A stretch of DNA of 64,000 nt from Bacteroidales bacterium (lineage in GTDB: Bacteria; Bacteroidota; Bacteroidia; Bacteroidales; M50B96). Location of the stretch: the NCBI GenBank assembly GCA_021740905.1, contig JAIOYV010000012.1:25786-89785 (forward strand). The letters run 5' to 3'. This document shows, piece after piece, positions 1 to 64,000 of the stretch. Numbering within the stretch: the first letter of the stretch is position 1; every line of letters starts with the position of its first letter. The position numbers were made by a program, and so were the translations under genes. A model generated the notes under the pieces. That model saw only the letters and a list, made by a program, of their open reading frames with translations. It did not search any database and had not been told where the DNA came from.

Positions 1-2
1 TT

Positions 3-194
3 TTTCAACTGGCACAAGTTTTTTTTCCGAATAAAAGCTTAAAGACTTTTGAAATCCCTTTTGGCCCATTGAGCAGCTTTGCCGTAATGGATCTATATTC
101 AACATTGAAAATAAGCTTGATAAAGCCTGGACATTCGCCACCATTCTTGATCAAGACTCCAATTTACATCAATATCGCCAGTTTTCGTTGTTGA
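3..194 (+). CDS. 3' end of a probable HYC_CC_PP-family protein (partial, not in the ORF track)
   Basis: Frame is open from the window edge and ends ...GHSPPFLIKTPIYINIASFRC*. The PP motif and FR ending fit this family, which usually precedes metal-type TonB receptors. Confidence 0.6.
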   Translation, partial: FQLAQVFFPNKSLKTFEIPFGPLSSFAVMDLYSTLKISLIKPGHSPPFLIKTPIYINIASFRC

Positions 195-267
195 GAATTC
201 CTTTTGTAATATTATTTCATCAGAAGGAAAATAACATCAGTTCAACAATCAACACGAAACAATCAAC

Positions 268-2493
268 ATGAATAAAATTATCTTAGTTATTGCATTGACT
301 GCCATATCAATGTTTGCCATTGCGCAACAAAAATACATCGAGGGAAATATCGAGGGTCTCAATCCATCGGAAAAAAACGGTAAACCCATCTCACTTGTCC
401 AGGCCAATGTGTATTGGGCAGGCACAACCATCGGGGCTGTAAGTAACGAAAAAGGTCGCTTTAAAATAGCCCTTCCCGAAGGCCACAACCCGAAACTTGT
501 GATCAGCTACATTGGTTATAAAAATGATACGATTACAATTTCGGGCGATATGGAAAACCTGGAAATAATCCTCGAAACAAGCAAAGAAATTGACGAGGTA
601 ACCGTGTACGACCGACAGAAGGGCAGTTATATCTCGAAGATCGAAACCATACAAACCGAAACGGTAACCTCGGCCGGGTTACAAAAACTGCCCTGTTGCA
701 ACCTGGCCGAAAGCTTCGAAAACACAGCCACTGTCGACGTAGGTTATGCTGATGCTGTTAGTGGTGCAAAACAAATAATGATGTTGGGCCTGGCCGGGAA
801 ATACAGCCAAATCATAGTAGAGAAAAAACCAGCTGTACGTGGGTTGGCCTCCAACTTTGGCTTGAACTACATACCCGGCACCTGGATGGAATCGATTCAG
901 GTCTCGAAGGGTACAGCCTCGGTGATCGACGGATATGAATCAGTCACGGGCCAGATAAATGTGGAGTTCAAAAAACCCGATACAGCCGAACCTTTACATG
1001 TAAACCTGTATGGCAACCACTTGGGCCGGATGGAAGCAAACATCACTTCGGCACAAAAAATAAATGACCACTGGAGCACTATGTTGCTGTTTAGTGGCGG
1101 GCATAATGATATGAAACACGACCTGAACGACGATGGCTTCATCGACCTGCCATTAAGCTCACAGGTGCATGTGATGAACCGATGGAAATACGACAGCAAG
1201 AAAAACTACCGGGGGCAGTTTGGCTTTACCTTTTTGAACGAAGACCGCACCGGTGGACAAATGTCAATGGATGGCGACAACCAGACTTTTGCTCCCAACC
1301 TGTACAGGATCGGCATCAAAACAAAACGATACGATGTATATGGGAAAAACGGGTTCACGCTGCCCCATAATTCTAATCAAAGCATTGGGATGATAGCTTC
1401 GGCATCGAGGCACGAAGTGGAGTCGTTTTATGGCAATCGAGAATACGCAGGCGAGCAAACAAACTTTTATTTCAACGCCATTTTCCGTACCCGTTTATGG
1501 ACTTGCGAGCAAAACCTAAATGCAGGATTTAGTTTTATGTATGATGATTACGATGAGCGTTTTGAAGGTGTAGATTACCTGCGCGAAGAAAAGGTCCCCG
1601 GAATTTTTGCAGAGTACAATTACACCACCAGCCAATTAAATTTTATTGCAGGGGCACGTATGGATCATCATAATTTGTATGGAAATTTCTTTACGCCCCG
1701 GATGCACATAAAATATAACCTCAGCGACGAAACCATCATTCGTGGATCGCTTGGAAAGGGCTACAAGGTGGCCAATATTTTTAGCGAGAACCCTGGCCTA
1801 TTTGCCAGTTCGAGGAATATTGTCCTACTCGAAAAGCTGGACATCGAAGAAGCCTGGAACATGGGGGTGAACGTAAGCCATGATATCTATTATGGTGATC
1901 GGGAAGCAATGTTGAGCATCGATTTCTACCGCACACAATTTATCAATCAGGTGGTGGTTGATATGGACCACGACCTGCACTCGGTGTATTTTTACAACCT
2001 CGATGGAAAATCATTCTCCAATAGTTTTCAGGCAGAAATCAGCACCGAGCCATTCGATCGTTTCGACCTAACCGCAGCCATACGGTACAACGACGTTAAA
2101 GTGACTTATGAAGAAAAACTAATGGAAAAGCCTTTTGTCAACAATTTCAAAGCTTTGCTCAGCATGTCGTATGCCACCAATCACAACAAGTGGATGTTCG
2201 ATGTAAACCTACAATATAATGGTAAGGGTCGTTTGCCAGAGGTTTTGAATGAAGTGCCAGGGCTTGAATACACCGATTACTCGCCCGGCTTTTTTATGTT
2301 GCAAGCCCAGGTCACCAAGAGGATTGGAAATTTTTCGGTGTATGCCGGCGGCGAAAACCTGACAGGCTATGTGCAGGACAACCCTATTATCGGAGCCAAC
2401 GACCCCTTCGGCCCCAACTTCGATGCCTCGATGGTTTGGGGTCCGATTATCGGCAGGCGGTTTTTTGTAGGTGTAAGATATACCCTTGAGTAG
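268..2493 (+). CDS. TonB-dependent receptor, probably metal-related, with N-terminal carboxypeptidase-like regulatory domain
   Basis: Signal peptide; LVISYIGY N-domain; plug with CCNLAESFE and ESIQVSKG; barrel ending GRRFFVGVRYTLE. Confidence 0.9.
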   Translation: MNKIILVIALTAISMFAIAQQKYIEGNIEGLNPSEKNGKPISLVQANVYWAGTTIGAVSNEKGRFKIALPEGHNPKLVISYIGYKNDTITISGDMENLEIILETSKEIDEVTVYDRQKGSYISKIETIQTETVTSAGLQKLPCCNLAESFENTATVDVGYADAVSGAKQIMMLGLAGKYSQIIVEKKPAVRGLASNFGLNYIPGTWMESIQVSKGTASVIDGYESVTGQINVEFKKPDTAEPLHVNLYGNHLGRMEANITSAQKINDHWSTMLLFSGGHNDMKHDLNDDGFIDLPLSSQVHVMNRWKYDSKKNYRGQFGFTFLNEDRTGGQMSMDGDNQTFAPNLYRIGIKTKRYDVYGKNGFTLPHNSNQSIGMIASASRHEVESFYGNREYAGEQTNFYFNAIFRTRLWTCEQNLNAGFSFMYDDYDERFEGVDYLREEKVPGIFAEYNYTTSQLNFIAGARMDHHNLYGNFFTPRMHIKYNLSDETIIRGSLGKGYKVANIFSENPGLFASSRNIVLLEKLDIEEAWNMGVNVSHDIYYGDREAMLSIDFYRTQFINQVVVDMDHDLHSVYFYNLDGKSFSNSFQAEISTEPFDRFDLTAAIRYNDVKVTYEEKLMEKPFVNNFKALLSMSYATNHNKWMFDVNLQYNGKGRLPEVLNEVPGLEYTDYSPGFFMLQAQVTKRIGNFSVYAGGENLTGYVQDNPIIGANDPFGPNFDASMVWGPIIGRRFFVGVRYTLE

Positions 2494-2613
2494 ATAATTA
2501 GGTTGAGTAAGGAATTGAGCAATTAGCTTGAAGAACCGGTGGTCATTCCTGATTTCTACAAATATTTCGAGGCTCTGCCACAAATGATAAAGGTGAAGAG
2601 CACCGAAATACGT

Positions 2614-3252
2614 TTATTGCAAACTAATTTTCCCCGTTTCAGTTTTCTTATCCGAAACGAGATGATAAAAATACATGCCTTTGGGCATAAGCGAAAAGTC
2701 AAACTGATGGGTATCAAGCTGGGTGTCCAGTTCATCAGAATAAACAAGTTTGCCATTCATTGAAAATAAATCAAATCGAAGAGTGGAAACCTGAAAATCT
2801 GTGTCCAAATTAAGGAAGCCCTTGCAGGGATTTGGATAAACTGAGTGGTCCACCGTTTCATTAAGATCGTCAATCGAGAAGGGATCGGGGTTCAATACAA
2901 ATGCATCGGACATGCTTAGGAAACCATCCATTTCGCTAAACACATTCAAATCGTAAGAGCCTAAAATATGATAGGATGAAAAGGTAAACTCACATAATAT
3001 CAGTGTGTCGTTTATTACGATGGTATAATTGGGAACTATTGAAGCAGCTTCACCTTGCTTTAACCATACTTGAGTGGGATTGGGAGTTGCAATAGTTGTT
3101 GTGCCCTGATTAAAATGGGTCCCCTGCCCACTTATGGTTACATTTAAAGTATGATTCTGATAGCCAACAGGTGGAGAAATAGTAGTAATAGTTTGGGATG
3201 AAAGACCAAAGTAAAAAACAAGCAAGCCAACAATAAGTACAATATGTTTCAT
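2614..3252 (-). CDS. Small T9SS type A sorting-domain protein with Ig/IPT-like domain
   Basis: Signal peptide MKHIVLIV (start 3252 preferred); C-terminal VYPNP...GMYFY...GKISLQ. Confidence 0.8.
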   Translation of the reverse strand: MKHIVLIVGLLVFYFGLSSQTITTISPPVGYQNHTLNVTISGQGTHFNQGTTTIATPNPTQVWLKQGEAASIVPNYTIVINDTLILCEFTFSSYHILGSYDLNVFSEMDGFLSMSDAFVLNPDPFSIDDLNETVDHSVYPNPCKGFLNLDTDFQVSTLRFDLFSMNGKLVYSDELDTQLDTHQFDFSLMPKGMYFYHLVSDKKTETGKISLQ

Positions 3253-3299
3253 GATTTTAGTTTTTGTGTTCAGCACAAAGCTAAGAGATTTACACGGAA

Positions 3300-4136
3300 T
3301 CAGAAATTATATCTTAAAGCCACACCCTGCCCCTGTTGGGCTGCCGATATTTTTACGCCCCAATTGTTTCGGTTCACCACCAGTTTCCCGATGGCCCAGC
3401 CAAAGGCAGCGGCGGCAAACACATCGCTCGCCCAGTGTTTGTTGTCGTGAATGCGAGACAGCCCAACCAACCCGGCGATGGTATAAGAAACAATGGGCAC
3501 GATTGGCTTATCCTTATATTCTTGAGCAAATACCGATGCAGCTGCCCATGCCGCCATGGTGTGCCCCGACACAAACGACCGGTAGGATTTGGTCGTTGGG
3601 CCTTCCCATTGCCAATGATCTGGCTCTGGTCCTTGATGGGGCCTATGCCGACCAAAGCTGACTTTGGTCACAAAAATAAAAAGGCTTGAAACGGCCCATG
3701 CCCGGGTCGCCTCCATAGCCACCATTTTGGTTTTTTCGTTTTTTGTAAGCAAGCCGGTAAAATAGACCCCGGCCAAGGAATATACCGTATAGTTTCTCAA
3801 TAGGTTGCCTGTTCCCCATGGATCGAGGAAATGCTCGGAAAAACGATTGCTAAAATCGGTTCGTTGCTCTTGCGACCATTGCTGAATCTGTTCATCCACG
3901 GTAAAAAGCGCGAAGGTTCCTAAAGCCACACCCGAAAAAGTCAACCATTGTTTTGTTTGCCAATGAGCCGGGGCGAGGCATACATCGCGGATATCTTTTC
4001 CGTAGGAATAAATATATTGCTTGGTGATGGATGCCTTTTTAGAATCGAAAGCAGGAAGGATTTGGGCATCGAGAGAAGAGCCAAGAAGAATGAAAAATAC
4101 TGAGCAAGCAAGTATGAAATATTTATGATAAACCAT
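3300..4136 (-). CDS. PAP2 family phosphatase
   Basis: Motifs K-x4-GRHRP, SFVSGHT, SRIHDNKHWASDV; start probably MVYHK at 4136. Confidence 0.9.
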   Translation of the reverse strand: MVYHKYFILACSVFFILLGSSLDAQILPAFDSKKASITKQYIYSYGKDIRDVCLAPAHWQTKQWLTFSGVALGTFALFTVDEQIQQWSQEQRTDFSNRFSEHFLDPWGTGNLLRNYTVYSLAGVYFTGLLTKNEKTKMVAMEATRAWAVSSLFIFVTKVSFGRHRPHQGPEPDHWQWEGPTTKSYRSFVSGHTMAAWAAASVFAQEYKDKPIVPIVSYTIAGLVGLSRIHDNKHWASDVFAAAAFGWAIGKLVVNRNNWGVKISAAQQGQGVALRYNF

Positions 4137-4137
4137 T

Positions 4138-4500
4138 TTATAAAAATGTATCGTTTTCAGCTTCAATAATCTTCTTAATTTGAATAATGTTCTCTGGGAT
4201 ATTGATGGTCGAAATATCCCAAATCATGTCATAATCTATTCCAAAATACTCATGAGAAACAAGATTTCTTAAGCCATACATTTTCCTCCATGGAAGATTT
4301 GGGTATTTATCCTTTATTACATCAGGAAGATTTTTTGATGCCTCTCCAATTATTTCAAAATTTCTGACGACGGCATCTACGACCATAAAGCTTTGTTTGA
4401 ATTCTGCCGAATTTTTAGTCCCAACATATTCTACAATGCGCAGTATCGCGGTATGAATATCATTCAAATAAATGAGGTAATTTCTATCTGTATCTTTCAT
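4138..4500 (-). CDS. hepT: HEPN (DUF86/HepT) RNase toxin
   Basis: DAVVRNFEIIGEA and RNLVSHEYF (R-x4-H); overlaps the MNT gene by 4 nt. Confidence 0.9.
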   Translation of the reverse strand: MKDTDRNYLIYLNDIHTAILRIVEYVGTKNSAEFKQSFMVVDAVVRNFEIIGEASKNLPDVIKDKYPNLPWRKMYGLRNLVSHEYFGIDYDMIWDISTINIPENIIQIKKIIEAENDTFL

Positions 4501-4790
4501 ACGTAGCGTGTTTGTTGAAGGATTGAATCTCTTAGCTCATTTCTAAGTGCTTTTATAGAAACCAAATCAACTTTTAAATCGAGTTCCTTCTCTAACAAAT
4601 CATGAAGATCAAAAAAATCCCAACCTAATGGCTTGCGAAATTCAACCAGAATGTCAATATCCGATTTTTCATCCTGGTCGTTTCTTGCGTAAGAACCAAA
4701 ATAACCAATCCTGTCCACATAAAATTTATTGGAAAGGATGGGTTTTAAATCTCTTAATCTGGTTTCTATTTCAGTTTGTGTCATCATCAT
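4497..4790 (-). CDS. mntA: Minimal nucleotidyltransferase antitoxin
   Basis: FGSYARND...SDIDILV (GS-x10-DxD) and KVDLV. Confidence 0.9.
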   Translation of the reverse strand: MMMTQTEIETRLRDLKPILSNKFYVDRIGYFGSYARNDQDEKSDIDILVEFRKPLGWDFFDLHDLLEKELDLKVDLVSIKALRNELRDSILQQTRYV

Positions 4791-4888
4791 ACAAATATAA
4801 GGATTTCAAAGCTAATTGAATCAACCCAAAAATAGAGAACTACATCTTGAATCCAACCCACTCATTACATATTCATCATAATAATTAA

Positions 4889-5677
4889 TCATTTCCTCTT
4901 CGCTTCTTCCCAATATTTATCCATCTCCGCCAAGCTCATGTCATGCAACGATTTTCCTTGTTGGATTGTTTTTTCTTCAAGATAATTAAATCGCTTGATA
5001 AATTTCCGGTTGGTCCGCTCCAGGGCATTCTCGGGGTTTATGCCGTACAAACGTGCTGCGTTGATCAGCGAAAAAAACAGGTCGCCAAATTCGGCTTCGG
5101 TTTTGTCGAAATCTTGTTGCTCGATTTCATGTTTCAGTTCGTTCAATTCTTCGTTTACTTTGTCCCACACCTGCGAGCGTTCTTCCCAATCGAACCCGAC
5201 GCCACGGGCTTTGTCCTGGATGCGGTTGGCTTTTACCAGTGCCGGCAAGGATTCAGGGACACCGCCTAACACCGTATTTTTCGTGCCCTTGCCGTTTTTT
5301 TCTTTTAGTTTGATGGCTTCCCAATTATCGGCCACCTCCCGGGCATCGGCCACTTTCACTCCGCCGTAAATGTGTGGGTGGCGGAACACCAGTTTATCGC
5401 ACAAGGCATTAGTGACATCGGCAATGTCAAATGCCTCCTTCTCCTCCCCTATTTTTGCATAGAAAACAATGTGGAGAAGAATGTCGCCCAGTTCTTTTTT
5501 TATTTCCTGAAGGTCATCTTTAAGGATGGCATCGGCCAGTTCGTACACTTCCTCCAGGGTAAGGGTGCGAAGGCTTTCGAGGGTTTGTGCTTTGTCCCAT
5601 GGGCATTGCGCACGCAACTCGTCCATGATGGTAAGCAGCCGCTCGAAGGCTTTTAGTTTGTCTTGTATGTTGTTCAT
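4889..5677 (-). CDS. mazG: Nucleoside triphosphate pyrophosphohydrolase MazG
   Basis: CPWDKAQT, EEVYEL, ELGDILL, RHPHIY, EFGDLFF; start trimmed to MNNIQ at 5677. Confidence 0.95.
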   Translation of the reverse strand: MNNIQDKLKAFERLLTIMDELRAQCPWDKAQTLESLRTLTLEEVYELADAILKDDLQEIKKELGDILLHIVFYAKIGEEKEAFDIADVTNALCDKLVFRHPHIYGGVKVADAREVADNWEAIKLKEKNGKGTKNTVLGGVPESLPALVKANRIQDKARGVGFDWEERSQVWDKVNEELNELKHEIEQQDFDKTEAEFGDLFFSLINAARLYGINPENALERTNRKFIKRFNYLEEKTIQQGKSLHDMSLAEMDKYWEEAKRK

Positions 5678-5680
5678 GTC

Positions 5681-5816
5681 AGAGAGTTCAGAGTTCAAAT
5701 AGTTCAGAGTACAAAATTCAAGCTCTTCCGCTTGACTCGTTTCAAATCTCCAGTTCAAATTTCTTCAAACACAGACCTCAAAACTTTCCAACTCAGAACT
5801 TTCCAACTCAGAACTT
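5681..5816. repeat. Imperfect inverted array of AGTTC-based 7/8-mers between divergent mazG and phoH
   Basis: Left arm agagttcagagttcaaatagttcagagt; right arm (aactttccaactcag)x2+aactt at 5782-5816; an exact 20-nt reverse-complement copy lies at 46891-46910. Confidence 0.75.
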
Positions 5817-5853
5817 ATTTCTTATTTTGTCCCCGTAAAAGTAAAAAGAATAA

Positions 5854-6822
5854 TTGCAATCAATGTCTGAAAGAATAATCTATTTCGACGGGATCGACCC
5901 GGTTGATATCTATGGTGTTAACAATGCCAAGCTGGAGCGGCTTAAAAACTTTTTTTCGAAGCTGAAAATTGTTGCACGGGGAAACGAGCTAAAAGCCATT
6001 GGGGAAGAGTCGGAGTTGGAATTGTTTGGGCGCAAAATCCAGATGCTGATCGATCATTTTCACCAATATAATATTATCACCAACAACGACTTTGAGCGGA
6101 TAATTTTGGTTGAAGACAGTGATGCCCCTGTTGGCAATGGCAAACGCGAAGAGCCTTTGCTGTTTGGCAACAATGGAAAACTGATCCGTGCCCGAACTCC
6201 GAATCAGTTAAAGATGGTGGAAGATTCCCAGAAAAACGACCTCCTTTTTGCCATCGGCCCTGCCGGGACCGGAAAAACATATACGGCCATTGCCCTCGCA
6301 GTGCGTGCTTTGAAAAACCGCGAGGTGAAAAAGATTGTGTTGAGCCGACCCGCCGTTGAAGCTGGCGAAAACCTTGGTTTCCTGCCCGGCGACTTAAAAG
6401 AGAAAATCGATCCCTACCTGATTCCTCTTTACGATGCCCTCGACGACATGATCCCATCCAAAAAACTAAAGGATATGATGGAGGAAGGCATCATCCAGAT
6501 TGCCCCTCTTGCATTTATGCGGGGCCGCACGCTCGAAAATGCATTTGTGATCTTGGATGAAGCCCAGAACGCCACACTCAATCAATTTAAAATGTTTGTG
6601 ACCCGAATGGGGATGAACGCCAAATTCATCGTAACTGGTGATATAACCCAAATCGACTTACCCAAAAAAAGTCAGTCGGGATTATTGCAGGCACTCACTA
6701 TTTTGGAAGGGATAAAAGGCATTTCTGTTATCCGCTTCAACGAGCAGGACATTGTGCGGCATCCTTTGGTGAAAAAGATTGTGGCGGCTTATGATAAGCT
6801 TTATAAGGACAAAGTTGAGTAA
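5854..6822 (+). CDS. phoH: PhoH family ATPase
   Basis: GPAGTGKT, RPAVEAGENLGFLPG, FMRGRT, DEAQN, GDITQID. Confidence 0.95.
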   Translation: MQSMSERIIYFDGIDPVDIYGVNNAKLERLKNFFSKLKIVARGNELKAIGEESELELFGRKIQMLIDHFHQYNIITNNDFERIILVEDSDAPVGNGKREEPLLFGNNGKLIRARTPNQLKMVEDSQKNDLLFAIGPAGTGKTYTAIALAVRALKNREVKKIVLSRPAVEAGENLGFLPGDLKEKIDPYLIPLYDALDDMIPSKKLKDMMEEGIIQIAPLAFMRGRTLENAFVILDEAQNATLNQFKMFVTRMGMNAKFIVTGDITQIDLPKKSQSGLLQALTILEGIKGISVIRFNEQDIVRHPLVKKIVAAYDKLYKDKVE

Positions 6823-6950
6823 GGAATTGGGAAATTAAGGAGAATGAGGCATAGATAGAAAAGTAGACATGCAAGGCTTTCGTCTCAGCCAGTTTTGGAA
6901 AAAAGGAATTAGGTAATTGTAGTTGAAAAAATAGGAGAATAAAGAATTAA
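6820..6950 (+). repeat. RRGGAATT-type 8-mer repeats starting at the phoH stop codon
   Basis: taaggaattgggaaattaaggagaatgagg and later aaggaattaggtaatt, aaagaatt. Confidence 0.6.
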
Positions 6951-7010
6951 GTGGATTTATTGTATTTTTGGAATCAGATAATTTAGTTTGCCATTAATTA
7001 AATTGCAATT

Positions 7011-8240
7011 ATGACCGGGATTACCTTATTAGATGTATTTATTGGCTTGACATTCTTGTATTTACTATTTAGTTTGTTTGCCACTATTATTTTAGAGCTT
7101 ATCAATAATATTCTGAGGCTTCGGGCGCAGAATCTGGCTTTCACCCTAAAAAGGATGATGCTTGATGAGGTTAACCCCAAGATTAGATTTATTGACAAGA
7201 TCAAGAATAAACTGTTTGGGACTTTTGGCTTTTTATTCGGGACTAAAAATGAAAATCTTTTCAAGGCTTTTATAAATCAACCAACCATCAAATATTTGAG
7301 CAACGGTGGACTTGTCAACAAACCTTCCTACTTATCACCGACCGACTTTTCCAAAGCACTGATAGATTCGCTTAAGGATAGTGCTCCGGACGAAGCCACG
7401 AAATTAGAGAAGATTAAAACCGGCATCAGCAAATTGTTCCCAGAAGGTTCTGAAACAAAAAAACATATCCTCTCGCTTCTCGACGACGCTGAAAATGATT
7501 TGGAGAGGTTTAAAGTCTTGCTTGAGAACTGGTTCGAAAGTACAATGGAAAGGGCTATTGGGTGGTACAAAAGACGAATCCAGGTTATTTTACTGGCCTT
7601 AGGAATGATCATAGCTTTTAGCTTAAATTTAGACACAATAAAAATCGCCGGAAAACTTTCAAAAGATAAAAATGCGCGAGAGCAGATGGTTAACATGTCG
7701 ATTGCCTATATGGAAGCCAATAAGGACATCATTGTCAAAAATATGGAAATCAATCCTTCCAGCACATCTCAGCATGATTCTATTACAAAAGCAAAAATCG
7801 ACACTTTGTTACAGGTTAAAAAACAAGTTGAGAATGATATTGCAAACGCATCTAAAATAATTGATGCAGGATGGCCCGATGAAAAAGAGTTTACACCAAG
7901 TTGGTCGGCTGATACCTCGGAAGCAAATCGCAAGCTGTTTTTTATGGATAAGGTCGAAATAGCTTTGGCTAAAAAAGACACATTAGTGGGGGTTGAATAT
8001 CCGGCAAATATAGACAAGGCTGACTTCAAGAAATTTATCCTGGGAAAAGAATATAAGAAAGTCTATTATAGGAGTAGCTTTAAGTGGTGGACCTGGATTC
8101 ATCATTTCTGGGGGTATTTGCTTACCGCTCTGGCCATTTCGGTTGGTGCCCCATTTTGGTTCGATTTGCTAAACAAACTTGTGAAGTTACGTGGGTCGGT
8201 TGCACAAAGCACAACTTCGACGGAAGGAAAGAGGAATTAA
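7011..8240 (+). CDS. Conserved hypothetical membrane protein (accessory)
   Basis: 409 aa with several TM segments and conserved-looking blocks PSYLS, WFESTMER..GWYKRR, GAPFWFDLLNKL; AT-richer than its neighbours. Confidence 0.8.
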   Translation: MTGITLLDVFIGLTFLYLLFSLFATIILELINNILRLRAQNLAFTLKRMMLDEVNPKIRFIDKIKNKLFGTFGFLFGTKNENLFKAFINQPTIKYLSNGGLVNKPSYLSPTDFSKALIDSLKDSAPDEATKLEKIKTGISKLFPEGSETKKHILSLLDDAENDLERFKVLLENWFESTMERAIGWYKRRIQVILLALGMIIAFSLNLDTIKIAGKLSKDKNAREQMVNMSIAYMEANKDIIVKNMEINPSSTSQHDSITKAKIDTLLQVKKQVENDIANASKIIDAGWPDEKEFTPSWSADTSEANRKLFFMDKVEIALAKKDTLVGVEYPANIDKADFKKFILGKEYKKVYYRSSFKWWTWIHHFWGYLLTALAISVGAPFWFDLLNKLVKLRGSVAQSTTSTEGKRN

Positions 8241-8323
8241 GGAAATGAGGAATTAGGGAAACAAGGAATTACTTAATTATTCACTCAACTTAATTACATA
8301 TTTTCTCAATTACATAATTCACT
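8231..8323. repeat. Inverted 8-mer array left of the four-helix-bundle gene
   Basis: gaggaatt-aaggaaat-gaggaatt-agggaaac-aaggaatt (8231-8270), then the complementary-type arm aattacat-attttctc-aattacat-aattcact. Confidence 0.85.
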
Positions 8324-8333
8324 AAAAAGAGAT

Positions 8334-8696
8334 ATGAAAGCAACATTTAAGACATTGGAAGCATGGAAGAAGGGCAGAGAGTTGCAAAAAAGGATTTCGA
8401 AGCTTACAAAATCATTTCCACCAGAAGATAAATATAAACTTACCGATCAAATAATAAGGTCATCCCGATCGGTAACCGCAAACATCGCCGAAGGGTATGG
8501 TCGTTTTCATTATCAGGGACATGCCCAGTTTTGCAGGACTGCAAGAGGATCACTTTTCGAAACAATTGACCATCTTACTGTCGCACAGGATGAAGAATAC
8601 ATTGACGAAGCTCAGTTTGAAAACCTTAGGTCTGAGGTTCTGGAAGTAGTAAAAATACTTAATGGTTACATAAAATATCTATTAGATCAAAAATAG
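8334..8696 (+). CDS. Four helix bundle protein (23S rRNA IVP / Avd-like family)
   Basis: FKTLEAWKK, FPPEDKYKLTDQIIRSSRSVTANIAEGYGR, ARGSLFE, LNGYIKYL. Confidence 0.92.
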   Translation: MKATFKTLEAWKKGRELQKRISKLTKSFPPEDKYKLTDQIIRSSRSVTANIAEGYGRFHYQGHAQFCRTARGSLFETIDHLTVAQDEEYIDEAQFENLRSEVLEVVKILNGYIKYLLDQK

Positions 8697-8771
8697 GAAA
8701 TTAGGAAATTGAGGAATTTTGATAATACCTATAAACCCTAATTACCTAATTGCACAATTACTTAATTACTA
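8695..8771. repeat. Inverted 8-mer array right of the four-helix-bundle gene
   Basis: aggaaatt-aggaaatt-gaggaatt starting inside the stop codon; aattacct-aattgcac-aattactt-aattacta ending just before the purC ATG. Confidence 0.85.
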
Positions 8772-8777
8772 AATAAA

Positions 8778-9719
8778 ATGAACGCAATTACAGAAACAAA
8801 TTTTAAATTTCCGGGTGTAAAGAACATATATAAAGGCAAAGTGCGAGATGTGTACGCCATGGAAAATGGCTTGATGGTGATGGTGGTATCCGACCGGATT
8901 TCGGCTTTCGATGTGGTATTGCCAAAGGGAATCCCTTACAAAGGGCAGGTGTTGAACCAGATTGCAGAGAAATTTCTTGATGCAACTTCTGACATAGTCC
9001 CAAACTGGAAAATCGCCTCGCCCGACCCGATGGTGACAGCCGGTCATTATTGCGAGCCTTTTGCTATTGAGATGATCATCCGGGGATTTCTTACAGGCAG
9101 CTCATGGCGGTCGTACAAAAATGGTTCGCGCATGATTTGTGGTGTGCCAATTCCCGAAGGTATGCAAGAGCACCAAGCGTTTGGTGAACCAATTATTACA
9201 CCAACCACAAAAGCTATGGAAGGTCACGACGAAGATATTTCGCGAGAAGAAATCCTAAAGCAGGGTATTGTTTCCGAAGAGGATTATGTGTTACTCGAAA
9301 AATACACCCGCCATCTTTTCCAGCGTGGTTGCGAGATAGCCGACAAGATGGGCCTTATTCTGGTAGACACAAAATATGAATTCGGAAAAAAAGATGGCCA
9401 GATTTACTTGATCGACGAAATCCACACACCGGATTCATCACGGTATTTTTACAAAGAAGGCTATGCCGACCGTTTCCTAAAGGGAGAAAACCAAAAGCAA
9501 CTGTCGAAAGAGTTTGTGCGCGAGTGGCTAATGGAAAATGGTTTCCAGGGCAAAGAAGGCCAGCAGGTTCCCAAAATGACAGATGAGTTTGTAAACCTGG
9601 TATCGGAACGCTACATCGAACTCTACGAAAACATTACCGGCGACAAATTCCAAAAAGCCGACATTTCGGATGTGGAGGCACGGATTGAAAAAAATGTGCT
9701 GGAGTTTTTGAAGGGGTAA
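8778..9719 (+). CDS. purC: SAICAR synthetase
   Basis: [44 protein letters not shown]. Confidence 0.97.
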
Positions 9720-9855
9720 AAAAAGTCTATTAGTTTCCTTCTGCGTTTTTGGAAAAAGGATATTTATCATACCAAGCCTGCCATAACTTTCACCGGGAAA
9801 AGTGAGGAGTAGCAGGGCTAGATTTATTCCATTGAATATTCCTTTTCTACTTAGC

Positions 9856-9906
9856 GTCCATCCGTAAAGTGCTTGATTTTAATTTTTTATAACTTTTTGG
9901 ATGGAC
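9856..9906. repeat. Short inverted-repeat element, MITE-like or bidirectional terminator
   Basis: gtccatccgtaaagt ... actttttggatggac, with tacttag close by on both sides. Confidence 0.5.
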
Positions 9907-9958
9907 CTTACTTAGATACTGCGACCACAAGGTTTCAAATATCCAAATGTTTTAAGTA

Positions 9959-10507
9959 TCAATCCATTTTTTCAAAGGTGTATTCAAAATGTACTTTTAG
10001 TTCATAGTCACTTTCATTGTCGAGGCTTTCTGTTTTTCCTTCCATCTCAAGGGTCAATGAAGTTGTTGTGAGTTCCTTTATTTTGAAATTCCGATAGCCA
10101 AAAAAGAAATCGAGGCTTTGAATGTAAATAAGGTCTTTTTCGGTATTGTCCAGCCAGTCCCACTCATCATCTTTAATTATCACATTGGGGCTAAGTATTT
10201 CCAAGTGGCTTGTTTTGTCAATGTAGAATGTATATCGCAAAGTGAAATCCTCGAAGTAACCACTCCCATTTTCAAAATAAATGTATAAGTTATCCGAAGT
10301 TTTTTTATCAAACACATATAAGGCGGTATTTATCTCCCCTTCATAAAATTCGGCATGATTACCAGATAGTTTGACCAGTTTCCATTCACCAATTAATCGA
10401 TGTTCTGTGGAAGTAAAACTTCTAAAAGCAGCAGGGTTTTTTTCGGTACACGAAACCAATACCATAAGTATTAAGGATAAAGCAAAAAATCTGTTGTATA
10501 TTTTCAT
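9959..10507 (-). CDS. Hypothetical lipoprotein, lipocalin-like
   Basis: Lipobox LVSC and RLIGEWKL. Confidence 0.7.
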   Translation of the reverse strand: MKIYNRFFALSLILMVLVSCTEKNPAAFRSFTSTEHRLIGEWKLVKLSGNHAEFYEGEINTALYVFDKKTSDNLYIYFENGSGYFEDFTLRYTFYIDKTSHLEILSPNVIIKDDEWDWLDNTEKDLIYIQSLDFFFGYRNFKIKELTTTSLTLEMEGKTESLDNESDYELKVHFEYTFEKMD

Positions 10508-10518
10508 AGGGGTCTGTT

Positions 10519-11064
10519 TTAAATACTAAAGCCCAAGGCAATTGATAGTTGTCGAAAATCGGGATAATGAAAACCATCGAGGCTTTCTTTGGCAAAAAAT
10601 GGGATTAGCGGAGTCCATTTTATGTGGAAGAATACTCCCCCTGGATCTGGTTGGTAACGCAAACCTACACCGGGCGACAAGATGAGCAGGTTGGCCTTTT
10701 CGTCAACATTCGATAACCTAAAATAGGCAGCACCAATACCGGTTGTCACAAAAATATAGGTCGAGGTCTCAAACATAAGTCCTGGTTCAACAATCAGGCT
10801 TTTCAATCGGTAGTCAGTAAAGTCGTCGATCTGAGGCAAAAAACTAAATCCCGTCCTAAAAGTGCAGTAGCGAATGCCTTTTTGTTTTAATATTCGATCG
10901 TAATTGAGGCTGTAAATAACCCCATTTCCCAATGCCTCGAAATAGAATGAATTCCGGGGGTATCCGCTTATGTTTGCTTCCTGTGCCGTTATTTCATCCA
11001 CCTGCGCATTAAGGCAGATTGGAAGGGTGAGGAAAAATAATAAATGTAGGAAAAATTTCTTCAT
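10519..11064 (-). CDS. Hypothetical small outer-membrane beta-barrel-like protein
   Basis: Signal peptide, NSFYFEALGNG..YSLNYDR, GLRYQ, C-terminal LGFSI. Confidence 0.7.
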   Translation of the reverse strand: MKKFFLHLLFFLTLPICLNAQVDEITAQEANISGYPRNSFYFEALGNGVIYSLNYDRILKQKGIRYCTFRTGFSFLPQIDDFTDYRLKSLIVEPGLMFETSTYIFVTTGIGAAYFRLSNVDEKANLLILSPGVGLRYQPDPGGVFFHIKWTPLIPFFAKESLDGFHYPDFRQLSIALGFSI

Positions 11065-11364
11065 TCCATTAAAATTAAATGAACACTTTATTCGACATTG
11101 AAATTCCTAATTGGAGCAAAACCCTAGTTCTTGGCAATAATTATTGAACGAGACTCCTGCACAAAATAGTGGATATAAATGTATAAATTAATAGATATTA
11201 AAAAATATGTTCTTCAGCATATTTATAAAACCTAAAAAGTTGTCTAAATACTTATCAGCTATAACCAAAGGTATTGTTTTGGTACATCGAAAGGAATAAG
11301 ATTTTGCCAGGAAAGTTCTACTGTGAATTTTATGGAAGAAATGAATTAATCGTTTTATTTATCT

Positions 11365-11372
11365 TAATTTTG
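11365..11372 (+). promoter_or_regulatory. Bacteroidota -7 promoter element
   Basis: taattttg matches TAnnTTTG about 35 nt before the ATG; similar sites at 14245, 24436, 34415 and 51426. Confidence 0.55.
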
Positions 11373-11404
11373 CTGTCATAAATTTTTAACCCAAAAACCT
11401 AATT

Positions 11405-14131
11405 ATGAAAAAGATTTGTTTGCTAGCGCTCCTGTTTGGAGCCTTTAGTTTGGCATCAATAGCCCAGACCTATTGCTCTGCCGGAGGAGGGATGGATGAA
11501 TACATTGTAAATGTATCTTTTGGAAGCATTTCCAATCCATCAGGATCAACGAATTATAGTGATTTCAGCTATTTGTCGACCAATATGGTGATCGGCGAAA
11601 GCTACCCGGCGGTAATAACCAATGGGAATCCTTATATTGATGACCAGTGTGGGATATGGGTAGACTGGAACCAGGATTTTGATTTTGACGATCCGGGCGA
11701 ATTCTACCTTACTCTTGGAACTCCCGGGGTTGGACCTTATTCTGCTTCCATTATACCTCCTGATTCTGCCTTGCTTGGGCCAACCATTATGCGGATAAGG
11801 ATTATGTACACCGGTTCTTTATCTTCTTGTGGTGGCTCCCAATATGGAGAAGTCGAGGACTATACTGTAAATGTACTGCCCAACTGCCAGGCAAACGCGG
11901 AATTTAGCTATTTCGACCTTGGCTTTACAGTCGATTTTGTTGCCCCAATGAATTACGACACTGCACTTTTCAACCTTAATTGGGACTTGGGCGATGGCAC
12001 AACCGTCAACTATCAAAGCGAATTTGCACATAGCTATTCCCTGCCGGGCATTTACATTGTATCGCTTTCGGTAAACGAACTTGCTGATTCGACTTGTTTC
12101 GATAGCTTTATCGACACGCTGTACATTGACAGTTGCGAAGCCAATGCTGAATTCGAATTTAATGTAGATGAACTGAATGTCGAACTATGGTCTTATTTTC
12201 AATACGATACCCTTCTGTACTACGTTACCTGGGATATGGGCGACAGCACAATTATACAGGGTGGCGACACGGTGAGCCATACATACGCTTTGCCTGGGAT
12301 TTACCCGGTTAGTTTAACTGTGATCAATCTTAGCGACACCACCTGTCAAAATACGGTAGGCTACGACCTGGAGGCTTATGAATGTGATGTGATGGCCGAT
12401 TTTGATGTGGATATTTTAGGCTATGAGGCGTTCTTCAGTACCCCGGCAAGTGCGGGCAATTATATTATTGAATGGGATTTCGGCGATGGCAGCTACACCT
12501 ATAATTTATCCAACCCGAGTCACATGTATGGCGCAATGGGAACCTATACCGTTTCACTTACCCTTACCGACCTTCTGCAACCACTTTGTTTCGACCAGAT
12601 AAGCTACGATGTTTTAATAAACGATTGTTATGCCAATGCCAGTTTCATTTTCGATAATTTTGGCTTACAAACAGCCTTCAATGCCACTACATACAACTCG
12701 GCAGGTTATAGTTTTATTTGGGATTTCGGTGATGGGACCATCGACACTTCAAGTACTATTGTTTTCCACACCTATGCCGACGAAGGAACATATACTATTT
12801 CGCTCACAATGACAAGCGATTCGATACCCTTTTGCTCAGATACAGACTCACTTACAATTAGCATCGATTCATGCCTGGCTTATCCCGAATTTGGTTACAA
12901 TGGTATTGGGCTTAGTGTCGACTTTTATGCGTACTATCCACTCGATACAGTAAATTATTCCCTGATATGGGATTTCGGTGATGGAGCAACAACGAGCAAC
13001 ATTCTTGAGCCTAACCACCTGTACGCGGCACCAGGAATGTACCAGGCATCATTTACAGTCTCGAATCTTTACGACACCAGTTGTTCGGATACCTACACAA
13101 TGCTTTTTGAAGTTTACGAGTGTACTATTGATCCAGAATTTGTAATCATCGACAATGGAGGGAGCAATTACGATTTCGTTTTGCTGAATGATTATATCGC
13201 TTTAGGGTATGATGTCAGTTGGTCTTTGAGCGATGGAACAAATTTCTGGGGTGTCGATTCGCTTAACTATACCATTTCTTCCGACCCTGTTTTTGAAGTC
13301 ACCGTGATGGTTTCGAACTGGAACGTACCCAATTGCCAGGAAAGTTATTCTTTAGCGATTTGCAATATGGATGCGGGTTTTGACTATTTCACCAACGGGC
13401 TTGATGTATCTTTCAATACCCTTGTTCAATATAGTTCGATGGGTTATTATATTGAATGGGATTTCGGCGATGGCACAACCCAGGTAGGAGGATTTTCACC
13501 CACACATTCGTATCCGGGCGATGATACATATACCATTACCTGCGCCATAAGCTCACTTTCGTTTCCCGATTGTAGCGATACGGTTTCAGTTGATCTTTAT
13601 GTGGCCGAGTGTTATGTGTTTGCCGATTTCAATTATCAGATCGATTCTACCACAGTGGTGTTCACCACCACTTATTCAATAGGCCAGTATAACTTTTATT
13701 GGGATTTTGGCGATGGGACAACACAGATTGCTGTTCCGAATATTGTTCATACGTATGCCTTAACGGGCGATTACGAAGTTTGCCTTATCCTGGTCGATCC
13801 GGCAAATTCCGATTGCTCCGATACCATCTGTTACACCTTATCGGTATATCCCTCCAATCTACCTGAAAACAATCAGCTGGGAGAAGGGATAAAACTCTTC
13901 CCCAACCCGGTAGAAGAAATGCTACACCTCGAATTTTACGATGAAAAATCCACATTATATCCGATATTCATCTATAATTCAACCGGTCAGAAAGTCATTT
14001 CTGAAGTCCTTCAATCAAAAGCAGGTCACAACATCTTTTCGATTGATGTGGGCCGCTTACCTTCAGGTATTTATTTTGTTGGGATGAATGAATCAGGAAG
14101 GTTTTTTGAGAATCTCAAATTTATAAAGTAG
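11405..14131 (+). CDS. T9SS-secreted GEVED + multi-PKD protein (paralog 1)
   Basis: Signal peptide, WVDWNQD...GEVEDY, repeated WDFGDG PKD units with paired Cys, LFPNP...SGIYF...KFIK. Confidence 0.9.
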   Translation: MKKICLLALLFGAFSLASIAQTYCSAGGGMDEYIVNVSFGSISNPSGSTNYSDFSYLSTNMVIGESYPAVITNGNPYIDDQCGIWVDWNQDFDFDDPGEFYLTLGTPGVGPYSASIIPPDSALLGPTIMRIRIMYTGSLSSCGGSQYGEVEDYTVNVLPNCQANAEFSYFDLGFTVDFVAPMNYDTALFNLNWDLGDGTTVNYQSEFAHSYSLPGIYIVSLSVNELADSTCFDSFIDTLYIDSCEANAEFEFNVDELNVELWSYFQYDTLLYYVTWDMGDSTIIQGGDTVSHTYALPGIYPVSLTVINLSDTTCQNTVGYDLEAYECDVMADFDVDILGYEAFFSTPASAGNYIIEWDFGDGSYTYNLSNPSHMYGAMGTYTVSLTLTDLLQPLCFDQISYDVLINDCYANASFIFDNFGLQTAFNATTYNSAGYSFIWDFGDGTIDTSSTIVFHTYADEGTYTISLTMTSDSIPFCSDTDSLTISIDSCLAYPEFGYNGIGLSVDFYAYYPLDTVNYSLIWDFGDGATTSNILEPNHLYAAPGMYQASFTVSNLYDTSCSDTYTMLFEVYECTIDPEFVIIDNGGSNYDFVLLNDYIALGYDVSWSLSDGTNFWGVDSLNYTISSDPVFEVTVMVSNWNVPNCQESYSLAICNMDAGFDYFTNGLDVSFNTLVQYSSMGYYIEWDFGDGTTQVGGFSPTHSYPGDDTYTITCAISSLSFPDCSDTVSVDLYVAECYVFADFNYQIDSTTVVFTTTYSIGQYNFYWDFGDGTTQIAVPNIVHTYALTGDYEVCLILVDPANSDCSDTICYTLSVYPSNLPENNQLGEGIKLFPNPVEEMLHLEFYDEKSTLYPIFIYNSTGQKVISEVLQSKAGHNIFSIDVGRLPSGIYFVGMNESGRFFENLKFIK

Positions 14132-14147
14132 CTACAATTAATAAGGT

Positions 14148-14181
14148 AAAAGGGATACTCATTAGGGTATCCCTTTTTTTT
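14148..14181 (+). terminator. Rho-independent terminator
   Basis: aaaagggatactc-attag-ggtatccc followed by a T tract. Confidence 0.85.
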
Positions 14182-14284
14182 GGTTAATAAATAGGTCCGG
14201 TTGGCAATCTTGTCCACCTTCTTTCAGATTACATTTTTCTATAGTATATTTGTGCGTAAATAAAACATAACCAAATTCCTAATT

Positions 14285-17008
14285 ATGAAAAAGATTTACT
14301 TATTGTTTCTCCTGTTTGGAGTTTTTAGCATGACATCCCGTGCGCAGGTCTATTGCACAGCAAGCGGAAACATGGACGAACATATTTCGAACGTGGTGGT
14401 TGGGAGCATATCGAATCCATCGCTTGCAACACCTTATTCCGATTTCACTAATCTATCAACCGATATGATAATTGGTGAGAGTTACGCAGCGGTAATTACA
14501 AACGGTCAGCCTTATGGTTCCGATCAGTGTGGCATTTGGGTTGATTGGAACCAGGATTATGATTTCACCGATCCGGGCGAGTTTTATGCAACCTCCGGTT
14601 CTCCAGGTTTTGGTCCCTATTCTGCTGATATCATACCTCCCGATTCAGCTCAATTGGGTCCCACGAGAATGCGGATTAGAATTATTTATTCAGGTATGCT
14701 TCAGCCGTGCGGTGTTACTTCATTCGGAGAGGTAGAAGACTATACCATCAATGTTCTGCCCAATTGCCAGGCCAATGCCGTATTTAACTTTTTCGATCTG
14801 GGCCTTGCAGTCGATTTTGTTGCCCCACATAATTATGACACTACGCTTTACTTCCTGAGTTGGAACCTTGGAGATGGTACCACAATTGCCAACCAAAGTA
14901 TATTTACCCATACTTATTCCATGCCAGGGAATTATGAAGTCTCCCTCTTGGTAAACGACCTGAACGATTCAACTTGCTTCGACAACTACATCGATACGCT
15001 TTACCTGGATAGCTGCGAGGCGAATGCGGAATTCGATTTTGTAGTGGATGAGTTGAATGTTGAATTTCATTCGCACTTTCAGTATGATACAACTATGTAT
15101 GAAGTATCCTGGAATATGGGCGATGGTACTATTATTCAAGGTGGCGATTCTTTGAGTTACACCTATTCAATAGCTGGGATTTATCCGGTAAGCTTAACAA
15201 TAATCAACCTAAGCGATACTCTTTGCCAAAACACGGTCGGGTATGATGTGGAACCCTGGGAGTGCGATATTCAGGCCGATTTCACATTCCAGATTATGGG
15301 TTATAATGTCAGTTTTAGTGCTCCATATAATACGGGAGATTATATTTTAAATTGGGATTTTGGCGATGGAGCCACAGCAAATAACAACCCAACGGTTAGC
15401 CATTACTATTCCCTGTTTGGCACCTACACCGCCACCTTAACCCTTACCGACCCCCTGCATCCATCATGTATCGATTCAATAAGTTACCCGATTGTTATCA
15501 ATAACTGCTATGCCAATGCCGCTTTTACATCCGACCCCTTCGGACAGGATGTGAATTTTCACGCAACCACCACCTATTCATTTGGATATACTTTTATATG
15601 GGATTATGGCGATGGAAATATCGATACGGCAGGTACAAACGTATCCCATACTTTTCCGAGCATAGGTTCCTATACAGTTGAACTTACCGTTGTCAAAAAC
15701 ACCGACTCTACTTGCACAGATGTTGAATCGAATGTGATAACCTTAGATAGTTGTTTGGCAAAGGCTAATTTTAGTATCATCAAGGATCAGCTCAGTGTTG
15801 ATTTTCTTCCTACCTATCCAATCGATTCAACGAACTATATAATTACATGGGATTTTGGAGATGGGGCCTCCGCAACCAATTTGCTCAATCCCAATCATGT
15901 GTACGGGTCGGAAGGAACGTACCAGGTCAGCATGGTCATTACGAACCTCTACGATACGGCATGTACCGACACGTTCAGCCTCAGCCTGACAGTCCAAGTG
16001 TGTAATGCCGATGCCGAATTCACCGTAACCGACAACGGAAACGACAATTATGATTTTACGCTTTTAAACGGTCCCGCTACTGGCTACAACGTATTTTGGT
16101 CATTTAGCGATGGCACCACTGCTTATAACGTCAATTCGGTAAATAAAACAATCACCAATCTGGGGGCCTATTCGGCAACTGCTATTGTAAGTAATTGGAG
16201 CATTCCAAATTGCAGCGATACATTTGCCTATGTACTTTGTGATATAAATGCCAATTTCAATACGTATAAAAATGGCATGGAAGTATCATTCAATACTATA
16301 ATACCATATAATATAATGGGTTACTATACCGAATGGTATTTTGGTGATGGGACAAGCCTGATGGGTACAAACTATGCCACACATACTTATGCAAGCGAAG
16401 ATACGTATACGGTAACCTGCATTGTAACATCCATTAATTACCCGAGTTGTACCGATACGGTTATTATGGATGTATATGTGGCCGAGTGTTATGTGTTTGC
16501 CGATTTCGATTATCAGATCGATTCTACCACAGTGACATTCACCACTACTTATTCGATAGGCCAATATAACTTTTATTGGGATTTTGGCGATGGAACCACG
16601 CAGATTGCTGTTCCGAATATTGTTCATACGTATGCTTTAACGGGCGATTACGAAGTTTGCCTTATTCTGGTCGATCCGGCAAATTCCAATTGCTCCGACA
16701 CAACCTGTTACATCTTATCGGTATATCCATATAACCTAGCCGCAAACGATCCGTTGGCCGATGGGATCAGCCTCTTCCCCAACCCTGTAGATGATATGCT
16801 TTCTATCGAGTTTTTTGAAGAGAAAGCCACCTCGTACCGTATGACAATTTTCACAGCAACCGGACAAAAGGTAATTTCTGAAATGCTTCAATCGAAAAGT
16901 GGCGAAAACACCTATAGTATTGATGTAAGCAGGCTTCCATCGGGAATATATTACATTGCCCTGAAAGCCGATGAAAAGACAAGTAAAAATCTGAAATTTG
17001 TGAAATAA
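14285..17008 (+). CDS. T9SS-secreted GEVED + multi-PKD protein (paralog 2)
   Basis: Collinear with 11405-14131 over its whole length, same domain order. Confidence 0.9.
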   Translation: MKKIYLLFLLFGVFSMTSRAQVYCTASGNMDEHISNVVVGSISNPSLATPYSDFTNLSTDMIIGESYAAVITNGQPYGSDQCGIWVDWNQDYDFTDPGEFYATSGSPGFGPYSADIIPPDSAQLGPTRMRIRIIYSGMLQPCGVTSFGEVEDYTINVLPNCQANAVFNFFDLGLAVDFVAPHNYDTTLYFLSWNLGDGTTIANQSIFTHTYSMPGNYEVSLLVNDLNDSTCFDNYIDTLYLDSCEANAEFDFVVDELNVEFHSHFQYDTTMYEVSWNMGDGTIIQGGDSLSYTYSIAGIYPVSLTIINLSDTLCQNTVGYDVEPWECDIQADFTFQIMGYNVSFSAPYNTGDYILNWDFGDGATANNNPTVSHYYSLFGTYTATLTLTDPLHPSCIDSISYPIVINNCYANAAFTSDPFGQDVNFHATTTYSFGYTFIWDYGDGNIDTAGTNVSHTFPSIGSYTVELTVVKNTDSTCTDVESNVITLDSCLAKANFSIIKDQLSVDFLPTYPIDSTNYIITWDFGDGASATNLLNPNHVYGSEGTYQVSMVITNLYDTACTDTFSLSLTVQVCNADAEFTVTDNGNDNYDFTLLNGPATGYNVFWSFSDGTTAYNVNSVNKTITNLGAYSATAIVSNWSIPNCSDTFAYVLCDINANFNTYKNGMEVSFNTIIPYNIMGYYTEWYFGDGTSLMGTNYATHTYASEDTYTVTCIVTSINYPSCTDTVIMDVYVAECYVFADFDYQIDSTTVTFTTTYSIGQYNFYWDFGDGTTQIAVPNIVHTYALTGDYEVCLILVDPANSNCSDTTCYILSVYPYNLAANDPLADGISLFPNPVDDMLSIEFFEEKATSYRMTIFTATGQKVISEMLQSKSGENTYSIDVSRLPSGIYYIALKADEKTSKNLKFVK

Positions 17009-17038
17009 ACACTGCTGGTCAGGCATCTAAAATCAAAT

Positions 17039-17070
17039 AAAAAGGGACAGCCGATTGGTTGTCCCTTTTT
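17039..17070 (+). terminator. Rho-independent terminator, possibly bidirectional
   Basis: aaaaagggacagcc-gatt-ggttgtcccttttt. Confidence 0.85.
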
Positions 17071-17332
17071 ATATTTTTTCAGAACTCATCATTTGAGCAA
17101 ATTTTCCTAAAACAAATCGTAAATATCAGGGAACTTTAGGTGTATGAAAATTCTTGCTCTCTTTCTACCAAACTGTCAACTTGAGCCTTATCGAATATTT
17201 ATTTGTTGAGTAGAGTTCCGTCAGGAACGGCAGTATGGTAGCAATAAAAAGGAGCAAGTTACCAAGCCTTGTAAGCGACCGTATGGTTTGATGGGTTTGA
17301 CAAGATGCGGAAATTCATCTCGTTTGTAGTTT

Positions 17333-17400
17333 AATTCCCTACTCACCACAATTCCCTACTCACCATAATTACCCAATCACTTACTCACCCAACGCACCTA
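17333..17400 (-). repeat. 8/9-mer repeat array starting at the stop codon of the BACON gene
   Basis: Minus strand reads tag-gtgcgtt-gggtgagt-aagtgatt-gggtaatt-atggtgagt-agggaatt-gtggtgagt-agggaatt. Confidence 0.7.
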
Positions 17401-18642
17401 ATTCGGTGGATAATAAAGTGTATCCTGTACATTCATTTTAATTTGATATCCTTCGCCGGGCATCATATCCCCAATTGTGTTTAGCGAATACGCCAGCCAA
17501 TAAACCTGTCCATTGGAGTTTTTCATCAAAACAGTATTGGTGCTGATTGAGGCGATCATTGTCGGGGCCCATCCCGGGCTTGTCCGGAGGTAGGCAATTA
17601 TATTCCAACCTGCAGGGATGATAATACCGGTAAGCTCCGGGATTATTTGAGTACCTTCAATCAAAAGAGTATCACTTAGGATGGTTTTGATTTGATATCC
17701 ATTGCCAATAGTCAGATCTCCAATCATATTCAGGCCGAAAGCAGGCCAATATACCATACCTCCACCATTTTTTGCTATGATAATATTGGAAGAGAAATCC
17801 AACAGAACTACATTCAAATCAGGATCGGGGGGATCGATATAGGTTGAAAAAATACTCCACCCCGATGGAAGGATGATGGCCTGGACAAGGGAAAGATCTG
17901 TTGACAATTCAAGTAGTCCACTCATACCTCCAGACTGATAAATTTCCTGGCCTGTAATAGGTGGGCTTACAGGCATATAGCTTGCCTGGGCCAGAAATTC
18001 CACCCCATCGGAAGCACGCCACAATTTCCAGATAAAAATATCGCCTGGCAAAAATCCATCTTTCACCGAAGTCAGCCCATCGTCCTCCCAAGCTATCACA
18101 ATCGATGATATCCCGGTGTATTCTGTATATCCTGCACAACTATGGTTTCCCAATGTATCTTCCCAAAAAACCCCCACATAATCCCCACTCGCCAACGGTA
18201 TGTTTTCAATGCTCAGCTGAGCAGTCGACTGCAATAATATAGTGTGGTTATTGCCGGTTATGGTGTACTGCCAATTGGGGTAGGTGCAATTGTGCTGGGT
18301 CACCTCCACAAGCATCGGGCTTCCGATGGCCCCGGGGCTTACAATACTTATCGACCCTATGCGTAGCGGCCCATAATTCGCTTTGGCATGGACAAGGATA
18401 AAGCCATTGCCTGTACCACTGTTGCCCCCAACTATCGAAAGCCAGGTAGTATCGGCTATGGCCACCGATGCGCTCCAGGATAAAACACCACTACCCTGGT
18501 TTGTAATAAAAATGGTATCTGTAGTTTCTTCACATCCCTTATCCAATTGCAATGGGCTAACCGACAAAATGGGCTGGGCACATATCATACCGGGGAAAAG
18601 AAAACCGGCAAGCAGGATAAATAAAAAAGCTCTTTTTTTCAT
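17398..18642 (-). CDS. Secreted protein with BACON-like domain and two C-terminal GW(S/N)I repeats
   Basis: Signal peptide MKKRAFLF (start 18642); LSWSAS...WLSI...R.GSISI; LPSGWSIFSTYI / IPAGWNIIAYL each followed by G.GYQIK. Confidence 0.75.
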   Translation of the reverse strand: MKKRAFLFILLAGFLFPGMICAQPILSVSPLQLDKGCEETTDTIFITNQGSGVLSWSASVAIADTTWLSIVGGNSGTGNGFILVHAKANYGPLRIGSISIVSPGAIGSPMLVEVTQHNCTYPNWQYTITGNNHTILLQSTAQLSIENIPLASGDYVGVFWEDTLGNHSCAGYTEYTGISSIVIAWEDDGLTSVKDGFLPGDIFIWKLWRASDGVEFLAQASYMPVSPPITGQEIYQSGGMSGLLELSTDLSLVQAIILPSGWSIFSTYIDPPDPDLNVVLLDFSSNIIIAKNGGGMVYWPAFGLNMIGDLTIGNGYQIKTILSDTLLIEGTQIIPELTGIIIPAGWNIIAYLRTSPGWAPTMIASISTNTVLMKNSNGQVYWLAYSLNTIGDMMPGEGYQIKMNVQDTLYYPPN

Positions 18643-18790
18643 CGTATTCGTTTTTAGGTTAATAATTAATCTTACAACAGGCATCACACAGATTGGTTTC
18701 GGGCCTTGTCCCAAAATCTAGGGCATAGTCGTCCAAAATCCAGTCCTTCTAAGGATTGTCTTCCTTTTTCACTAAACTTTTCTGGTGTAC

Positions 18791-18868
18791 TGAGGTGTTG
18801 GAGTATTGTAGCGCAGTTGGCAAACCACCTCCCAATACTCCAACACTCCATCACTCCAATAGCATACT
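18791..18868. repeat. Dispersed palindromic element built from TGGAGTAT/ATACTCCA 8-mers
   Basis: Perfect 14-bp inverted repeat gtgttggagtattg / caatactccaacac; related copy at 52246-52326. Confidence 0.8.
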
Positions 18869-18992
18869 TATCTCACAAACCCACAGAATTATCATGCTCC
18901 GTGGAATTTGTCATACAACCCAGCCAAAATGTAATACTCCTTTCTGAAATCTTGTACAATGTTACGGAAAATATAGAAATGGAGAAATGTGA

Positions 18993-19519
18993 TTTCATAA
19001 AATTCAGGGAGAAATTATAGGTTGCAGCCTTAGACCATTATTTTTCCAAACGGACGGTAAAATAATAATGGGTGGATTTTTCTACATACAAGTTTGCGAT
19101 AAGTTATTAGGTGTTGTTCGTCTTCATCCTGATAGAAGCTTAGATACTACCTTTAATAATTTCAATAACGTACAAACGAAATTGGCCTCCTGCAAACCAT
19201 CACCGCCTGGGAACTTGAATACTATGTGAATACATGTTGTCCTACACCTGATAATAAATATTTGTTTGGTGGGGTATTTAGGTATTGCCAGGGCAAGTAC
19301 CGTGGCCATATTGTGTTAACAGATTACAATGGTTTTTTGGACACAACTATGTTCACCGGATCAAGGATCGATTCGGCTCTGGGGTATCCTGGTGATTATA
19401 AATATGGAATAGCCACCATTATTCCTGCCCAAAACGAAAAGTATTATGTTGCAGAGAGGTTTTCCGGTTTCAATGGTCAATTGGTAGAGCCGATTATCTG
19501 GGTAAACCTGACAGCGTAG
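18993..19519 (+). pseudogene. Frameshifted fragment of a delta-60 repeat (DUF5122-like) beta-propeller gene
   Basis: One frame gives FQTDGKIIMGGF...VRLHPDRSLDTTFN; after a shift near 19170 another gives TPDNKYLFGGVF...NGFLDTTMF; no start or signal peptide. Confidence 0.7.
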
Positions 19520-19612
19520 GAAGTACCTGTCAGCGTTTACGACAGGGTGACCTAAACTTCGACGCTGTCATGTCCTTCGGACGATGACAGGTCGAAGGAC
19601 AATGACAGGTCG
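19506..19612. repeat. REP-like palindromic cluster
   Basis: acctgacagcgt and acctgtcagcgt opposite acgatgacaggt and acaatgacaggt. Confidence 0.6.
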
Positions 19613-19619
19613 GAGGCGT

Positions 19620-20834
19620 TTATTTCAACCCTAATTTCTTCTTTATCGTTTTTGGGATGGCATCTTTGTGCACCATTATGCTCATGGTTTTGTACTGAAC
19701 AAAAGGGACAGAGGCGTAAAAATAGCCATCGTACAAATTGCTTTCGGCCCACGAGTTCTTCACATAATAATAAGGGTTGCCATTTTGGTCTTTGGCGGTA
19801 CCTATTATGTGCATGCCGTGGTCGTCGGTGGTTTCGTAATTGTCGAAGGCTTGTTGGCGCAATTCCTGGGTAATGGCTTTTTCTTTGCCGGGCTTGTCGA
19901 GTTTGTACAATTGGGCTTGCTTATCTTTTTCACTCATCTCCTGCCACTTCAGCATTTCAGAATCGCTCATTTCTTCGGTGTTGGCCTCGGGCACAACAGC
20001 AATTCCCTTCCGGTAGGCAAAACCCTTTTCGCTCACATCGCTGGCCCAGCCCACAGTATATCCTTGGTCGATGGAGTTATCGATAATTTGCATCATCTCG
20101 TCGAGGGGCACATTGTAAACCTGTCCCCAGGCCCAGTTGTCGGGCACTTCGATAATGAATTGTTCGTAGAAGAGATGGTGTGTATAAGACGAAATTTCCA
20201 CATAATCGTTCATATCGAGACCCAGTTCTTTGGCAAACGATTGGGGTGTATATTCTTTTCCTTTATAGGAAAATTTTTCGGGGTAATCGCCCAGGTAAGC
20301 ATCGAGGATATTGTCGAAAGCCTTGTGCCAAATTGGGGTCAGCTTTTTATTTTTATTCTCAATCACACCTTTTATGAAGTCGTCGAGAACGGCATCCATT
20401 TCGCCGTGGATGTGGTTGTCCTCGCCAATTTCAAGTCCTTTGTAGGCTTCGTTGGGCACAATGCCAAATTGGTCCCAAACCAGCGTCACATCGTGAAATG
20501 CACCACCGCCACCAAAATTTAAACTACCGTGCATGCGCACAGCCCTTTTTGCTTTTACCGAATAGGCCTGGCGTACCACAAACATTTCCGACAAGTCGAA
20601 TTCGCCTTTGTTTGTCCTAAGCAATTCCGATTCGAGAAACGAAAGTCCTGAAAAACTCCAGCAAGTGCCCGAACGGTACTGATCCTTCACAGGAGTGGCA
20701 GGCAATTGTTTGGTTATTTCAAATTGGTAGCCTTCTTCTTTAGGGGCTTCCTTTTTATCATCCTGGGCAAACAGCCCCGCCGACAATAAAATGCTTAACA
20801 GCGATAATACAATTTTAAATTTCATTTTTTTCAA
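19620..20834 (-). CDS. pepC: Aminopeptidase C (peptidase C1B)
   Basis: DQYRSGTCWSFS, TTDDHGMHI, VKNSW. Confidence 0.92.
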   Translation of the reverse strand: MKKMKFKIVLSLLSILLSAGLFAQDDKKEAPKEEGYQFEITKQLPATPVKDQYRSGTCWSFSGLSFLESELLRTNKGEFDLSEMFVVRQAYSVKAKRAVRMHGSLNFGGGGAFHDVTLVWDQFGIVPNEAYKGLEIGEDNHIHGEMDAVLDDFIKGVIENKNKKLTPIWHKAFDNILDAYLGDYPEKFSYKGKEYTPQSFAKELGLDMNDYVEISSYTHHLFYEQFIIEVPDNWAWGQVYNVPLDEMMQIIDNSIDQGYTVGWASDVSEKGFAYRKGIAVVPEANTEEMSDSEMLKWQEMSEKDKQAQLYKLDKPGKEKAITQELRQQAFDNYETTDDHGMHIIGTAKDQNGNPYYYVKNSWAESNLYDGYFYASVPFVQYKTMSIMVHKDAIPKTIKKKLGLK

Positions 20835-21064
20835 TATTGATAATTAAAAATAGATTCCTATCGACAAAATTAGTAATTTAGGGGGGATTGCAAATGGCCG
20901 GGGTAGGTTGACTTCGAAATTCCAGTCAATTCTTTTCTCAAGCCAACTATTTCAAACCTGGAAAATTCCATTTTCCGTGTTGAATATATCCGTATTATTT
21001 CTATATTGTGTGATTCAATAAACAGCGCTTTCTTTCGTTTGTTGCAAAGTAAAAAGCAAAAGGG

Positions 21065-23122
21065 ATGAACCAATATCAATACACAAATAAAGAGATTAGT
21101 TGGCTGGCTTTCAATGCACGAGTATTGCAAGAGGCGGCCAATCCAAAAGTCCCGTTGGTAGAACGCATGAAGTTCCTCGGGATTTATTCAAATAACCTCG
21201 ACGAATTTTTCCGGGTAAGGGTAGCAACCCTTAAGCGATTTGCCCAGTTGGGGAAAAGCCTGATTAGCATTCTTGAGGATGAGCCTGAAGTAATCCTGAA
21301 GCAAATTGGCGAAACAGTGGTCGAGCATCAGCAGAAGTTTGCCGAAATATACAGTCAGCTTGTGAAGGATTTTGCAAAGGAAAAGGTATTTATCATAAAC
21401 GAAAAAAAACTGAAGCCCTACCACCGCGATTTTGTGCACAATTACTTTGCACAGAAAGTACGGCCAAAATTGTTCCCGGTGATAATCAGCAAAGACACGA
21501 ATATGAATTTGTTGAAAGACGATGCGATCTATCTGGCCGTTGATATGCACCATATCGACGATCCTGCTAAGGAAAAATCTGCCATCGTGAAAATACCCAC
21601 CGGCGAATTGCCACGCTTTTTGCAGCTTCCCTCGCAAAACCACGAAGAATTTATTATCCTATTGGATGATATAATCCGTTTTGGCCTGCCCGAGATTTTC
21701 GAAATCCTGGATTACAAGGTCCGGGGCGCATACACCATTAAGCTAACTCGTGATGCCGAACTCGACATCGACGATGATTTGGGCCAGAGCTATGTGGAAA
21801 AGGTTACTAAAAGCCTTGCCCGGCGCAAATCGGGGGTCCCGGTTAGGTTTGTGTACGACAGGCAAATGCCCGTAGAATTGCTTAAAACAGTGACTAAACT
21901 TTTGAATTTCACTAAAAACGACAAGCCTATTGCAGGTGGCCGCTACCACAACTTCAAGGATTTTATGAGTTTTCCGAATGTAGGCAAAAACCACCTTGAA
22001 TTCGAAACATGGCCAGCCATCCGGCATAAAGACCTGCCCGAACACAAAAGCATAATTTCGTTGATCGCCCAAAAAGATATTTTACTCCATTTTCCCTATC
22101 AACCTTTTAGCCATGTAATTGATCTGTTGCGAGAAGCCGCCCTCGACCCCCGGGTTGTAAGCGTGAAAGTGACCATCTATCGGGTGGCTTTCAATTCGAG
22201 TGTCATGAATGCCTTGATCAACGCCTCGCGCAACGGAAAACAAGTATTGGCTATCCTCGAACTTCAGGCAAGGTTCAACGAAGAATCGAACATTTATTGG
22301 TCGAAAGAACTGGCCGATGCCGGGGTGCAGGTAATTTACGGTGTCCCAGGGCTGAAAGTACACTCCAAAACCATCCTGATCACAAGAAAGGAAGATAAGA
22401 AGATCGTGCGCTACTCAGCCATTGGGACAGGAAATTTCAATGAAGACACGGCACGTGTTTTTAGCGATGTGCTACTTCTAACCAGCCGTCAGGACCTGGG
22501 GCTGGAAGTAGAAAAAATATTCGATTTCTTTTCGAGAAATTACCGGATACCCCGGTTCCAGCATTTGATTGTTTCGCCTTTTAATAGCCGAGCCCGCCTG
22601 GTACGTATGATAAACCAGGAAATGAAAGCAGCCAAAAATGGTAAAAAAGCAGCTTTAATATTTAAGCTCAACAACCTGGTCGATCACCGGATCATCAACA
22701 AGATTTACGAAGCCCATAAAGCCGGCGTGGAAATAAAACTAATTGTCCGGGCCATGTTTTCCTTGATCCCGGAAGTGAAATCACAAAAAATAAAACTGGA
22801 TTGCATCGGGACCATCGACCGCTACCTGGAACATGCACGCTTTTACTACTTTTACAGTGGGGGCAAAGAAAATCTGTTTATTTCCTCGGCCGATTTAATG
22901 AACCGGAACCTCGACCGACGAGTAGAGATCACCTGCCCGATCTTCGACCCCGAAATCAAAAAGCAATTGATCCAGGTAATAAACCTCGAATGGCAGGATA
23001 ACACCCAGGCCAGGGTGCTCGATAATGAACTAATGAACCTATACCGAAAAACGGATTCAGAAAACAAGGTACATGCCCAGAAGGAAATTTATGAGTTTAT
23101 CCGGACCCTTCACGAAGGGTGA
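21065..23122 (+). CDS. ppk1: Polyphosphate kinase 1
   Basis: EISWLAFNARVL, SNNLDEFFRVRVA, LHFPY, ELQARFNEE, KVHSK, SSADLM.RNLDRRVE. Confidence 0.97.
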   Translation: MNQYQYTNKEISWLAFNARVLQEAANPKVPLVERMKFLGIYSNNLDEFFRVRVATLKRFAQLGKSLISILEDEPEVILKQIGETVVEHQQKFAEIYSQLVKDFAKEKVFIINEKKLKPYHRDFVHNYFAQKVRPKLFPVIISKDTNMNLLKDDAIYLAVDMHHIDDPAKEKSAIVKIPTGELPRFLQLPSQNHEEFIILLDDIIRFGLPEIFEILDYKVRGAYTIKLTRDAELDIDDDLGQSYVEKVTKSLARRKSGVPVRFVYDRQMPVELLKTVTKLLNFTKNDKPIAGGRYHNFKDFMSFPNVGKNHLEFETWPAIRHKDLPEHKSIISLIAQKDILLHFPYQPFSHVIDLLREAALDPRVVSVKVTIYRVAFNSSVMNALINASRNGKQVLAILELQARFNEESNIYWSKELADAGVQVIYGVPGLKVHSKTILITRKEDKKIVRYSAIGTGNFNEDTARVFSDVLLLTSRQDLGLEVEKIFDFFSRNYRIPRFQHLIVSPFNSRARLVRMINQEMKAAKNGKKAALIFKLNNLVDHRIINKIYEAHKAGVEIKLIVRAMFSLIPEVKSQKIKLDCIGTIDRYLEHARFYYFYSGGKENLFISSADLMNRNLDRRVEITCPIFDPEIKKQLIQVINLEWQDNTQARVLDNELMNLYRKTDSENKVHAQKEIYEFIRTLHEG

Positions 23123-23220
23123 TTGCACTTTGGCTTCGCCGTCATTCGCTTCGCGTAATTGGTTGTTGTTGGCCTCATGTCATAGATTGTAAATCCTGGG
23201 GAAACTTTCAATAACCACAT

Positions 23221-23290
23221 AATGACAATTGTATGACAATTGAATGACAACCAAACCGCACCCCATCACTCCACTACTCCAATTCCCACT
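23221..23290. repeat. Short tandem repeats downstream of ppk1
   Basis: (a/t)atgacaattg with 11-nt period x3, then ccatcactccactactccaatt (ACTCCA family). Confidence 0.6.
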
Positions 23291-23424
23291 CATGTTCTTC
23301 TGCGATGGCTTTGGTAAAATTGGATGGATTTTGTAGGACACCCCATGTTCCTAAGATTTGACTTTTGTGTAAGTTTGTCAGGTCAATCTGTTTTTTTTTG
23401 AAGAATGACACAAACGACTGAAAA

Positions 23425-24009
23425 ATGGGCAAACTGTTGGTTATCGACAATTACGATTCATTTACCTACAACCTGGTGCATTACATCGAAGAAGCACTTG
23501 GATGTGAGGTTGAGGTGCTACGAAACGATGAAATCGACCTTGAAGAAATTGCCAAGTACGACTGTTTTGTATTATCGCCCGGCCCAGGTCTGCCCGATGA
23601 AGCTGGGATTCTAAAAATCCTTATCCAACGTTTTTATGCTGAAAAAAAAATACTGGGTGTTTGCCTGGGGATGCAGGCCATTGCAGAATGTTTTGGCGGG
23701 AGCTTACAAAATCTCGACCGGGTATATCATGGAGTGGCCACCCCAATAACCATTTTAGCTGATGACAAAGCCCTGTTTGGCGGATTGCCCACTACGTTTA
23801 ATGTTGGCAGGTACCATTCCTGGGTGATCGATAAAAAAGGATTTCCTGCTGAATTAGAAATTACTTCGGAAGATGAAAACGGTTTGATCATGTCCATTCG
23901 CCATAAAAGCCTTCCTATCCACGCCGTTCAATTCCACCCCGAGTCCATCCTTACCGAGCATGGAAAAAAGATGATCTTTAATTTTTTATCTGAAAACGGG
24001 CTTCTTTGA
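23425..24009 (+). CDS. trpG: Anthranilate/aminodeoxychorismate synthase component II (glutamine amidotransferase)
   Basis: IDNYDSFTYNL, SPGPG, GVCLG, RYHS, QFHPES; TrpG and PabA cannot be told apart from motifs alone. Confidence 0.88.
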   Translation: MGKLLVIDNYDSFTYNLVHYIEEALGCEVEVLRNDEIDLEEIAKYDCFVLSPGPGLPDEAGILKILIQRFYAEKKILGVCLGMQAIAECFGGSLQNLDRVYHGVATPITILADDKALFGGLPTTFNVGRYHSWVIDKKGFPAELEITSEDENGLIMSIRHKSLPIHAVQFHPESILTEHGKKMIFNFLSENGLL

Positions 24010-24014
24010 GTAGG

Positions 24015-24070
24015 CTGTCTACAGTCTACAGTCCACAGTCTTCAGTCTTCAGTCTCCAGTTTCGCAGTCG
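24015..24070 (+). repeat. 7-mer tandem repeat CAGTCNN
   Basis: ctgtcta-cagtcta-cagtcca-cagtctt-cagtctt-cagtctc-cagtttc right after the trpG stop. Confidence 0.85.
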
Positions 24071-24229
24071 ACATTATGCATAGACAGCAGCCAATTAGTA
24101 TCACAAAGCGGATTCGGATCAATATTTTCACAACATTATCAATCTCTTAATTTCAGAACTCCTGATCTATCGTAATTTGCGATGTTGCATATAAGACATT
24201 TATTTTTTTTGATCGAAATACTAAAAACA

Positions 24230-24280
24230 ATGAGAGCACGACAAATTTCTCATTTCAAATATCAGATAATTCATTTTTAA
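24230..24280 (+). promoter_or_regulatory. Candidate leader peptide MRARQISHFKYQIIHF followed by a long hairpin
   Basis: A-rich start context (ctaaaaacaATG); atcgaattgatcgaatt can pair with aattcgtttaattcgat downstream; lies upstream of aroB-aroD-aroA. Confidence 0.4.
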
Positions 24281-24468
24281 TCGAATTGATCGAATTTCAC
24301 CTGCCAAAGGCATGAAAAAAATCGTTTAATTCGTTTAATTCGATGATGAAATTTTGTGAGGGATATTTGTTGTTTACTCAAAACAACCCCACCGTAATCT
24401 ATTTTACTAGGTATTGAGAATCGGAAATTGAATATTACTTTTGAAGTTATAAGTTTGGAATAAAGAAG

Positions 24469-25500
24469 ATGAAGGAATTAATCATAGAAGGGAGAAATAG
24501 CCAGTCGCGGATTCTGGTTGGCGAAAAGGTTGCAAACCTTGGAAACTATTTACCAGCTGGAAAGGTAGTGGCCATCACCGACGAAAATGTGATAGCCCTT
24601 TATCCATCGCTTTTTAATGGTTTCGAAACCATTATTATTCAGCCCGGCGAAGACCATAAAAATGGATTGACGGTTGAATCCATTTACAACGACCTGCTCA
24701 TTCTGGAAGCAGACCGTTCCACCTTTGTCGTGGGATTTGGCGGTGGTTTGGTTTGCGACATTGCAGGCTATGTGGCGTCTACCTACATGCGCGGGCTTCG
24801 GTTTGGGTTTGTTTCAAGCACCTTGCTTTCGCAGGTCGATGCCAGCGTGGGTGGTAAAAACGGGGTCAATTTTCAGGGATTCAAAAATATGATCGGTACT
24901 TTTAATCAACCTGAATTTGTACTTTGCGACCCTGCACTTTTAAATACTTTGCCTGAAAAAGAGGTAAGGTCAGGCTTTGGCGAAATCATCAAACATAGCT
25001 TGATTGCTGATTCCGGGATGTTAAGTTTTCTCGAAAAAAACAGGGAGAAGGCTTTATCTTTACATCCAGAGGTCATCGAATATCTTGTTTTCAAATCGGT
25101 AGAAATAAAATCGGCGATAGTAAACCTGGATGAGACAGAAAAGGGCGAGCGCCGGAAACTTAATTTCGGACATACCCTGGGCCATGCCATCGAAAGTTTG
25201 ACGGGCCAGACACATGGCGAGTCTGTGGCTATTGGGATGGTGCTTGCGGCCAGGATTTCAAATTTATATGGGTTGATATCAAGCGAAGAAGTTCGCCGGG
25301 CTGAAAGTTTAATTGAAAGTTTTGACCTGCCAACTACAACCAAGCTTGGATTTGATGCTGTTTTCAATCAACTTACAAAGGACAAGAAACGCGACAACAA
25401 TAATATCCATTTTGTGATGTTAGAAAATTTGGGCAATGCCTCGGTTCGGTCCATCAATCTAAAAGAATTAAGAACTGTACTTGAAAAAATTTGGAAGTAA
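24469..25500 (+). CDS. aroB: 3-dehydroquinate synthase
   Basis: GGGLVCDIAGY, TLLSQVDASVGGKNG, LNFGHTLGHAIE, HGESVAIG, DKKR. Confidence 0.95.
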   Translation: MKELIIEGRNSQSRILVGEKVANLGNYLPAGKVVAITDENVIALYPSLFNGFETIIIQPGEDHKNGLTVESIYNDLLILEADRSTFVVGFGGGLVCDIAGYVASTYMRGLRFGFVSSTLLSQVDASVGGKNGVNFQGFKNMIGTFNQPEFVLCDPALLNTLPEKEVRSGFGEIIKHSLIADSGMLSFLEKNREKALSLHPEVIEYLVFKSVEIKSAIVNLDETEKGERRKLNFGHTLGHAIESLTGQTHGESVAIGMVLAARISNLYGLISSEEVRRAESLIESFDLPTTTKLGFDAVFNQLTKDKKRDNNNIHFVMLENLGNASVRSINLKELRTVLEKIWK

Positions 25501-26162
25501 TGTACAAGGTCGACAACAGGATATGTGTGAGTCTGGGGAACATTTCTTTTCAAGAATGTTTGGTTGCTGTGAAAAAATACCCACTCTGCGAGGTACGCCT
25601 CGATTTGTCCGATTTTTCATTGGCCGAAATTGATGTCATTTTCAAATCTGGAAATAAACTCGTTGCCACTTCCCGGCCCGGGAAACATAGCCATGAAAAA
25701 CGGAAAGAGATGTTGTTGGCAGCAGTTCGCTTGGGAGCGTCCTACGTCGATATCGAATTTCAATCACCCTATCAATTTCAGCAAGACATTATTGTTGAAG
25801 CCCAAAAGAAGCACTGCCAAACCATTATTTCCTATCACAACTTCGAGTACACCCCGGCCAAAAATTACCTGGAGCAAATTGCCCAATCGTGTTTTGATCG
25901 TGGAGCCGACATTGCAAAAGTTGTCTGCCTTGTAAAAGAGGAAAATGATCTTTCAAAATTGTATAAACTGTATGGTTGTTTCAACAAGCTTATTGCTTTC
26001 GGCATGGGCGATATGGGAAAAGAAAGTCGGATTAAATCATTGGAATTGGGAGCAGAATTTTCGTATGCAGCACTTGCACCCAACAAAGAAACTGCACCCG
26101 GACAAATGTGTTTTGATGAAATGAAATCAAAGATCTTAGAATATTTTAATCCAAGCAAATAA
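25491..26162 (+). CDS. aroD: Type I 3-dehydroquinate dehydratase
   Basis: EVRLD, YVDIE, ISYHNF..TP, DIAKV, GMG..GKESR, TAPGQ. Confidence 0.9.
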   Translation: MEVMYKVDNRICVSLGNISFQECLVAVKKYPLCEVRLDLSDFSLAEIDVIFKSGNKLVATSRPGKHSHEKRKEMLLAAVRLGASYVDIEFQSPYQFQQDIIVEAQKKHCQTIISYHNFEYTPAKNYLEQIAQSCFDRGADIAKVVCLVKEENDLSKLYKLYGCFNKLIAFGMGDMGKESRIKSLELGAEFSYAALAPNKETAPGQMCFDEMKSKILEYFNPSK

Positions 26163-27409
26163 TGGAGATTACTCTACATCCATCAAACATTTCAGGCTTC
26201 GTGGAAGCTCCTTCTTCCAAAAGCTATTTTCAGAGGGCCATAGCTGCCGGGCTTTTAGCAAAAGGCACAACCAGGATAGAATACAAAAATCACTGCAACG
26301 ATTCGCAAGCAGCTCTGCGGGTAGCTAAAAACCTGGGTGCCCACATAACCGATAACCCGCCCTATCTGGATATTATTGGAGGTTTCATGCCCTCAGGAGA
26401 TTTGTTGGATTGCGGCGAATCGGGTTTATGCCTTCGTATGTTTTCTCCCATTGCCGCCCTTCATTCGGGTCTTTTAAAACTACATGGATCCGGATCTTTA
26501 TTGCAACGCCCCCAACAACTAATTACCCAGGCTCTCGAACAATTCGGAGTACTTGTTTCTTCCCAGAACGGATTCCTTCCCATCGAAATTATTGGCCCTC
26601 TGAAAGGCCATCGGGCCCTTCTCAATGGCTCGGTTAGCTCTCAGGTCATCAGCGGATTGTTAATGGCCTTGCCAGTAAGCGGATTCGACTCGCTCCTTGA
26701 AATCGAAAACTTGAAAAGCAAACGATATGTCGATATGACCCTTGAAGTGCTGACAGCATTTGGGATTGAGATTGACCGGCAAAAGGAAAACATTTTCAAT
26801 ATTAGAGGGAATCAAACCTACCAAAATTGTCATTTTGAGGTAGAAGGAGATTGGAGTGCATCTGCCTTTTGGATTGTTGCTGCATTAATTTCCGGGGTGA
26901 TGAGTATTGCCGGGCTGAATCCATATAGCCTACAAGCCGATGCTGCTATCATAAATTTAATGACAAAACTCCCGGTTAAATTTGAAATCTCCACCCGGAA
27001 GGTAATTGTCAAAAAATCGACTATCCCTGCTTTTACATTCGATGCCAGCAATTGCCCCGATTTATTTCCACCAATAGTTGCACTGGCCATTTATGCGGAT
27101 GGAATATCCACGATAAAAGGGGTTGACCGATTAATTTACAAAGAAAGCAATCGTGGCCTTTGCCTTCAGCAGGAATTTAGCAAACTGGGAATACGTATGA
27201 ATATCGAGGGCAACTCCATGGTAGTTCATCCGGGGAAAGTGAGGTCAGGAATAGTTTCATCCTGTAACGACCACCGTATTGCAATGGCTTTGGCGGTGGC
27301 GGCAATGGGGGCAGAAGGACCAGTTACCATTGAAGGGATAGAAAGTGTGGATAAATCGTATCCTGAGTTTTTTGAGGAATTGGCGAAATTGACCAATCAG
27401 TCAGTTTAA
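26162..27409 (+). CDS. aroA: EPSP synthase
   Basis: PSSKSYFQR, CGESGLCLR, SSQVISG, EGDWSAS, KESNR, DHRIAMA, KSYPEF. Confidence 0.95.
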   Translation: MEITLHPSNISGFVEAPSSKSYFQRAIAAGLLAKGTTRIEYKNHCNDSQAALRVAKNLGAHITDNPPYLDIIGGFMPSGDLLDCGESGLCLRMFSPIAALHSGLLKLHGSGSLLQRPQQLITQALEQFGVLVSSQNGFLPIEIIGPLKGHRALLNGSVSSQVISGLLMALPVSGFDSLLEIENLKSKRYVDMTLEVLTAFGIEIDRQKENIFNIRGNQTYQNCHFEVEGDWSASAFWIVAALISGVMSIAGLNPYSLQADAAIINLMTKLPVKFEISTRKVIVKKSTIPAFTFDASNCPDLFPPIVALAIYADGISTIKGVDRLIYKESNRGLCLQQEFSKLGIRMNIEGNSMVVHPGKVRSGIVSSCNDHRIAMALAVAAMGAEGPVTIEGIESVDKSYPEFFEELAKLTNQSV

Positions 27410-27449
27410 TTGAAGATTACCAATAAATAAACGAAACCTATCAATCTCT

Positions 27450-30400
27450 CTATTTTATTATCTGTTTCACAATTTTGTCTATCTCTTTCAGTTCCATTTC
27501 CAAATGCTTTTTAATATCGAGCCTGACCCTGCCCAGATGGACACCCTCAATTTTTCTGTCCATGTCAATTTCAGCAAGAAAAGCATTAGCTTTTTCGTGC
27601 GCTGTCTCACCTAATTTTGCCAGTTGAGCATGTTTCCGGTCATTCTCGTCAAACTTCGGGAAATATATATCAAGGATCTTTTTGTGGACATGCCTAGCGC
27701 CAAACAATCCCTTTGCCTGGAAATCCTTCATCATCAGGTTTGGTGCCGTCGAATTGAGAATTGCCGTGAGATAAAACGCTTCGGGCAATGAATTGGTATA
27801 GTATACATAGCTTACACTTTCAACCATAAATTCTAAATCGAAATCGTCCCTCATGACCACTGTCGCATTTGCGTCTTTTGCTGATGAATTGTAAAGCACC
27901 AAATAAGGTGCATATAGGTTTTGGGAGGTCAACCCTCTTTGAAAGTCAAGCCGGTTTACGCTTGACATATTCTTTGATTTCTCAGTTTTATGTATATCCC
28001 ATATTCTTTCTGCAGTTGTAAACCATTTCGAAGCAAACCTGTTTCCTTCCTCCAAAAGTTCGTGGGCCGAACAGATTTTTATTTCCTTTTCGCCCATATC
28101 ATTTTTACCGATGATAATAGGCAATACTACCAGGGTAGGTTTATACAAGGCAAAGGGCAAGATGCTTTTCGCAAGGGCGGTCCGGAAAACAAATTCACTT
28201 TCAATTTGGCCGGAATATTTCAAGCCTTTCCAGGGGGCTTTGGCATCGGCCTGTATGTCTTCCGATGTTTTTATATTAATTACCCTGTCGTCCCAATCGG
28301 GCGGGAATTCCTGGGGCAATTCGACAAAGTAGAAAGTGCGGGGAACAATGGTTGCGCCCTGCTTGAAAAGCTTTTTATAGGGGTTGACTTTGGTTTGGGT
28401 TTTTGTTTTTCGGGTTGAAAAGGCTGTCGATTTTCCCTGTCTCACATAAAACCATTTCTGGCTTTCTTCTTTCAGTTTTGGGATGGCTGTTTCGAGGTTG
28501 CAATTGTGGGCCGGCAGCTTCCCTGAGAAAGAGGTTCCATCGATCCCCGAGGCAGGCAATGCCTTTTTGCCATTTTCTTTATCGGCAAACAAAACACAAC
28601 TGGGGATGCGGAATAGCGGTGAAACACTTTCCATATCCCAAATTTGGGTCAATCGAAACCCTGTGGCTTTCCCGCTTCTTGTGTTGTCGTGATGGTCGGC
28701 GCTGAAAAAACTCCGTGGTAACACGAAAGCAATTTTTCCACCTTCGTTCAAAAAATAACTGCTGCAATAGGCCAGAAAAATGGCTGCAATTTCGAGGTGC
28801 GGAAAATTTGCCACACGCAATGGTTTAATGTTATACGTTTCGGCAAGCTTGTTTAAAAGATCCTGGTACTCTTCGTTTTTAATCGAACTGAAAGTAAACC
28901 AGGGCGGGTTGCCGATTACATAATCGAATTTCCGGCTTAAAAAGTAAGGTTTATACAGATTCTGGACAATGAACTTCCAAATACTGTCCCTGCCTTTTTC
29001 CTTCACCAATTTTAGGGTTTCATAAATCTTATAAAAGTTTTCGATCAACAGTGGTGTCAGCCCACCGTTTATGTACCTGCGCTGTAAATTGTTTTCGAAT
29101 GTAAGCTGGTTTTCCTTCTTCTGGTGCATCGACTGCTCTGCCAGGTCTTCGCACACTTCAAGTGCCTCGTCGAACAAAAGCATGTCTTCAAAAACCTGGG
29201 TGTTCAACCAAAGTTTTTCCTTGTCGATTTGCATGACGAATTCGCTGCCAAACAAGTTTTTTACTCCCTCTGGGGCAAGCAGGGTGTTGGCTAAAATTAT
29301 ATTGAGGTGGATGGCTTTTCGTGAATTTGTGATCTCTTTGCCAAGGGCCAACAACATGGTGGTTTTTGCAATCTGTACACTCAGGGGGTGGATGTCGATG
29401 CCATAAATATTATTGTTGATTTGCTCCACAGTGATGGAGGGATTTGTTTTCCTGATCCTATGGATGGCAGCTCGGAGAAATGAACCGCTACCGCAAGCAG
29501 GATCCAATATTTTATCGCCAGGCTTAAATTCAAACTCGTTGACAACCCTCTCGCAAAGCCAGTCGGGCGTATAATATTCGCCAAGCGAATGGCGGGTGTC
29601 GAGGTCGATCAGTTCCTGATAAACCCCTTTGAGGATATCCTCGTCCACTTGGTTGAAATCGTAAGCCGAAATTTCTTGCGCTATAAGGCGGAACACTTTT
29701 TTAAGGCCACTAGAATTTCGCTTGTTGCCTATCCAATGGAAGAAGTCGTTATCGACAAAATTCTGTATATTGTATTTTTGAAAGATGCTGCCGGAAATTA
29801 TCCCCTTCATTTCATCTTCATCAATGTAATCGTCGTTGCTTACCACCGAATAGGCTAGCATTTTTGAAAATATGCTAAGGTAGGTGTGGATCAAAAAATT
29901 GGTCTCGCTTGCATCGAACGAGCCATAAGCAATGGAAAGGAATTTTTTCCATTGCTCGAACGAAACCTGTACTTCGCCATATTTTTTCACCTCGTTGAAA
30001 TGCCTTATCAGTTCGCGCAACGACTCGATAAAAACATTGCCCTGATGCCCAAACGACTCTTCGATCCGCTTTAAAGTAGCCCTTTGTTTCTGTTCCTTAA
30101 AAAGAAAGCGGTCGATCCAATAATAGAAATCGTCTGCATTGTTTTCGGTAAGAACAAAAAAGGCACTTTCGACCTCATTCAAAATCAATTCATCTTCAGT
30201 CAGGTTTTCGAGTTGCTCCAACTGCGAAATATCGGGGGCATATACTTTCCAGCTAATGCAGTCGGTTGCGATCAATGTAAAATTGTAGCCCTCGCCCGAG
30301 TTGAACTGGCCAAGAAGATAACCCGCTAATTGTTCTTTGGCATTTTTCAATTTAAGCTTTAGGTCATCCTTAAATTCAATTATGATTTTATTATACAGCG

Positions 30401-30620
30401 TGTCAGCACTTCCCTTGTGCAGTTTATCTTTTCGCGGAATATTTAAAACTGTGGTTTCTGAACCTCTTGTTATTTTATCAATTAACCGTTCAATCTCCTT
30501 GTCTCCTACATAAAGTCGGTTGAGCAGGTCTTTGAACGCTTCTTTTTTAGGAGATTCCTTGTTGGCATCCTTTACATTTTTACGAAAATTGTTTATTAGT
30601 TCTGCCCTTGTCGCCGCCAT
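27450..30620 (-). CDS. Single-chain restriction-modification enzyme (type IIG/IIL-like N6-adenine MTase with nuclease and target-recognition regions)
   Basis: N-terminal D-x7-EFK nuclease-like motif, LGEYYTP, LDPACGSGSFL, GIDIHP, IGNPPW. Confidence 0.85.
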   Translation of the reverse strand: MAATRAELINNFRKNVKDANKESPKKEAFKDLLNRLYVGDKEIERLIDKITRGSETTVLNIPRKDKLHKGSADTLYNKIIIEFKDDLKLKLKNAKEQLAGYLLGQFNSGEGYNFTLIATDCISWKVYAPDISQLEQLENLTEDELILNEVESAFFVLTENNADDFYYWIDRFLFKEQKQRATLKRIEESFGHQGNVFIESLRELIRHFNEVKKYGEVQVSFEQWKKFLSIAYGSFDASETNFLIHTYLSIFSKMLAYSVVSNDDYIDEDEMKGIISGSIFQKYNIQNFVDNDFFHWIGNKRNSSGLKKVFRLIAQEISAYDFNQVDEDILKGVYQELIDLDTRHSLGEYYTPDWLCERVVNEFEFKPGDKILDPACGSGSFLRAAIHRIRKTNPSITVEQINNNIYGIDIHPLSVQIAKTTMLLALGKEITNSRKAIHLNIILANTLLAPEGVKNLFGSEFVMQIDKEKLWLNTQVFEDMLLFDEALEVCEDLAEQSMHQKKENQLTFENNLQRRYINGGLTPLLIENFYKIYETLKLVKEKGRDSIWKFIVQNLYKPYFLSRKFDYVIGNPPWFTFSSIKNEEYQDLLNKLAETYNIKPLRVANFPHLEIAAIFLAYCSSYFLNEGGKIAFVLPRSFFSADHHDNTRSGKATGFRLTQIWDMESVSPLFRIPSCVLFADKENGKKALPASGIDGTSFSGKLPAHNCNLETAIPKLKEESQKWFYVRQGKSTAFSTRKTKTQTKVNPYKKLFKQGATIVPRTFYFVELPQEFPPDWDDRVINIKTSEDIQADAKAPWKGLKYSGQIESEFVFRTALAKSILPFALYKPTLVVLPIIIGKNDMGEKEIKICSAHELLEEGNRFASKWFTTAERIWDIHKTEKSKNMSSVNRLDFQRGLTSQNLYAPYLVLYNSSAKDANATVVMRDDFDLEFMVESVSYVYYTNSLPEAFYLTAILNSTAPNLMMKDFQAKGLFGARHVHKKILDIYFPKFDENDRKHAQLAKLGETAHEKANAFLAEIDMDRKIEGVHLGRVRLDIKKHLEMELKEIDKIVKQIIK

Positions 30621-30728
30621 TGAATGTGGTTTAAATCAGCTTCAAAGATAGTGTAAAATGGATATTGAAGGAAAGAAATATTTATACAAACAGGAGAATT
30701 GGACATAACCAAAAGATATTAGGAAAAA

Positions 30729-32192
30729 TTATTCCTTCACCCACTTCCCGTCCAACAACACTTTTCCCTTGTTCAAAATCTTAAACACATACATGCCGGG
30801 CAAAAGGTTCTGTGTGTTGATGGTGTTTGTACCATTTTGGATAGGGCTTGTGTGGCAAAGGTTTCCACCCATATCGAACAAGCTCAAAGTAGATTTTTCA
30901 GGCACATGTACATCCAACATAAAATAATCGCTGCCGGGGTTGGGGTATATTTTTACTTCCATTGGGCTTTGTGGGGTTTCGGGGTTTGAAAGCAATTGGC
31001 CATTGGGTCCCACTTTTGCCAGGAAAACATTGTATTTCACGGTTGGCTGGTTCAAGTTGTTGGTATTTCCCAAAATCAAGCATGATCCATCGTCTAACAC
31101 TTTCATCGACATCAGCATATAAAAATTGTCACCTCCAATATATTTTTGCCACAGGACATTGAAATTAGGGTCGAGTTTTGTCAGCAATATCCAGGAATGT
31201 TCTATTCCAATCTGGCCAAACGGTAAGTTGAACGTACTTCCTACAAATATTTCATCATTCAGAAGATCCATACAACGAAAAGCCCCAGGAAAGTTAATTG
31301 TGTCGGGTTTGCTAAAAAAATATTCATTAAGCAAAGTACAGCTTGTGTCGATTAGGCTTGGCCCAAATTCCTTGAAGTATCCGGTTGAATTTGTAGGGTT
31401 AAGCCCGGCTACAATAATGGTTGTATCGGAATACCAGTAGGCAGTGGTCTTATTATTAGCTTTTAACTGGCCCACCAATTCAATAAACTCAAAATTATTG
31501 TTTATTTTCACCAGTTCGTTTCCTGACCCATAGCTCAATTGATTCCATTCAGCAATCAGAAAATACCCCGATGTATCCTTTGCCTGAAGGATGTCCCAGG
31601 CAATTTCCCATCCACTTGTTAGGGTGTCGTCCAATATTCTTGCAAAAAGGGAATCTCCATTCTGATTAAATTTGAAAAGGAATTGATTGCTATTACTAAT
31701 AGGATCACCGGTACTCCCATAATATATAATATCGTAATCGTAATTGGTTATGGTTTGACTGATGTTAAGTGTTGAAAGACCAGTGAAGTAGGTATTGTTG
31801 GAAAGGATATTCAGAGCTGTATCCAATTTTACCACCCAAACATCCTCGATATACCATTCCGGGTGATTATTTGTTGAACCGAACCCGAGTAGTGTTCCTT
31901 CGTCGCATTTATGCAAATTAAACATCTTTTGAGTGCCCCAATAAGGATTCGTGTTTGGGATTACGAGCGTTTTTAAGGTATCGCCCAATGAGTTAAGCTT
32001 GTAGATCTTCACCGAATTGGTGGTGTCGTCGTTCAGGCGCAACACCGGGAAATAAATATCCCCATTATCATACACGGTAATTTCACCCGCATGATCATTT
32101 GAATTACTTAGGAATTCTTTATAAAATGAATCTTGGGCAAAACTTGCCCAGGATAATTGCATGAAGATGCAAATTAGAAATAGGTTTTTCAT
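30729..32192 (-). CDS. T9SS type A sorting-domain beta-propeller-like protein
   Basis: Signal peptide, repeats such as DVWVVKLD / WILLTKLD, IYPNP...PGMYV...GKWVKE. Confidence 0.85.
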   Translation of the reverse strand: MKNLFLICIFMQLSWASFAQDSFYKEFLSNSNDHAGEITVYDNGDIYFPVLRLNDDTTNSVKIYKLNSLGDTLKTLVIPNTNPYWGTQKMFNLHKCDEGTLLGFGSTNNHPEWYIEDVWVVKLDTALNILSNNTYFTGLSTLNISQTITNYDYDIIYYGSTGDPISNSNQFLFKFNQNGDSLFARILDDTLTSGWEIAWDILQAKDTSGYFLIAEWNQLSYGSGNELVKINNNFEFIELVGQLKANNKTTAYWYSDTTIIVAGLNPTNSTGYFKEFGPSLIDTSCTLLNEYFFSKPDTINFPGAFRCMDLLNDEIFVGSTFNLPFGQIGIEHSWILLTKLDPNFNVLWQKYIGGDNFYMLMSMKVLDDGSCLILGNTNNLNQPTVKYNVFLAKVGPNGQLLSNPETPQSPMEVKIYPNPGSDYFMLDVHVPEKSTLSLFDMGGNLCHTSPIQNGTNTINTQNLLPGMYVFKILNKGKVLLDGKWVKE

Positions 32193-32336
32193 GGTTTAGT
32201 TTTTTTGGTATGATTAATTAAACGCAGTGAAAGTTTGATTTAGTGTATCCAATATTTCCAGAACATTTCATTCTAATTTTTGTATTTCAGATGACAGATT
32301 ATTAAAACGAAAAGTTGAACTAAATTTCAAACAACA

Positions 32337-34355
32337 ATGCCACAAAAACATACAAACCGTCTTATACACGAAACCAGCCCTTACTTGTTGCAACATGCCC
32401 ACAACCCGGTCGATTGGTTTCCGTGGGGCGATGAAGCCCTTGAAAAAGCAAAGGCTGAAAACAAGCTCATCCTGGTAAGCATCGGCTATTCGGCCTGCCA
32501 CTGGTGTCATGTGATGGAGCACGAATCCTTCGAGAACGAAGAAATTGCGGAGGTGATGAACAAAGCTTATGTGAGCATCAAAGTAGATCGTGAAGAACGC
32601 CCCGATATCGACCAAATTTACATGGAGGCCATCCAGTTGATGACCGGCTCGGGTGGCTGGCCGCTGAATTGTTTCCTCTTGCCCGATGGCCGTCCTGTTT
32701 ATGGCGGCACCTATTTTCGCCCGGGCGAATGGAGGAATGTCCTCGAAAGCCTCAACCGGACTTATCAAAGCGAACCTCACCGGGTTGTAGAATATGCCCA
32801 AAAGTTGGAGCAGGGGATGAACCGGGGCGACCTTTTTTCAAATGCAAAAACAAACGAATTTAAACAATCCTTTTTGACTGGTTTGGTTTCCTCATGGAAA
32901 AACAGCTTTGATAAAGAGGATGGGGGAAACGGCTCCGCCCCAAAATTCCCCATGCCCAATTCCCTGCAATTTCTGTTGAGGCATTATTATCATACCAAAG
33001 ATAAAGAGGTGTTGCAACACATCAACCTCACCCTTACAAAAATGGCCGAAGGTGGAATTTATGATCAGCTTAGTGGTGGCTTTGCCCGTTATTCGGTCGA
33101 TGCCCAATGGAAGGTGCCCCACTTCGAAAAAATGCTGTACGACAATGCACAATTGGTTAGCCTGTATTCCGAAGCTTTTCAACTTACCAAATACCCGCTT
33201 TACAAGGAGGTGGTCTACGACACACTGGCCTTTGTGGAACGGGAACTGACCTCGCCCGAAGGAGGCTTTTATTGCGCTCTCGATGCCGATAGCGAAGGCG
33301 TAGAAGGCAAATTCTATGTATGGGAGAAAGATGAAATAGAAACTGTATTGGGAGCGGATGCCCCACTATTTATCGATTATTTCAGGATTGGAAAAGAGGG
33401 AAGCTGGGAAGGAAAAAACATCCTTCTCGTGAAAGAAAAGCAGGATGTGTTTGCCTTTCGCCATAACCTTAGTGAAGAAGCGTGGCGAAGCAAACTTCAA
33501 CAGATGAAACAAAAACTGATGATCGAAAGGGACAAACGCATCAGACCTGGGCTTGATGATAAAATCCTGACTTCGTGGAATGCTTTGATGATAAAAGGTT
33601 ATGTTGATGCATACCGGGCCTTTGGCGAAAAATCCTTTCTCGATGCCGCTATCAAAAATGCCAATCACATCCTCCACAATTGCATGAAAGAAAACGGCCA
33701 GCTTTTCCGAAGTTACAAAAACGGGGATGCCCGGATCAGTGCTTTCCTCGATGATTATTCACTCACCATTGAAGCCATGTTTAGTCTATTTCAGGGCACT
33801 TTATACGAGAGCTGGTTGCTTCAGGCAAAAAGACTTACTGAATATGTAATGGCTCATTTCTATGATGAAAAATCGGGGATGTTCTTTTATACTTCCGATG
33901 AGGACCCCAAGCTGATAAACCGCAAAATGGAATTGTCGGACAATGTGATCCCTGCTTCCAATTCGAGCATGGCAAAAGCCTTATCCCTGGCCTCCTTTTA
34001 TTTTGAGAATGAAAAGTACGGGGATATGTCGCGGATGATGCTCTCGAACATGCTCCCTCAAATCGAGCACGATGCCCGCTATTACAGCAATTGGTGCAGC
34101 CTGATGTATGGATATGTAAAAGGAGTAAATGAGGTAGTTATCTGTGGAGAGAAAGCAAATGAGTTCCTCAATCAGTTCAATCAACACTTCTTGCCCAATG
34201 CAATTTTTGCAGGCACCAGCACCGGATCGGGAATGAGTATTTTTGAAGGCCGTTTTGTATCAGGGGAAACTACTATTTATGTGTGCCAGGACAGGGTTTG
34301 CAAACTACCGGTAAAGGAAGTGGATGTGGCAATTAAGCAGATTATAGAAAACTAA
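32337..34355 (+). CDS. yyaL: YyaL/SSP411 thioredoxin-domain protein (DUF255)
   Basis: [48 protein letters not shown]. Confidence 0.95.
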
Positions 34356-34464
34356 CCGCTTCTGAACGAGAAAAAAATCTCAAACCCCACCGGGTCTAAC
34401 TACCTTATATTTTGTACCTTTGACAAATTGTTGATCGGTGCACAAAGAAAAATACTAAAAACCG

Positions 34465-34490
34465 TGCAACCTTTTTCAATCTTATTGTCT
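34465..34490 (+). promoter_or_regulatory. Candidate autoregulatory ECF promoter
   Basis: tgcaacc-N14-tgtct directly upstream of the ECF sigma gene, resembling AAC -35 / GTC -10 ECF promoters. Confidence 0.45.
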
Positions 34491-34507
34491 ACAATTTACG
34501 GATTGCT

Positions 34508-35146
34508 ATGTTTGACCTAAATGCAACAATAAAGGGGGTAATGAAACGACAAGCTAAGGCCCAAAAGGAGCTTTATCAGCGTTATGCCCCTCTTATGAGA
34601 GCAATTTGCATGAGGTACACACATGATTTCCAGGAGGCTGAAGACATGGTTCAGGAGGGATTTATTAAGGTTTTTACGAAAATTGACCAGTATGCAGGAA
34701 CCGGGAATTTTGAGGGTTGGTTGAAAAAAGTGTTTATCAATACAACGATAAACCATATCAAGAAGAATAAAAACTTGCTTTTTCATTACGATATTAGCGA
34801 GGTACATTATACCGAAGATGCTGTGACGGAATCGAACGAGGATTATTTTTCGACCAAGACAAACATTTTAGATGTCGATTTTTCGGAGGAAGAAATTTTA
34901 AAGATCATAAATAAATTGCCCGATGGCTATCGTGTGGTTTTCAACCTCTATGCTGTAGAACAGATGAACCATAAGGAAATATCGGATATGCTGAATATCT
35001 CCATTTCCACATCGAAGTCGCAGTTGTTCAGGGCACGGAAAACCATTCAGAAGTGCCTGATCGAATTGGCAGAGATGAAGGTGGAGCACCGGAGGCAAAG
35101 AGAGGATAAGCAAAGGAAAAAATCGCCTTTGCGATTGATTGTTTGA
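34508..35146 (+). CDS. ECF sigma-70 factor
   Basis: EAEDMVQEGFIKVF, FEGWLKKVFIN, LPDGYRVVFNLYAVE, STSKSQLFRAR. Confidence 0.93.
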   Translation: MFDLNATIKGVMKRQAKAQKELYQRYAPLMRAICMRYTHDFQEAEDMVQEGFIKVFTKIDQYAGTGNFEGWLKKVFINTTINHIKKNKNLLFHYDISEVHYTEDAVTESNEDYFSTKTNILDVDFSEEEILKIINKLPDGYRVVFNLYAVEQMNHKEISDMLNISISTSKSQLFRARKTIQKCLIELAEMKVEHRRQREDKQRKKSPLRLIV

Positions 35147-35178
35147 GAGAAAAGGAGTAATGATTAAGAAAGTCAACA

Positions 35179-36930
35179 ATGGCAGATGAATTAAATTATA
35201 TAGACAAAATTGTCCGCGACAAGGTGGCGAACCACGCCGTTGAATCGTCGCTGAACAATTGGGCGCATATCCAGAGGGCAGCCTTCTGGAAGAACTTTTT
35301 TACGTTTCGCATATTTAGCGTCAATGCCTACTATGCTGTGGCGATTGTAATGATAGGCATTGGAAGCTTGAGCTATTTTATTGAGCCTGCTTCGAATGTT
35401 GCACAATTCAACCAAAACGATCAGCTAGTTGCTGAAACCAATCCATCCGTTGAACTAAATCCGAATAATGAAGCCGCAAACCGAAATACCCCCATAGCCC
35501 AAATAGAATTGACTAGCAAAAGCCCAATCATTGATTCAAAAGCAAAAGATTATCAAATTGATTATAAGGCCGAACTTGCCAAACCAAACCCAAGCGACAT
35601 CGCGAAGCTATCAAAAATAGAGATCCCATCATCCACTGAACCAATAGCGTTGGATAGGAAAACGGAAATCCAGAATAAAAATGCTAGCTTAACTGATGTT
35701 GTTCATCCAGATGAAATCTCTGAAACACCCTCACCGAAATTGGAAAAAGAAGGCCATGCAGATGCCGCATCCTTAATCGCAAGTAATGTTACAGAAGAAA
35801 AAACAGGAGTACTTGTAGATGTTGAAAGCCCTACTATTGTTGATGAAAAACTGGACTCTGAAAATCAAGAAGAGGCTTCACTATTGCCTGTCGATTTTAT
35901 TTCAGAAGAAAATACAATTGAGGAAGAGGAAACCATTGAGCCTTCACTTGAAGAAAACCTGGCACCTGAAAGCCCAGCCAATTTGGAAGATGCCTTTGTA
36001 TTAGCCGAGCAAGCTTCGTTGATAGGCGACTTGAACTATATGCCGCTTAGGTCGCTGGTTTATTCTAATTCAATGGCCTTCGATCCTGCGTACCGTTTGC
36101 TGTATTCCGATACCTTCGATTACTATGTGCCGCCTGCCGAACGATATTTATGGCGTCTGGGTGTTTTTTATGCCCCAATCTATTCGACACCTCAAAACTA
36201 CGCATCAAACCCGGAGGTGGTAGATGTGATCCGGCAGAAAGAAAAAATTGAAAAACCGGCAATGACTTTTTCCACAGGGGTTTCGTTGCAATATCAAGGA
36301 AGAAAGCGCATTGGTTTCCAAACAGGGGTCGGTGTGACTCAATTGGGCGATTTATTTTCGCGGGGCGAGTATTCTGACATTACTCCATACAGCTATCCAA
36401 AATATCCTGAAGGAGGCTATAATGAAATTGATACCATATTATTCTTCAACCTTGATTCTTTGCTTCAGGGAGTTGAATACATCGATACTATTTTTGATCC
36501 CCAGTGGGTGGAAGACAATACAATGATTGAAGGTGCAGATACTACAAAATACAAGGGGGCAAAGGTACAAAACAGGTTTACTTACATTGAGGTCCCATTC
36601 CTTTTTAGTTACAATATTCCCGGGCCACGCCTTAGCTACACGTTAAAATTGGGGATGGCTGCCGGCTTCCTAATCCAGGCCGATGGCAAAAAGTTAAACA
36701 CCGAAAATGAATTCGAGATTGTCGATTTTGAGTATGATTCACCAAAGTACCGTAAGGTGAACTATTCAGTTTTGGCCGGAGTAGATTTTAATTACAGGTT
36801 TCATCAACGCTTTAGTTTTACCACAGGATTTATGTACCGGCGCAACCTGTTTGATGTGTATGAGAATTATCCGTATGGCCTGAAATATACTTCGACCCAG
36901 GTTACCTTTGGAATACAGTATTATCTTTAG
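35179..36930 (+). CDS. Probable dual-membrane-spanning anti-sigma factor (TM + disordered linker + outer-membrane beta-barrel)
   Basis: Short N-domain with conserved-type W, one TM helix, about 230 aa acidic/Pro-rich linker, barrel with YIEVPFLFSY and terminal FGIQYYL. Confidence 0.7.
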   Translation: MADELNYIDKIVRDKVANHAVESSLNNWAHIQRAAFWKNFFTFRIFSVNAYYAVAIVMIGIGSLSYFIEPASNVAQFNQNDQLVAETNPSVELNPNNEAANRNTPIAQIELTSKSPIIDSKAKDYQIDYKAELAKPNPSDIAKLSKIEIPSSTEPIALDRKTEIQNKNASLTDVVHPDEISETPSPKLEKEGHADAASLIASNVTEEKTGVLVDVESPTIVDEKLDSENQEEASLLPVDFISEENTIEEEETIEPSLEENLAPESPANLEDAFVLAEQASLIGDLNYMPLRSLVYSNSMAFDPAYRLLYSDTFDYYVPPAERYLWRLGVFYAPIYSTPQNYASNPEVVDVIRQKEKIEKPAMTFSTGVSLQYQGRKRIGFQTGVGVTQLGDLFSRGEYSDITPYSYPKYPEGGYNEIDTILFFNLDSLLQGVEYIDTIFDPQWVEDNTMIEGADTTKYKGAKVQNRFTYIEVPFLFSYNIPGPRLSYTLKLGMAAGFLIQADGKKLNTENEFEIVDFEYDSPKYRKVNYSVLAGVDFNYRFHQRFSFTTGFMYRRNLFDVYENYPYGLKYTSTQVTFGIQYYL

Positions 36931-36945
36931 TATGTATCACTACGA

Positions 36946-36989
36946 CACATAGCGTATGCCGCATAGCGTACTGCATACCGTATGCCGCA
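36946..36989. repeat. 7-mer-type tandem repeat (GCATAGC/GTATGCC)
   Basis: acatagcgtatgccgcatagcgtactgcataccgtatgccgca shortly after a stop codon. Confidence 0.7.
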
Positions 36990-37045
36990 AATCACCACAA
37001 TAAATAGTGGTGCTATCTCAACCGAAAAAATAAAAATATATATTT

Positions 37046-37315
37046 CTATTTAGGTTGATAACCCGGTAATTCCCTGTGCGAGTGATCGCAAAACGGAAGG
37101 GTCTTGCTCATCCGGCAGTCGCACCATTTCACTTCCTGTTTAATGTGGATTTTTGTTGGGATGGGTTTAAAGTTTGTGCCTTCATTATGCGAACTATCGC
37201 AAAACGGGTTGTTGTTCGTGCGTCCACAGGAGCAGTAATAATATTCCCCTGGCTCCATTAACAGGCGCAATGAATGAAGCCCCCTTATTTTTGGTTTTGT
37301 GTTGTCTTCCATCAT
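37046..37315 (-). CDS. Two-domain CDGSH iron-sulfur protein
   Basis: CSCGRT...PFCDSSH and CDCRMS..LPFCDHSH. Confidence 0.88.
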   Translation of the reverse strand: MMEDNTKPKIRGLHSLRLLMEPGEYYYCSCGRTNNNPFCDSSHNEGTNFKPIPTKIHIKQEVKWCDCRMSKTLPFCDHSHRELPGYQPK

Positions 37316-37421
37316 AATATAGTTTTTTATTTTCAGTTTCTTTTATTATTTTCTTCAAATTGTGTCAGCGAGTATGTTATTTTAAGCTCTTCGTTTACCG
37401 AAAACTTAGAATTCCCTCAAC

Positions 37422-39359
37422 TCAAGGCTCTACCCACTTTCCATTTTCCTTTATTAGTTGCACCAAGGCTTCGACGGCTTCCGATTCGGGAATATTTTTC
37501 CGGATAAGCTCTTTGTTCCGATAAAGGGAAATTTGACCAGGCCCGGCACCTACATAGCCAAAATCGGCATCGGCCATTTCGCCTGGCCCGTTTACAATGC
37601 AGCCCATTACACCAATTTTCAAGCCTTTCAGATGGGTTGTGCGTTCGCGGATTTTCCGGGTTGTTTCCTGCAAAGCGAAAAGGGTACGGCCACAACCTGG
37701 GCAGGAGATGTATTCGGTTTTTGAAATTCGCAAACGGCTGGCTTGTAAAATACCAAAAGCTGTGGCTATGCTTGGTTGATGTGAAATTGCTGCACTGGAC
37801 TGCAATAGGATTCCATCCACAAAGCCATCGATGCACAAAGGGCCAAAATCGCATGATGCTTTTAGTTGGAAATCTTCGATGTCAGAATCATTATATGAAT
37901 GAAATGGAATCATCGGAGCCTGACATTCCGAATTGATCAATGTAAAAACAATCGCCCGTTGCTCGCCAATCCAATTTCGACTTTCCGAGCCAGCCAATAC
38001 AACCACCTTGTCATCAGCTTTTATTTGTTCAATGAGATTCCTGTTTAGATCTGAATAATTGATCCGAAGGAAAATAATATTGGCCTGTATATTTTTCTCC
38101 TGTTGAAATTCAGTGGCAGAGAGAACAGGAAAGCAATTTTTTGTTCCCGGATAATTCGCCTTCCAATTTTCAAAATCGAATAGGAAACCTACATTTAATG
38201 AAGGCGCAAGACTGAATGCGCGACCCCCAAAATAATAATAATCGGGCCGTTGGTCGCCCATATTTAAACTAGTGATTATTTGCTCCGTTTCTTCGCCACC
38301 CAGCTTCGATAGGCTGAAATTTGAAATTACCACCGGGACTTTATTTCCCCCTATATTGGCCACTTGCAATGTTGCGCTTCGATTACATTCAAAAGGATTA
38401 AATCCAGATATGGATGGGGTTTCACTAAGCTGAATTCCTTTTCTTAGGTTGATGTAATCCACAATTTTCCGGGCTATGGGAATCTCCTTTTCCGGGGCTT
38501 CGGTAAGCGAAACCCTTATGGTATCGCCTATCCCATCGACCAAAAGAGTGGCAATCCCAACGGCCGATTTTATACGCCCGTCTTCCCCTTCGCCGGCTTC
38601 GGTAACGCCCAGATGAATGGGGTAGTTGAAACCTTCTTCTTGCATTTGTTTTACCAATAGCCGGTTGGCATGTACCATCACACCTACATTCGACGATTTT
38701 AAGGAAAGCACAATATCATGGAAATTTTCACGGGCAAAAATCCGCAGGAATTCAAGGGTTGATTCAACCATTCCTTTCGGCGTATCGCCATATCGGGCCA
38801 AAATACGGTTCGACAGCGACCCGTGGTTGGTGCCAATACGAATTGCCGTTGCGGTGTTTTTGCATTGCTGGATGAGCGGGCGTAGGTTGTGATAGATTTT
38901 ATCAAGTTCGGCGGAATATTCAACATCGTTGAAATCGCCTCGGTTGCTTGCGTTCTTGTCGATATAGTTGCCCGGGTTGATCCGCACTTTTTCGACATAT
39001 TGGGCAGCCATCTCTGCGGCATTGGGGCTGTAGTGAATGTCGGCCACCAAGGGACCGGAGTAGCCCTGCCTGTGTAATTCAGCACGGATTAGGGAAAGGT
39101 TTTTTGCATCGCGGATAGCAGGGGCGGTAATCCGCACCAAGTCGGCCCCTGCATCGAAAATCCGCTTGCTTTGTTCAACTGTCGCAAGGGTGTCCATTGT
39201 ATTTGTATCGGTCATCGACTGAATGCGGATAGGAGAATTCCCTCCAAGTTTTAAAGTCCCAATCAAGACCTCCCGGCTTTCAATCCTTGCGTAATTGAAG
39301 ATGTCATTACAATATTTAGATGGCAAACCTTTTTTCATTGAGATTTTAATTTCATACAA
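37422..39359 (-). CDS. ispG: HMBPP synthase IspG, long three-domain form
   Basis: IRIQSMT, VADIHY, RINPGN, RIGTNHGSLS, HLGVTEAG, SCPGCGR, VMGCIVNGPGE. Confidence 0.96.
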   Translation of the reverse strand: MYEIKISMKKGLPSKYCNDIFNYARIESREVLIGTLKLGGNSPIRIQSMTDTNTMDTLATVEQSKRIFDAGADLVRITAPAIRDAKNLSLIRAELHRQGYSGPLVADIHYSPNAAEMAAQYVEKVRINPGNYIDKNASNRGDFNDVEYSAELDKIYHNLRPLIQQCKNTATAIRIGTNHGSLSNRILARYGDTPKGMVESTLEFLRIFARENFHDIVLSLKSSNVGVMVHANRLLVKQMQEEGFNYPIHLGVTEAGEGEDGRIKSAVGIATLLVDGIGDTIRVSLTEAPEKEIPIARKIVDYINLRKGIQLSETPSISGFNPFECNRSATLQVANIGGNKVPVVISNFSLSKLGGEETEQIITSLNMGDQRPDYYYFGGRAFSLAPSLNVGFLFDFENWKANYPGTKNCFPVLSATEFQQEKNIQANIIFLRINYSDLNRNLIEQIKADDKVVVLAGSESRNWIGEQRAIVFTLINSECQAPMIPFHSYNDSDIEDFQLKASCDFGPLCIDGFVDGILLQSSAAISHQPSIATAFGILQASRLRISKTEYISCPGCGRTLFALQETTRKIRERTTHLKGLKIGVMGCIVNGPGEMADADFGYVGAGPGQISLYRNKELIRKNIPESEAVEALVQLIKENGKWVEP

Positions 39360-39541
39360 AATAATGAAAATGAATTGAAATAAGATACAGTTTTATGATA
39401 ATGCAAAAGCATGTTTGCATTATCAAGGGTTGTATCTTTATATTGATATATTTGCATATAAGAAAAACAAAAATAAGATTTTGAACCAAATATGATCTTT
39501 GTCTGTTATGATTCAATTTAATACAAATATAATTCGGATCA

Positions 39542-39574
39542 TTTATTTTAATCATTCTAAACTGATTCTAAATA
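39542..39574 (+). promoter_or_regulatory. Possible Fur/PerR-like operator upstream of sqr
   Basis: ATTCTAAA twice at 11-bp spacing (39554 and 39565). Confidence 0.35.
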
Positions 39575-39599
39575 GCATACGAAGTAAAATATCAAAAAT

Positions 39600-41057
39600 A
39601 TGGCAAAAATTGTAGTTTTAGGAGCAGGGATTTCGGGCCACACCGCTGCTGCCTTTATCAAAAAGAAGTTGGGGAAAAACCACGAGGTTGTGGTTGTTTC
39701 GCCGAATAGTTATTACCAGTGGATACCCTCGAATATTTGGGTTGGCGTGGGTCGGATGAACATCGATCAGGTTCGCTTTAAACTGAAAAAAGTGTATGAT
39801 AAATGGAAAATTGTCTACAAGCAAGCCAAGGCAGTTTCAATCCACCCCGAAGGAAATGCTGAAATAAACAAGGGCTTTGTTTCGATTGAATACACCGACT
39901 CCGAGCGCAAAGGGGAAACAGAAAAAATCGATTACGACTACCTTGTGAATGCCACCGGGCCAAAGTTGAATTTTGGGGCAACCCCAGGCTTAGGCCCCGA
40001 CAAGAATACAGTTTCGGTATGTTCTTACGATCATGCTGCACATGCCTGGGAAAAACTTCAGGAATCTTTTACAAAGATGGAAGCCGGAGAAAAGCAACGG
40101 TTCCTGATCGGCACAGGGCATCCAATGGCTACCTGCCAGGGTGCAGCTTTTGAATATATCTTAAATGTTGCTTACGAAATCAGGGCTAGAAAACTCGAAC
40201 GTCTGGCCGAACTCACCTGGATCTCGAACGAATACGAACTGGGTGATTTTGGGATGGGCGGTGCTTTTATTAAAAAGGGCGGTTATATCACTTCCACCAA
40301 AGTATTCACCGAGTCGTTTATGGCCGAAAATGGGATTCGCTGGATCAAAAGAGCTGGCGTGAAGAATGTAAACCCCGGCGAGGCCTTTTACGAAACTTTG
40401 GATGGTGAGGAGAATTCAATCAAATTCGATTTTGCCATGTTGATCCCCGGTTTCGCTGGGGCCGGAATGAAAGCCTTCAACAAAAACAATGAAGACATTA
40501 CCTCGGATGTATTTGCCCCCAATGGTTTCACCAAAGTAGATGCTGATTATACTGCAAAACCTTTCGAAGAATGGAGTGCTGCGGACTGGCCCGAAACTTA
40601 TCGCAGCCCCAAATACCCCAATATTTTTGCACCAGGGATTGCTTTTGCACCACCCCACTCCATATCCAAGCCCATGAAAAGCAAAAACGGGACGGCTATT
40701 TTTCCAGCCCCTCCACGTACTGGAATGCCATCGGGGGTATCGGGAAAAGTGGTTGCCCTTAACATTGTGAACCTGGTAAAATACGGAGAGCATAATTTGA
40801 AACACCGGGCTTCGATGGCGAAAATGGGAGCAGCTTGCATTGTATCGGCAGGCTATGGGATGACTAAAGGGGCAGCGGCTACCATGACCGTATTTCCCAT
40901 TGTCCAGGATTGGGACAAATACCCCGAATGGGGCCGGAGCACCAAATATACAATGGGAGAACCCGGATTGGCCGGGCATTGGCTAAAGTGGATGATGCAC
41001 TATATGTTCTTGCACAAGGCGAAGGGGTATCCTCTCTGGTGGCTATTGCCAGAGTAA
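39600..41057 (+). CDS. sqr: Sulfide:quinone oxidoreductase-like flavoprotein
   Basis: GAGISG FAD fold, WIPSNIWV, TCQGAAFEY, PPRTGMPS, AACIV, amphipathic C-terminus. Confidence 0.8.
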   Translation: MAKIVVLGAGISGHTAAAFIKKKLGKNHEVVVVSPNSYYQWIPSNIWVGVGRMNIDQVRFKLKKVYDKWKIVYKQAKAVSIHPEGNAEINKGFVSIEYTDSERKGETEKIDYDYLVNATGPKLNFGATPGLGPDKNTVSVCSYDHAAHAWEKLQESFTKMEAGEKQRFLIGTGHPMATCQGAAFEYILNVAYEIRARKLERLAELTWISNEYELGDFGMGGAFIKKGGYITSTKVFTESFMAENGIRWIKRAGVKNVNPGEAFYETLDGEENSIKFDFAMLIPGFAGAGMKAFNKNNEDITSDVFAPNGFTKVDADYTAKPFEEWSAADWPETYRSPKYPNIFAPGIAFAPPHSISKPMKSKNGTAIFPAPPRTGMPSGVSGKVVALNIVNLVKYGEHNLKHRASMAKMGAACIVSAGYGMTKGAAATMTVFPIVQDWDKYPEWGRSTKYTMGEPGLAGHWLKWMMHYMFLHKAKGYPLWWLLPE

Positions 41058-41226
41058 CGCTTGCTCTTGAAGCTTTTTTATCAAGCAATGAAGTGGACTA
41101 ACAATAATGAAGAATAATAAGATACTGAAACCAAAGCTGTCAATAAAGTTCAAAGATCAAGGCTTTCAAATTTTTTAAGACTCGATTTTACTTTGCGTAA
41201 CTGAGTGGCTTAAAAAATTTGAGTAA

Positions 41227-41260
41227 CCTGCCTATACCGAAGCGGCTTCGCGCAGGCAGG
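41227..41260. repeat. GC-rich REP-like palindrome
   Basis: cctgcct-atac-cgaagc-g-gcttcg-cgc-aggcagg; related cctccgaagct...ggagg at 57896-57919. Confidence 0.55.
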
Positions 41261-41626
41261 CGCAAATATTTGGATTTTTGTGATTGCGTAATCAGAAAGA
41301 AAAATGGAAAAACCAAGAAGAAGAGGCTATTATGAGGAAGCATATCCTCCCATGCCCACAAGATGGACAAGATTTTGGCGGAAAGAAGTTTTCTGGCAAA
41401 CCTCAAGGTTCTTTGTGCTGAATTTTAAAATAATCAGGATAGTGGTATTGGGGCACTCGTAAGAGAATGCGGTTTTACGAATTGAGTTTCGGTAGTTCAT
41501 TTTGCAAAATAATAGGATTGGATTTAACTGCCGTGAAATGCAATTTACATGGTACATTGTTCTAGGTAATTTCAAAACCTTAAATTGATAAGGTGGATTT
41601 TGTCTATCACTCGAAAGGGATTAGCA

Positions 41627-42142
41627 TTATTCCTTTAAACGTGCATACCTAATCTCATCCCACAACTGAGCCATTTTGAAAACCGATTTCTCAAATACTC
41701 CTTCTTTTTTAAATCCACATTTTTCGAGTACCCGACACGATGCAGGATTAAACTCAAATACCCCGGTATGGATGCGGACAATGTCGAGGTTGGCGAAAGC
41801 CCATTCACAAATAAGTTGAACGGCTTGGGTGGCGATGCCTTTGTTCCAATATGGCTCTCCAATAAAGTAGCCTATCTCAGCGGATTTACGGTACACATCC
41901 TTTTCCTGGTGTATGCTGATATTTCCTACATATTCCGATATGTATTCGATAGCAAATACTGTTTGGAGTTTTCCCGACAGGCACATTTCGATAAAGTCGA
42001 TGGCGTTTTGTTTCGTATAAGGATGAGGAAAACCATCGCGCAGGTTCCGGCTAACTTTTTCGTTATTGGCCAGTTCTGCCAACCGGCCTGCATCGGCGGG
42101 TTGCAGGAGTCTCAATGTAATATCGTCTTTCTGAATTTTCAT
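41627..42142 (-). CDS. GNAT acetyltransferase, RimJ/RimL family
   Basis: FPHPYT, SAEIGYFIGEPYWNKGIAT, NPASCRVLEKCGF..EG. Confidence 0.9.
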   Translation of the reverse strand: MKIQKDDITLRLLQPADAGRLAELANNEKVSRNLRDGFPHPYTKQNAIDFIEMCLSGKLQTVFAIEYISEYVGNISIHQEKDVYRKSAEIGYFIGEPYWNKGIATQAVQLICEWAFANLDIVRIHTGVFEFNPASCRVLEKCGFKKEGVFEKSVFKMAQLWDEIRYARLKE

Positions 42143-42211
42143 CTAACAGAATTTTAGGTTGAGCCAACTCCGAAAAGTTGAATACCAAAAATGCCATAAA
42201 AACGCGAACAC

Positions 42212-43048
42212 TCAAAGTAGAATTTCCACAAATACCGCAAAATGATCGGAATAATATCTCCCCTGTTTCGAGTCGGTGAGGACAGCATATTTTTCAACAG
42301 CGACATTTCTTGAGGTGAAAATATAATCGATCCGTTTTGTAGGAGCCTCTTGAAAGTTGAACCCATTGAAAGTGGCATTGGGTCCAAAATTTACTTTGTC
42401 TGCCACGATTTTCGAATCATTCATTTCTGAGGCTAAAAACCGAATACCTTTTTCGTTTGGTTCCATATTAAAATCGCCCATAAGAAATACCGATAGATTG
42501 CCGGTATTAATTTCGTTCATCTTTTTCAAAATAAGTAAAGCACTGTTTTGTTGAGCCTCTTTACCAATATGGTCGAAATGAGTATTGAAAACATAAAACA
42601 GTTCGCCGGTTTGAAGGTTTTGAAAAAGGGCGTAAGTACATATCCTTTCCATAGAAGCATCCCAGCCTACTGATATTTTATCGGGAGTTTCGGAAAGCCA
42701 AAAAGTATGTGCTTCCTCAAAAAGGCTAATAGTCGACTTATTGTAAAAGATAGCCGAATATTCGCCCTTTGTTTTTCCATCGTCGCGGCCCACGCCAACC
42801 CAGCCATAATCGGTAAGGCAACTATCAAGAAATATCACCTGTTGGTGCAAGCCTTCCTGTATCCCAAGTATATCAGGCTCGTAGAATTTTACTTGGTCTG
42901 CCAAATCGTTCTTGCGGGTTTCCCACCGGTTATCGCCATCGTTGGGGTTGTTGTAGCGGATGTTGTAGGTTATCAGAGTTAGAGACTGGCTGCTGCCAAG
43001 CAATACCATCATTAGAAATCCCACTACGAGGAAAACATTTTTAATCAT
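42212..43048 (-). CDS. Endonuclease/exonuclease/phosphatase family protein, secreted
   Basis: TYNIR, GIQE, NTHFDH, GDFN, RIDYIF, SDHF. Confidence 0.9.
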   Translation of the reverse strand: MIKNVFLVVGFLMMVLLGSSQSLTLITYNIRYNNPNDGDNRWETRKNDLADQVKFYEPDILGIQEGLHQQVIFLDSCLTDYGWVGVGRDDGKTKGEYSAIFYNKSTISLFEEAHTFWLSETPDKISVGWDASMERICTYALFQNLQTGELFYVFNTHFDHIGKEAQQNSALLILKKMNEINTGNLSVFLMGDFNMEPNEKGIRFLASEMNDSKIVADKVNFGPNATFNGFNFQEAPTKRIDYIFTSRNVAVEKYAVLTDSKQGRYYSDHFAVFVEILL

Positions 43049-43086
43049 CCTTTTGAACTTTGTTGAAAAAATCCAAGCTGTCTAAA

Positions 43087-43998
43087 CTATTCCAGCACAA
43101 AATGATAGGTAATTGTCCCAATTTGATCTGGGGCATTGGGCTTTGCGCTGAATTTGGCTTTGAGTGCGGCTTTCTTTGCTACATCGCAAAGGTATTCATC
43201 TAATGTGGTAGAACCCTTTACGCCGGGATTGGCAGAAATCACATCGCCGTTGCCATTCACCCTAATCTCCACAACTACCACACCTTCTTTTTGGCTGGTG
43301 TCTTCGGGTTTCGGTAGCATTTTGCTGGTACGTCCTTCAAGGCTAAATGAGATCCCTTTGTTGCCCAGCCCTTTTCCTTCACCATGATTTTTGCTGTCGA
43401 CCGATCCGGTTTCTTTGCCCTGGTTGCCTTTGTAAGTCCCTTCGCCTTCTCCGGTGCTCTTGTTTTCCGAATCGCTTTTTCCTTGTCCAAAGGTATTTTT
43501 GAACCGGTTGTTTATTTCATCAATTTTTCGCTGTTCTTCTTCTTTGGCTTTGCGTTCTTCTTCTGCAATCCTCTTTTGTTCCAGATCGGCCAGACGTTTC
43601 TTTTCAATTTCTTCCTTTATCTTATTCTCGGCCTCAATTTCTTCTTTGGTTTTCACCTTAGGCTTGGTTTCCTTTTTTGATTCAACAGCTACTGTCTTTT
43701 CAAAATCCTGGGTAAGGACTTCTTCTTTAGCTTCTTCGGGTGCCGGAGTTTGGGTTTGTTCAACAGGTGGAGGAGTGGTTTGCACTTCTTTGACAGGCTT
43801 AACAGGTGTGGAGGGTTTTGATGGTTCCACCTGGCCACTCCCGGCTTCATCATATCCAAAATTGATAAGAATACCCTCCTCTCCGGGTAAAGGCAATGGA
43901 GTATGGAAGCCTAGTACAATCAGCAATATCAACAATATGATATGAAAAATTGCTGTGCCAATTATTCCCCGCCGTTTATCTTTAAAGAAGTCACTCAT
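43087..43998 (-). CDS. tonB: TonB/TolA-like energy transducer
   Basis: N-terminal TM with His, Pro/Lys/Glu-rich linker, C-domain EGVVVVEIRV...GTITYHF. Confidence 0.8.
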   Translation of the reverse strand: MSDFFKDKRRGIIGTAIFHIILLILLIVLGFHTPLPLPGEEGILINFGYDEAGSGQVEPSKPSTPVKPVKEVQTTPPPVEQTQTPAPEEAKEEVLTQDFEKTVAVESKKETKPKVKTKEEIEAENKIKEEIEKKRLADLEQKRIAEEERKAKEEEQRKIDEINNRFKNTFGQGKSDSENKSTGEGEGTYKGNQGKETGSVDSKNHGEGKGLGNKGISFSLEGRTSKMLPKPEDTSQKEGVVVVEIRVNGNGDVISANPGVKGSTTLDEYLCDVAKKAALKAKFSAKPNAPDQIGTITYHFVLE

Positions 43999-44062
43999 TT
44001 GTTATCGTTTTTCAAATTCCCTTCTTTGATGCCTGTTAAGCATATATTCCATAAAAAATTAG

Positions 44063-44455
44063 CTATTCTTTGCTAGTTGCCAAAATCATCTTGAATTTGT
44101 TCCGTTTGGCAATATTCATCACTTTAACCACATGCTCGATGTCGACCGTCTTATCAGCATGTAAACTGATGTACACATCCTCGTTGTTTCCTATCTTATC
44201 GATCAATTCGCGCTCCAAATTACTCAGAGCGACCGGGTTGCCTTCAATGTAATAATTCAAATCGCCGGTAATCGACACGGTTGTCAATGGCTTAGCCTTG
44301 GTTTGGTTGCTGCTCTGCGGGAGCAACAATTTCAGGGCATTGGGATGTATCAGTGTGGATGTTACCATGAAGAAGATCAGCAAAAGAAAAACAATGTCGG
44401 TCATTGACGACATGCTAAAACTGACATTTACTTTGTTCCTTGATCGTAAGGCCAT
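44063..44455 (-). CDS. exbD: ExbD/TolR
   Basis: MSSMTDIVFLLLIFFM, LHADK, VVKVM. Confidence 0.92.
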   Translation of the reverse strand: MALRSRNKVNVSFSMSSMTDIVFLLLIFFMVTSTLIHPNALKLLLPQSSNQTKAKPLTTVSITGDLNYYIEGNPVALSNLERELIDKIGNNEDVYISLHADKTVDIEHVVKVMNIAKRNKFKMILATSKE

Positions 44456-44481
44456 TTTTAATTTTTTAAGTTTCCTAATGC

Positions 44482-45174
44482 CTAAACCGGCTCGTTTAAT
44501 AGATCCATAAACTCGGTGGTGCGGGCTTCCAATTTGTTTACCACTTTCTCTACTCGTGCAACCAAAATATTATAGGCAAAGTAGGCGATAATTCCAACCG
44601 TCAACCCAGCTACTGTGGTTACCATAGCTACGTAAATACCACTCGAAAGTAAGGAAACATCAATGTTGTTACCAGCACTTGCCATGTTGTAGAAAGCCTC
44701 AATCATCCCGATTACGGTTCCAAGGAAACCGATCATTGGAGCACCACCTGAAATCGTCCCCAATGTGGGTAAGCCTTTTTCCAGCTTCGAAATTTCGAGT
44801 TTCCCCACGTTTTCGATGGCGGCATTTACATCGCCAAGCGATCGGCCCAAACGGCTGATGCCTTTCTCCATCATCCTGGCAACCGGGCTTTCGGTCGATT
44901 TGCACAAGGCTACTGCCGAATCCACTTTCCCTTCCAGGATGTACTCTTTGATGTTGTTCATAAAAGAGGTATCCTCTTTGGCTGCTTTCTTTATGGCAAA
45001 ATACCTTTCAATAAAAATATAAACAGCAATAATAGAGAGTACCCCGATTGGGATCATAATCCAGCCACCCTTGATGGCCAAATCAATAAACGAAAAAGTA
45101 ATTTCTCCGGCTTCTTCGCCGGCAGTACCATCACTTAGGTTAATCTGTAATAGCGTAAACACTGACATAATCAA
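44482..45174 (-). CDS. exbB: ExbB/TolQ proton channel
   Basis: APMIGFLGTVIGMI, GIYVAMVTTVAGL. Confidence 0.92.
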   Translation of the reverse strand: MIMSVFTLLQINLSDGTAGEEAGEITFSFIDLAIKGGWIMIPIGVLSIIAVYIFIERYFAIKKAAKEDTSFMNNIKEYILEGKVDSAVALCKSTESPVARMMEKGISRLGRSLGDVNAAIENVGKLEISKLEKGLPTLGTISGGAPMIGFLGTVIGMIEAFYNMASAGNNIDVSLLSSGIYVAMVTTVAGLTVGIIAYFAYNILVARVEKVVNKLEARTTEFMDLLNEPV

Positions 45175-45198
45175 TTAATTAATTTTGCGCAAGTTATT

Positions 45199-45237
45199 AA
45201 AAAACGGGATACACCTTGATATAGTATATCCCGTTTT
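45199..45237 (-). terminator. Rho-independent terminator after nhaD
   Basis: aaaaaacgggatacac...gtatatcccgtttt; U tract on the minus strand. Confidence 0.75.
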
Positions 45238-45272
45238 CGTAAAAAGAAATCAACAGCTTTTTCAACCTATCA

Positions 45273-46724
45273 CTAATGTCCTAATAATTGCATTTGGAAA
45301 TAATATGTGGCAGCACCAGCAAGGTATCCAATCAGTGCTAATAAACTTATTTTCTTTAGGTACCATATAAAATCTATTTTTTCGAGTCCCATTGCTGCTA
45401 CTCCGGCAGCTGATCCAATAATCAGGATACTACCACCTGTCCCGGCACAATAGGCCAGGAATTCCCAGAATACACCATCGACTACGAAGTCGGCCAAAAA
45501 TCCGGTAGTGCCCGGATCCATAATCGGATACATCCCCATTGCCCCGGCAACCAGAGGAACATTGTCTACGATGGCTGACAAAAGACCTATCAGTATATTA
45601 ATAATATAAATATTATGGAATACATCATCGAGTGAACCAGCCAAAACCGCAAGATGTCCAGCTGATTGTAAAGCCGCAACAGCGGTCAGGATACCAAGGA
45701 AAAAGAAAATGGTAGGCACGTCAACTTTGCGAAGAATACCAATAACAGTAAGTTTTCTCTTATCAACCACAGGCTTTTTGCGATGCATGATTTCGGTTGT
45801 TACCCAAATTACTCCAAGGCCAAATAACATGCCGAGGTATGGGGGCAAATGTGTTACTGTTTTAAAAATCGGCACAAACAACAAGGCACATACGCCCATG
45901 ATCAGCAATAATCTTTGTTCAAAAGGGGAAGTGAAGTCATTGTCCTCACCATTTTCCATTGTGGGGCGTTGTATAGTACCCTTCATTGTAAAACTTAAAA
46001 TAGCAAGCGGTACAACCATAGTCACCAAACTTGGGAGAAAAACCATCATAATAATATTTCCGGCAGTAATCTGGCCTCCGATCCAAAGCATAATGGTGGT
46101 TACATCGCCAATGGGCGACCATGCCCCCCCTGCATTCGCAGCCAGAACTACCATACTGGCAAAGAACCATTTGGTTTGTTTGTCGTCGATGAGTTTTCGG
46201 AGCAGGGCAACTAATACAATTGTGGTTGTAAGGTTATCCAAAGCGGCAGACATGAAGAAGGTTAAAAAGCTAAGGATCCAAAGGAGTTTTACTTTGCTGG
46301 TAGTGGTTATTTTATCTGTAATCAGTTTGAAACCCTGGTGTTGATCGACAGTTTCAACAATGGTCATTGCTCCCAATAAGAAAAATAAGATTTCTGCAAT
46401 TTCGACAAGGTGATGCTCCAAATCTTCGACCACAAAATGGATCATATTATGACCTGTTTCAACTGTTGTATCCCAGGCTCTGTTAAAATGTCCTTCCTGA
46501 ACACCTGGTTTAATAAGTTCAAGCACATCATGGGCTTTTTCCTTCGCCATTTCCCAGGCAGGGCTTAATCCCAAGTCGAGAATTCCAGCATGATTCAAGG
46601 CATACACAGCCCAAAGAATTGTACCTGTCAACAAGGCCGAGGCAGCTTTGTCGATTTTCAACGGATGTTCAAGGGCAATCATAGTGTAACCCAGAACAAA
46701 GATAACCACCATTAATATAAACAT
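45273..46724 (-). CDS. nhaD: Na+/H+ antiporter NhaD
   Basis: FFLLGAMTIVE, LDNLTTT, AANAGGAWSPIGDVTT, VDNVPLVA, GGSILIIGSAAG. Confidence 0.93.
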   Translation of the reverse strand: MFILMVVIFVLGYTMIALEHPLKIDKAASALLTGTILWAVYALNHAGILDLGLSPAWEMAKEKAHDVLELIKPGVQEGHFNRAWDTTVETGHNMIHFVVEDLEHHLVEIAEILFFLLGAMTIVETVDQHQGFKLITDKITTTSKVKLLWILSFLTFFMSAALDNLTTTIVLVALLRKLIDDKQTKWFFASMVVLAANAGGAWSPIGDVTTIMLWIGGQITAGNIIMMVFLPSLVTMVVPLAILSFTMKGTIQRPTMENGEDNDFTSPFEQRLLLIMGVCALLFVPIFKTVTHLPPYLGMLFGLGVIWVTTEIMHRKKPVVDKRKLTVIGILRKVDVPTIFFFLGILTAVAALQSAGHLAVLAGSLDDVFHNIYIINILIGLLSAIVDNVPLVAGAMGMYPIMDPGTTGFLADFVVDGVFWEFLAYCAGTGGSILIIGSAAGVAAMGLEKIDFIWYLKKISLLALIGYLAGAATYYFQMQLLGH

Positions 46725-47081
46725 AATCTTTTGTTATTTAATTAGTTAATTTAGAATCCTTATTATTTAAATTGTCGGCAAATATAGATATGTTGATTAA
46801 TATATAGAACGGGATGTTCTAATTTAGAAACATTAAAAGGTGCGTGGAGCTCAGGCCTACTGTGCTGAAGCTTCGAGGGTAAAAGCTTAGAAGTTCTGAG
46901 TTGGAAAGTTCAAATATGTGTTGAGCCAACTTGAAATAGCTTTTGATTCGTTATCATATACATGAAGTATTTTGCAAATGCGTATCCATTGCTCCACCAC
47001 TCCGATACTCAATTGCTTCAGCAGAGAACTTTGACTAAAAAAAACAGAGCTATCTATTTCTGCTGAACTTTTGATCCCAAC

Positions 47082-47780
47082 CTATTCATCCTCGGCCAAT
47101 CGCTTTCGCAATTCGCTCTTCAAAGTCTGTCGTTGGGACTTGAATTTTTTGTTTTCAATCGGGGGTTTAAAATCGCTTCCCGTGAAAACTCGTACTGGAT
47201 TTGCTCGATCTAATTTTTGATTATGCTGGACTGATTTCAGGTGCTCCTGTTTCCTGTTCAATGTTTCTATTTTAAGCATGTTTAAAAGCCGCTCTTTTGC
47301 TTTTTTCCTATTCTGAATTTGAGAACGACTATCGCTTGCCACAACCGAAAGTCCTGTTGGCGTGTGTGTTGCCCGAATGGCCGTGCTTACTTTGTTTACA
47401 TGCTGGCCTCCCGGCCCACTTGCACGGATTGCCTGATAGGCAATATCTTTCTCACTAATTTGAAATTCTTCCTCAGCAAGTTCTATTTTTTGAATCCCAA
47501 CAAACCAGCTTTTACTTTTTAAATCTCTTTTGAGCTGACTTTCTCCATTCCATTGTACTGTCCCAGCCCAGCTTTTTACGAATTCATCCAGATGTGCGGC
47601 CTCCAATTGTATGCTTGCCGAAAGGAGGGCGCCGTTTTCTTCCCCTTCTTCACGGTGCAACACGGTGGTCTCAATTCCTTTCCCCCTGGCTTCATCCATC
47701 AAGATTTTTAGGATTTGGGCTACTACCCAGGTGCTTTCGACCGGACCATTTCCTGATGTTATTTGCAGTATCTGTGTCAT
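47082..47780 (-). CDS. prfH: Peptide chain release factor H (divergent)
   Basis: LQITSGNGPVE, WAGTVQW, WFVG, ASGPGGQHVNKV, SRSQIQN. Confidence 0.85.
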   Translation of the reverse strand: MTQILQITSGNGPVESTWVVAQILKILMDEARGKGIETTVLHREEGEENGALLSASIQLEAAHLDEFVKSWAGTVQWNGESQLKRDLKSKSWFVGIQKIELAEEEFQISEKDIAYQAIRASGPGGQHVNKVSTAIRATHTPTGLSVVASDSRSQIQNRKKAKERLLNMLKIETLNRKQEHLKSVQHNQKLDRANPVRVFTGSDFKPPIENKKFKSQRQTLKSELRKRLAEDE

Positions 47781-47857
47781 TTCAATTCTTATTATAACAA
47801 TAGTTCATCTTGTAGACGAAGAGAAAGAAGAGAAAGGTGTTTCCAAAAGAACAAAAC

Positions 47858-48520
47858 CTACACAAAAAACAATTTCATGGAATTTACTTCAATACCAGTA
47901 AGCCTTCCAAATCCAAGCCTGTCGGCATATACACAACCTGTATCGAGATCGATTACCGGATAATTGGTCCGTACCCGATTAATGCAGTTGGCAACTGTTA
48001 TCGGGCAATGGCCATGAACAATGATTTTGTTTTTCAACTTGGGATGCGAATACTTATCCCTGCATCGCCAAACCATCGAATATTTCTCTTCGAATGGTTT
48101 CTTTAAAGTGTCGTTAAACCCGGCGTGAACAAACAGAAAGTCTGAATACTTATAATAGAAAAGTAGATTCTTGAAGAATTGAATATACTTGCGATCCATA
48201 TCCTTCAGCGATTTTATGCCAAAGCTTTTCAATGTTTCTGTACCCCCACTTTGCAACCACCGCTCTAAATGGATCTTTTTATTTCGCGATTCCAAGAGCA
48301 TCGCTTCGTGATTGCCCATCAAGGCTACTACATCAAAACCCTCGTATTGCAGTTCCAAAATGTAATCAACTACCTCTTTGCTTTTTTGTCCCTTGTTAAT
48401 ATAGTCCCCAAGCAAAATGAGTTTATCGTTTTTTGTAAGTTCAAATTTCTTCTCAATCAAAGTTCGGAGCGCATCATAGCACCCGTGAATATCCCCTATG
48501 GCAAATACCCTGTCAATCAT
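47858..48520 (-). CDS. Calcineurin-like metallophosphoesterase (PrpA/ApaH-like)
   Basis: GDIHG, LGDYIN.G, GNHE, VHAG, HGH, DTG. Confidence 0.9.
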   Translation of the reverse strand: MIDRVFAIGDIHGCYDALRTLIEKKFELTKNDKLILLGDYINKGQKSKEVVDYILELQYEGFDVVALMGNHEAMLLESRNKKIHLERWLQSGGTETLKSFGIKSLKDMDRKYIQFFKNLLFYYKYSDFLFVHAGFNDTLKKPFEEKYSMVWRCRDKYSHPKLKNKIIVHGHCPITVANCINRVRTNYPVIDLDTGCVYADRLGFGRLTGIEVNSMKLFFV

Positions 48521-48534
48521 ACTCCAGTGATAAG

Positions 48535-48858
48535 CTAATTAGCACAGGTTACACAATATAGGCTTTCGGGCCTGAACAATATCCTTCCTATAGGGATTTC
48601 CCTTTTGCATTTTAGGCAAAGGCCAAAATCGGGTGTCCCCAATTGAGAAAACACCCGCTCCAGGTTTTTTAATTTTTCTTCAGCCTGCCGCAGCGAAGCC
48701 TCTATTACGCTTTTATTGTTGATGGCATCCATGCGCGAAATTCGCCCAATTGCTACATCAGGCGCAATGGGTTTGGTCAAATCCTTATATTCCTCTATTA
48801 ACTTCTTGGTCTTTGAAATTTCGTTGAGGAGGTTTTGTTTTATGTTGTTTGTTTCCAA
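48535..48858 (-). CDS. TraR/DksA C4 zinc-finger protein
   Basis: GRISRMDAI, FGLCLKC..EIP.GR...PESLYCVTC. Confidence 0.88.
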   Translation of the reverse strand: METNNIKQNLLNEISKTKKLIEEYKDLTKPIAPDVAIGRISRMDAINNKSVIEASLRQAEEKLKNLERVFSQLGTPDFGLCLKCKREIPIGRILFRPESLYCVTCAN

Positions 48859-49117
48859 TTTGAAATTGTCTTTGCTATAAGTTGTACTTTAGTTCACCAA
48901 GGTTTCCTATTTGTCTTCAGACATGAAGTAAAACCAAATGCCAAATCTTTTAAATTGGCAGGCAAAATTAAACAACTTAACCAAACCATCATTAAGATAT
49001 TATTTTGGTTCATAATCAAAATTTAGCTCGATCATATCGAGATATTTGGTTATAATCAAGTATTCTGTTTAAAATACTTCTTCGATTTTTATAAATTTGG
49101 GTCAAGAAAATGAAATT

Positions 49118-49354
49118 ATGACAACTTTGGAATTGAAAAACTTCCTGTTTCTCAGAATTGCTGCGATTGATGATTTTTCACTTTTAAATAATTTAAGAGA
49201 CCTTCTTGAAAGAAAATCAGAAAGCAAAATCTATCAAACAAGTGCGGAGCAAAAGGCACAAATCAAGGAAGCACAGGCGCAAATCCGGAATGGGGAATTT
49301 TATACGGAAGAATTTGTTGAATCGGAAGTAGAATTATGGCTCAACGAAAAATAA
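49118..49354 (+). CDS. Putative type II antitoxin (addiction-module type)
   Basis: MTTLELK...I..IDD..LL; QKAQIKEAQAQIRNGEFYT.E....VELWL; overlaps a RelE/ParE-like start. Confidence 0.7.
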   Translation: MTTLELKNFLFLRIAAIDDFSLLNNLRDLLERKSESKIYQTSAEQKAQIKEAQAQIRNGEFYTEEFVESEVELWLNEK

Positions 49355-49443
49355 TTTGGTCGTCACGTGCGGCAGGGGAGCAGCGATTAGGGAAGGTGAT
49401 ATCCATTTTTTCATCTTTGGCCCCAACTTGCAGAGCCAGCTGA
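49336..49443 (+). pseudogene. Truncated RelE/ParE toxin
   Basis: MAQRKIIWSSRA matches the RelE/ParE first strand; similarity is then lost and a stop comes after 35 aa. Confidence 0.65.
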
Positions 49444-49765
49444 AATAGTGACAGGGTAACTTGGAGTCAACGGGGGTCACTTGGCAAAATACAGCTGGGC
49501 GGTATCCCATAAATCAATCGAAATTAGTACCCAAAAGCCGCTTACTAATTTTAGAACTAATTTTGAAACCCATGAATTCGAGATAGGCTTAACCTACTGT
49601 AAAGCATGACCCAATGCCAATTAAATACCACTTCCATTATTTAGAATAATACTCGAAATTGCCAAAATCATAAGGGGTTGTCATTCCCAAATGGTATTTT
49701 ATTGCGTCTATCCAATTGAACAAACCATTTCAGCAATTAAATGTTATAAAATAAAATTTTTAGGC

Positions 49766-51379
49766 ATGAAACAGATATTTCAAATCATTGTAATCGCAGA
49801 AATTTTAATCCTTACGATACCCTCCTTTTCTCAATCTCCACAATGGATTGAGGAATTTCCAATCGGCAACACCTTGAACCCTACCATGGTCAATTCCCAT
49901 CTTGTGCCCGATAATCTGGGGGGATATTATTTTATAGGCATCAAGCAATTTAAAATGTCGTATGGTTCGGAATTTCTGGGCCATATTAGCATTTCCCGTT
50001 TCGATGATAATGGAAGCTTGCTTTTCCCAACCATCGAATGGGGCGGAAAAGCTTCAGTGCAAAAAGCCACCGCATGGGACAATGGCAACTTGCTGGTAAC
50101 CGGAATGTATTACGACACTTTGATCTTGTCGAACCAGGATAGTTTTACGGTTCCTCAAAATCATCACTTTGTGTCAATTCTGAATTCATTGGGAGAAATT
50201 CTATATTCCAAGGATTTTGGCAGTGATTGGTTAAATGGTTCAACAACAATGGAAAATGGACAATACGCATTAATCAAAACAGATTTTAGCACCTTTGATG
50301 AACATATCCTCACATACAATTCGGCAAACCAGCCCATTGATTCTATTTTACTGGATAACTTTGGATTTGTTGAAGATTTACATCTGGATAAAAATGGCAA
50401 TTTTCAGATTAGTGGGTCGTGCATCAATGCCAACGCCAGCGTAAATGGCCATGTAATTCCAACCATGTCAGGCTACAATGGTTTTATGGTTCAGTTGAAA
50501 GGATCGGACAGCATTTCCTGGTTTTTTCAATACGTGGATGTTACCTGTGTGCACAACAATGTATTATCCGGATCGGATAATTTGAACCTAATGTGCGGAA
50601 GCCTCTACACTCATACATTGATGGGCAATGATAGTATCCCGGGGCCCTTGCTCCCCTGTTACGGAGGGGCCGATTTTTATCTGGCAGCCCTCGATTCAAT
50701 GGGTACAATTAATTGGGTTTTGGATACTCCCAATGATAATGGGAATGGAAATTTCCAAGTGGCCCGCAATCAGGCCATAGCACAATATGAGGAGGATTTT
50801 GTTGTATTAGGTGAGTTTTTAGGCGATAGCACAATTTGGCCGGGTGGTCATTCCATAACAGACACCGTCAATTTTGCTTATTCCGAAGGAACGCCAGCAT
50901 TGCTTTTTGTTTCGAAAGATGGGCAAGTTACCGGTTCAAAACTCTTTAAAGGAGGACTTGGGCTTTACCTTCATGATATTCAGACAGACAACAACGGCAA
51001 TATCTACATAAGCGGGTTGACAAACCAACCCGCACAGTTTGATGACCTTACTATTGATGCTGATTTTACCAATCAGAAATTATTTGTAATGAAACTGGCC
51101 ATGGGAACAACGTCCATTTCGAAGGCCCCAAACTCACAAGGATTCTTGATATATCCAAATCCGGCTAATGAAGAGGTCTCGATCCAATTGAACGGGCAAT
51201 TGACAGATGATCTCATGGTAAAAATTTTTGATTCCAGTGGCAGAGTTGTCCATCAGGAAAATATTTCCACCACATCAGAAAAAATCAAACTGGACATAAA
51301 TGGAATTCAGCCAGGGATATATTTTATCAAACTGGACAACAATCAACTAAGCAATAGTGCAAAATTGATTATCGAATAA
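49766..51379 (+). CDS. T9SS type A sorting-domain beta-propeller-like protein
   Basis: Start MKQIF preferred; [10 protein letters not shown]...WV and [11 protein letters not shown] repeats; IYPNPA...PGIYFIK...KLIIE. Confidence 0.85.
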
Positions 51380-51473
51380 GCTCTATCCTGATGTAAAAAA
51401 ATCAAATCATTTCCATTTTCCTTCTTACTTTTGCGCCGCAAAAAAAGTAAAAACAAATTTAATCGAAATAGAA

Positions 51474-52184
51474 ATGGGAAGAGCTTTTGAATACCGCAAG
51501 GCTTCTAAGATGAAGAGATGGGGAAAGATGTCAACATTATTCCCCCGATTGGGAAAAGCCATAACAATGGCTGCCAAAGAGGGAGGCCCCGATCCTGACA
51601 TGAATTCCACTTTGCGGACGGCCATACAAAATGCCAAGGCGCAAAACATGCCCAAAGACAATATCGATTCGGCCATCAAGCGAGCTGCAGGAAAAGATGC
51701 TGCAACCTTTACCGAAATCAATTACGAAGGCAAAGGTCCTCATGGGGTATTGATTTTTGTTGAATGTGCAACTGACAATACGAATCGTACGGTAGCTAAT
51801 ATAAAATCCTATTTCACAAAGGTTGGCGGATCGCTCGTACCCACCGGATCCCTGGAATTTATGTTTACCCGACAGGCCGTATTTGAGTTCGAGAAAACCG
51901 AGGAGATTGATGTCGAAAGCCTTGAACTAGAATTGATCGATGCCGGTCTCGAAGAAATTGAGGTAGATGAAGACACTGTTTATGCTTACGGCAGCTATAC
52001 CAGTTTTGGGAATCTATCGAAAGCCTTCGAGGACCTAAAAATCGATATCAAAAAAGCCAACTTACAGCGATTCCCAACTTCCCCGGTAGAATTCACAGAA
52101 GAACAAATGATCGATATCGACAAGTTGATCGACAAGATTGATGAAGATGATGACGTGCAGGCAGTGTACACGAATATTGGGTAG
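51474..52184 (+). CDS. yebC: YebC/PmpR family protein
   Basis: [42 protein letters not shown]. Confidence 0.95.
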
Positions 52185-52245
52185 TGAGAACCTGGAATAT
52201 ACTGCCATAAATATATTGGGTACACCTACTGTGAAATAGTAGGAT

Positions 52246-52326
52246 TTGGAGTAATGGAGTGATGGAGAATTGGAGAGCATTTGGCCAACCACCCTCCTAA
52301 TACTCCATCGCTTCAATGGCATACTT
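52246..52326. repeat. Second copy of the TGGAGTRA palindromic element
   Basis: tggagtaa-tggagtga-tggagaat-tggagagc...ttggccaaccaccctcctaatactccatcgcttcaatggcatact. Confidence 0.8.
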
Positions 52327-52503
52327 GAATCCAGTCTAAAAAGTCATCGGATGACTCTTGTTGAAAATATTCCCAAAATAGCATAGATGTGTCTCCATAT
52401 TTTGAGGGGCTACCGGAATAGTAACAGATTTCTCCCTACACTCATAATGACAAAAGGAATAGTTTTAGGATTAATCCTTGTTCTTAAATCATATTTGATC
52501 GTG

Positions 52504-53601
52504 TCACAAACTCATCTGCGGCTTCGGTGTCTTATTGGTCGAAGGTGGCAACACCGGCAACTGAAGTGCATCCGCTGGAATTGTGCCTGTAAGTGACTGC
52601 ATCCAGGCCGTAATCAGGTCAAGCTCTTCCTCTGTTAAATCTTTTTTCAACTGGGTTTTTGCAATAATCCGGTTGGCCTCGCGTAAATCCCATACCGAGC
52701 CATCGTGAAAATATGGGTAGGTCCTGGCAATATTCAACAAGCCTGGCACCTTGAATTTGAATTTGTCGGCCTCGTTGCCGGTCACACCAAACAATCCTTC
52801 ATCGGGTTTTTCGCTACCTGTATAGTCCCAGTAAGGTTCAACCTGGTGGCCAAACTTTTGAAAGTTACGTGCTCCCAATGCCGGCCCGGTGTGACAGATA
52901 ATACAACCTGTTCGGATAAACAAATCCAGGCCCTTCTTTTCTTTCTCGTTTAGGGCGGCAGCATCGCCTTTCAAATAAGAATCGAAAGGGCCAGGTGTCA
53001 GCAAAAGCCTCTCGAAAGCACCAATGGCTTTGCCAATGTTGATTAGGGTGAGAGGCTGGTCTTCGTCTGGAAATGCCAGCTTAAAACGATCTTGATATTC
53101 GGGAATGCTGGCAATGCGTTCTACAGCAATTTCTTCATGGGGCATGGCCATCTCCACCGGGTTCATTACTGGGCCGGTGGCTTGCTCCTCCACGTCTTTG
53201 GCACGGCCATCCCAGAACTGCGAGAAATGCAGGGCAGCGTTCAACACGGTCGGCGAGTTGCGAGTGCCAAGTTGTCCGGCAAACCCAACCGACAACGAGT
53301 TATTGTCTACACCATAGGTGGAAAGATTGTGGCACGAATTACAACTTATCGAGTTGCTCAACGACAGGCGGGTGTCAAAATAGAGCATCCTCCCAAGTTC
53401 TATTTTTTCGGCCAGATATGGGTTGTCAACATTCGAAGCACTATCGGGGATAGGTTGGAAATAATTCGCAGCCAAAACAAACAGAGCCTTGTCCTGTTCA
53501 CTCATAGGAGTTGTTGCTTCCTTTGACTGGCTTTTTTGTTCGCAGGAAATAATCCCCGCAAGTAATGCAATCATCAATACATTGATTAGTAATCTTTTCA
53601 T
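52504..53601 (-). CDS. ccp: Di-haem cytochrome c peroxidase (lipoprotein)
   Basis: Lipobox IISC, CNSCH, RNSPTVLNA, QFWDGRA, CIICH, FKVPGL, PYFHDG. Confidence 0.92.
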   Translation of the reverse strand: MKRLLINVLMIALLAGIISCEQKSQSKEATTPMSEQDKALFVLAANYFQPIPDSASNVDNPYLAEKIELGRMLYFDTRLSLSNSISCNSCHNLSTYGVDNNSLSVGFAGQLGTRNSPTVLNAALHFSQFWDGRAKDVEEQATGPVMNPVEMAMPHEEIAVERIASIPEYQDRFKLAFPDEDQPLTLINIGKAIGAFERLLLTPGPFDSYLKGDAAALNEKEKKGLDLFIRTGCIICHTGPALGARNFQKFGHQVEPYWDYTGSEKPDEGLFGVTGNEADKFKFKVPGLLNIARTYPYFHDGSVWDLREANRIIAKTQLKKDLTEEELDLITAWMQSLTGTIPADALQLPVLPPSTNKTPKPQMSL

Positions 53602-53604
53602 TTT

Positions 53605-54099
53605 TTAATCCTCCATTTTAATCTTGTTAATTATGTTTGATGTGGAAAATCCTTCCACAAAACTGATGGTTTTTATGTGTCCGTGTTTGGCCATCAGGAT
53701 ATCGTAGCCCACAATGTCTTCGGGGTGGTAGTCGCTGCCTTTCACCAAAATGTCGGGCTGGATCCGCTTGATGAGTTCGTAGGGAGTGTCGTCATCAAAA
53801 AAAACCACCAGGTCGACAAAGAAAAAAGAAGCCATGATCATGGCCCGGCTCTGTTCGTCCTGGATAGGGCGGGTCATTCCTTTTAGCCTTTGCACCGATG
53901 CATCGGTGTTTAGTCCCACAACCAACACATCGCCCAGGCTCGCAGCTTTGGAGAGGTAATCCACATGGCCCCGGTGGATGAGGTCAAAGCATCCGTTTGT
54001 GAACACAATTTTCTTGTTTTCCCTTTGCCACGCAGGAAGGATGCCTGGTAGTTGATAGACAGTGGCAATTTTTGCCAGCATATCGGAATACTTTTTCAT
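53605..54099 (-). CDS. rfaE2: D-glycero-beta-D-manno-heptose 1-phosphate adenylyltransferase
   Basis: VFTNGCFDLIHRGH, GLNTDASV.RLKG..RP, PDILVKG.DY; start 54099 preferred. Confidence 0.9.
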   Translation of the reverse strand: MKKYSDMLAKIATVYQLPGILPAWQRENKKIVFTNGCFDLIHRGHVDYLSKAASLGDVLVVGLNTDASVQRLKGMTRPIQDEQSRAMIMASFFFVDLVVFFDDDTPYELIKRIQPDILVKGSDYHPEDIVGYDILMAKHGHIKTISFVEGFSTSNIINKIKMED

Positions 54100-54427
54100 A
54101 GTCAGTTTTTTAGAGAGATCAAATATAAGAAAAGGAAAGGGAAAAGCTGCGAGCTTAACCATTAAAAAAATCTGTTATTCACAATGAAAGACTAGCGAAT
54201 TAGCTTAGGCATGTCGATTGAGGATTGTTCCTCGATAACTTCTTGGCCATTTCGATAAGCCAAGTGAATCGGTCGGATTGCCTCAAAACCTCACTTTGTA
54301 CGAATAAAGTAAATACGAATTCAGCTTTTAACTGTATTTTGTGAGTTTAAACTCCGTGGTGCTTTGTGGCATTATATGTAATTTTACCCCATTAATTTAA
54401 TATTGAAGAAATTCAAGGAGATATTCT

Positions 54428-57400
54428 ATGAAAAAGATTTTATTCACTTTTACTATAATTCTGTTCGTCCAATTGATAATTGCCCAGGACACACTGGTTG
54501 TTCAAACTTTCACCTTCGATTCCATCACCACACGGAGAGGCGTTTTCCAGTTTCCCGATTCGACCCACAACTACCGCAAAGTGTTGATGGAATATACACT
54601 AAAATGCGATGCCGCCACTACGCATGATCAGTTCGATTGTGGTGAATGGGATTATCTCACTTACACTTATGTGTATGATCATACGGGTGAATTGGATTCC
54701 ACCCTATATGAGCATCCCAGGTATAAAATGGTGAATACCGTTTGGGATACAATAGCGTACACAACGGAATGGCCTTATATTGTCAATCAGGAATACCAGC
54801 AATACCTCGTGGTCGATTCCATTGTCGGCGAATCGAATTTCAGCATAGGAAGCTCCCCAACTATTTTTCCTTTACCCGGCTTTGGGTCCGAGCCTGAAGG
54901 CAGGGTCCAGTTTTATTATAGTGCAGCTGATTTGTTGCAAACTGGCATGTTGCCCGGAGAAATTGATATGCTAAAATTAAAATTTGAAGGCAGTGCTCAA
55001 CATATCCCCAACCTGACCATCAAACTAAAAAATGATACAATAAACACTACCGAGAATGGATTTGACAATTCAGGCCTCACCGAGGTGTATAAAAAAGATA
55101 CCGATATTGATCCATCCGACTGGCAAACTTTCAACTTTAAACAAGCTTTCAATTGGGACGGGGTTTCCGGGATTTTGGTTGAACTAAGCTTTACTGGCAA
55201 ATATCAATTGGGACCGATATTGATCTATGGTGCAGCGGGCACAAACACATCCTGCGTTTACACAAGCGAATCGGATCATTTCATCAAAATAGATGGACAA
55301 AAGTATGTGAGTGTTGATATCGACAGCATGGCCGGTCTTATCGACAATGAAATCACAATTACATTCTGGCAATATGGCGACCCCGCTATTCAACCTCAAA
55401 GCGATCATATTTTTGAGGCGAGAAATGCAAGTAACCAAAGAGTATTAAATTCGCACCTGCCCTGGGGCAATGGTAATGTATATTGGGATGCAGGAAACAC
55501 CGGATCGAATTACGACAGGATTTACAAAGCTGCCGATACCAGCCAATATGCCGGACAATGGAATCACTGGGCGATGACAAAAAATGCTACCACTGGCTTT
55601 ATGCGCATTTATCTGAATGGTCAACTTTGGTACGAGGAATCGGGCAAAACCAAAACAATGACAGGGATTACAAAATTCAATATTGGTGCAAATGGCGATA
55701 ATACCACGTTTTACGATGGCTATATCGACGAGTTTACCATTTTCAGCAAAGAACTGCCCGATACTATTATTCAGGAGTACATGAACCGGAAGATCGATCC
55801 CAGCCATCCTTTTGCTGCCAACCTACTGGCATCCATTTATTTCGATGAGGGTGCAGGTTATATGGCAGAAGATTTGTCAGGTGTAGGAAGCAATGCAGTA
55901 TTGATGGGGGCACCACAATGGGGCACTTTGCCTGGAGATCAACTCCGAATGAATTCCACAAGCAACAACATGTTGCCCAATATTATTTTTGTGCAGGGCG
56001 AATATCTTTCTCATATAGATTCAACGGTTTCTGTTGATACCTCTTGTGTCAGCCCAATGTCGGTAGTAGAATATACCGTTGGGAATAATGAATTTACGCC
56101 TATGGATACAAGTTGGGTTTTTCTGGCTGGTTGGCAGTATGTGTACAATCCGGCCAACCAAGTGATCGATTCAAACTACTTCGCTCCTGCAGATCAATAC
56201 ATCAACTCGACAATTTCGTATTATGGCGAGCCTTTCGAAGTAATCGACCGCTACGAGATTGGTCGTTTCATTACCCCTTATGGGATTGGTCTTACACTCG
56301 GCCCAAATGGTTTTACCTGGCTCTATGACGTGACGGATTATGCCTTCCTTTTGAATGATGGCGTAGACATCTCGGCAGGGAACCAACAGGAGTTGTTGGA
56401 TGTGAAGTTCATTATGATTGAAGGAACCCCTCCCCGCGACTTTGTGGAACTGACACGCCCCTGGGGGCAAATGGGATCGAAAAGCTACAAGGCACTGGAC
56501 AACGACGATGCGATGAAAAACAAAACCGTTGCATTGAATCCTCTAGCATCCACTTTTAAAATGAAAACCCGGTTGACCGGACATGGGCATAATACCTCTA
56601 CAGGAAGTTATCCCCATTGTTGCGAGTGGTGGGACAACACACACTACCTTATGGTAAACTCCGATACGGTAAGTGAATGGCATATTTGGGAAACCTACGA
56701 TTGCGCCCAAAACCCGGTTTATCCCCAAGGCGGAACATGGCCTGGTTCGCGCGAAGGTTGGTGCCCTGGCGACAAAGTGAAAGAATATGAGTTCGAGATT
56801 ACCGATTATGTGACCGGTTCATCTGTTGATGTAGATTATGAAATATCGGATGTGCCTTCATTCAACCCTGGAATGGGAAACGGAAATTATGTGATGGCTA
56901 TGCACTTGTTTCAATACGGAGCACCCAACTTCACCCTCGATGCTGAGATTGTAGATGTGATAAGCCCTAACCTATTTGGCTACCAATCGCGCAAAAACCC
57001 GGTTTGCGACGGGGCAGAAGTGGTCATCCGAAATTCCGGGGCCACACCCATAACAAGCCTTGTATTTACCTATAAAGTGTCCGGGGGCCTGAGCCAACAA
57101 TATACCTGGACCGGGTACCTAGAGTTTATGCAAAAAGAAATTGTCAACCTCCCTGTCCCCGGTGTGGAATTCTGGCTTGGGAATGGCGATAATGTCTTTG
57201 AAGTAAGTGTTTCGACCCCCAACAATGGCATCGACCAATATGCCGATAACGATTATTACCGAACTAAGTTTGAAATCCCCCCGGTGTACAACGATAATTT
57301 TATTATCATGTACATTACAAATCATTTTCCCGAGGACAATTACTATGAAATAAAGGACATCAATGGGAATATCGTAGCCAGCCGGTACACTGCCGTGGCA

Positions 57401-57880
57401 GACACAACCTACAACGACACACTAAACCTGCCCCCTGGTTGTTACACTTTTGAGTTTTACGACACAGGGCACGATGGTTTATATTACTATTTCTATTCCG
57501 ATCAGGGTACCGGTCACCTGCGCTTTAAAAAGATGAACGGAGTTACATTAAAGATGTTTGAGCCTGATTTTGGCTACAAGATACACCAGGCATTTGTCTT
57601 AGCCGAAAGTATTTCGATCCATTCAACGGAAGATGAACAAATTATCCAGGTGTTCCCCAACCCTGCGCACGACAATATATATGTTGATGTGAGCGGATAC
57701 ACGGGTGAGATTGAAATTCTCTTACTCGATTTCACTGGCCGCAAAATCTACTCGAAAATTAGCTGGATTGAGAATTCGGCTACCGAAACAATCCAATTGA
57801 ACAGCCTCGCTCCCGGTGCTTATTTGATAAGGGCCACCGGTGAAGGATTGAATTACTCGAAACAGATTATTGTGCAGTAG
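54428..57880 (+). CDS. T9SS-secreted peptide-N-glycosidase F-related protein with inserted LamG domain
   Basis: CGEWDY, EIGRFITPYG, YDVTDY, TGHG, REGWCPG; LamG WNHWA..IYLNG..GYIDEF; VFPNPA C-terminal domain. Confidence 0.85.
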   Translation: MKKILFTFTIILFVQLIIAQDTLVVQTFTFDSITTRRGVFQFPDSTHNYRKVLMEYTLKCDAATTHDQFDCGEWDYLTYTYVYDHTGELDSTLYEHPRYKMVNTVWDTIAYTTEWPYIVNQEYQQYLVVDSIVGESNFSIGSSPTIFPLPGFGSEPEGRVQFYYSAADLLQTGMLPGEIDMLKLKFEGSAQHIPNLTIKLKNDTINTTENGFDNSGLTEVYKKDTDIDPSDWQTFNFKQAFNWDGVSGILVELSFTGKYQLGPILIYGAAGTNTSCVYTSESDHFIKIDGQKYVSVDIDSMAGLIDNEITITFWQYGDPAIQPQSDHIFEARNASNQRVLNSHLPWGNGNVYWDAGNTGSNYDRIYKAADTSQYAGQWNHWAMTKNATTGFMRIYLNGQLWYEESGKTKTMTGITKFNIGANGDNTTFYDGYIDEFTIFSKELPDTIIQEYMNRKIDPSHPFAANLLASIYFDEGAGYMAEDLSGVGSNAVLMGAPQWGTLPGDQLRMNSTSNNMLPNIIFVQGEYLSHIDSTVSVDTSCVSPMSVVEYTVGNNEFTPMDTSWVFLAGWQYVYNPANQVIDSNYFAPADQYINSTISYYGEPFEVIDRYEIGRFITPYGIGLTLGPNGFTWLYDVTDYAFLLNDGVDISAGNQQELLDVKFIMIEGTPPRDFVELTRPWGQMGSKSYKALDNDDAMKNKTVALNPLASTFKMKTRLTGHGHNTSTGSYPHCCEWWDNTHYLMVNSDTVSEWHIWETYDCAQNPVYPQGGTWPGSREGWCPGDKVKEYEFEITDYVTGSSVDVDYEISDVPSFNPGMGNGNYVMAMHLFQYGAPNFTLDAEIVDVISPNLFGYQSRKNPVCDGAEVVIRNSGATPITSLVFTYKVSGGLSQQYTWTGYLEFMQKEIVNLPVPGVEFWLGNGDNVFEVSVSTPNNGIDQYADNDYYRTKFEIPPVYNDNFIIMYITNHFPEDNYYEIKDINGNIVASRYTAVADTTYNDTLNLPPGCYTFEFYDTGHDGLYYYFYSDQGTGHLRFKKMNGVTLKMFEPDFGYKIHQAFVLAESISIHSTEDEQIIQVFPNPAHDNIYVDVSGYTGEIEILLLDFTGRKIYSKISWIENSATETIQLNSLAPGAYLIRATGEGLNYSKQIIVQ

Positions 57881-58005
57881 TTTCAGTCGGTTTATCCTCC
57901 GAAGCTATAGTGTAGGAGGGCAGTCGGCAGTCGGCAGTTCACAGTCGGAAGATGGCAGACGGTGTGGGCAGATTTCAGTCTTCAGTCTTCAGGTCTCAGT
58001 CGGCA
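57881..58005 (+). repeat. CAGTC 7-mer array with an embedded palindrome
   Basis: cagtcgg-cagtcgg-cagttca-cagtcgg...cagtctt-cagtctt starting at the stop codon; same family as 24015. Confidence 0.8.
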
Positions 58006-58093
58006 TGGTATAGTGGAAAATTGGATGAAGTGTGGGATTATAAAGAATATGGTTGGATTCAAAATAAAAACGACATAATTAGATAAACGAAAA

Positions 58094-58450
58094 ATGGGAT
58101 TGATACAGATCGAGGATATGGAGTTTTATGCCTTTCACGGGCATTTCAAAGAAGAACAAATTGTGGGCAACAAGTTTTTGGTCGATATTTCGCTGGATGT
58201 CGATTGCACCAAACCTGCCGAGAGCGATTCACTGAAGGATGCTGTGGATTACCAAAAAGTGTATCGTTTGATAAAACACGAGATGACCCAAAAATCCTTT
58301 CTTCTCGAAAATATATGCAAGCGCTTGTTGGATGTGGTGTTTCAGAATTTTCCGGAAGTGCGCAAAGCCACCATCAAAGTACGTAAGATGAACCCCCCAA
58401 TGGGCGGGCGGATTGGTAGTGTTAGCGTGATGTTGGAGAGGGAATGGTGA
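58094..58450 (+). CDS. folB: Dihydroneopterin aldolase
   Basis: FYAFHG...EEQIVGNKF, VDYQ, LLE, KMNPPMGG. Confidence 0.95.
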   Translation: MGLIQIEDMEFYAFHGHFKEEQIVGNKFLVDISLDVDCTKPAESDSLKDAVDYQKVYRLIKHEMTQKSFLLENICKRLLDVVFQNFPEVRKATIKVRKMNPPMGGRIGSVSVMLEREW

Positions 58451-58590
58451 GGGAAGTGTCGTGTCCTTGTAAAAAAATCGGGCAAAAAAGAAATGGAATT
58501 TTATATATCAAATGAAAATCAAGGCTAATAAGGTTGTACCGTCAAATTTTCTAGTGAATTGTTATTATTTTCCCATCACAAATAAAAATT

Positions 58591-59217
58591 TTATCTATTT
58601 GCATCCTCTGGAAGTCTACATAAATGAAATGATAATTTAAAAATAAATAAATAATAACCAAACAAATCCATTGATTCAATTCTATTGTCATGTATGTCTT
58701 CTTTGAGAAGGATTAACTCAGAATTTTCAATAATTGAAATATCATCCAAATATGCAACATACTCCACGCTGGTTTTGGTTGGTGGTAGATAAAATACATT
58801 CGAATATTGCTGGTTTTTGATTTTTGTTAAGATCTCGGCTGCATTTTCCACTTCCAGTTCATTCATACTTTCTATAAAAGCATTTAATGTGATGACTTTG
58901 GCTACAATTACTTTTTTGGGAATATTCCTTTTATGTGTTTCAAAAACATCACATGTATTTGATAATAACAAGGCATCAAAGTACTCCTTGTTATACATTT
59001 TTGTTTCCGAATTGAAAACTGGAAATCTTAATTCCTTAATTAAATCACCTTGTAAAAAATATGAATTAGAATTAGATAAATAAAACTCAGTATAAAACTT
59101 ATCATTTTCAGTATTCTGATGTATGAATTGTTTCAATCCCTCCCTTAACCTATTTTTCTTTTGTGGTGCTAATTCAGGGGGTAATAATCTATTTATTTCA
59201 TCTATCGAGAATTCCAT
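58591..59217 (-). CDS. Hypothetical protein, possibly MazF/PemK-like fold
   Basis: LQGDLI, LLLSNTCD, FYLP, YYLFIFKLSFH..R; the fold assignment is inference. Confidence 0.65.
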   Translation of the reverse strand: MEFSIDEINRLLPPELAPQKKNRLREGLKQFIHQNTENDKFYTEFYLSNSNSYFLQGDLIKELRFPVFNSETKMYNKEYFDALLLSNTCDVFETHKRNIPKKVIVAKVITLNAFIESMNELEVENAAEILTKIKNQQYSNVFYLPPTKTSVEYVAYLDDISIIENSELILLKEDIHDNRIESMDLFGYYLFIFKLSFHLCRLPEDANR

Positions 59218-59228
59218 AATAATATTGC

Positions 59229-59588
59229 CTAAAGCCGATTTTTCATTATAGGATGAGATTTTCCAGATTTTTTTATTGCCAATTCAAGTGCTTCCTTTGC
59301 AATACCATCAATAGGTATGCTTCCTTTGAATAATTCCTTCGATAAATAATGAATAGAAATATTATTATTATCAATTACAAAAAGTTGTTCCAGATGTTTA
59401 TTATGTGGAAACAGTAATAAGGATGAGTTTTGGGTAATCTTATATTGGTTTCCAGCTTCTGGAAATAAAAAGTAATTATTCGGGTCTGGAAATTCATATT
59501 CTTTACCTTTTGTACAATCCACCAATGTGATTGAAGGATTAAACTGATGGAGATTAATATCTGTACCTATATTCGCAGCAATTATCAT
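59229..59588 (-). CDS. Small hypothetical protein, candidate antitoxin
   Basis: 119 aa; its ATG overlaps the upstream stop (ATGA); 11 nt gap to the next gene. Confidence 0.6.
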   Translation of the reverse strand: MIIAANIGTDINLHQFNPSITLVDCTKGKEYEFPDPNNYFLFPEAGNQYKITQNSSLLLFPHNKHLEQLFVIDNNNISIHYLSKELFKGSIPIDGIAKEALELAIKKSGKSHPIMKNRL

Positions 59589-60337
59589 TTTATAAGATTT
59601 TTAAAATAAGGAGTGGTAATATTAATAAAAGCATTTTTTGCATTATGATGAGCATCGTTAGCTAATTCAGACCAATTAATTTCATGCTTTAATGTATTAA
59701 AAGCAATGCAATTACATTCCAGCAAAACCTTTTTAATTCTCTCTGGATTAATTACATTAAGAATGGTCTTTAGCTGCAACCTTTTATTTGGTGCAATTTG
59801 ATATGCACTTTGAAACATGTGAGAAACTTCATCACCTTCTCCAAAGTGATCCATGTCGGGAACAAATGTTAAATAATTTGATAGTTTTTTGTCGGCCTTA
59901 AGATCAAAATTATTAATATAGATCATTTGTGCATTGTCTAGTCCATTACCATATCCTAAATCAAAGTAACTTGTGATAATATTTGAAATGAATTCATTGG
60001 AAAAAACATCCCATCCTGGATAATTACCTATTGTGTGAAAAGAAATGTAATTGTTTGATATTAAGATGGCTCTATCTTCTTTGTTGTTTTTGAATACCAT
60101 TTGTGTTTCACCCTCAACCAAATCGGGATTCTTGGGTGCTTCGTTTGGTTTAAAATGGAAGCTTAATTGAATGGGCTTGATTTCATTTCGTTTAATGAAT
60201 CCTTTCTCTTTAATCAATTTATAAAATTCTGCATAGCTTGTCCAGTCCCAAGAATTCTTTGATGGGTCAAATCGAAAAGCACAAACAGCTTCAGTTATCT
60301 TATGATTTAAGTATTCCATAAAATGAATTTGATTCAA
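59585..60337 (-). CDS. TIGR04255 family protein
   Basis: ITEAVCAFRF, YPGW..F, MIYINNF, VLLECN, AHHNAKNAF...T match the family pattern as I recall it. Confidence 0.75.
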   Translation of the reverse strand: MNQIHFMEYLNHKITEAVCAFRFDPSKNSWDWTSYAEFYKLIKEKGFIKRNEIKPIQLSFHFKPNEAPKNPDLVEGETQMVFKNNKEDRAILISNNYISFHTIGNYPGWDVFSNEFISNIITSYFDLGYGNGLDNAQMIYINNFDLKADKKLSNYLTFVPDMDHFGEGDEVSHMFQSAYQIAPNKRLQLKTILNVINPERIKKVLLECNCIAFNTLKHEINWSELANDAHHNAKNAFINITTPYFKNLIK

Positions 60338-60414
60338 AAAACGTATCTAAATTAATAATGTTTTATATTTCGAACAAATAATATATAAAATTATCCTTAA
60401 AAAGCTGTCAAAGC

Positions 60415-60474
60415 TCATCCGATTCTTATTAATAATTTTGTATCAAAATACTGTGTATCCAGAAATATTTTCAT
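60415..60474 (-). pseudogene. Truncated VapC (PIN) toxin
   Basis: ATG overlaps the antitoxin stop (ATGA); reads MKIFLDT (PIN strand 1 with the first Asp), then QYFDTKLLIRIG*. Confidence 0.7.
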
Positions 60475-60701
60475 AGCTCTGCTTTTCTTTCTTCAATTAT
60501 GGCATCTGACAATGAGCTTTTTAATTTTTTCGATTTCTCCCGTGCTTTTAAAAATGAGAAATCTTGTACTGAAAGTCTCTTAGGATCATCTTGCACTTCA
60601 TCCTCTAAAAAAGTCACAACCACTTTTCTTGGGCTTTTAAATTTTATCTTTTTTCCAAGGCGGACAATTCCATTTTCATACGTTCCGTTTACTGCAATCA
60701 T
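60471..60701 (-). CDS. AF2212/DUF104-like antitoxin
   Basis: MIAVNGTYENGIVRL...KVVVTFLE; C-terminal SLSDAIIEER. Confidence 0.75.
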   Translation of the reverse strand: MIAVNGTYENGIVRLGKKIKFKSPRKVVVTFLEDEVQDDPKRLSVQDFSFLKAREKSKKLKSSLSDAIIEERKAEL

Positions 60702-60777
60702 TTTGATATTTTTCCCCAAAGTTAGGTAAAGACATGGAAAGTTGCAAAGCTTAGATTTTATATTCAAGAAAGACAGC

Positions 60778-61143
60778 TTATCGGTTGTCCTGATTCTGAT
60801 TTTTCATTCCTTTCAACTCCTCCTTTATCTCTTCCAAACTTGCTTGAATATCGCGCATCACCGGATTCGAAGTGGTTACGTTCCGAAGCTCCTCTTCGCG
60901 GAGGCCATGTACTGTATCGAGCCGCCCTATTATTAAGGACAAGGTGATGAACAGGATAAACACAATGGGAATGGAAATCCAAATATTGTCGAAGATCAGA
61001 TTGCCAATGGTGGTGTTGCGGTAGGCTTCGATAAACACAAAGCCTATCATTATAAATTGAATGTACCCAATGTACATCCTTGCCCGGTCGATGTAAATTT
61101 TCCACCGGATTAGTGTCCGTTTGTTTGCTTTTATATCAGCCAT
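60778..61143 (-). CDS. Hypothetical two-TM membrane protein with C-terminal coiled coil
   Basis: Two hydrophobic segments, LREEE...NPVM..I. Confidence 0.7.
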   Translation of the reverse strand: MADIKANKRTLIRWKIYIDRARMYIGYIQFIMIGFVFIEAYRNTTIGNLIFDNIWISIPIVFILFITLSLIIGRLDTVHGLREEELRNVTTSNPVMRDIQASLEEIKEELKGMKNQNQDNR

Positions 61144-61230
61144 CTCATTTTTCGTTATTTACAAGCGAAAATAAGTATAATCTAATAGGGAGCTTTACCA
61201 ACAAGACCTTTTTTACGATAAGAAAATAGA

Positions 61231-61335
61231 CTATTTCCGCTTTGCCTTCTTCTCTCTTTTTTCTTCTTTCTTTTCCTTAGCCGATTTTGTGGCTTCCTTT
61301 TTTACATTCTTCTTCGCATCCTGTGATTTTGCCAT
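61231..61335 (-). CDS. Small lysine-rich protein, 34 aa (below the ORF-track cutoff)
   Basis: MAKSQDAKKNVKKEATKSAKEKKEEKREKKAKRK*, with an A-rich start context. Confidence 0.65.
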   Translation of the reverse strand: MAKSQDAKKNVKKEATKSAKEKKEEKREKKAKRK

Positions 61336-61392
61336 GACAGTGTTTATTAAATGAGTTTTAACTTTCTAATTTCCTGGGTAAAAATACTTTAT

Positions 61393-62748
61393 TTATTTAT
61401 TTTTCTTCGATCGCAAATTGGCAATTTTGTCGCCTCTTTTTTGTGGTTTTTTATAGGTCTTCATCTTTCTGAGATAAGATCCACCTTGATTGAACTTTGT
61501 GTTTTTTAGTTTTTTCTCATGAAATGCCGGGCCGCGTTCATCATCCTGAGTACGTCGTATTTTGCCACTGATCTCAATGTTCCGTGGCCGCTCTTCGGGG
61601 GTCAATTGTTTTGAAATCTCCACTTCTTCGGGAAATTCAACGACCGGGATTTCATAATCCATCAATATCTCGATCGCTAATTTTGCCTCCTCTTCTTTGG
61701 GTGTATAAAACAGGATGGTTTTTCCCTTCTCTTCGGCCCGGCCAGTACGACCAATCCTGTGCATATAGTTTTCAGGATAAGCGGGAGTATCGAAATTGAT
61801 GACATGGGAGATTTTATCGAGATCAATTCCACGGGCCATTACATCGGTAGTGACCAATATCCGGTTTGCACCTTCGTCGAATTGCTGTATTGACCGGAAC
61901 CTGTAGTTCTGTGATTTGTTGGAATGGATCACACAAGTTTCCGGCCCATATCGCTCTTCCAAGGCTTCGAACAACCGATCGGCATATTTTTTACCCGAGA
62001 CAAAAACCAGGACTTTATGATATTCATCTCTGTCGCGAAGAAGGTGGGATAACAAATTTACTTTGGTGTAAAAGTTTGGCACATTATAGCATTGCTGGGC
62101 AATATTATGCAAGGGTGTTCCACTGAGGGCAATCGAAATCTTGACAGGAGAAATAAAGGTGTCATCAATTAATGCATCGACCTCTTCGGTCATAGTTGCC
62201 GAAAACATGATGTTCTGTCTGCGTTCTGGCAACAGTTCGAAAATATTTGTCAACTGATATCGAAAGCCCAATTCCAGCATTACATCCACTTCGTCGATCA
62301 CCAGTTTTTTAATGTCTTTCAATTTGAGTACACCGGTAAGAGCTAAGTCGTACAACCGGCCAGGTGTAGCTGCCAGAATATCGCAGCCCCCGGCAACAGC
62401 CTGTTTTTGGGTATTGATGTTGGTTCCGCCATACACACCAAGAACGCGGGTGTTCATGTAAGTTGTAAGACTTTTAACGTGTTCGACCACTTGCAAAACC
62501 AGCTCGCGGGTCGGCACCAATATAAGAACCCGTGGATTTAGTTGCCTTGAAAATTTGAGGTCTTTTAGAATGGGAAGCATATAGGCCAGGGTTTTCCCCG
62601 TGCCGGTTTGCGCTATCCCCACTACATCCTTGCCTGAAAGAACCACCGGGCAAGCCTCAAATTGAATAGGTGTTGGCTTCTCAAATCCCAGATCCGCAAT
62701 TGCATTGTACAGTTGTTTCGAGAGATTCAAATCTTCAAATGAATTCAT
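61393..62748 (-). CDS. DEAD-box RNA helicase
   Basis: Q motif, AQTGTGKT, PTREL, TPGRL, DEVD, SAT, ARGID, HRIGRTGRA; start MNSFEDL at 62748. Confidence 0.95.
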   Translation of the reverse strand: MNSFEDLNLSKQLYNAIADLGFEKPTPIQFEACPVVLSGKDVVGIAQTGTGKTLAYMLPILKDLKFSRQLNPRVLILVPTRELVLQVVEHVKSLTTYMNTRVLGVYGGTNINTQKQAVAGGCDILAATPGRLYDLALTGVLKLKDIKKLVIDEVDVMLELGFRYQLTNIFELLPERRQNIMFSATMTEEVDALIDDTFISPVKISIALSGTPLHNIAQQCYNVPNFYTKVNLLSHLLRDRDEYHKVLVFVSGKKYADRLFEALEERYGPETCVIHSNKSQNYRFRSIQQFDEGANRILVTTDVMARGIDLDKISHVINFDTPAYPENYMHRIGRTGRAEEKGKTILFYTPKEEEAKLAIEILMDYEIPVVEFPEEVEISKQLTPEERPRNIEISGKIRRTQDDERGPAFHEKKLKNTKFNQGGSYLRKMKTYKKPQKRGDKIANLRSKKNK

Positions 62749-62779
62749 AAATAAATTTTTACAAAAGTAGGGTAAAAAA

Positions 62780-62840
62780 TTGGAGTTGTGGAGTATTGGA
62801 GTGATGGTGTGATGAGCGGTGGATAGATTGTAATGGTGTG
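62780..62840. repeat. TGGAGT 8-mer array
   Basis: tggagttg-tggagtat-tggagtga-tggtgtga-tgagcgg. Confidence 0.75.
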
Positions 62841-62905
62841 AGGCCTGTCCCGATATAATATTACTATGAAAAACTATTAAAATAACTAAAGGCATTTTTC
62901 ATTAT

Positions 62906-63616
62906 TTATGGCAGGATCCTGGGTCCAATAATATTCATCCAAAGAATATAGCCACTTATCCCACCAATAAATCCGGCTATAATAAAATCAAATCGTTTCT
63001 CCTTTGGGATTACTTTGAAAACAATGTATAAGGATACAAGTAATCCTAAAACTCCCAAAATAATGGGAATCGTACCTGTGGGTATTTCGAGTATTTTCGA
63101 AATTTTTGCTTCGTCCCCACCGAAATAGCTTCCATCAAAAATACCCGAGGAGATTGACATAACTAAGTTAAAAACCTCTCTTAACCAGAACAAAGAAAGA
63201 AATACTGCAATCCAGTCAAATAGCTTGAAACCGTTTTTTTTAATCTTTTCCTTTCTGAAATAAAGCATCAATAATCCAATTAGCCCAGTCAAAATAGTTT
63301 GAAACGGACCGCCCATTTTAATCAATAATGGATCGGTTAAATAAATTTTTTTGATGATTGATTCATATTCTTTTTTTCTGGGAAACTGCAAGTCATTTTC
63401 AATCTCGTATCGGTATTCTGTATAAATTGGGATTAGCTCTGCGTTACGATCTACCTTATCATAACTCATGCTACTATAATGCAATGTGGTTTCGTAACCA
63501 AGAAATTTTGCAACTACAATATGCCCAAACTCGTGAGTAACAGTACCAATAACAGTGCAGAATAGGAAAGCTATGCTAAAGAGCAAAAGATAATATGGTT
63601 GTAGTTTGAGTTCCAT
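62906..63616 (-). CDS. Membrane protein with HExxH motif (M50-like peptidase candidate)
   Basis: THEFGH in the first TM region, GGP, GGDE. Confidence 0.65.
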   Translation of the reverse strand: MELKLQPYYLLLFSIAFLFCTVIGTVTHEFGHIVVAKFLGYETTLHYSSMSYDKVDRNAELIPIYTEYRYEIENDLQFPRKKEYESIIKKIYLTDPLLIKMGGPFQTILTGLIGLLMLYFRKEKIKKNGFKLFDWIAVFLSLFWLREVFNLVMSISSGIFDGSYFGGDEAKISKILEIPTGTIPIILGVLGLLVSLYIVFKVIPKEKRFDFIIAGFIGGISGYILWMNIIGPRILP

Positions 63617-63627
63617 TTACATTGTAC

Positions 63628-64000
63628 CTAAAAATAATATTTTTCGATTCCTCCAAACCCCGGTACAAGTTTGTTCTCCCTGGTGGATTTAATGAAATGG
63701 GCCAATCTTTTATTGAAGTGCTCCATACTGTTTCGCGAAGCTTCGATATAAGCCACACGGATGCGCCTGTAGGCTTCGGGAAACTTTATAAAATTCGCCC
63801 ATGCCTTCTTATCCTTTGCTATGGCAGCAATAATATCATCAGGAAAAACATATTCCTCTTCGAGAATATCTTTGATTGAATCCTCAATGGTAGGGTACAA
63901 CATATTGTGTTTGGCCAACCATTTCAGCCTTTCCTTGTTGGGTTGCGAAAAGGTGCTTTTCGGCCTTCGAGGGGTAAAACGTTGCGCACTGTTTACTTCG
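63628..64000 (-). CDS. YdeI/OmpD-associated family protein (5' partial)
   Basis: AQRFTPRRPKSTFSQPNKER near the window edge; PDDII.AI..D..AW.NF..FPEAYRRIR. Confidence 0.85.
   Translation of the reverse strand, partial: EVNSAQRFTPRRPKSTFSQPNKERLKWLAKHNMLYPTIEDSIKDILEEEYVFPDDIIAAIAKDKKAWANFIKFPEAYRRIRVAYIEASRNSMEHFNKRLAHFIKSTRENKLVPGFGGIEKYYF

Follow-up and report, generated by a model that had tools for sequence, protein, structure and literature searches.

Three coupled minus-strand genes in an AT-rich island of a Bacteroidales genome (GenBank assembly GCA_021740905.1, contig JAIOYV010000012.1) are best read, with a probability of about 55%, as a horizontally acquired tripartite cassette of the toxin-antitoxin (TA) type, in which gene 3 would encode the toxin, gene 2 the antitoxin and gene 1, a member of the TIGR04255 family, an accessory protein independent of the toxin. 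The window is the whole stretch of DNA that was analysed, 64,000 nucleotides in length, and the features discussed here lie in it as follows.

59585..60337, minus strand: gene 1, TIGR04255 family protein (ORF call and NCBIfam match)
59229..59588, minus strand: gene 2, orphan protein of 119 residues, candidate antitoxin (ORF call)
58591..59217, minus strand: gene 3, phrog_4575 protein of 208 residues, candidate toxin (ORF call)
58451..60470, strand not applicable: AT-rich island (GC 0.289) that holds the triad, flanked by folB and the vapB-like gene
60415..60474, minus strand: PIN (VapC)-like remnant of 19 codons that resembles a PIN N-terminus, cut at the island edge
60471..60701, minus strand: VapB-like small protein of 76 residues, a neighbour outside the triad with a paralogue at locus L125

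Locus layout and base composition

The stop of gene 1 and the start of gene 2 share four nucleotides (ATGA, 59585-59588), and the gap from the gene 2 stop to the gene 3 start measures 11 nt (59218-59228); the overlap and the gap from which the first-pass annotation had deduced tight coupling are both reproduced. While the open reading frame of gene 1 begins at a TTG at 60337 and encodes 250 residues, its homologues align from an ATG at 60319, which is probably the true start and yields a protein of 244 residues. In terms of base composition, the triad (58591-60337) has a GC content of 0.295; the window as a whole stands at 0.414, and folB and the helicase at 0.445 and 0.426, respectively. Of 623 sliding windows as long as the triad, only 4 reach so low a value, and these presumably overlap the triad. 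The AT-richness claimed earlier relative to folB and the helicase stands; the claimed 60-nt line of 18% GC was not reproduced, the lowest lines being at 0.217. A search for an empty site with the DNA upstream of the island returned no syntenic locus in 30 relatives, and promoter, terminator and repeat scans of the locus gave nothing beyond shuffled expectation. The sequencing runs listed are three DNA runs from a single lake-water study, two of which may be the source, with no RNA data among them.

The three genes were said to lie directly behind a truncated vapC. The 19-codon remnant overlaps the stop of the 76-residue antitoxin-like ORF by ATGA; its length is below what any statistical test needs. 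The 76-residue protein itself has no Pfam match, and a tblastn search of the island with the paralogous PIN protein found no 3' remnant of vapC. The paralogous pair (L125) lies in the same genome: its small protein is 38% identical to the VapB-like protein (E 6e-9) and is followed by a 142-residue PIN protein (PF01850, E 2.4e-9) with an N-terminus similar to the remnant. Based on this pair and on the PIN-like N-terminus, a truncated vapC is plausible, although its 3' end was not recovered.

Predicted families and folds of the three proteins

Gene 3 matches phrog_4575 almost from end to end (E 1.7e-36, 126.9 bits; residues 4-208 align to positions 6-206 of the 209 in the profile), and the phrog_4575-type family to which it belongs comprises 963 clusters (50% identity) at E<=1e-3. 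The phrog_4575 profile carries no assigned function. The resemblance to MazF/PemK-type toxins proposed in the first-pass annotation holds at the level of the predicted fold but finds no counterpart in sequence: gene 3 has no Pfam match, PF02452 at E<=1 included, hhalign assigns a probability of 1.8% to the comparison of its alignment with PemK-type third genes, and a single-sequence search of the PDB gives no meaningful match. The AF2 model (pLDDT 83.5), in comparison, points to MazF/CcdB-type toxins. All matches listed by Foldseek in the PDB are MazF-family chains (TMt 0.64-0.69); in the VIA comparison, MazF 4mzm_A scores Z 9.6 (rmsd 3.2, 109/115 residues aligned) and CcdB 1vub_A Z 8.6 (94/95 residues), the four chains at Z>=8 are three MazF and this CcdB, the MazF/Kid matches span Z 9.6-7.1, the first eleven matches are all of MazF, CcdB or Kid type, and the twelfth to fifteenth are the type III toxins ToxN/AbiQ/CptN. 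The model superposes over most of the MazF/CcdB chain, which would place gene 3 in the CcdB/MazF fold superfamily; the predicted fold covers residues ~52-203, carries a helical insertion (111-134) and is preceded by an N-terminal helical extension. CcdB, a gyrase poison, lies within one Z unit of MazF for this model.

MazF enzymes use an Arg in the β1-β2 loop and a Thr/Ser after β3 for catalysis, and CcdB binds gyrase through its C-terminus. The invariant residues of gene 3, which include Q56, D58, C89, D90, K101, Q136, N140, D158, H198 and R201, differ in kind, as judged from the sequence alignment. When the gene 3 profile was run against PDB sequences, it did not find MazF; its sole match, to Rab3 GTPases (E 7e-4, over an NKCD-like stretch), was rejected as spurious because the predicted fold of gene 3 is MazF-like.

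Pfam, NCBIfam, PHROGs and PADLOC assign gene 2 to no family, and it contains no recognisable DNA-binding or antitoxin domain, whether AbrB, RHH or another MazE/CcdA-like domain. A word-index search recovers only two relatives and the ESM Atlas gives no usable match. In the alignment of its homologues (A2), the N-terminal part is variable and the C-terminal ~45 residues are conserved. The gene had been described as poorly folded at its N-terminus with a C-terminal helix, like a chaperone-dependent antitoxin; what can be retained of this is the variable N-terminus, the conserved C-terminus and an antitoxin-like behaviour in the comparative data set out below (asymmetric decay and the L011 deletion). 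Co-folding of genes 2, 3 and 1, gene 1 being the partner asked about, gave, in uncontrolled runs, ipSAE values of 0.30 and 0.01 for a mark of 0.32, which speak neither for binding nor against it.

The assignment of gene 1 to TIGR04255 is borne out by NCBIfam (66.1 bits for a cut-off of 30, E 4.2e-18); residues 10-249 cover model positions 3-251 of 252, and the genome search agrees. Gene 1 has no match in Pfam (E<=1), PHROGs or PADLOC, none in the plasmid collection and no meaningful one in a single-sequence search of the PDB, and its ESM Atlas matches are limited to unnamed or TIGR04255 clusters. Its AF2 model (pLDDT 90.1) is predicted to form a two-repeat saddle resembling the TATA-binding protein (TBP): TBPs are the best Foldseek matches (E 2.6e-4, TMt 0.41-0.45), the best VIA matches (Z 8.2-7.2) comprise an AdoMetDC-like N-domain, Med18/20, McsB and TBP, and a BFVD fold search yields only weak TBP-like viral proteins. 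These matches are middling (best Z 8.2, TM 0.3-0.45, rmsd ~12 Å to TBP) and imply no function. SecB, the chaperone of known tripartite systems, gives no Pfam match to gene 1 at E<=1 and is absent among the fold matches listed. The invariant positions of gene 1 are mostly aromatic or part of the core, and conserved polar residues are nearly lacking.

Recurrence, natural variants and related cassettes

The co-occurrence of the three genes elsewhere, whose absence the first-pass annotation had named as a refutation, is confirmed: the full triad is present at 32 of the 42 loci with a full-length or near full-length gene 3, mostly in Bacteroidota. A small co-directional ORF lies directly upstream of gene 3 in all 42, being recognised by the iterated gene 2 HMM in 35 and by position only in 7, and the intergenic gaps at these loci mostly range from -8 to +12 nt. 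In their adjacency and co-occurrence, genes 2 and 3 thus resemble a type II TA module, as far as gene arrangement can tell. The pair also exists without gene 1 in Saprospiraceae, flanked by unrelated housekeeping genes, although these loci are mutually related and may represent a single event. Two other loci, L011 and L013, occupy the same site, and L011 lacks ~975 nt corresponding to all of gene 1 and codons 1-66 of gene 2; it retains the 66-residue C-terminus of gene 2 and an intact gene 3. Where gene 1 is lost, the N-terminus of gene 2 is likewise lost or replaced, both in L011 and in the alignment A2. Decay is otherwise one-way: gene 3 is gutted beside an intact gene 2 at four loci (the second copy in L026, L046, L047 and L049), where differing internal deletions remove its conserved core, and an intact gene 3 devoid of the gene 2 C-terminus occurs at 0 of 42 loci. 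Because of these autonomous pairs, of L011 and of the direction of decay, the roles of antitoxin for gene 2 and toxin for gene 3 fit the data. In L002, a frameshifted gene 1 sits beside intact genes 2 and 3, which argues against strict chaperone addiction unless it is an error of the metagenome-assembled genome.

Among 401 genomes each of Bacteroidota and of a second phylum, 25 and 32, respectively, contain genes of the TIGR04255 family, and at 54 of 63 such loci (strict rule, both phylum samples) two coupled genes of the same orientation come next; such cassettes are present in roughly 6-8% of the sampled genomes of the two phyla and, in addition, in temperate phages. A variable toxin in third position had been anticipated, and the third gene does vary: a true PemK toxin occupies the position in 5 of the 54 cassettes (PF02452, E 1e-18 to 3e-12) and a protein of gene 3 type in 13, while the remainder have members of other families, with at least six families found repeatedly and eleven found once, among them PemK, the MazF-fold family of gene 3 and several unannotated ones. 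Some of the second genes encode an Xre-type HTH, a domain common among antitoxins. In a tree of gene 1, gene-3-type toxins fall in three separate clades and gene 1 is therefore not bound to one toxin; the tree gives no signal as to whether gene 1 follows the second or the third gene. At locus L039, the slot of gene 1 is taken by a 295-residue gene that is not detectably TIGR04255. A dedicated search yielded no fused, longer relative of gene 1, which is weak evidence, and the genome survey contains one 649-residue fusion of gene 1 type (L058).

The full triad is also carried by two kinds of temperate Pseudomonas phage: it adjoins the portal gene in phage Dobby and, in phage VW-6S, has the cI repressor on one side and the integrase on the other. 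Six of 28 triad loci adjoin or sit within R-M, Iet, Lamassu or PDC systems, one of them (L029) between type I hsdR and hsdM; the other 22 have no strong defence neighbour, and the locus in the window is not in a defence island. The triad might already match a described system, but in PADLOC-DB v2.0.0, whose coverage ends in 2023, all three proteins match 0 families at E<=1, and full-text literature searches found neither TIGR04255 nor a description of the triad.

Proposed mechanism, rival explanations and known systems

In the favoured reading, gene 3 would be a toxin and a divergent representative of the MazF/CcdB fold class, with invariant polar residues of its own, most likely a metal-independent endoribonuclease, and the conserved C-terminal ~45 residues of gene 2 would neutralise it, as the comparative genomics suggests. 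Gene 1 would be a non-enzymatic, saddle-shaped TBP-like accessory that serves whichever toxin is present and probably works via the variable N-terminus of gene 2, either stabilising the antitoxin or detecting a trigger, for instance a phage product. Upon infection, the release of gene 3 might result in abortive infection or addiction, which is the most speculative step. The triad would then be one class of a much larger undescribed three-gene family, probably anti-phage, in which the TIGR04255 gene leads and the antitoxin-toxin pair is swapped. Whether TIGR04255 at large constitutes a new and widespread toxin-independent third component (a TBP-like saddle acting as sensor or chaperone) of tripartite, module-swapping TA or abortive-infection systems is a more tentative proposition, to which we give somewhat less than even odds.

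If true, this would give a role to a curated family without function and add to the TAC chaperones a second kind of TA accessory, unrelated to SecB; a new MazF-fold toxin family of 963 clusters could be named, and further unannotated toxin and antitoxin families would be indicated in the same slots. As the cassettes are ~1.8 kb long, occur in phage and defence-island contexts and are missed by PADLOC, they are cheap to test, and they could yield new anti-phage systems as well as a new trigger-sensing module.

Genes 2 and 3 might instead be an ordinary type II TA pair with gene 1 as a DNA-binding, TBP-like repressor of the operon, comparable to omega in omega-epsilon-zeta or PaaR in paaR-paaA-parE, an explanation that we regard as improbable. 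Although gene 1 matches TATA-binding proteins best in Foldseek, the TM to TBP is low and the rmsd large, and other TBP-like folds, without DNA-binding activity, reach equally good scores; although gene 2 lacks a detectable DNA-binding domain, one cassette class has an HTH second gene and TIGR04255 is still there. A repressor would suit a gene that leads the operon, is independent of the toxin and is missing beside some 2-3 pairs, but pure DNA binding does not predict that gene 1 is lost together with the gene 2 N-terminus, and no significant operator repeat was seen upstream, where the AT-rich background produces many chance repeats.

Equally unlikely is that the triad encodes a non-toxic complex of mobile elements, serving in anti-defence, superinfection exclusion by binding or regulation, for example, with the MazF/CcdB fold of gene 3 as no more than a binding scaffold. 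The toxicity of gene 3 is a prediction, a common fold proves no function, gene 3 has no sequence-level link to PemK and its relatives occur in phages; however, true PemK toxins fill the same slot in sister cassettes, the many invariant polar residues of gene 3 are typical of an enzyme, and decay has gutted gene 3 four times beside a preserved gene 2 and never the reverse. The idea of gene 2 as a two-headed antitoxin, its N-terminal part directed against a toxic gene 1 and its C-terminal part against gene 3, can nearly be set aside: L011 lost the N-terminus of gene 2 along with gene 1 and broken gene 1 copies sit next to intact partners (L002, L066), but gene 1 is nearly devoid of conserved polar residues and has no toxin-like fold match, and no N-terminal domain common to the second genes of the various cassette classes could be detected.

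To return to the tripartite TA reading, the closest known systems include the TAC modules (HigBA-SecB of Mycobacterium tuberculosis; HigBAC and CmdTAC of Escherichia coli), which likewise consist of three genes and combine a conserved accessory with varied TA pairs. Dropping the accessory and the antitoxin segment that it serves should leave a pair that is autonomous, and the natural variant L011 points the same way. The chaperone-addiction (ChAD) element of TAC antitoxins is C-terminal. The topology of gene 2 would be reversed with respect to ChAD, since its C-terminus is conserved with gene 3 and its N-terminus, which may be the accessory-dependent part, is variable and lost with gene 1. The accessory of TAC is, moreover, SecB-like and encoded last, whereas TIGR04255 is TBP-like by prediction and encoded first, in the order accessory-antitoxin-toxin. 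The TAC chaperone is reported to double as a phage sensor (bioRxiv 10.1101/2024.02.24.581848; PMC5105189, PMC6377645).

By comparison with MazEF, PemIK (Kid-Kis) and CcdAB, genes 2 and 3 have in common the predicted toxin fold and the small partner encoded directly upstream and tightly coupled. Gene 3 differs by its length of ~208 residues, its N-terminal helical extension, its helical insertion and its own invariant residues, and gene 2 differs from MazE and CcdA by the lack of a detectable AbrB, RHH or similar domain. GajC of type II Gabija, an anti-phage system that has been validated and in which GajC is the putative effector, is described as having a MazF-like domain split by helices (PMC13069673); by that description, it resembles gene 3 in being MazF-like with a helical insertion, and it is partnered, in the same text, by the UvrD-type helicase GajB instead of TIGR04255 and a small protein.

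TBP-like modules, as in gene 1, also occur in a TA/anti-phage setting as the N-terminal domains of RnlA and LsoA, where they are fused to a HEPN toxin, whereas gene 1 encodes a separate protein; in the VIA comparison LsoA reaches Z 5.4 and the RnlA NRD Z 5.3, over one repeat only and within the noise range of the tool. In the omega-epsilon-zeta and paaR-paaA-parE systems, a third gene that opens the operon is dispensable for neutralisation, much as proposed for gene 1. Omega and PaaR, as small RHH or HTH proteins, are tied to one toxin family, whereas TIGR04255 is a TBP-like protein of 250 residues found with many toxin families.

Layout of the triad and the edge of its AT-rich island

The triad consists of three minus-strand genes and lies downstream of two short reading frames:

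59585-60337, minus strand: gene 1, TIGR04255 protein, 250 aa from TTG
59229-59588, minus strand: gene 2, candidate antitoxin, 119 aa
58591-59217, minus strand: gene 3, candidate toxin, 208 aa
60471-60701, minus strand: small VapB-like ORF, 76 aa, upstream of the triad
60415-60474, minus strand: 19-codon ORF, PIN-like remnant that stops at the border of the AT-rich stretch

Homologues of gene 1 align from the ATG at 60319, which gives a protein of 244 aa. The ORF coordinates agree with the tight coupling described in the first-pass annotation, as an ATGA overlap joins genes 1 and 2 and 11 nt separate genes 2 and 3. The AT-richness noticed there is also confirmed: the GC content of the triad is 0.295, whereas the window as a whole has 0.414, folB 0.445 and the helicase 0.426, and of 623 sliding windows of the triad's size no more than 4 have GC this low.

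The triad had also been placed behind a truncated vapC. The stop of the 76-aa ORF overlaps the start of the 19-codon ORF by ATGA; at a locus of the same genome (L125, G000:C4), a 142-aa PIN protein (PF01850, E 2.4e-9) comes after a small protein 38% identical to the 76-aa ORF, and the N-terminus of the PIN protein resembles the remnant, itself too short for statistics. This paralogue makes the truncation plausible, although no 3' piece of vapC was found at the island; most of a vapC gene seems to have given way to the AT-rich island. The L125 pair is intact (72 aa plus the 142-aa PIN protein) and is preceded by a further paralogue of 74 aa.

Genes 2 and 3 as candidate antitoxin and toxin

Gene 3 belongs to phrog_4575 (E 1.7e-36) and matches no Pfam family; a word-index search gives 126 relatives among 405 candidates, all annotated "hypothetical", and an exhaustive profile search 963 clusters at 50% identity. 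Every Foldseek match listed for its AF2 model (pLDDT 83.5) is a MazF/PemK protein, and VIA, a structure search independent of Foldseek, returns Z-scores of at least 8 for four chains, three MazF and CcdB, with MazF/CcdB/Kid-type toxins in all of rows 1-11 and type III toxins in rows 12-15. These matches bear out the MazF/PemK-type fold first guessed by eye, even though hhalign against the PemK-type third genes of sister cassettes finds no link at the sequence level (probability 1.8%); going by its predicted model, gene 3 is in the MazF/CcdB fold class, outside PF02452. Its invariant residues (Q56, D58, C89, D90, K101, Q136, N140, D158, H198 and R201) presumably differ from those of MazF. Gene 3 would thus be a toxin and, because of the fold and the invariant Asp/Lys/His/Arg residues, probably an RNase, CcdB-like action being the alternative. 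GajC of type II Gabija is reported to be a MazF-like domain split by helices (PMC13069673).

Gene 2 matches no family in Pfam, NCBIfam, PHROG or PADLOC, and the word-index search gives it only two relatives. It had been depicted as poorly folded at the N-terminus with a C-terminal helix; what the alignment of 37 positional homologues sustains is a variable N-terminus and a conserved C-terminal stretch of ~45 residues. The C-terminus would neutralise gene 3; a rival reading makes gene 2 a two-headed antitoxin.

Four lines of evidence from comparison of loci support genes 2 and 3 as candidate antitoxin and toxin. In Saprospiraceae, the pair stands alone, with no gene 1, among unrelated housekeeping genes (thiolase, sugar-phosphate isomerase-like, esterase, allantoicase), and the stand-alone gene 2 has a different N-terminus and the same C-terminus. 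Two Raineyaceae-type MAGs share a site between acyl-CoA dehydrogenase and heptosyltransferase genes (L013 and L011); in L011, ~975 nt are missing, the whole of gene 1 together with codons 1-66 of gene 2, and gene 3, still intact, comes after a 66-aa ORF that holds the conserved C-terminus of gene 2. At four loci (L026, second copy; L046; L047; L049), gene 2 is intact and the conserved core of gene 3 has been lost by different internal deletions, which in L047 leave an in-frame fusion of its N- and C-termini; an intact gene 3 without the gene 2 C-terminus occurs in none of 42 loci. Such asymmetric decay is as predicted for a toxin and its antidote; the rival here is that the triad proteins form a non-toxic complex. 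The fourth line, in favour of the antitoxin-toxin reading, is the presence of true toxins in the gene 3 slot of sister cassettes.

The TIGR04255 protein, its exchangeable partners and described systems

Gene 1 matches TIGR04255 over its full length (66.1 bits, cut-off 30), as first assigned, and nothing in Pfam, PHROG or PADLOC. Its AF2 model (pLDDT 90.1, built from 30 homologues) is predicted to contain two beta-alpha-beta(n)-alpha repeats; Foldseek ranks TATA-binding proteins highest (E 2.6e-4, TM-scores of only 0.3-0.45), and VIA gives Z-scores of 8.2-7.2, a range rated middling, to TBP-like folds (AdoMetDC-like domain, Med18/20, McsB, TBP). Because its near-invariant positions are mostly aromatic, gene 1 is read as a binding protein rather than an enzyme; one rival would make it a TBP-like DNA-binding regulator. 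A 649-aa ORF (L058:273-2219, G002 contig C629) ends in TIGR04255 (residues 399-648), preceded by ~400 residues that match neither Pfam nor NCBIfam; it may be a fusion form, on a contig that stops 131 nt past the ORF.

The TIGR04255 HMM matches 25 of 401 sampled Bacteroidota genomes (that of the window counted in), 32 of 401 genomes of a second phylum (that of G430, a genome reached via the Methyloglobulus locus L038) and none of 14 control genomes. Under a strict automatic rule (next ORF of at least 70 aa, starting -40 to +100 nt from the previous stop, applied twice), two co-directional genes follow TIGR04255 in 54 of 63 loci; the other nine comprise two contig edges, one broken gene 1, five larger nominal overlaps and one locus (L101) with none.

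Third genes of the 54 TIGR04255-headed cassettes, clustered by phmmer (1e-3)
15 of 54: one unannotated family of small proteins, 93-166 aa
13 of 54 (inflated, as gene 3 was the way to three of these loci and to the window itself): gene 3 family, with five different second-gene clusters
5 of 54: PemK toxins (PF02452, E 1e-18 to 3e-12)
5 of 54: ~270-aa proteins with a "QGA...SxxCD" motif (L057, L099, L104, L109, L113)
Remainder: one cluster of 3, one of 2 and 11 singletons, including DUF7689 and a weak HEPN match

In line with the variable toxin looked for in position 3, the third genes belong to many families, true PemK among them, and gene-3-type toxins fall in three separate clades of the gene 1 tree. 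TIGR04255 is thus joined to many different antitoxin-toxin pairs, in favour of a role independent of the toxin.

In the largest class (L053, L063, L067, L070, L090, L103, L106, L107, L117, L118 and others), the second gene (156-208 aa) has an "NWDxYGA"-type motif and the third an "H-[AGS]-x-I" motif near the C-terminus; no name in Pfam, NCBIfam or PADLOC applies to either of them, and they may be an undescribed antitoxin-toxin pair. In the ~270-aa class, the second genes encode 208-233 aa, and HTH-family matches (HTH_3, weaker HTH_23) are given by four of the five, the fifth having only a weak CENP-B_N match; the N-terminal "QGA...[ST]xxCD" of its third genes resembles "QGD...SNTCD" of gene 3, of which they may be longer relatives. 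In two PemK-type cassettes from different phyla, L052 (2855-3718) and L097 (2801-3717), the next gene weakly matches the methylase-associated DUF1156 (E ~0.002), which hints at a conserved link to a methylase-based system.

By analogy with toxin-antitoxin-chaperone (TAC) systems, gene 1 would act via the N-terminal part of gene 2, either to stabilise the antitoxin or to sense a trigger. In TAC, a SecB-like chaperone holds the chaperone-addiction element (ChAD) of the antitoxin and also recognises a phage protein (bioRxiv 10.1101/2024.02.24.581848). The triad may work like TAC or another tripartite toxin-antitoxin system without being a TAC family member: its accessory gives no SecB match by sequence and is predicted to be TBP-like, its gene order differs, and its variable antitoxin part is N-terminal. 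Unless caused by a MAG error, the frameshift in gene 1 of L002, where both partner genes are intact, is evidence against strict addiction.

None of the three proteins matches PADLOC (PADLOC-DB of 2023), so the triad corresponds to no system described there; a later description is conceivable. A literature search, outside which lay subscription journals and bioRxiv supplements, found no paper containing TIGR04255, CHP04255, IPR026349 or DUF7689, and nothing matching among tripartite, TBP-like or MazF-like systems. Tripartite toxin-antitoxin or abortive-infection modules are a known kind; what is proposed as new is the accessory family (TIGR04255) and the MazF-fold toxin family within one.

Distribution and defence context

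A scan of one genome per species gives 49 loci, 42 with a (near) full-length gene 3, whose C-terminus is cut in two (L024, L029). Gene 1 lies directly upstream in 32 of the 42 and is absent there in 10, so that the three genes do co-occur elsewhere and gene 1 is separable; gene 2 is HMM-detectable in 35, the other seven having a co-directional ORF of 102-127 aa in its slot. Operon structure is conserved, with intergenic distances mostly of -8 to +12 nt, and island GC is lower than that of the flanks in most gene 3 loci. By record names, hosts are mainly Bacteroidota (Cyclobacteriaceae, Raineyaceae, Hymenobacter, Pedobacter, Runella, Apibacter, Prevotella and others), together with a cyanobacterium, a deltaproteobacterium, Methyloglobulus, Methylophaga and a Vicinamibacterales MAG. 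L002, by title a Bifidobacterium breve MAG, is a contig of 29-37% GC with a Bacteroidota-type triad (60% identity) binned with a high-GC actinobacterium, probably a binning error.

Around 28 triad loci, 128 of 136 ORFs of at least 180 aa were scanned, eight being left out, and strong, specific defence matches flank six:

L007: PDC-S03 directly downstream
L019: type IIG R-M enzyme directly upstream
L020: IetA and IetS upstream
L022: type I M and S subunits plus PDC-S26 alongside
L029: triad between type I hsdR and hsdM/S
L034: LmuB 3.7 kb away

The remaining 22 loci have no defence matches or only generic ones; the defence context is no more than suggestive. In L029 (2229-9620, Hymenobacter MAG), the triad, with its truncated gene 3, lies inside one type I R-M locus, an arrangement that recalls PrrC, which sits within a type I R-M locus.

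The whole triad is also found in two temperate Pseudomonas phages. In VW-6S the cI repressor and integrase genes flank it, and the deposited annotation has a 46-aa "integrase" in the place of the middle gene. In Dobby (Peduoviridae) it occupies 1090-2786, after the integrase and convergent with the portal gene; the deposited annotation (L082:1090-1854, MK034952.1) calls only a 123-aa ORF (1483-1854) where the TIGR04255-like ORF is 254 aa from 1090. The anti-phage hotspot of E. coli P2-like phages, according to Rousset et al. (PMC9122126), adjoins cos, between gpA and the portal gene, and the Dobby locus would correspond to it. In a Saprospiraceae MAG (L016:2400-5138), the gene immediately downstream of a gene 2-gene 3 pair without gene 1 encodes a 913-aa LRR-Roc-COR-TIR protein.
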